Source: Candidatus Saccharimonadota bacterium (GTDB lineage: Bacteria > Pseudomonadota > Alphaproteobacteria > CAJXXZ01 > 1604HC). From it: DNA of 32,000 nt. The position numbers and the translations under genes were made by a program. Positions 1-32,000 of this stretch are shown one piece after another (the first letter of the stretch is position 1; each line of letters begins with the position of its first letter). The stretch spans positions 120,001 through 152,000 of the forward strand of contig NZ_CP043315.1 in NCBI RefSeq assembly GCF_008189285.1, read 5' to 3'. The notes below the pieces were generated by a model. That model saw only the letters and a list, made by a program, of their open reading frames with translations, was not told the origin of the DNA and made no database searches.

Positions 1-2
1 AA

Positions 3-338
3 GAATATGAAGCTGCTAAATTCTATGAAGAGCTAGCTTACAAAGCAATAGGAACTACAGATTGCGCATCAAGAAAAACATCATCTTTATTATCTACTTT
101 ATCAAATGAATCAAAAGGCAAAAAAGAATTTTCTAAGAATCATCAAAAAATTTGGAAAAAATGGATAAGAATAAGAGCAATTTTGATGGAATCTTCTAAA
201 GAAATCGACAAAATTATATATCAAGTATTGGTGAAAAACAAACCTGCAAATCACATGCAAATAAATTTATTCAAAAATGGATTGGCAATTATTTATGATT
301 ATTGTTCAAAAAGTAAGAAATATAAGAAAGAAATATAA
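3..338 (+). CDS. 3' end of a hypothetical protein; the 5' end lies outside the window
   Basis: Frame 3 is open from the window edge to TAA at 336-338. Translation reads EYEAAKFYEELAYKAIGTTDC...KSKKYKKEI. It is absent from the ORF track because no long start-bounded ORF exists inside the window. The stretch EAAKFYEELAYKAIG weakly resembles the AP2-type DNA-binding motif EEAAxAYDxAAxxxxG. Confidence 0.4.
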   Translation, partial: EYEAAKFYEELAYKAIGTTDCASRKTSSLLSTLSNESKGKKEFSKNHQKIWKKWIRIRAILMESSKEIDKIIYQVLVKNKPANHMQINLFKNGLAIIYDYCSKSKKYKKEI

Positions 339-514
339 ATTCAGTAGGAAGTGATATAAAAATCAATCTTATTTGCAAAAATCAAAAAAAATCAATAATT
401 TTAATTGGCTAGATAAGCTATAAATATACAGAAAGGTTTTTTAGAAATTAAAACTACAATTTGTGCATATAAGAAATATTTAAATTAACATTGTTTTTTA
501 AATATTTCACAAAA

Positions 515-640
515 CAGTCAAAATAAAACAGTCAAAATAAAACAGTCAAAATAAAACAGTCAAAATAAAACAGTCAAAATAAAACAGTCAAAATAAAACA
601 GTCAAAATAAAACAGTCAAAATAAAACAGTCAAAATGAAA
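515..640. repeat. Tandem repeat, 14-bp unit cagtcaaaataaaa x 9 (8 perfect copies, the last with one substitution)
   Basis: Read directly. Units start at 515, 529, 543, 557, 571, 585, 599, 613 and 627. The last unit is cagtcaaaatgaaa. The array lies between the convergent 3' ends of the partial ORF (stop at 338) and dnaE (stop at 719). Confidence 0.95.
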
Positions 641-718
641 TTTAACAAATAAACAGAATTATTTATTTAATTTAATGGTCAAAAACATGCTTAATTAATA
701 AATCAAAATTGTGTTTAA

Positions 719-3700
719 TTAAATTTTCCAATTAAATTTATCTAACTTCTTAAGTAAATTCTCAGATAAATTAATTTTACCAACTATAATTGGATTTTCA
801 TTTTCAAAGTTAAGCATGATTTGCATTTTTCCATTTTTGTCCATATGAGGCTCAAGAATTTGATGTAAATTTTTGATTTCTTCCTGATCTTGAATTTTAA
901 ACACTATTTGACCATCTGAGTTGATGAAATCATCCAAATGAACAACATTATTTGCAATTATGAATTTTGCTTTATCTTCTCCGTTTATGTGTATCTTTGA
1001 TCCAACGAATTTACTTAATACATCAGGCTTTTCTCTGGATATGAAGCGCCATATTCCAAATGGATCAGATACTATGCATATAGAGTATGTGTCTCCTCTT
1101 GGGCTTTTTTTGCTAATTATTTTTTCTAATTTTCCTACTCCAGAAATAGATTCTTCAGCGCTTGGTCGAATTGAAATCCATTTCATGTGAAATTTATTTA
1201 TTGCAAATTTATCAAGAGGGTGCTCTGTAAGATAAATTCCTAATGCCTCATGTTCATTGCTTAGCTTTGTGTCATTGTTCCAGTCTGTTATTTCAATTTG
1301 CTCAGTGAATAGAGTAGGAATAGAGTTATTTTTATCTTTCTTGCTCCATACTAATGCTCTATTTTTTTCTAAAGAATCAAATGCTCCAGATTTAATAAGA
1401 TTTTCTAATGTTTTTTTATTTACATTGGCTCTATTAAAAAAGTCTTCAATAGTAGCAAATGGTTTTTTAGAAATTATGTCATTTATGCAATGAATTCCAA
1501 CATTTTTAATTGCATTTAATCCAAATCTGATATTTCCATTTTCTATTGAGAACGATTCGCTAGATTTATTGATGTCAGGAGATAGAATGTTAATTTTTAA
1601 TCTACGTCCTTCATAAATAAATTCTGCCAGTTTATCAGTATTGTTTTGTTCTAAAATCATAGATGATACCAGAAGCTCAATTGCATAATGAGCTTTTAAA
1701 TATCCTGCTTGATATCCAATAAGGGCATATGGAGTCGCATGCGCTTTAACAAAAGCATATTTAGCAAAGCTTTCAATTTGTTCAAATAGCTCTATAGCCT
1801 TGTCCTCCTCGGAATTCATTTTTTCGCATATTCTTTTAGTGAAATCAATTTTGAGCTTTTTCATCTCTTCAGGCTTCTTTTTTCCTATTGCTCTTCTTAG
1901 CAAATCAGCTTCCTGCATTGAGTATCCAGCTAAACTTCTGGCAATTTCCAAAACCTGCTCCTGATAAACCAGAATTCCATATGTAGGCTTAAGTATTCTT
2001 TCCATTTCTGGAAACAAATACTGAATTGGAAGCAATCCATGTTTTCTTTTAATAAAAGTAGGAATGTTTTCCATAGGTCCAGGTCTATATAAAGATATAA
2101 CAGCAATTAAGTCTTCAAATGTCTCAGGGCCTAAGCCAACAACAGTTTCTGTCATTCCTTTGCTTTCAAACTGGAAAATTCCAACAGTGTGTCCATCTCT
2201 AAATATATCTAGAGTTTTTTGATCATTAAGTGGTATAGCATTTATATCAAAATTTGGATTTGCTTTTTTTGCTAAGTTAGCAGCATCATTTATAATAGTT
2301 AGCGCAGTTAATCCAAGTAAATCAAACTTTACCAATCCAGCATCCTCAATGTGATTTAATGAGAACTGAGTTACTGTTAAATTGTTTTCTCTGTATAAAG
2401 GAAGAATATCATACAAAGCTTCTTTTCCTATAACAATTCCTGCAGCATGTATCGATGCATGTCTGGGCAATCCTTCTATTTGCAGGCTAAGCTCAAACAT
2501 TTTCTTAACTTTTTCATCTTCCTCCATCTCTTTAGTGAGGTCATCATTTTTTTCCATATATTTTTCTAAACTAAGATTAGCACCTTGAATTACTGGAATT
2601 GATTTGGAATATCTGTCTACCAGCCCATATGGAACTTGAAGAATTCTACCAACATCTCTCAACACACCTTTTGATTGAAGGGATCCGAATGTAATTATAT
2701 GAGCAACTTTATCTATTCCGTATTTTGAAATTATATAATCAACAACTTTGCCTCTTCCTTTAGGGCAAAAATCCACATCAAAGTCAGGCATGCTAATTCT
2801 TCCTGGGTTTAAAAAACGCTCGAATACAAGTCCGAATTGCATTGGATCAATTTCTGTAATTCCCACACAATATGCAGTTAATGACCCAGCTCCAGATCCT
2901 CTACCAGGCCCAACTGGAATATCATTTTGCTTTGACCAGTTTATAAAATCTGCAACAATGAGAAAGTAACCATCGAATCCCATTTTATTAATTACTTCTA
3001 ATTCAAATTCTAGTCTTTGTTCATATTTCCCCATATTATCTGATTTTACTTTTTCTTTTAATCCATCATATGCTTTTTTATTTAAAAGCTCTTTTTCTGT
3101 CATATTTTCTGTTGCAAAATGAGGCAATTCAGGCTTTCTTTTTTTCAGCAAAAAAGAGCATTTTTTAGCAAATTCAAATGTATTTTCAAGAGGAGCTTTC
3201 CAATTTTTATACATCTCAGTCATCTCATCAGAAGTTGGCAATTGAAATTCATAGCTAGTATCTTCATCAAAATATTGCCCATGCTTTATACAATTTAAAG
3301 CTTGATAAGCTTGGTTTTGCTCTTTAGTTATGCATCTAATTTCAGGAATTGCAACTATAGGAGTGCTGTGAATGCTGGACATATAGCAAGCTTCTTGCTC
3401 TTCTGTATTTCTATTTCTTATTCCAACAGCCCAATTATTTGCAAAATATTTATCCATATTATCTGCGCACTGTTTTTCTTGTCCAGTTTCACAAGTATAT
3501 CCAGGAATTGCAATTGCCATGATATCTTTTGCATCTTTAAAATCTGACCAAAAAACAGATGTTACTTTTTCTCCATAGCTTTTACTTATAATCTTGCATA
3601 AATTTCTGTATCCATTTTCATTTTTGCAATACACAAGTATTTTGTATTTTTCTTCAAGATTTAATTCACATCCTGTGATTGGTTTTATTTCCCCATTTAT

Positions 3701-3859
3701 TAGAGTTTCATTATAATCCATGGCTCCAAACAGATTGTGATCATCTACTATTCCAATCGATTCAAATTGTGTTTGTTGATTTAATTCAGACATTCTTATT
3801 GTGCTTTGAAGCAGGGAATATGAAGTTCGAATTCCTAAAGGTATGTAACTAGACATCAT
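719..3859 (-). CDS. dnaE: DNA polymerase III alpha subunit
   Basis: 1046-aa ORF with DnaE hallmarks: an N-terminal PHP-like region, the palm region GPGRGSGAGSLTAYCVGITEIDP, MPDFDVDFC, DLLGL and YRPGPM, plus a C-terminal OB region. Its start overlaps the end of lolD by 11 nt. Confidence 0.95.
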   Translation of the reverse strand: MMSSYIPLGIRTSYSLLQSTIRMSELNQQTQFESIGIVDDHNLFGAMDYNETLINGEIKPITGCELNLEEKYKILVYCKNENGYRNLCKIISKSYGEKVTSVFWSDFKDAKDIMAIAIPGYTCETGQEKQCADNMDKYFANNWAVGIRNRNTEEQEACYMSSIHSTPIVAIPEIRCITKEQNQAYQALNCIKHGQYFDEDTSYEFQLPTSDEMTEMYKNWKAPLENTFEFAKKCSFLLKKRKPELPHFATENMTEKELLNKKAYDGLKEKVKSDNMGKYEQRLEFELEVINKMGFDGYFLIVADFINWSKQNDIPVGPGRGSGAGSLTAYCVGITEIDPMQFGLVFERFLNPGRISMPDFDVDFCPKGRGKVVDYIISKYGIDKVAHIITFGSLQSKGVLRDVGRILQVPYGLVDRYSKSIPVIQGANLSLEKYMEKNDDLTKEMEEDEKVKKMFELSLQIEGLPRHASIHAAGIVIGKEALYDILPLYRENNLTVTQFSLNHIEDAGLVKFDLLGLTALTIINDAANLAKKANPNFDINAIPLNDQKTLDIFRDGHTVGIFQFESKGMTETVVGLGPETFEDLIAVISLYRPGPMENIPTFIKRKHGLLPIQYLFPEMERILKPTYGILVYQEQVLEIARSLAGYSMQEADLLRRAIGKKKPEEMKKLKIDFTKRICEKMNSEEDKAIELFEQIESFAKYAFVKAHATPYALIGYQAGYLKAHYAIELLVSSMILEQNNTDKLAEFIYEGRRLKINILSPDINKSSESFSIENGNIRFGLNAIKNVGIHCINDIISKKPFATIEDFFNRANVNKKTLENLIKSGAFDSLEKNRALVWSKKDKNNSIPTLFTEQIEITDWNNDTKLSNEHEALGIYLTEHPLDKFAINKFHMKWISIRPSAEESISGVGKLEKIISKKSPRGDTYSICIVSDPFGIWRFISREKPDVLSKFVGSKIHINGEDKAKFIIANNVVHLDDFINSDGQIVFKIQDQEEIKNLHQILEPHMDKNGKMQIMLNFENENPIIVGKINLSENLLKKLDKFNWKI

Positions 3860-4517
3860 TTCTCCTTACAATATGAAGCTTACCTTTTTCAAAATAATAT
3901 TCACTATCAAACATGTTATTCCATTTTTTATTATGTGTAACGCAGATCATGGAAATATTATTCTTTCTAGCAATTTGAATGCATATATGCATTATTTTAT
4001 CTCCAGTTTCTTCATCAAGATTTCCAGTAGGTTCATCAGCAAGTATAAGTTTTGGGTTATGAGCAAATGCTCTGGCCAATCCAACTCTTTGTTGTTCCCC
4101 TCCTGATATTTTTGTTATAGAAGAATTAATGTAATTTTCCAATCCAACTTTGCATAGCCATTCCTCTGCTATTTTATGTGCATTTGATCTTGAAATACCT
4201 TGCAGCACTAATGGCATAGCTACATTTTCTTTTGCAGATAAATCTTTCCATAACATATGAGATTGAAATATATGCCCTATACTTCTCCTTAATTCATGTT
4301 TTTTCTTGTATTTGCTTACATCTTTATCCATAAATGTAATTTTTCCACTTTGAGGAAAAGATAATAATCCAGCCATATGCAAGAATGTAGATTTTCCAGA
4401 CCCAGATTTCCCTTCTATGACTGCTAATTCTCCTTCTTTTAATTCAAAATTCAAATTATCTATAATATTTCCATTTTTTTCATAAAAAAATGAAACGTTT
4501 TCAAAACACAGAAGCAT
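3849..4517 (-). CDS. lolD: Lipoprotein-releasing system ATP-binding protein (LolD-like ABC ATPase)
   Basis: 222 aa. Walker A GKSGSGKST, ABC signature ISGGEQQRVGLARA, Walker B LILADEPTGNLD. It is coupled to the upstream FtsX/MacB-type permease by a TAATG overlap. Confidence 0.8.
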   Translation of the reverse strand: MLLCFENVSFFYEKNGNIIDNLNFELKEGELAVIEGKSGSGKSTFLHMAGLLSFPQSGKITFMDKDVSKYKKKHELRRSIGHIFQSHMLWKDLSAKENVAMPLVLQGISRSNAHKIAEEWLCKVGLENYINSSITKISGGEQQRVGLARAFAHNPKLILADEPTGNLDEETGDKIMHICIQIARKNNISMICVTHNKKWNNMFDSEYYFEKGKLHIVRRNDV

Positions 4518-5704
4518 TAGCTGATTCCTTTTATTATATCAACTTTATTAGATTGTCTTGCGATATTCATCAATATAAGCATCATAATTACGAACGATAT
4601 TGTAGAAATTATTACTAGGTCTGATATTAAAACTTTTGGAATAAATTCAGAAAATCCAAATGATTCTTCGTGTATCATTGTTTGTCCATATGATTTATGT
4701 ATTATATTGTACAATTTGGGAAACAGGGAAACTAGAGTTAATCCAAAGATAAGTCCAAATAATATACTTCCCAAGCTAATGAATAAACCTAAATATGCAA
4801 ATAATGAAAAGATTTGAAAATTACTAGCTCCAAATGCTTTTAGTAGACTGATATCTTGTATTCTTTCAGATATTAAAATCCATAAACTATTTGTGCTTTG
4901 CATCATACAGCATAATATAAACATTCCTATGAATACTGCCAATATTATATTTTGCATGCTAAACATTTGCTTTAAAGAAGGGTTTGTGTCTTTCCATGTC
5001 CAAATTGAATATGACTTTCCTGATAAATCATATAAATCTTTTTGTATGTCATCAATTTTTTCAGGGTTGTTGGTATAAAACATATATTGCTTCTGTTCAA
5101 ATCCTAAAGAATATTTATCTAACGTATTTCCAATTACAAAAACTACATTTTTGTCAAAAGAATGAAATCCCAATCTAAATACTGAGCCAACTTTTACATC
5201 TAAATCTTTAATTGAGATTCGATTTGATAATACTCCATGAGGTATTAGTAATTTTGCATTTGAATTTGCGGATAATTGAAAATTCTCTGCTAATTTATCG
5301 CCAATCACTATAATTGGAGCAGATGATTTTGCATCAGATTTTTTTACCCATTTATCTTGTATGATATAATCGCAATCTTCTTTGCTAATTCCTATAATCT
5401 TAACGCCTTGAGTTTCATTGTTGGAAGATAATATTCCTTGCTTCTCATTTACATGTATATGTCTTTTATACCAATCTTTATTCTTAATTAGATGTATTTT
5501 ACTATCTAAATTATTGGAATAAACATCCATATGTCCATATATATGAAGTATTCGTTCTAAAATTGAATTTTGAAACCCATTCATTATAGATATTGAAGTT
5601 ATCAATGTTCCTATGCCAATGCCAATACTTGCAATTGTGGTCCAAATCACTTTTTTTTGAGTTCTCAATGATAAGAAAAAATATTTTAGAGCTAAAATTA
5701 TCAT
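4517..5704 (-). CDS. lolC: LolC/LolE-family lipoprotein-release permease (FtsX/MacB-type)
   Basis: 395 aa with an N-terminal TM helix, a large soluble loop and three C-terminal TM helices. This size and topology are typical of LolC/E. It overlaps lolD by 1 nt. Confidence 0.7.
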   Translation of the reverse strand: MIILALKYFFLSLRTQKKVIWTTIASIGIGIGTLITSISIMNGFQNSILERILHIYGHMDVYSNNLDSKIHLIKNKDWYKRHIHVNEKQGILSSNNETQGVKIIGISKEDCDYIIQDKWVKKSDAKSSAPIIVIGDKLAENFQLSANSNAKLLIPHGVLSNRISIKDLDVKVGSVFRLGFHSFDKNVVFVIGNTLDKYSLGFEQKQYMFYTNNPEKIDDIQKDLYDLSGKSYSIWTWKDTNPSLKQMFSMQNIILAVFIGMFILCCMMQSTNSLWILISERIQDISLLKAFGASNFQIFSLFAYLGLFISLGSILFGLIFGLTLVSLFPKLYNIIHKSYGQTMIHEESFGFSEFIPKVLISDLVIISTISFVIMMLILMNIARQSNKVDIIKGIS

Positions 5705-6075
5705 TACATTTAGAATACAACTTTTGCGTTATCGTGCAAAGATCTTAACTGAGATTATTTTGTTTATATATTTGCTTTATATTTTATTAAGCTAAATTTG
5801 TATAATTTACATAATGCTTTTCTGGTGAAGTAATTTTCCTTAAAAATATGTAAAAATAATTGCGTGCAAAAATTCCTTCTAGATTTGAATAAAAAGCAAT
5901 TAATTAAAATCATATTCTCAAAATTATGAAGTAAAATATAAATATTTATAGAAAATCATTCATAGAAATTTTATAAAAACATTTGAGCTTTATAGAATTT
6001 TGCAGAAATGACGCAACAAGCTATTAAAAGCAAATTTTAAATTTGATGATTTAGCTTTGTTTTAATTGTATAAAA

Positions 6076-8166
6076 TCATGTTAATGATTCTGGAAGCTTA
6101 GTAATAGTGGAGGGCGTGTTGTTTAGATGACCTAATGTGATTTCAGTTGGCATTTGTATTCCATTTTCATCAAATAATTCTTTTATTATTTTATTAAATG
6201 CTCTTTGCGCTTTAAATTGATACCCTGGCATCACTTTTAATTTAGCTTGTATGGAATAATATATACCATTTAATTCAGATACCCCTCTCATTTCAAGCGG
6301 AACAAATACTTTATGTCTAAACATTTCCAGATTTCTCAAAAGATTAAATCCTTCATGCATTGTTTCCATTGCTTTTTCTGGATCAGTATCGTATTTCACA
6401 GCTACATTCATGATAACAGCCATAAAATTTCTACTCTTATTAAATACTTCATTTACTCTATGGTATGGTATTGTAATAAGAGTTCCATCGTCTCTTCTTA
6501 CTTCCATGTATCTAAGATTCATATCTTCTACTTTTGCATTTTTGCCATCTATAATTATAAGATCTCCGACCATTATAGTGTTGTCCATAATTATAAATAA
6601 TCCATTAAGTAAATCTGTTATCATATCTCTAATGCTAAAAGATAGACCAGCAGAAAACACACCAAGAGCAGGAATAATCTGAGAGGTATTGTATCCAAAA
6701 ATAGAAAGAGATCCAAGAAAAGTTATAAACCATATTAATGATTTAAATGAAGATGTTAATATATTGAATAATATTTCGAATTTTCTTTCGTTGTCCTGAT
6801 TTTTCTTGATTTTTGACACCAGCCAATTAACCAAAACATGCTTAGTGAAAGATATTGCAGTAAATGTAGCAATAGATAAATAAAATAACCCTAACATCTT
6901 ATCAAGTGCAAATTGATTTACAATTACAATTGCATTTTTATACAAAGATATTCCCCATATTTGCAATGTTATTAATATCGTAATAGGAGCAATGGATTTT
7001 TTTATAATAGAAAGAATATTAAGATACATTTTATTTAGCTTGGATCTATGCATATAGTTTAGGCTTCTTATGTAATTAATTATATATTTTCTAGAAAGAG
7101 TAGATGAGATTAAAATTGAAGGCCACAAAATCATCGAAACAAATGCTCTAGTTAATTTATAGGATATATTTAAATCAATCCAAAATATAATCATAATATA
7201 TATAACTACAAGAGACATAGATTGCAAGCTAGTAAAATTTTTCACCCATATATTTCTATTTTCAAATTTGTGTTTTAATTTTTGCCTTAACGTGATTAAA
7301 GCATGAACAAGAATAAGAGTATAAAAGAAGTTAGCTATCAGACTAATATCTTTAACCACTTCAGAATTTAATTGGTTGATTTCATAAATAGCAATAAAAT
7401 GCTTCATAATGTCAAAAGTAGACCATGCTATGCAAATAGAAATCATATTATGCATAATGGGTTTGTGCATATTTAATATAATTTTATTCTTGCTATAACT
7501 TAAAATTATTCTTGTTGTATATATTATGAGAGCGCTAAATATCACGCGTGTAAGTGTGACAAATAAGAATTTCATCTCATTATGAGAAAATGCATTATTA
7601 TTGCTTATGATCAATTCTAACTCTGGCAACAAATTGATTAACAATAAAAAGGATGTTAAAAATACTGATGCAGAAAAATCTAACGCTACAGCATGCCATT
7701 TATTTTTATATAAACTGCAATAATACTGCATAATTTTCTTGAACAATGCAAATATTATATATGATGATGCTAAGCTAAATAATGCTAACTTGAGAAGGTC
7801 TTTAAATGCATTTTTAATCAATATATTTGTATCTTTATTAGTAAATACAAATTTAATGGATTTCATTAATGTTTTGTAAACTATTTGTATTGTTCTAATT
7901 ATGTTTAATATTAGAGTTTTATGCTTCTTCTCTTCTTCTTGTTTGACTTGCTTTATCTCTGCTTTCCCATTTAGAGACTCACTAATCTTACCTATTTCTT
8001 TTTGTAATTCATCTATTTTTTTACCAAGTGCATTTATTTTATCTTCTTCTTGAACAGCAACTTCTTGTGTTTTTTGATCCATAGAATTATTAGCATCTTC
8101 AACATTGTCTGCAAATAAAAATAAAGTCGAGAATAGCACAATTTTTTTAATAATTTTTAATATCAA
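6076..8166 (-). CDS. Mechanosensitive ion channel family protein (large MscS/MscK-like)
   Basis: 696 aa with a signal-like N-terminus, a coiled-coil segment and many TM helices. The C-terminal MscS core reads LNGLFIIMDNTIMVGDLIIIDGKNAKVEDMNLRYMEVRRDDGTLITIPYHRVNEVFNKSRN. The ORF-track start is TTG at 8164-8166, 2 nt after the upstream stop. Confidence 0.85.
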   Translation of the reverse strand: MILKIIKKIVLFSTLFLFADNVEDANNSMDQKTQEVAVQEEDKINALGKKIDELQKEIGKISESLNGKAEIKQVKQEEEKKHKTLILNIIRTIQIVYKTLMKSIKFVFTNKDTNILIKNAFKDLLKLALFSLASSYIIFALFKKIMQYYCSLYKNKWHAVALDFSASVFLTSFLLLINLLPELELIISNNNAFSHNEMKFLFVTLTRVIFSALIIYTTRIILSYSKNKIILNMHKPIMHNMISICIAWSTFDIMKHFIAIYEINQLNSEVVKDISLIANFFYTLILVHALITLRQKLKHKFENRNIWVKNFTSLQSMSLVVIYIMIIFWIDLNISYKLTRAFVSMILWPSILISSTLSRKYIINYIRSLNYMHRSKLNKMYLNILSIIKKSIAPITILITLQIWGISLYKNAIVIVNQFALDKMLGLFYLSIATFTAISFTKHVLVNWLVSKIKKNQDNERKFEILFNILTSSFKSLIWFITFLGSLSIFGYNTSQIIPALGVFSAGLSFSIRDMITDLLNGLFIIMDNTIMVGDLIIIDGKNAKVEDMNLRYMEVRRDDGTLITIPYHRVNEVFNKSRNFMAVIMNVAVKYDTDPEKAMETMHEGFNLLRNLEMFRHKVFVPLEMRGVSELNGIYYSIQAKLKVMPGYQFKAQRAFNKIIKELFDENGIQMPTEITLGHLNNTPSTITKLPESLT

Positions 8167-8168
8167 AA

Positions 8169-9332
8169 TTATTTCCTCTGCAGTTCGTTAATAAAACTGT
8201 ATATATCATTTTCATAATGCTTAAATAATGCGTTTGTGAATGAATTTACAGCAAGATACTGAAAGTAATTCCTCAAAAATGACTTGCTGTCTAAAATTTG
8301 CTGATCTGTTGGTTCAAAGTTTTTTATTTCATTTGTTTTAATTAGCACAACGCCATTTTCTTTTTCATAACAATTTACATTGCCTTTTTTTGTTAAAAAC
8401 AAAGTCATATTATCTTGATCATTTTGCTTTATATTTTGTTCTTCCAGCTGAGTCCAATTTGCTTTTATTTGATTTGCATGATTAACAATATATTTTTTCA
8501 ATAAATCAATTCTCACTTCTTTCTTTGCATCTTCGTATTTAGTCAAATAATGAGAAGGCTTTCTGTCGTTTATTTTCAAATATATTGTATTTCCATCACT
8601 AGTGCTGTAAAATTTTTGATCTTCTGTTTGTTCTTGTTCAAGAAATGGATATTGTTTGTTAGTTGAAGACTTATTTATCCAAGATATTTTAGCAATTTTA
8701 GCATTATATTCTTTCTTAATATCTGCAATGTCATTCCCATTTTCAATAAGTGATTCGAATTTTTCTCTTGGTAATTTTTGGCTATCAATTATTAAAGCCA
8801 CTCCATTTACAACTCTGTCAGATTTGAATTTCAATTTATTTGCATTATAATATTCTTGCATTTCTTTTTCTTCAAATTTTATATCAAGATCTGAACATTT
8901 TATAAATGCTTTTTCTCCATTTCTGATTTGCAACAATCCCTTTGCATGATTATATGCATTTTCATCGCTGATTTTTACAATAGATTTTACAGAATCAATA
9001 ATTTGCTTTTTTATTATATTATTTTCAGCAATCAGCAGCTTACTTGAAGGAGAAAGTTTGCTATATTCAGGCTTTTTAGCTTCATTTATTATGCGCTGCC
9101 TGGAAATTCTAATGTCACTTTCTCTGTATTTGTCTTTAAGTATGCAGTCATATAGAAGAGTTTGAAGTGCATCAGATCCTTCATATTTTGCACTATATGC
9201 TATTCTTGCTTCTGTTGTAATAGGAGAAGATCCTATGCTTTGTCCTCCCTTTCGGAAAATATCCAAAAGTGGTGGAGCAGCCATGACTACTAAGCTCAGA
9301 ATTATTAATTTACTCTTATATGATGATTGCAT
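8169..9332 (-). CDS. Membrane-anchored or secreted protein, possibly a PpiD/SurA-N-like periplasmic chaperone without a parvulin domain
   Basis: 387 aa with an N-terminal hydrophobic anchor (LIILSLVVMAAPP). Segments such as EKEMQEYYNANKLKFKSDRVV resemble the PpiD/SurA N-terminal pattern. The start overlaps the upstream ORF by 17 nt, indicating an operon. The functional call is weak. Confidence 0.4.
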   Translation of the reverse strand: MQSSYKSKLIILSLVVMAAPPLLDIFRKGGQSIGSSPITTEARIAYSAKYEGSDALQTLLYDCILKDKYRESDIRISRQRIINEAKKPEYSKLSPSSKLLIAENNIIKKQIIDSVKSIVKISDENAYNHAKGLLQIRNGEKAFIKCSDLDIKFEEKEMQEYYNANKLKFKSDRVVNGVALIIDSQKLPREKFESLIENGNDIADIKKEYNAKIAKISWINKSSTNKQYPFLEQEQTEDQKFYSTSDGNTIYLKINDRKPSHYLTKYEDAKKEVRIDLLKKYIVNHANQIKANWTQLEEQNIKQNDQDNMTLFLTKKGNVNCYEKENGVVLIKTNEIKNFEPTDQQILDSKSFLRNYFQYLAVNSFTNALFKHYENDIYSFINELQRK

Positions 9333-10632
9333 TCTTATAACCTCTTATATAATCTAACTTTTTAGGCCATATATTCCAAGATCTCTGTAACATATTTAGA
9401 GAATCGTATATTTCTTTTTTGTTTAGAAATGAGCCATGTATGTTCATGCATTGATCTTGATCTATATTGTCAATGATTTTATTAATAGCTGAATCAACAC
9501 TAATCCATGATCCATTATTGCTTATATTTATATTTTTCATTAGATCTTTTTTGAATCTTCCTCCATATATATCGCAATCCACATCCATTGCAATGTAAGG
9601 AATTCGAAGAAATTTGCCTTTATAGTTTTGCGAAATATTCTCAGCTGCAACTCCTATTTGCCTCACAGTCTCAGCTATATTTGGATAAATTTGCGTTGTG
9701 ATTAATAAAAATTTTGCTTTATATTCTTTGCATAATTTAGATAAATATTCTGTTTGGTGAAGAAAATCTACATTTTTATTTCTAGTTTTCAATGATGTTA
9801 TTCCATCAAAATTTATAACATGATATTGATCTTTTTTAATTAACTCTTCTATATCATAAATTATTTTCTTATTGAATATTTTCTTGTAACTAATCTTTTT
9901 TAATGTAGGCGTGTTTTTATTCAATAAAATATGAACTTCATTATTCTCTGATAATCTATCAAACAATTTTTTTAAAAAAGTATCATTTGATCCGTATATT
10001 ATAAATTTCTGATTTTCTATGTTATGAATAGAATTTAAATCTGTCAAACAATTTTCTATTGAAGGCATTAACACTTCATCATTTCTTAACACATTAACAC
10101 AGATATTGTTTTTTAAGCTAAATTCTAAGATTTCTCTAAATTCTGACCCTGATTTAGATGACCACAATATAGCGCTTGGATTTGATTGTTTGATAGATTT
10201 TTTAGCAGCTTTCAATTCTTCTTTTTCTAATTTCAATTCTCCAATTATTCTATATCCAATGATTTCAGGCCAATTCTTTAAAAAATTATCACTGATGCAT
10301 AAAATATCTGGCATAAGCTTTTTGTATTTATTATATTGCAAATGAAGAAAAGCAGAATAAATAATAAAGTATGATAGATGGTATGGAATTGCATTATAAT
10401 ATTTTTGAGTCATAAACCAAAAAGGTATAAACAATGCGGAATGCATCAATTTTATAATAAAAGATCTTCTGATTTTGAAAACAGGAATATGGGAAAAACA
10501 AATATAATACCAATAATGGAATGCAATTATATATAAAAAATTTACATGCAACTTATGATAATGAGCTTGAATTGCAATGCTTATAAAACTTATTAAGACA
10601 TGCGGAATTATATTGGAAATAAATCTAAGCAT
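9316..10632 (-). CDS. Polytopic membrane protein with CapD/WbpM-like architecture and a degenerate nucleotide-binding motif
   Basis: 438 aa with about 4 N-terminal TM helices followed by two Rossmann-like segments. At the position where CapD-type dehydratases carry GAGGSIG, the sequence is KFIIYGSNDTF. The coding call is solid; the function is uncertain. Confidence 0.4.
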   Translation of the reverse strand: MLRFISNIIPHVLISFISIAIQAHYHKLHVNFLYIIAFHYWYYICFSHIPVFKIRRSFIIKLMHSALFIPFWFMTQKYYNAIPYHLSYFIIYSAFLHLQYNKYKKLMPDILCISDNFLKNWPEIIGYRIIGELKLEKEELKAAKKSIKQSNPSAILWSSKSGSEFREILEFSLKNNICVNVLRNDEVLMPSIENCLTDLNSIHNIENQKFIIYGSNDTFLKKLFDRLSENNEVHILLNKNTPTLKKISYKKIFNKKIIYDIEELIKKDQYHVINFDGITSLKTRNKNVDFLHQTEYLSKLCKEYKAKFLLITTQIYPNIAETVRQIGVAAENISQNYKGKFLRIPYIAMDVDCDIYGGRFKKDLMKNINISNNGSWISVDSAINKIIDNIDQDQCMNIHGSFLNKKEIYDSLNMLQRSWNIWPKKLDYIRGYKNAIII

Positions 10633-10873
10633 ATGTGCTCCAACACTCTAATTTATTTGACAATAAAATTTCCATCATTGCATTTGCATTTCTAACAGGC
10701 ATGTATATTAACATATTTCCATTAGATTTCCTCGCTATTGTCCATGGCTTAGGAATCAGATTCATAATTTTAACTTGCTGAATTAGGGATTTGCGACCTA
10801 TATTTGATATAAATATAAATCCATCATTCATTGCATATGTGAATATAGCTGTTGTCATGATTAAAAATTTCAC
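10625..10873 (-). CDS. Small hypothetical protein, first gene of the envelope operon
   Basis: 82-aa ORF with a GTG start at 10871-10873 and an alternative ATG at 10856-10858. It overlaps the next ORF by 8 nt. I recognised no family. Confidence 0.4.
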   Translation of the reverse strand: MKFLIMTTAIFTYAMNDGFIFISNIGRKSLIQQVKIMNLIPKPWTIARKSNGNMLIYMPVRNANAMMEILLSNKLECWSTYA

Positions 10874-10941
10874 TACACTTATTATAATAGAATTGCTTCA
10901 TAATTTGTAGTATGGCAATAATTTATGATTGCTATGATATA

Positions 10942-11362
10942 ATTGCGGCAACCTTCGATTACCGCGATATTGGATTAATCTTTATAATTTACTTTTGCAA
11001 TTTGCTGTATTGCGGCAACCTTCGATTACCGCGATATTGGATTAATCTTTATAATTTACTTTTGCAATTTGCTGTATTGCGGCAACCTTCGATTACCGCG
11101 ATATTGGATTAATCTTTATAATTTACTTTTGCAATTTGCTGTATTGCGGCAACCTTCGATTACCGCGATATTGGATTAATCTTTATAATTTACTTTTGCA
11201 ATTTGCTGTATTGCGGCAACCTTCGATTACCGCGATATTGGATTAATCTTTATAATTTACTTTTGCAATTTGCTGTATTGCGGCAACCTTCGATTACCGC
11301 GATATTGGATTAATCTTTATAATTTACTTTTGCAATTTGCTGTATTGCGGCAACCTTCGATT
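10942..11362. repeat. Perfect tandem repeat, 67-bp unit x 6.3
   Basis: The unit is attgcggcaaccttcgattaccgcgatattggattaatctttataatttacttttgcaatttgctgt. Copies start at 10942, 11009, 11076, 11143, 11210 and 11277, with a 19-nt partial copy at 11344-11362. I saw no mismatches between copies. Degenerate unit-like sequence flanks the array at about 10915-10941 and about 11419-11450. Confidence 0.97.
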
Positions 11363-11541
11363 GAGAAAGTATAAAGGCAAATTTGAAATTATTAAGATCA
11401 TTATCTGATTTGATTATTTTTATAATTTAGTTTACTGCCTGTTTAGTTTGTAATTATTCCACAATTTGATTTTTTTAATGTGAATGAAGTTTACAATCAT
11501 AATTGATTTAATTTTGATTATAAAAGTTTGCTTGATTGAGT

Positions 11542-13185
11542 TTATAAGCTGTCGTATGGCTTAATTCCAAGCAAGTTCATTGCTTGGGTTATAGTCTTTT
11601 TAACAGAATGAGCCAATACCATCCTATCATTTGTATATTTTTCATTTTGCTGCAAAATCCATCTTTTTTCAGGATCCATCTTTCCTTCATTCCATATAGA
11701 GTGAAATTTTTCTGCTATAGATGTTAAGTAATGGGTCATTTTATGAACCTCTAAAGTTCTTGTTATAGATTTTATGCATTTTCTAAAATCAAGTAATATT
11801 TTCAACAAACTACACATTGACTCAGTGAGAGAATCTAATGAGAAGTTAAAATCTAATTCTTTATTGTGAGCGTTAAACATGGAGTGTATTCTTGCATGTG
11901 CATATTGCAAATAGTAAAAAGGATTTTCCATAGACAGCTCTACTATTTGATCTGTGTTAACTGTGTAATGTGTATCTAGGCTTTTGCTTAACATAAGAAA
12001 TCTAAACATATCTTTTCCTATACCTTCAACAGCCTCTCTCAATCCAAGTGCATTTCCCGATCTTTTAGAAATTTTTATATTTTCTCCATTTTGCTTAAAA
12101 AGAACTACTTGGCATGTTTTTATATCTAATTTAATGTCATCAGCAAGATTTAAAACTGCATTTTGAAGTCTTTTTATGTACCCATCATGATCTGCTCCCA
12201 AAACAACTATCATCCATTTAAAATCACGCTTGATTTTATCGTAGAAATAACCAATATCGTTAGCAAAATAAGTATTGGACCCATCAGGTTTTGTAAGAGC
12301 TCTGTCTTCTGAATCTTCAAACTTTGAACTTCTGAATAATGTAAGGGTTTGATGCGATTCTTCTCCTTTTTTACTATGTATTGTTCCTAATTTTCCTTCA
12401 TATATCAAATCTTTATTTCTTAATATTTCAAATGCTTCAGAAACTTTGCATATTATATCGCTCTCAAAAACCCATTCATCATGTTTTATTCCAACGCTAA
12501 GAAGATCTTCTTTGATAATTTCAATAATATATTTCATGCTAAATGATTTAAAATGCTCTTTATAATTATTTTTATCCCATTTCTCTGAATCATTTTTGTA
12601 TATTTCTTGAGCTATATCAGAAATGTAAGATCCCTTATATTGCTCTTCTAGCTCTAAAGAAGGAAGATTTTGCAATTTTAAATACTCTGAAAACACTGAA
12701 TCTGCAAGTATATTTATTTGATTTCCAGCATCATTTACATAATATTCTTTTGTTGTGTTGTATCCAGCAAATCGAAGTATATTTGCTAAAGAATCTCCAT
12801 ATACTGATCTTGCATTTCCATAATGAAGCGGGCCAGTTGGATTTGCAGAAACAAATTCTACATTTACTTTAATGTTATTTTTCTCAAAAGTATTTTTATC
12901 ATCTATAATATTTTTCAATCCATCATGTAAAAAATTATCATGCAAGTGGAAATTTAAAAAGCCATTTTTTGACATTGTTATATCTTTGATATACTTATTA
13001 TTGATTTTAGTCTTAATTTGTTCAAATATGTCTTTAGGAGATTTCTTCATATGCTTACTTAATATAAAAAGTGCATTTGTGGATAAATCCGCATGATTAT
13101 TGTTGGAAGTAAAAAAGATATCTTTTGTGTGAGTTTTTTGTCCTAATTCTACGATCAAATCACTCTCTAATTGCATGAAGTCCAT
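11542..13185 (-). CDS. argS: Arginine--tRNA ligase
   Basis: 547 aa. Class I HIGH region SANPTGPLHYGNARS, an ISKRSG segment and an ArgRS-like C-terminal anticodon-binding region. Confidence 0.93.
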   Translation of the reverse strand: MDFMQLESDLIVELGQKTHTKDIFFTSNNNHADLSTNALFILSKHMKKSPKDIFEQIKTKINNKYIKDITMSKNGFLNFHLHDNFLHDGLKNIIDDKNTFEKNNIKVNVEFVSANPTGPLHYGNARSVYGDSLANILRFAGYNTTKEYYVNDAGNQINILADSVFSEYLKLQNLPSLELEEQYKGSYISDIAQEIYKNDSEKWDKNNYKEHFKSFSMKYIIEIIKEDLLSVGIKHDEWVFESDIICKVSEAFEILRNKDLIYEGKLGTIHSKKGEESHQTLTLFRSSKFEDSEDRALTKPDGSNTYFANDIGYFYDKIKRDFKWMIVVLGADHDGYIKRLQNAVLNLADDIKLDIKTCQVVLFKQNGENIKISKRSGNALGLREAVEGIGKDMFRFLMLSKSLDTHYTVNTDQIVELSMENPFYYLQYAHARIHSMFNAHNKELDFNFSLDSLTESMCSLLKILLDFRKCIKSITRTLEVHKMTHYLTSIAEKFHSIWNEGKMDPEKRWILQQNEKYTNDRMVLAHSVKKTITQAMNLLGIKPYDSL

Positions 13186-13368
13186 GCCCTAGATTAAGTT
13201 AATAATGAAAAGTTTGGTAGATGTTTTTGATAATGAAATTTCCATAATGTTTTTACTATCCTTAAGAACTAAAAAATGCAATGCGCCAAAAATTAAAAAA
13301 TCTGCAATATTATATATAAATATATATAAAATTAAAAATTATCAAATTAAAAATTCAGATATGAGTAA

Positions 13369-14745
13369 TTAGAAGGGAAGTCCACATGAAGATAATGTGG
13401 CTTCCATAAAGTTTTTTACCTCTTCATATGCTTCTTCATTCCATCCTTCACACCTAGCTGATATTACATTTTCTGTTTGAGATGCTCTTGCCATCCACCA
13501 TCCATTGTGATGATTTACAAGTATGTTGTCATGCAATGTTTCAATCATAAGCTCTGATCTAGACAAGGAATCTCTAAGATATTTCATAACCTCATGCTTA
13601 TTAAGATCTCCACAATTTATTCTAATTGACTTACTTGCCCATACTTTTGGCATAAATGATTTTATGTCAGATAATTTGCATGGTATGCAATTGATAATAT
13701 TTAGCAATCTCAATCCACTATATATTCCATCATCTGCGCAGAAGAAAGAATCTCTAAACATATAATGACCACTTATTTCTCCTCCAAGCATAGCTTTTTG
13801 CTTTCTGATTGAATTTATAACATAGCAATGTCCAGTTTTGCTTAATGTTATGTCTACTCCAAATGCAGATGCATATTTTATTAAGGTTTTGCTAGATTTT
13901 GAATCCCATATAGCTTTAATAGGTTCCCCTCCATTCATTCTTGACGTTATGCTAAATATCAAAAGAAGCTCATCTCCGCTCCATGCTTTTTGGTTTTCGT
14001 CCACAACAACCATTCTGTCCGCATCTCCATCAAAAGCTAGTGATATATATCCTTTTTTATTTGCAATTGTTTTGCATGTATAATTTAAAAATTCAGGTTT
14101 TGTATTGTCAAAATCTTTACATTCTGTATTTTCTTCAATTCTGGAAAAGGAATGAGATTCAGGAAGATATTTGGCGCAATGTTCAAGCATGTCTCCAGCA
14201 ACTCCATGTCCTGCATCCCAAACCACATTAGTATTTTCTATATTCATATGCTGAAAAAGATAATGAATGTATTCTTCCATAAAGTTTTTATAGGACCTTG
14301 TTCCTTTTCCTTTGTAAAACACATTATTTTTAATTCTGTCGTACAGCTCAATTAAATCTTGACCATAAAAGTTTTTTCCTTTCATGTAAAATTTAAATCC
14401 ATTGTATCTTATTGGATTATGAGAAGCTGTAATCATTGTAGATGCATCAGTTCCTAGGAATTTATATGCCAATGCTGTATATGCCGTTGATGCTCTTCCT
14501 ACACTGACAACATTAACTCCAGAATCTAATAATCCTTCGATGTACTTTTCATTAAACTCTATAGATGATGGTCTTCTATCATATCCAACAGCAACAGTTT
14601 TGCCGCCTTGGCATTGCAATATGGATCCAAACGATAATCCTATCAAATAAGCTTGATCTGGGCCAAAATGTTCATTAACGCATCCTCTAATATCATAATC
14701 TCCAATGGCATGTTGGAAATCTATAGAAATATTGGATATATTCAT
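13369..14745 (-). CDS. Phosphomannomutase/phosphoglucomutase (alpha-D-phosphohexomutase)
   Basis: 458 aa. Catalytic-serine loop TASHNPIRYNGFKF, metal loop FDGDADR and sugar loop GGEISGH. Confidence 0.9.
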   Translation of the reverse strand: MNISNISIDFQHAIGDYDIRGCVNEHFGPDQAYLIGLSFGSILQCQGGKTVAVGYDRRPSSIEFNEKYIEGLLDSGVNVVSVGRASTAYTALAYKFLGTDASTMITASHNPIRYNGFKFYMKGKNFYGQDLIELYDRIKNNVFYKGKGTRSYKNFMEEYIHYLFQHMNIENTNVVWDAGHGVAGDMLEHCAKYLPESHSFSRIEENTECKDFDNTKPEFLNYTCKTIANKKGYISLAFDGDADRMVVVDENQKAWSGDELLLIFSITSRMNGGEPIKAIWDSKSSKTLIKYASAFGVDITLSKTGHCYVINSIRKQKAMLGGEISGHYMFRDSFFCADDGIYSGLRLLNIINCIPCKLSDIKSFMPKVWASKSIRINCGDLNKHEVMKYLRDSLSRSELMIETLHDNILVNHHNGWWMARASQTENVISARCEGWNEEAYEEVKNFMEATLSSCGLPF

Positions 14746-14747
14746 GA

Positions 14748-15125
14748 TTAAATATTATTGAAATATCGTGGATATGTAAAGTTTTTTTCAGGTTTTTGTG
14801 GAGCTTCTATGTTGCATATCGCAGTAGGGTTTGCAATGAGACGTTTTAAACTTATTGTTTTTTTAGTTTTTGGACAAATTCCATATACGCCATTCTGCAT
14901 TCTAATTAATGCAAGCTGTACTTCCTTTAGCATTTTTTGAGATTTTCTTTGCTCTTCCATCAGAACTTCATCGTTCAAGCTATTGGATATATTTTCCAGC
15001 TCTTCTGAACTTTTTTCTTTTTTATATTTAGAAATTCTGTTTGAGATTTCATAGATGAGCTCTCTTTCCATTTCTTCTAATTTCACTTTAAAATATGATA
15101 AATCTTTACTGCTTAATGTTTTCAT
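14748..15125 (-). CDS. dksA: DksA/TraR-family RNA polymerase-binding regulator (Cys-poor variant)
   Basis: 125 aa with an N-terminal coiled coil. The C-terminal stretch LKEVQLALIRMQNGVYGICPKTKKTISLKRLIANPTAICNIE matches the DksA pattern AL.Ri..G.YG.C..CG..I...RL.a.P.a..C..C. Only one Cys of each CxxC pair is retained. Confidence 0.7.
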   Translation of the reverse strand: MKTLSSKDLSYFKVKLEEMERELIYEISNRISKYKKEKSSEELENISNSLNDEVLMEEQRKSQKMLKEVQLALIRMQNGVYGICPKTKKTISLKRLIANPTAICNIEAPQKPEKNFTYPRYFNNI

Positions 15126-15249
15126 ATATTCTCCATTGGATTTATTCTAGACTTCATTATTAAATAAAATAAAAAGAAATACTGAATAATATGCAAAATA
15201 TAGTATAAAATTTTATTTGTTTTAAATTGATTGTATCTATATTTAATAT

Positions 15250-15534
15250 ATGAGATTTATTATATTAGAATCATTGGCTCTCTCTGCTCTTGTTAGTTTC
15301 TATAGCATAGGAGTTGCTTTTTGCTTGTTATTTTCTTTGTATTTTGCAAATGAAATTACTAATTATTTGATTTGGCCAATTTTATTATTAAGATTATTGT
15401 ATGTTGTTATTTGGCTCATTATTGGAGCGTGGATTGGATCTAATATAGGATTTTTTGCAATGTATTTTACCGCTATATCTGCTTCTCTGATGTCTGTATT
15501 TATTCAATATACTTTTTGGAAAAGAATTTATTGA
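15250..15534 (+). CDS. Small hypothetical integral membrane protein
   Basis: 94 aa, almost entirely hydrophobic, with about 3 predicted TM helices. I recognised no family. Confidence 0.45.
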   Translation: MRFIILESLALSALVSFYSIGVAFCLLFSLYFANEITNYLIWPILLLRLLYVVIWLIIGAWIGSNIGFFAMYFTAISASLMSVFIQYTFWKRIY

Positions 15535-15600
15535 TCTTGAATGATAAAAATCCATTCAATTGATTTGTTATATTTATTTTTAATAATAAATTTTATTCAA

Positions 15601-16026
15601 CTAATTTGTTAATTTATGAATTTTACTAACCCAATTATTTAATTGATCGATCATTATATTGATTTCATCAGATGTATTGCCACATGCAGAATGAACAATA
15701 ATTTCATTATTTTCTATGAATGCTATTGTTCCTGGAGTTAGCGTGATCCATATTGCAAGCGCAGATTGAGAGGCATTTGATAGATGAATAGCGTTAAATT
15801 TCAGCATTGTTTCGATTTGAGAATGGTTTATTATTATTTTAACAAAAGAAAAATAAGACTTAGCTATAGATAATAATATTGTATATGATATCTCTAATAT
15901 GATCAGACAGACACATAAAATATTTTTGATTTTCTTTACAATTTTCATATAAGTAACTAGATTATTAATATGAGTACTGTATATCAAGTCAGTGATGTAT
16001 GCAAGGTTTATAAGAACAACATACAT
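15601..16026 (-). CDS. Monovalent cation/H+ antiporter subunit E-like protein (MrpE/MnhE family)
   Basis: The stretch KSYFSFVKIIINHS...ALAIWITLTPGTIAFIENNEIIVHSA matches the MnhE signature (ITLTPGT followed by I.IH(A/S)). The longest ORF overlaps the divergent ABC ATPase start by 57 nt. An internal ATG at 15946-15948 would give a 115-aa product without the overlap. Confidence 0.55.
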   Translation of the reverse strand: MYVVLINLAYITDLIYSTHINNLVTYMKIVKKIKNILCVCLIILEISYTILLSIAKSYFSFVKIIINHSQIETMLKFNAIHLSNASQSALAIWITLTPGTIAFIENNEIIVHSACGNTSDEINIMIDQLNNWVSKIHKLTN

Positions 16027-16701
16027 GCTCTCAAAAATATTTCACTAACTATAAGACAAGGTGAGATTTTGGGATTAATTGGAGTGAATGGATCTGGTAA
16101 AACAACTTTATCTTCCATTATTGCAGGATTAATTCCAGCAACTTCAGGAAGCATTATGCATAATGATAAACCAATTTATAAAAACCTTTCAGAATATAAG
16201 AGATTAATTGGCCTATGTCCGCAAAAATTGAATTTAGATAATAGAATTACTGTAAAAGAGAATCTTATTAATGATGGATTATTTTTTGGTTTTACATACG
16301 ATGAATCTGTAGATAAATTTAATTCATTATCTGAAAAATTAATGTTGGGGAAATATGAAGATTCTTATCCTGCAGTTTTGTCTGGTGGGTACAAGCAACG
16401 AGTCGCGATTGCTAGGGCATTAATGCATAATCCTAAACTAGTTATTTTTGATGAACCTACACTTGGCCTAGATCCAAATGTTAGGAAAAATTTATGGGAT
16501 ATTATATTGAATCTTAAAAAAGAAGGAATTTCTGTTCTTCTTACAACGCATTACATGGATGAGGTTGAATATTTATCAGATAGAATATGTATTTTGCATA
16601 ATGGAGAAATGCAATTCTTAGGAAAATTGGATGAGTTAAAATCTAAAAAAGAGGGAAACCTGGAAGAAATTATGGTTAAAATAGGAGAAGACGGAATATG
16701 A
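15970..16701 (+). CDS. ABC transporter ATP-binding protein (ABC-2 exporter type)
   Basis: 243 aa. Walker A GVNGSGKTT, signature LSGGYKQRVAIARAL, Walker B LVIFDEPTLGLD, H-loop TTHYMDE. It is coupled to the permease by an ATGA overlap. Confidence 0.9.
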   Translation: MSTVYQVSDVCKVYKNNIHALKNISLTIRQGEILGLIGVNGSGKTTLSSIIAGLIPATSGSIMHNDKPIYKNLSEYKRLIGLCPQKLNLDNRITVKENLINDGLFFGFTYDESVDKFNSLSEKLMLGKYEDSYPAVLSGGYKQRVAIARALMHNPKLVIFDEPTLGLDPNVRKNLWDIILNLKKEGISVLLTTHYMDEVEYLSDRICILHNGEMQFLGKLDELKSKKEGNLEEIMVKIGEDGI

Positions 16702-17465
16702 TTACATTTTTAAGATTGATCCAAATGGAGTGCATGATTATTGTTAGAAACATGACAGATAGCTTAATTAACAATGCTATATTTTGCACGCTTATAGCAT
16801 TAGTATCTGGATATATTTTTAAAGCTTTTGGAACTTCTAGTTCGTTTGCATCTCTTCAGGCTGCAAGCTTGATTGTAAGTGTTGTTGGATTTGAATCCTA
16901 CAGAAGCATCTTTAGATTATTAAGTGATTTAGAAGGGGAAAAGCATATTCAGTATTATTTCACTCTACCTATAGCAAATAGTTTGATTTTTCTTAAGATG
17001 GTTTTGTCTTTTGTTTTTAATGGAGTGCTTTTTGGAACTTTTTCATTATTCATTTTAAGAATAGTTTTGTTTAAGCATATAATTTTGAAAAATATAAATT
17101 TCGGATTATTTTTTCTTACCTTAACAGTTATTGGAGGTTTTTTTGGAACCTTTTCATTTTTCTTAGCGGCATATACAAAAAATATGATGAAAATTGGAAA
17201 TACATTAATGAGAATTTTATTTCCTATGTGGATTATAGGAGGATTTCAATTTTCTTATGCTATAGCTAAATCTATATCTCCTATTCTTGGATATATTGCA
17301 TTATGCAGTCCTTATACTTATGCAAATGAAGCGATGAGATATGTTGTATTAGGGTCGGGAGATTTTATTAATATATGGATATCTTTGCCTGTTCTGATTA
17401 TTTTTACTTTATTGTGTTGGGTTTTCGGAATTAGAAAACTAAGAAAAAGATTAGATTTTATCTAA
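16698..17465 (+). CDS. ABC-2 type transporter permease
   Basis: 255 aa with about 6 TM helices, translationally coupled to the preceding ATPase. Confidence 0.8.
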   Translation: MITFLRLIQMECMIIVRNMTDSLINNAIFCTLIALVSGYIFKAFGTSSSFASLQAASLIVSVVGFESYRSIFRLLSDLEGEKHIQYYFTLPIANSLIFLKMVLSFVFNGVLFGTFSLFILRIVLFKHIILKNINFGLFFLTLTVIGGFFGTFSFFLAAYTKNMMKIGNTLMRILFPMWIIGGFQFSYAIAKSISPILGYIALCSPYTYANEAMRYVVLGSGDFINIWISLPVLIIFTLLCWVFGIRKLRKRLDFI

Positions 17466-17659
17466 ACTCAAATATTTATCTTGCAAATTAGCTTAACTCG
17501 AATTTTATTTTATTACGTTTAAGTTTATTTCTACTTCACTTCGTTTGCTTGATAAACTTGCACTACGTTTAAGTTTGTTCGTCTAATTTAGATAATTCGC
17601 TTATTATTTTCTTAATTTAAATAGATTTTATTTTTTATATAATTTATGTAATATGTGTC

Positions 17660-18043
17660 ATGAGAATTAAACATATATTAAATTTCTTTTTAATAGGAAT
17701 TTTAGCCTTTTCATTTTTGTTGATTAAGTATGGAGGGATTCATCCATGCATGTTTTGTGTTATTTCTAGATTAACTTTCTTTGGAGCTTTAATTTTTTCA
17801 TGGTTGAGCTTATTTAGACATGCATACATATATATTTCAACTATTTTGTTATTAGGAAATTTCGCCTTTGGAAATGTAGCTTTATATTTTTACATAAATG
17901 GAATAGAGCCTTCATGGTGTTGTGTTGAGGGTGGATCATGCTTAGAGCAAAATACATTTTTAGAGCTTCCGATGCAATTTTGGGTTATTTGTCTTAGCTC
18001 TATTGGTTTAGTTTTATCTTTATTAGCATCAAGAAATAAATAA
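17660..18043 (+). CDS. Disulfide bond formation protein B-like membrane protein
   Basis: 127 aa with 4 hydrophobic segments. A first-loop motif HPCMFCVISRL resembles the DsbB PCxLCxxQR pattern, and a second Cys cluster reads PSWCCVEGGSC. It is shorter than E. coli DsbB. Confidence 0.55.
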   Translation: MRIKHILNFFLIGILAFSFLLIKYGGIHPCMFCVISRLTFFGALIFSWLSLFRHAYIYISTILLLGNFAFGNVALYFYINGIEPSWCCVEGGSCLEQNTFLELPMQFWVICLSSIGLVLSLLASRNK

Positions 18044-18185
18044 TTTGATAAATTATCCCTATTAAATCACGCATTTTAATCAAATTCTTTCATCAATAAT
18101 TGAATTCCTTTTCGTTGTAATTTAAATTAAATATTTTATGCGTTTTATGTTGCTTATCGACTTGTAATTGCCTAAACTATAATTA

Positions 18186-20582
18186 ATGAATGATGATTTC
18201 GCTTTAAAAATTGAACAAGCTCCAGTTTTGCCTTTGCAAAATATGGTTATTTTCCCAAATATGATTTTGCCTGTATTTATTGCAAGAGATATTTCAAGGA
18301 TTATTATTGAAGATAAGAGCAATAGCCATATAATTTTAGTTGCGCAAAAAGATTTAACTAAAGATGATCCTTTTCCAAAAGATTTATATAAAATTGGTAC
18401 ATTATGTAGAATTATACAGCATGTGCAATTAGCTGATGGAACAATCAAAATTATGATTGAAGGTGAAAAAAGAGTTCAATTAAATGAATATACACAAGAT
18501 AGGCCATTTATGGTTGCTGATTATGTGGAATTGCCTAATGAAGATGAAGATAATGAGAAGCATGCTGCATTATTTAGAGCTTTGGCAAAATCTTTTGTAA
18601 AATATATCAAGAAAATTGAGAGAAATTCTACTGAGCTAATTGCTGAAGTTGAGAATACATCTGATATTGATAAGGGCTCTAATTTAGTTGCAAGCAATCT
18701 TTCAATTAAAAATAGTGAAAAACAAGATATATTAGAAGAAACTAAGCTGAGTTCTAAGTTAAGTAAGTTGATTGAAATGATTGAACTAGAACTGCAAATC
18801 TTAGAAACTGAGACAAGTATTAGAGATAGAATTAAAAAACAAATTGATGAGCATCAAAAGAGTTATTTATTACAAGAGCAAATGAAAGCTATTCAAAAAG
18901 AATTAAATGATGGAGAAGAAGATCCTATAGATGAAATTAAGAGCAAGCTAGATAAACTAAATGCTCCCGCTGAAGTGAAAGAAAGAATTGAATCAGAGAT
19001 TAAAAAATTGAAATTAATGAGCGCTATGTCTGCTGAATCTTCAATTGTTAAGGGTTACATTGATTGTATTATGGAGCTTCCGTGGAGGAAATTTTCTGTT
19101 TTAAATAAAAATTTTGCTAAATCTAAAGAAATTTTAGATAACGATCACTATGGATTAGAGAAAATTAAAGAAAGAATTTATGAATTATTAGCTGTTCAAA
19201 TGAGAGTTAAGAAGAGCAAAAGCTCGATTATGTGTTTATTTGGACCTCCAGGAGTTGGAAAAACTTCTGTTGCAAAGTCTATCGCAAAGGCAATGGGAAG
19301 GCCTTTTGTAAGGATTTCTCTTGGAGGGGTTCATGATGAAGCAGAAATAAGAGGTCATAGAAGAACATATATTGGAGCTATGCCTGGAAAAATTATTCAA
19401 GCAATTAAAAAAGCAAAAGTATCAAATCCTCTGATTTTATTGGATGAAATTGGTAAGGTTGGACATGACGTTAAAGGAGATCCTGCAGCTGCATTATTGG
19501 AAGTGTTGGATCCAGAGCAAAATCACGCCTTCCAAGATAATTATTTAGATTTAGGATATGACTTATCTGATGTTTTATTTGTTGCTACTACGAATAGTTT
19601 GAATTTACCTCCAGCTTTAGTTGATCGTTTGGAAATTATAAGAATTTCTGGATACACAGAGATGGAAAAAGTGCATATTGCTGAGAAGCATTTGATTGCA
19701 AGGCAAAAGAAATTGCATGGATTAAAAAATGGAGAATTATCTTTTTCAAGAGAATCTTTGCATGAATTGATATCAAAATACACAAGAGAAGCTGGCGTTA
19801 GAAACTTAGAGAGAGAAATAGCAAATATTTGTCGAAAAACAGTAAAAATGATTGTAAGCAAAGAGAAAGAAAAGATTCATGTTTCTAAAAATAGTTTGTA
19901 TAAATTACTTGGAATGCAAAAATATTCCTCTGATAAAGCTGAGTTAGAAGATAGAATAGGTGTTTGCACAGGAATGGCTTGGACCGAAATGGGTGGAGAT
20001 ATTCTGTACATTGAATCTTCTGCTTTTAGCGGAACAGGGAAAATAGTTAGCACGGGTCATTTAGGAGATGTAATGAAGGAGTCTATTCAAGCAGCAATGA
20101 CTTTTATTAAATCTCAAGCAAATAAATATAATATTGATATTGCGTTATTAAATAAAACAGATGTTCATGTTCATGTGCCTGAAGGGGCAATTCCTAAAGA
20201 TGGTCCATCTGCTGGAGTTGCAATGTGTTGTTCAATTATGTCTGCTTTATTGAAGAAAAATGTAAAAAGAAATTTGGCTATGACAGGTGAAATTAGCTTG
20301 AGAGGAAGAGTATTGCCTATTGGAGGGGTGAAGGAAAAAGTTTTGGCAGCTCATAGATCTGGAATTGAAAATATTGTTTTGCCTAAAAAGAACGAAAAAG
20401 ATTTAGAAGAAGTTCCTTCTTATGTAAAGAAAAGCATTAATTTTCATCTATGCGAATATGTAGATGAAGTAATTCAAATTGCTATTCCAGATTTAAGCGA
20501 AGGAAAATTAAGAAGTGAAGATTCAAAGAGCGAGAATGAAGGCTCAAATGATATCAGTAAAAATGCAAAGAAATGCGATTGA
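18186..20582 (+). CDS. lon: ATP-dependent Lon protease
   Basis: 798 aa with a LON N-terminal domain, an AAA+ Walker A GPPGVGKTS, Walker B LLDEIGK and the protease active-site loop PKDGPSAGVAM. It ends with TGA. Confidence 0.97.
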   Translation: MNDDFALKIEQAPVLPLQNMVIFPNMILPVFIARDISRIIIEDKSNSHIILVAQKDLTKDDPFPKDLYKIGTLCRIIQHVQLADGTIKIMIEGEKRVQLNEYTQDRPFMVADYVELPNEDEDNEKHAALFRALAKSFVKYIKKIERNSTELIAEVENTSDIDKGSNLVASNLSIKNSEKQDILEETKLSSKLSKLIEMIELELQILETETSIRDRIKKQIDEHQKSYLLQEQMKAIQKELNDGEEDPIDEIKSKLDKLNAPAEVKERIESEIKKLKLMSAMSAESSIVKGYIDCIMELPWRKFSVLNKNFAKSKEILDNDHYGLEKIKERIYELLAVQMRVKKSKSSIMCLFGPPGVGKTSVAKSIAKAMGRPFVRISLGGVHDEAEIRGHRRTYIGAMPGKIIQAIKKAKVSNPLILLDEIGKVGHDVKGDPAAALLEVLDPEQNHAFQDNYLDLGYDLSDVLFVATTNSLNLPPALVDRLEIIRISGYTEMEKVHIAEKHLIARQKKLHGLKNGELSFSRESLHELISKYTREAGVRNLEREIANICRKTVKMIVSKEKEKIHVSKNSLYKLLGMQKYSSDKAELEDRIGVCTGMAWTEMGGDILYIESSAFSGTGKIVSTGHLGDVMKESIQAAMTFIKSQANKYNIDIALLNKTDVHVHVPEGAIPKDGPSAGVAMCCSIMSALLKKNVKRNLAMTGEISLRGRVLPIGGVKEKVLAAHRSGIENIVLPKKNEKDLEEVPSYVKKSINFHLCEYVDEVIQIAIPDLSEGKLRSEDSKSENEGSNDISKNAKKCD

Positions 20583-20639
20583 TCTGATTATTTAAATTAA
20601 TTATATAAATATATTAATAAAGCGAGTAAAATTAAACAA

Positions 20640-21959
20640 ATGATTCATAAAAAAACAGAAATTCAATTGGATAAAATCAAATTATTTAATAGTTTGATGT
20701 CTAAAAAAGAGGAATTTATTCCTTTTGATGATAAATGTGTGAAAATTTATGCCTGTGGCCCAACAATATATAAATCTCCTCATGTAGGGAATTTTAGATC
20801 ATTTATTATTTTTGATGTATTGTTTAGATTTATGCAGCAAATTTACCCAAAAGTTATTTATGTCAGAAATTTGACCGATATAGATGATAAAATTATTAGC
20901 GAATCTAAATTGAGAAATATTCCACACAAAAGCCTTACAAATGAAGTTCATGAAAGTTTTAAATTTGATTCAGAAAAACTGAATGTTTTAAATCCAACTT
21001 ACGAGCCTAAAGCTACTGAATATATACATAATATGATTCAAGATATAGAAAAATTAATTGAAAATGGATTTGCATATGTTGCAGATGGGAATGTTTTGTT
21101 TGACTCAACAAAATATGATGATTATAGAGCTTTTTGTAAGAATATGAACTCTGAATCTGGAGCTAGGATTGAATTGACATCAATCAAAAAGCATGAAAAT
21201 GATTTTGTTCTTTGGAAGCCATCTAATGATGTATTTTGGAGTAGTCCATGGGGAAATGGTAGGCCAGGGTGGCATATTGAGTGCACTTCCATGAGCAAAG
21301 AGATACTTGGATTTCCATTTGACATTCATTGTGGGGGTCAAGATTTAATTTTCCCTCATCATACAAATGAAAGAGCTCAAGGATACGGTCTTTGCAATGT
21401 TGATTGTGCTAAGTATTGGATTCACAATCATTTTGTAAATATAGATAATAATAAAATGTCTAAAAGTTCAAGCAATGCTTTGGATTTGAAAAAGTTGCTT
21501 GAAAAATACAATCCAATGGTTATTCGATTATTTTTACTTATGTCGCATTACAGACATCCTATGAATTGGAGCGAAGATGGGCTGGAAGAAGCTGGAAATA
21601 TATATGCAAAATGGAAGAGAAGTTTGTCAGAAATTGAGATAGGAAATACAATTCTCAGCTCTGTTTATAATGCGCTAGCTGATGATATAAATACTCCTTT
21701 GGCTATTAAAAAAATTAGCGAAATTATTAAAAATAATGAAGATTTAGGAAGTGCGAAAAAATCATGTGAAATTCTTGGAATTCATTTTAATGATGCAGGT
21801 AGCATTGATAATGATTTGATTGAAGGTTTAGTGCAAAAAAGAGAAGAGGCAAGAAAAAATAAAGATTATAATTTGTCAGATCAAATTAGAGATCAATTAA
21901 AGCAAATGGGAATTATTATCGAAGATTCAAAAGATGGAATAAAATGGAGAAAAGAATAA
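20640..21959 (+). CDS. cysS: Cysteine--tRNA ligase
   Basis: 439 aa. CGPTIYKSPHVGNFRS (HIGH region), KMSKS and the WHIEC zinc-site region. Confidence 0.95.
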   Translation: MIHKKTEIQLDKIKLFNSLMSKKEEFIPFDDKCVKIYACGPTIYKSPHVGNFRSFIIFDVLFRFMQQIYPKVIYVRNLTDIDDKIISESKLRNIPHKSLTNEVHESFKFDSEKLNVLNPTYEPKATEYIHNMIQDIEKLIENGFAYVADGNVLFDSTKYDDYRAFCKNMNSESGARIELTSIKKHENDFVLWKPSNDVFWSSPWGNGRPGWHIECTSMSKEILGFPFDIHCGGQDLIFPHHTNERAQGYGLCNVDCAKYWIHNHFVNIDNNKMSKSSSNALDLKKLLEKYNPMVIRLFLLMSHYRHPMNWSEDGLEEAGNIYAKWKRSLSEIEIGNTILSSVYNALADDINTPLAIKKISEIIKNNEDLGSAKKSCEILGIHFNDAGSIDNDLIEGLVQKREEARKNKDYNLSDQIRDQLKQMGIIIEDSKDGIKWRKE

Positions 21960-22690
21960 TGTCTAGTGGAAAATTTAATGTATTAATTGATCCATTTCAT
22001 ATTATTAATAAATACAATTGCATTGTTATATATGGAAAACATGAAGAAATTGCATATAGTTTGTTTGATGAATTTAGTGGAGCAGTTGTAGATTGCAAGG
22101 AATTTAAAAATTTCAATTTACTTCAAAATTCACTTATTCCTGAGCCAGACTTAAAGATAAAAATGTCTCCAAAAGATTTTAAAGAGGTTTTTAAGCAAGA
22201 TATTACGCAGTGGCAGAGAAAATGTATTATTTTGCTTGATAAAAAGCCTGTAGATATTCCGAATCATGATTTAATTGCTGAAATTAATTGCGATTTAGTG
22301 AATGTAAATAAATTTCTTGAATTTCATATCAAAAGATTGGATTATAAGTTTAATAGTATAGATGATTTATTTTGGGTGAAAAATTTACATGATCTTCATT
22401 TTGCAAATAAGATAAATCTAATTGATCCAAACGCGGTTAGCAATATGTCTACTCATGAAACAAATCAAATGAGCTTGATTAAGAAAAATGACGATAAATC
22501 TTTAAATGAATTTTGGTCAATTATGGAAAACCCTTGGTCTTGGATTAGATATTTGCAGCATTTTTACAACTACAGGAATGATGATGCAAAATCTGCAATG
22601 TGTAAGCATTTAGAGTTGTGGTCTCATAAATATGTACCAAATGATGAAATTTTTATATGGCTTCTTAGGTCTATTTTAATGAGAAATTGA
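21944..22690 (+). CDS. Hypothetical protein, possibly a reduced DNA polymerase III delta subunit (holA-like)
   Basis: 248 aa. The segments CIVIYGKHEE and AEINCDLVNVNKFLEFHIKRLDYKFNSIDDL loosely follow the HolA pattern. An alternative TAATG-coupled start lies at 21959. The functional call is weak. Confidence 0.35.
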   Translation: MEKRIMSSGKFNVLIDPFHIINKYNCIVIYGKHEEIAYSLFDEFSGAVVDCKEFKNFNLLQNSLIPEPDLKIKMSPKDFKEVFKQDITQWQRKCIILLDKKPVDIPNHDLIAEINCDLVNVNKFLEFHIKRLDYKFNSIDDLFWVKNLHDLHFANKINLIDPNAVSNMSTHETNQMSLIKKNDDKSLNEFWSIMENPWSWIRYLQHFYNYRNDDAKSAMCKHLELWSHKYVPNDEIFIWLLRSILMRN

Positions 22691-22824
22691 TTTTTAATTC
22701 AGTTTGAGAAATTGATTTGTAATTCAATCTTTTAATATGAAATTCAAGAAATTCATTGATATTTATTAGATTATATTTATTGGGGTGATTTTGATTTTAT
22801 TCTTTGGGATTCACTCTCTGAAAA

Positions 22825-22874
22825 GTTTTTTGCTTAGCGCTGGAATTAAATGTTTTTTGCTTAGCGCTGGAATT
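22825..22874. repeat. Direct repeat, 23 nt x 2 (gttttttgcttagcgctggaatt), period 27
   Basis: Perfect copies at 22825-22847 and 22852-22874, about 80 nt upstream of the hisS start. Each contains the palindrome agcgct. Confidence 0.85.
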
Positions 22875-22954
22875 GAGTTTAAAATTTAAGAATCGAGTTG
22901 GAGATTGGTATGCTAGATAACTATTTCTGTGCAAAAATGTTATCTTAAGAGCAT

Positions 22955-24145
22955 ATGAATGTTAAAGGCACAATTGATTGGATAGATAATTATAATCTTA
23001 GGAAATATGTTATTGATAAATTTTCTAAAACAATGAATTCATGTGGATTTGACATGATAGAGCCTTCTATTTTAGAGCGATGTGAATTTTTTGTTCGAAC
23101 TGTTGGATCTAGTTCAGAAATAATGCAAAAGGAAATGTTTTTTGCTGTTTCTAAAGATAAGCAAGATTTAGATATAGTTTTAAGACCTGAGTTTACTACA
23201 TCTGTGGTGAGATCTTTAATTGAATCTGGTGATATATATGACAAAAGAGTGTCATATTTTGGAAAAACATTTAGACATAATAGGCCTCAAAAAGGACGTT
23301 ACAGAGAATTTACTCAACTTGGGTGTGAAGTTTTTGACGATAATCCATATACTGATATTGATGTAATTTATAGCGCTGTGAAATTTTTGCAAGAAATTGG
23401 CGTGAGCATAAAAGTTAAAATGAATTCTTTGGGTAGCTTCGAAACTATTGCTTCTTATAATGAAGTTTTGAAAAAATATCTTACTGAAAATAACATATTT
23501 CATGATGAATCTAATCCTATGCGCGCTTTAGATAAAATGACAAATGCAGATAAGCAAAAATATGATATTCCAAAGATTAGAGATTGCATGAGTGATGATG
23601 ATATTAAAAGATTTGACATAGTTTGCAGTGGTTTGAAAAAATTGAATGTTAATTTTGAACTAGATGATTATTTAGTTCGTGGTTTAGATTATTATAATCA
23701 TACTATTTTCGAGATAGAAAATAATGATTTAGGGATGTCAATTTTAGGTGGTGGAGCATATTCAGGACTTGTAAAGAAAATGGGAGGGCCTGATATTTCT
23801 GGGATTGGATGGTCATTTGGGCTTGAAAGAATTCTTATGATGGATGTGAAATTTGAGCAAGATGATAGTAAAATTATTGTTGTTTCAATAGATGAGCATG
23901 ATTATACATTGAATATTGTTAATTTACTTAGAAATAAGTATAAAACTTTCGCGTTATTTAATGATTTTAAGAAATCATTGAAGAAATTAGGAAAACTAGA
24001 TCCAAAATATATTGTTTTTTGTGGAACAGAAGAAAGACAAAACAATGTTGTTAAAATAAAAAATTGCATAACTGGAGAACAGGATAAAATTGCTATAGAT
24101 GATATGTTGAATTATATTGACCAAAGAATGATTTTGAAGGATTGA
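22955..24145 (+). CDS. hisS: Histidine--tRNA ligase
   Basis: 396 aa. Class II motifs RPEFTTSVVR, FRHNRPQKGRYREFTQLGCE and GGGAYSGLV...GWSFGLERI. The stop is TGA at 24143-24145. Confidence 0.93.
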   Translation: MNVKGTIDWIDNYNLRKYVIDKFSKTMNSCGFDMIEPSILERCEFFVRTVGSSSEIMQKEMFFAVSKDKQDLDIVLRPEFTTSVVRSLIESGDIYDKRVSYFGKTFRHNRPQKGRYREFTQLGCEVFDDNPYTDIDVIYSAVKFLQEIGVSIKVKMNSLGSFETIASYNEVLKKYLTENNIFHDESNPMRALDKMTNADKQKYDIPKIRDCMSDDDIKRFDIVCSGLKKLNVNFELDDYLVRGLDYYNHTIFEIENNDLGMSILGGGAYSGLVKKMGGPDISGIGWSFGLERILMMDVKFEQDDSKIIVVSIDEHDYTLNIVNLLRNKYKTFALFNDFKKSLKKLGKLDPKYIVFCGTEERQNNVVKIKNCITGEQDKIAIDDMLNYIDQRMILKD

Positions 24146-24147
24146 TT

Positions 24148-25200
24148 ATGTGGTGGAAAGAGATTGTTAGAAAATATAAAGTTTTAGAGAAAGAATTACA
24201 GGATATAAATATATCTAAGGAAGATTTATTGCAGAAATCTAAAGATTTAGGAAATATTTCAAAAGAATATGAAATAGCGCAGAAATTAGAAGATTTACAT
24301 TTCGATTTAGAAGAAATTTCTGCCATGATTGTTGAATCTAAGGAACAATGGCTTTTTGATCAAAAGAAAGAAGCAGAAAATGCAATTGAAATCCTTCATA
24401 AAGAATTTGTTGATTTGAAAGATAAATCAAAAATGCAATCACTTATGTTGGAAATTCGCCCAGGCGCTGGTGGAGACGAAGCAGGGTTATTCGCATATAT
24501 ATTGTTAGAGATGTATATTAGATATTCGCAACATAAAAATTGGTCGATTGAAATTATGTCAAAAAATATTACAGAAGTTAAAGGGCTTAAGGAAGCTGTT
24601 TTGTATATTAAAGGTGAAAATGCTTACGATATTATGCAATATGAATCAGGAGTGCATAGAGTTCAAAGAGTCCCTCAAACAGAATCTAGTGGAAGAATTC
24701 ACACTTCCACAGCAACGGTTGCTGCTCTAGAAGAAAAAGAAGATATTGAAGTTGAGATTAAACATGAGCATTTAAGAATGGACGTTTATCGCTCTAGTGG
24801 GCCTGGAGGTCAATCTGTGAATACTACAGATAGTGCGGTGAGATTGACATATTCTTCTCCAGATGTGGATCAAATTGTTGTGTGCATGCAAGATGAGAAA
24901 TCTCAACATAAGAATAGAGAAAGAGGCATGAAAGTATTGAAAACAAGATTACGCGATGCAATTGAACAGAAGCAACACAAGGAAATGGCAGATCATAGAA
25001 AGACGCAAGTTGGATCTGGAGATAGATCAGAAAGAATTAGAACTTATAATTTCCCACAAAATAGAATTACAGATCATCGTTCAAAATTAACAGTTCATGG
25101 CTTAAATGAAATTTTTGTTACAAATCCAGATACTCTAGAAAAAGTGATTTTTTCTATGAAAGAGAAGAATGTTCATAGTGAATTGAATTCTGAAAATTAA
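24148..25200 (+). CDS. prfA: Peptide chain release factor 1
   Basis: RF1 recognition loop RVPQTESSGRIHTS (PxT type) and the GGQ motif SGPGGQSVNTTDSAVR. The ORF track starts at TTG 24142, overlapping the hisS stop. The first ATG is at 24148. Confidence 0.93.
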   Translation: MWWKEIVRKYKVLEKELQDINISKEDLLQKSKDLGNISKEYEIAQKLEDLHFDLEEISAMIVESKEQWLFDQKKEAENAIEILHKEFVDLKDKSKMQSLMLEIRPGAGGDEAGLFAYILLEMYIRYSQHKNWSIEIMSKNITEVKGLKEAVLYIKGENAYDIMQYESGVHRVQRVPQTESSGRIHTSTATVAALEEKEDIEVEIKHEHLRMDVYRSSGPGGQSVNTTDSAVRLTYSSPDVDQIVVCMQDEKSQHKNRERGMKVLKTRLRDAIEQKQHKEMADHRKTQVGSGDRSERIRTYNFPQNRITDHRSKLTVHGLNEIFVTNPDTLEKVIFSMKEKNVHSELNSEN

Positions 25201-25440
25201 TGAAATTAGCCTGAATTGTAAAAGATTTTCTTCAAATTACTGAAATCATTCCTTTGATTTATTCGTTTTTGCCAAACTTATTCAAATAATAATTGCCAAC
25301 AAAGAATCTATGCATGTTAATTTTATGAGGAATTACATGAGAAAAGTTTTGAATATTATATAATTTAAAGAAAATATCATAAAGTTATTTATCAAAAAAA
25401 CAAATAAACTATTTCTATATATAATTATTTAAATGGACTA

Positions 25441-25625
25441 TAAAGTTGTTCATATTGGCGGATCAGCCTTCATAAATAAAATATACTTCTAAAGGCAAAA
25501 CAGCTTTTACAAATCTATTTCTGGCCTGCTTTTAGCGGAGTCACCAGCGCTATATACCAAGAATAATTCACATTTTGCTGGATCTTTTTCAGAGCATTCT
25601 GCAAGCCTTTTGAGAACTTGAAATT
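25441..25625 (-). pseudogene. Decayed internal fragment of gyrB (Toprim region), same orientation as the intact gene
   Basis: 25491-25624 aligns to gyrB 28000-28137 at roughly 88-90 percent identity by eye. It carries a 2-nt insertion and a 6-nt deletion that destroy the frame and the EGDSAGG motif. Weaker gapped similarity continues to about 25441 (matching about 27926-27999). Confidence 0.8.
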
Positions 25626-26046
25626 ATGAATTTCTTTTTGAATTTTTTGTATATTCCAAAAGATTTTCTATTGGTTTTGGATTTCTTAATATACTATGCT
25701 CACGTTCCACTGTATTTGAACTTAAATATACATCTTTAAGAAATCTAGAAAAGGAATTTAAATCTTCAAATGTTGCAATTCTAATGTCAAATTTGCAGCA
25801 TTCTCTACTAGAGGTAGGTTTAGTAGAAAAGAAAACAGGAGCGCATCCTAGAGAATTTATAAAATATCTCCCTTCTAAGAATTTCTCTTTGCTTAAGTCT
25901 AGCAAATCGATATCTCCTCCTGTAATAATTAGCATTAGCTCTTTTAGCAATGTGTTTATTAGTTTCAATTGTATAAGATTTCTTAAGAGCAAATAACTAT
26001 AATCTTCCATTAGCAACCTTGTTACGTTGATTCTATCATGTCTCAT
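25624..26046 (-). CDS. Hypothetical protein homologous to the C-terminal module of the 443-aa paralog at 29522-30853
   Basis: 140 aa. Shared blocks with residues about 297-443 of the 443-aa ORF are MRHDRIN, LLLRNxIQL, KEL, DLLDLxKExF, LKDVY and NPKPIENLLEY. The start lies 10 nt after the stop of the 273-aa ORF. Confidence 0.7.
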   Translation of the reverse strand: MRHDRINVTRLLMEDYSYLLLRNLIQLKLINTLLKELMLIITGGDIDLLDLSKEKFLEGRYFINSLGCAPVFFSTKPTSSRECCKFDIRIATFEDLNSFSRFLKDVYLSSNTVEREHSILRNPKPIENLLEYTKNSKRNS

Positions 26047-26056
26047 TTCGCCAAAT

Positions 26057-26878
26057 TTATGTGTTTGTAAATTTCTTGCTCTTCTTTGCTGAGATTAAAA
26101 AATTTACTGTAGTTTTGGCATTTGCAATCTTCAATGCAATTTTCAGATACTTTTCATAATCACATATGCCAGGTTCACCAACTACTGCTGATGCTCCATC
26201 ACTGCCAAGTTTTCTAAATCTTTTGCCAATGTTGCGACATATATAATCATCGTAATCATCATTTCGAAATTTATAATCAATTTTCAAAGTATCAATTTTC
26301 ATGCCAGATGGTATAATATTCATTTCACTAAATCCATTTATTCCTATCTCCAACTTTTCAATAGGAGCATTAAAAATAATTGATAATAGAAAATGAGGAA
26401 TACTTTTTGATATATCTAAAGCTCCTACACTTTCTCCACTTATTGCATAACCTCCATTGTAACCTTCTGATATTATGTTCCAGACTTCGCCTGGCTCTCC
26501 GTCAAGAATTCCTTCCATTTTACTGCAAGATATTTCATCCATGATTTGCTTTCCTAGATGTTGATCAATGCCACCTTTTATAGCATCTTCACTGATATCC
26601 ATGTGAAGTAGCTTAAATGCATTTGCTTGAGTGCAATTGCTCATCCTTACATCATCAGTGTTATATAGTTTAGATTTTAATTCATAAGTTACAGATAAAA
26701 ACATCATAATAGCATTTATGTTTATCGTATTAGTTCCTGGTTGGCATAGATCTTTAAATGAACTTAATGCAGATTCTCTAGCTTTGGAATATTCCATCAC
26801 TTCAAAAGTGCAATTAATATTAGACATACTTGCTAAAATAGCGCATGACAATATAGTGCTTTGCAGTTTGTTTAACAT
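26057..26878 (-). CDS. Hypothetical, probably secreted protein; N-terminal 192 aa identical to the 443-aa paralog
   Basis: 273 aa with a signal-peptide-like N-terminus MLNKLQSTILSCAILASMS. Residues 1-192 are identical to ORF 29522-30853. The last 81 aa are unrelated to it. Confidence 0.8.
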   Translation of the reverse strand: MLNKLQSTILSCAILASMSNINCTFEVMEYSKARESALSSFKDLCQPGTNTININAIMMFLSVTYELKSKLYNTDDVRMSNCTQANAFKLLHMDISEDAIKGGIDQHLGKQIMDEISCSKMEGILDGEPGEVWNIISEGYNGGYAISGESVGALDISKSIPHFLLSIIFNAPIEKLEIGINGFSEMNIIPSGMKIDTLKIDYKFRNDDYDDYICRNIGKRFRKLGSDGASAVVGEPGICDYEKYLKIALKIANAKTTVNFLISAKKSKKFTNT

Positions 26879-26889
26879 GATTTATTTAT
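26304..26889 (-). repeat. Left arm of a 586-bp inverted repeat flanking gyrB
   Basis: It is the reverse complement of 29511-30096, with paired positions summing to 56400. I found 4 mismatches. Confidence 0.97.
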
Positions 26890-27050
26890 AGCAATTAATT
26901 TTACATTCTTAAAGCAGTATATTTGTATAAGATGCAAAAATGTTTAATAGAATTTTTCATAACTTTCATAATTTATAAATCAAATTTTTTAAATACAAAA
27001 AATCCTTTGAGAAGATTTGCTCTTGAGAAATTTATTAAATTGCAGAAGTG

Positions 27051-29348
<2,298 letters not shown>

Positions 29349-29510
29349 TTACTGCTATATAGGAATTTTTCCAACAGATTTATTATTATGCTATGTAAAT
29401 TTAAGCATTTTAATATAAATTATACAAAAAAAGAAAGAAATCAGCCTCAATAATCAAAAATATAAATCAAAATATTCAGATTTCCTTGACTAATTTTTTA
29501 AATTGAATTA

Positions 29511-30096
29511 ATAAATAAATCATGTTAAACAAACTGCAAAGCACTATATTGTCATGCGCTATTTTAGCAAGTATGTCTAATATTAATTGTACTTTTGAAG
29601 TAATGGAATATTCCAAAGCTAGAGAATCTGCATTAAGTTCATTTAAAGATCTATGCCAACCAGGAACTAATACGATAAACATAAATGCTATTATGATGTT
29701 TTTATCTGTAACTTATGAATTAAAATCTAAACTATATAACACTGATGATGTAAGGATGAGCAATTGCACTCAAGCAAATGCATTTAAGCTACTTCACATG
29801 GATATCAGTGAAGATGCTATAAAAGGTGGCATTGATCAACATCTAGGAAAGCAAATCATGGATGAAATATCTTGCAGTAAAATGGAAGGAATTCTTGACG
29901 GAGAGCCAGGCGAAGTCTGGAACATAATATCAGAAGGTTATAATGGAGGTTATGCAATAAGTGGAGAAAGTGTAGGAGCTTTAGATATATCAAAAAGTAT
30001 TCCACATTTTCTATTATCAATTATTTTTAATGCTCCTATTGAAAAGTTGGAGATAGGAATAAATGGATTTAGTGAAATGAATATTATACCATCTGG
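29511..30096 (+). repeat. Right arm of the 586-bp inverted repeat flanking gyrB
   Basis: It begins 11 nt upstream of the ATG at 29522 and ends inside codon 192 (Gly of IIPSG). Mismatches to the left arm are at 29590, 29602, 29941 and 30004. Confidence 0.97.
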
Positions 30097-30853
30097 AATT
30101 GCAATTTCCAGATTACACATTCATGCATTTGAATGTGATCTATACCTTCCTGCTTGTACGCTTTATAATCACCTCGTAGATTCAGATGAACTTCAATCTG
30201 AATTTGGTCTTACTTTTGATGAATTAGAGGTTGAGTTAGCATATGAACTATTAGGTGCAAATGATTATGGAATAGAACATAAAATCATCAATGATTGTTT
30301 TCAAGATGGCATTAATACCAACTTTTGCTTTTGTTATAGTGATAATGATAATGAATTAGATGATTTAGGAAAAAAAGAAGATTATAAACGCATGAATTTT
30401 AGCAAAGAAATGAGACATGATCGTATCAATATTTTAAGTGTATCGATAGATATGCAGCAACATTTATTGCTAAGGAATATTATACAATTGGAATATATTG
30501 CCATACTGCCAAAAGAGCTAATAATTGTAGGAGATCATGTAGATCTTTTAGATTTAAATAAGGAAGCATTTATACGTGGAGATTATTTTAGAAAAGGATT
30601 GTTGGATTTTCCTTTTGTGCTTAATGCTGATAATGGAAGTGACACGCCTGCTAATTTTGCAAAACTCGAGGAGTTGGATTTGTTTTTTAGATTACTTAAA
30701 GATGTATACTCAAAAATAGAGAGAAAAAGCGTAGAATGGACTAATGCATATATGAATAATAACGAGAATCTCTCTTCCTTTTCTTTCAGCAATCCAAAGC
30801 CAATAGAAAATCTTTTGGAATATTACAATAATTTCGTTAAAAATAATTCATAA
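29522..30853 (+). CDS. Hypothetical, probably secreted modular protein (fused form of the paralog pair)
   Basis: 443 aa in three parts. The N-terminal 192 aa are identical to ORF 26057-26878. A unique acidic middle segment of about 105 aa follows. The C-terminal segment of about 147 aa is homologous to ORF 25624-26046. It is transcribed divergently from gyrB. Confidence 0.85.
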   Translation: MLNKLQSTILSCAILASMSNINCTFEVMEYSKARESALSSFKDLCQPGTNTININAIMMFLSVTYELKSKLYNTDDVRMSNCTQANAFKLLHMDISEDAIKGGIDQHLGKQIMDEISCSKMEGILDGEPGEVWNIISEGYNGGYAISGESVGALDISKSIPHFLLSIIFNAPIEKLEIGINGFSEMNIIPSGIAISRLHIHAFECDLYLPACTLYNHLVDSDELQSEFGLTFDELEVELAYELLGANDYGIEHKIINDCFQDGINTNFCFCYSDNDNELDDLGKKEDYKRMNFSKEMRHDRINILSVSIDMQQHLLLRNIIQLEYIAILPKELIIVGDHVDLLDLNKEAFIRGDYFRKGLLDFPFVLNADNGSDTPANFAKLEELDLFFRLLKDVYSKIERKSVEWTNAYMNNNENLSSFSFSNPKPIENLLEYYNNFVKNNS

Positions 30854-30871
30854 GAAGCGATTTTTTGATTG

Positions 30872-30926
30872 TTTTTGCAATAATTTTCTATAATTTCTAT
30901 ATTTTTGCAATAATTTTCTATAATTT
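30872..30926. repeat. Direct repeat, 25 nt x 2 (tttttgcaataattttctataattt), period 30
   Basis: Perfect copies at 30872-30896 and 30902-30926, between the convergent 443-aa ORF and birA. The birA stop codon (30918-30920) lies inside copy 2. Confidence 0.85.
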
Positions 30927-31700
30927 ATAACTTAAATTATCCTTTAATCTTAATCTTCCTTTATGAAAAGTTCTTCTTTCATTATTCGATTCAATAATTA
31001 TCATTCCATTTTTATCATAACCTTTAAATATTCCTTCAATTTCTTGATTTTCAATATGAAGAGTAATTTCCTGATTTAAATATGCAGAATATTTATTGAG
31101 TTTTTTGAGAAAGAAATTAATTCCATGATTAAGAAAATTATCCAAATAAGTCAATATTTCATCACAAATATCTTCAGTCAACTTCTCTATATCTATTTCG
31201 TGCTTCAAAATATCTTTCAAGCAAATTGAATTTTCAGCATGGGCAATATTTACATTAATCCCAATCCCAATAACAGCCAATTGATGCTCTTTGTATTTAT
31301 GTAAATCACATATCACGCCGCCCATTTTCTTATTATTATATAAAATATCATTAATCCACTTTACACTTATCTCAACATTGTAATTTTGCAAAATATCATG
31401 AATTAAAATAGTGAATATTTGAGTAAGATTTATAACATTGCATTTTTTTAATTTTACTATGCAGCTAAGGTATAAATTGCCTTCAGGAGAATGCCATGAG
31501 CGTCCATATTGTCCTCGCCCATCATTTTGTTTTTTTGCTTTAATTGCAATAAATTTATTTTCATTTAATATAGATTCAAGATTAATTTCTTCGTTATATT
31601 TTTCATGAATAATATCTTTAGCAATAATTTGAGTACTGTCAATTTGATCTAAGTTTATCAATAAAAATTTTTTGAAATTACTGAGACTTATTAAATTCAT
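30918..31700 (-). CDS. birA: Biotin--[acetyl-CoA-carboxylase] ligase, class I (no N-terminal HTH)
   Basis: 260 aa. The motif GRGQYGRSWHSPEGNLYLS matches the BirA biotin-binding loop GRGRxGRxWxSPxGxNLYxS. The length is consistent with a ligase-only enzyme. Confidence 0.88.
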   Translation of the reverse strand: MNLISLSNFKKFLLINLDQIDSTQIIAKDIIHEKYNEEINLESILNENKFIAIKAKKQNDGRGQYGRSWHSPEGNLYLSCIVKLKKCNVINLTQIFTILIHDILQNYNVEISVKWINDILYNNKKMGGVICDLHKYKEHQLAVIGIGINVNIAHAENSICLKDILKHEIDIEKLTEDICDEILTYLDNFLNHGINFFLKKLNKYSAYLNQEITLHIENQEIEGIFKGYDKNGMIIIESNNERRTFHKGRLRLKDNLSYKL

Positions 31701-31843
31701 ATGTAAATTTTACACAATATCTGAATAATAGAAAGCGTATTATTGAAACGCGCAAGATGCATGATCACAATATGCGAGACATATTATTGCAATATATGAG
31801 ATATGTTATTGCAATATATTATATAGAATTTTACGATTAGTAT

Positions 31844-32000
31844 ATGTTATGCACTAGATTTGCCCCAAGCCCAACTGGATTATTACATTTGGGAAATGTT
31901 AGAACAGCTTTATTGTCATATTTATGGTCCATGAATAATAAAGGAAAATTCATATTACGTTTTGATGATACGGATAGAGTTGAAGAGGAATATATTAAAG
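31844..32000 (+). CDS. gltX: Glutamate--tRNA ligase family protein, 5' end (continues beyond the window)
   Basis: From the ATG at 31844 the translation is [52 protein letters not shown]. This is the canonical GluRS N-terminus with a HIGH-type motif (HLGN). I cannot distinguish GltX from a GluQ-RS-like paralog from 52 codons. Confidence 0.8.

Follow-up and report, generated by a model that had tools for sequence, protein, structure and literature searches.

A gyrB-like remnant abutting the stop codon of a split orphan paralog in Candidatus Cytomitobacter indipagum

The window analyzed here—the whole stretch of 32,000 nucleotides—originates from Candidatus Cytomitobacter indipagum, a diplonemid endosymbiont of the Holosporales with a genome of 628 kb; the proteins of gyrB and of the orphan gene Q are 100% identical to those of this organism. 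The locus runs from hisS to gltX and features an intact gyrB, the gene Q, a split paralog of Q termed Q′, and a short gyrB relic:

22955-24145, plus strand: hisS
24142-25200, plus strand: prfA
25201-25489: AT-rich spacer (21% GC) from the prfA stop to the relic, with no detectable homology to gyrB, the flanks of Q or the relatives
25490-25623, minus strand: gyrB relic, codons 402-447 (end of the transducer linker and start of Toprim), a non-coding remnant
25623-25624: novel junction between the first base of gyrB codon 402 and the last base of the Q′ TAA
25624-26046, minus strand: 140-aa ORF, C-terminal portion of the split paralog Q′
26057-26878, minus strand: 273-aa ORF, the N-terminal part of Q′ (FZC35_00635)
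26294-26889: left arm of the inverted repeat (596 nt, 99%), comprising the 5′ part of Q′ and the 11 nt that precede it
27051-29339, minus strand: intact gyrB (762 aa), the probable source of the relic (donor 27999-28136)
29511-30106: right arm of this repeat, comprising the 5′ part of Q and the 11 nt that precede it
29522-30853, plus strand: intact orphan gene Q (443 aa, FZC35_00645), between gyrB and birA
30918-31700, minus strand: birA
31844, plus strand: start of gltX

The protein GyrB features the Pfam domains HATPase_c, DNA_gyraseB, Toprim, and DNA_gyraseB_C, with Toprim comprising residues 420-527. Read in the orientation of gyrB, the locus consists of gyrB, a spacer of 161 nt, Q′, and gyrB codons 402-447; the first-pass annotation, made from the sequence by a model, was correct in giving the minus-strand order as gyrB, split paralog, and fragment.

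The paralog Q′ spans the 140-aa and 273-aa ORFs and is frameshifted relative to Q just before the stop codon of the 273-aa ORF. The 140-aa ORF is represented in the database by a 103-aa protein (P0123) that starts at an internal Met, and it aligns to residues 296-443 of Q at an identity of ~47%. No Pfam domain was found in Q or Q′. Homologs of Q were restricted to the three ORFs of its own locus, both in a word index of 5.8 billion clusters and in a HMMER search of 1.84 billion representative proteins, and the orphan ORFs at equivalent positions in relatives bear no similarity to Q by BLASTP or hhalign. A single-sequence AlphaFold model of Q is too poor to be of use (pLDDT of 31), and the N terminus of the protein, MLNKLQSTILSCAILASMS, looks like a signal peptide.

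The 5′ parts of Q and Q′ form an inverted repeat of 596 nt at 99% identity (26294-26889 and 29511-30106), which brackets the essential gyrB; the segment between the arms measures 2.6 kb. The first 192 codons of the 273-aa ORF are identical to Q at the protein level. Over codons 1-192, the arms differ at five positions—all of them synonymous third positions (dS of 0.044, dN of 0)—and nonsynonymous differences between Q and Q′ start at codon 193, at the inner edge of the arm. With 116 synonymous and 460 nonsynonymous sites, approximately 10 nonsynonymous changes would be expected in a neutral Q′ arm, and hence the 5′ module of Q′ has evolved under purifying selection until very recently. The split paralog reported earlier is real as far as the frameshift goes, but the gene cannot simply be counted as dead. 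These symbionts have kept RecA and RecFOR (10.1101/719211), and, RecA being retained, the 2.6-kb gyrB segment could flip.

At the boundary 26294/30106, the identity between Q and Q′ falls from 99% to unalignable within a few bases. The two genes remain unalignable for ~220-275 nt (26078-26300 versus 30100-30374) and then recover to 69-84% in the last third. The middle of Q′ (26078-26300) matches nothing in the window or in the loci of the relatives, and Q and Q′ are mosaics that differ in their middle and C-terminal modules. The C-terminal parts have a dN/dS of 0.47 at a dS of ~1.1. Despite this divergence, a 33-nt patch of the tail, which encodes NPKPIENLLEY (within 25641-25689 versus 30785-30833), contains a single difference—suggesting a recent gene-conversion patch beside the gyrB junction. 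Patchy gene conversion between Q and Q′ is the likely explanation for the uneven divergence.

The relic itself was delimited by BLASTN with 25300-25700 as query and the whole window as target, which yielded a single strong non-self match: 25490-25623 aligns on the same strand with 27999-28136, with 120 of 140 positions identical and 8 gap columns (86%, E = 2e-42). A match in this orientation had been placed at 25491-25624 and 28000-28137, and it is confirmed, although its coordinates were off by 1 nt. The shared exact runs are present and each 1 nt longer than quoted, namely 17, 23, and 27 nt. Both indels of the relic, an insertion of 2 nt and a deletion of 6 nt, are likewise there, the deletion removing the Glu and Gly codons of EGDSAGG. 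At the E value of the computed alignment, the similarity is significant. The relic covers the linker of GyrB and the first third of Toprim—the site of the metal-binding Glu, which is deleted in the relic. A weaker similarity, claimed to continue to about 25441, is unsupported: the colinear comparison of 25430-25495 with 27939-28004 looks random, and a same-strand local alignment of 25201-25489 with the remaining 3′ part of gyrB does worse than shuffled sequences do on average (z = -1.3). On its left side, the relic begins at ~25486-25490.

The gyrB genes of five relatives (C. primus, L003, L004, L005, and L007) are 72-79% identical to the relic, compared with 86% for the gyrB of the organism itself; these relatives comprise C. 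primus, three with genomes of ~0.56-0.62 Mb, and one Logan contig. The relic is, as far as sequence comparison can tell, derived from gyrB and closest to the copy located 2.5 kb away. With 86% identity to the nearby gyrB and exact stretches as long as 27 nt, little room is left for a better donor such as parE. A BLAST search with 25201-27050 through 5-10 kb on each side of gyrB in loci L001-L005, a screen covering four relatives, matched the gyrB genes alone and revealed no second gyrB-like stretch. Since the relic is closer to its own gyrB and a second copy is absent from the flanks screened in relatives, it was probably copied within the C. indipagum lineage. An assembly chimera is ruled out by the difference between the copies of ~10% plus indels. 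The relic appears to be previously undescribed; the genome paper makes no mention of gyrB, synteny, or duplications (10.1101/719211).

The homology was said to run right up to the TAA of the 140-aa ORF, and it reaches this codon exactly: The gyrB match ends at 25623 and the paralog match starts at 25624, where, on the minus strand, the TAA has its final base. This second match aligns 25624-25689 with the 3′-terminal part of Q (30853-30785) in opposite orientation, at 84% identity (BLASTN, E = 1e-14). Codon 402 of gyrB begins at position 28136, and the join therefore falls on a codon boundary, in frame. Reading past the Q′ stop codon yields GyrB-like protein sequence, with 32 residues against 34 in GyrB. 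Both ends of the 134-nt relic are abrupt, and no microhomology is visible at the 25623/25624 junction, that is, the join is blunt.

The relic begins directly after the TAA and has no start codon; its frame is shifted by the 2-nt insertion and stops after 39 codons. Its translation reads FLVYSAGDSAKS against a 14-residue stretch in gyrB. The relic and gyrB differ by 13 substitutions and two indels. The polarity of the substitutions was assigned with the orthologs of relatives as outgroups, and the numbers are small: seven of the 13 are derived in the relic (two, three, and two at codon positions 1, 2, and 3, respectively), one is derived in gyrB and is synonymous, and the remaining five, all at third positions, are ambiguous. 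The occurrence of substitutions at all codon positions together with two indels indicates neutral decay—a dead copy that drifts while the parent gyrB stays constrained.

Signals of function at the RNA level were absent in every scan. For both strands of the relic, predicted folding is no more stable than in shuffled controls (z = -0.6 and -0.9), scans of the whole window returned no Rfam family and no tRNA, promoter-like sites around the relic are as frequent as expected by chance from shuffling, and the stretch from the prfA stop codon (25200) to the relic is free of terminator-like sites. A functional link to gyrase, raised earlier, is unsupported in view of the neutral decay, the lack of unusual RNA structure, and the lack of an Rfam match. 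The proposal of antisense transcription or a small RNA from the fragment likewise found no Rfam, fold, or promoter/terminator signal at the sequence level.

Further repeats occur in the window. The stretch 22717-22771 is an inverted 55-nt copy of 22293-22347, which lies inside a 248-aa ORF (84%, E = 1.4e-11); the copy sits 27 nt past the stop codon of this ORF and is a second case of coding DNA copied into an adjacent spacer. The same spacer carries two short tandem duplications (22680-22726 and 22821-22874). A 28-nt unit is tandemly duplicated (30872-30929, 96%) in the 64-nt gap between the stop codons of Q and birA. A perfect tandem array with a unit of 67 nt in 6.3 copies (10942-11362, 100% matches) occupies part of a 909-nt gene-free gap, an array unusual for a reduced genome of 628 kb.

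The gene order around gyrB varies among the relatives. C. primus and L003 feature glyA(-) gltX(-) birA(+) gyrB(+) rpsF/R(+), and Nesciobacter shares with them the core gltX(-) birA(+) gyrB(+); in all three, birA is located directly upstream of gyrB. L004 features prfA(+), an orphan ORF, gyrB(+), rpsF/R(+), birA(-), gltX(+), and glyA(+). In the window, prfA(+) lies beside gyrB(-) Q(+) birA(-) gltX(+), and rpsF/R are located outside the window. Compared with C. primus and L003, the gltX-birA-gyrB block is inverted, so that gyrB faces prfA, and Q is wedged between birA and gyrB. Since this block is inverted, the region bounded by prfA and the gyrB 3′ end—in which Q′ and the relic lie—is an inversion breakpoint with respect to the closest relatives. 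The gyrB neighborhood is reshuffled in almost every genome of the clade, with different lineage-specific orphan ORFs at the seams. Weak mutual similarity (E = 1e-4 to 2e-6) links the orphan ORFs L004 8695-9909, L001 20294-21793, and L003 13164-14786, none of which is related to Q. The earlier suggestion that this gene family has been associated with gyrB through more than one rearrangement is reasonable: The junction, the much younger homogenized 596-nt inverted repeat, and the gltX-birA-gyrB inversion can be distinguished.

That the relic is a dead piece of the organism's own gyrB, made by an illegitimate join, is held with high confidence. The specific route of tandem duplication followed by deletion is given a little better than an even chance. 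The full reading, in which the relic is a non-functional, neutrally decaying gyrB remnant made by one illegitimate join along this route, is favored with moderate confidence. A direct-duplication junction is preferred because the relic lies in the orientation of gyrB and the repeat unit is 2513 nt long. In the first step, this unit would have been duplicated directly, that is, in tandem, on the minus strand from window position 28136 down to 25624; it would extend from gyrB codon 402 through the 3′ end of gyrB and the 161-nt spacer to the Q′ stop codon. The sole new junction of such a duplication would place the end of the unit next to its start—the Q′ TAA next to codon 402. The spacing of the two copies, 2507-2513 nt, matches the length of the unit. 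In the second step, the second copy would have been deleted, sparing its first 134 nt. Deletion is common in reductive genomes. We infer that duplication came before deletion. The remainder of the second copy, which would consist of gyrB codons 448-762, the spacer, and a second Q′, is undetectable left of 25486, and the deletion step is therefore assumed rather than seen. Against this route also speak the lack of microhomology at the junction and the uneven ages of the copies: In their C-terminal parts, Q and Q′ have diverged far more (dS of ~1.1) than the relic has from gyrB (~10%). This leaves two possibilities, a junction much younger than the duplication that gave rise to Q and Q′ or ages blurred by conversion. 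The origin is reconstructed from one C. indipagum genome. The first-pass annotation had taken the fragment for the footprint of a past duplication or illegitimate recombination: The blunt join of the 3′ end of the orphan to the middle of gyrB bears this out, whereas the other origins it named are disfavored.

The alternative that survives best, which is possible although doubtful, is a short templated patch. Repair of a break or of a stalled fork at the 3′ end of Q′ would have copied the tail of Q first and then 134 nt from inside gyrB, and a large duplication would never have existed. The abruptness of the relic at both ends fits such an event, as does the second coding copy past a stop codon in the window (22717-22771, inverted from 22293-22347). 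The last 69 nt of Q′ are, in addition, unusually Q-like for a dS of ~1.1 (84%, including the 33-nt patch), but this similarity could instead reflect constraint on the NPKPIENLLEY motif. Template switching usually leaves microhomology, which the junction lacks, and, with one genome, a patch is indistinguishable from duplication plus deletion.

An insertion of Q′ at codon 401/402 of a second, now lost, full-length gyrB, which later lost its 5′ half and the bulk of its 3′ half by deletion, is improbable. The junction would be explained in its position at a codon boundary and in frame, and Q can appear in new places, lying as it does between birA and gyrB, which are direct neighbors in C. primus, L003, and Nesciobacter. 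Such an insertion would, however, require a whole extra gyrB and two deletions, and Q carries no transposase, integrase, Hint, or endonuclease domain and no terminal repeats. The piece of gyrB 5′ sequence predicted upstream of Q′ at 26890-27050 was not found by BLAST; insertion into a gyrB copy, an origin considered earlier, is hence disfavored. Searches by blastn and tblastx of the window and the loci of five relatives also returned neither gyrB 5′ remnants upstream of Q′ nor donors for the middle of Q′ (26078-26300).

Of similarly low probability is the junction of an inverted (duplicative or tandem-inversion) duplication that would be tied to the gltX-birA-gyrB inversion and later re-oriented via the 596-nt inverted repeats. 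The location of the relic inside the inversion-breakpoint interval, the arrangement of Q and Q′ as inverted copies flanking gyrB, and the presence of RecA are compatible with this origin. A duplicative inversion, which the first-pass annotation had listed, predicts inverted copies, however, and the relic is direct relative to gyrB; under the staggered-break model, moreover, the partial copy of gyrB should lie at the opposite breakpoint. This origin would also require several deletions and a minimum of one additional flip.

A reading in which the relic is a by-product of an active module is more improbable still: RecA would recombine the 596-nt repeats, flip gyrB, and thereby re-pair one conserved N-terminal module, reminiscent of a signal peptide, with two different C-terminal modules of a lineage-specific protein, perhaps along with antisense RNA from prfA read-through. 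The least credence is given to a functional element, in which plus-strand transcripts reading through from prfA would include 134 nt complementary to gyrB mRNA and could tune gyrase expression. The terminator-free stretch downstream of prfA would permit such a transcript, and its exact complementarity to gyrB mRNA would extend over stretches of 17, 23, and 27 nt; the pattern of substitutions and indels is compatible with neutral decay, and structure, Rfam, and promoter scans are negative or at chance. An intein or homing endonuclease and a mobile element carrying Q are rejected: Q and Q′ have no Hint, LAGLIDADG, HNH, or GIY-YIG domain (they are without any Pfam domain), Q has its own ATG and TAA, and gyrB is uninterrupted; a transposase or integrase is absent from Q, Q′, and the other scanned ORFs of the window, and the family occurs at one locus only.

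The significance of the relic is modest: It points to no new mechanism, and a functional explanation is unnecessary. Pseudogenes and mobile elements are reported to be very scarce in this genome family (10.1101/719211). In a symbiont genome described as stable and poor in pseudogenes, the relic gives a local duplication a date and a place, and it marks the prfA/gyrB interval as a breakpoint in the reshuffling of gltX-birA-gyrB across Cytomitobacter genomes. Its presence further shows that intergenic spacers of genomes of this kind can retain short copies of coding DNA. The inverted repeat that brackets gyrB, together with selection on both 5′ modules, is more noteworthy than the relic.

The locus, rather than the relic, resembles shufflons and other phase-variable switches of C termini in that 5′ modules of paralogs form inverted repeats and are followed by different 3′ modules. 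Unlike a shufflon, it has no site-specific recombinase in the window, the segment between the repeats carries the essential gyrB, and flipping is here only potential. The relic itself is closer to the join-points of tandem duplications that are known to arise by illegitimate recombination in Salmonella and Escherichia coli. Common to both are a single junction between the end and the start of the unit, direct repeats, and a unit of a few kilobases. Laboratory tandem duplications are usually intact and unstable, whereas 134 nt of the second copy survive here, and, unlike at those join-points, no microhomology is visible. Gene-fragment pseudogenes at duplication or rearrangement junctions are also known from reduced intracellular bacteria, for example, the split genes and remnants of Rickettsia. 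The relic shares with these remnants that it is short, frameshifted, and intergenic, that it lies near an intact housekeeping copy, that it carries substitutions at all codon positions, and that it has no start codon. It differs from them in being an internal piece of an essential gene that is joined base-for-base to the stop codon of an orphan. In kind, it is a gene-fragment pseudogene at the scar of a duplication or rearrangement and, hence, belongs to a well-known class.
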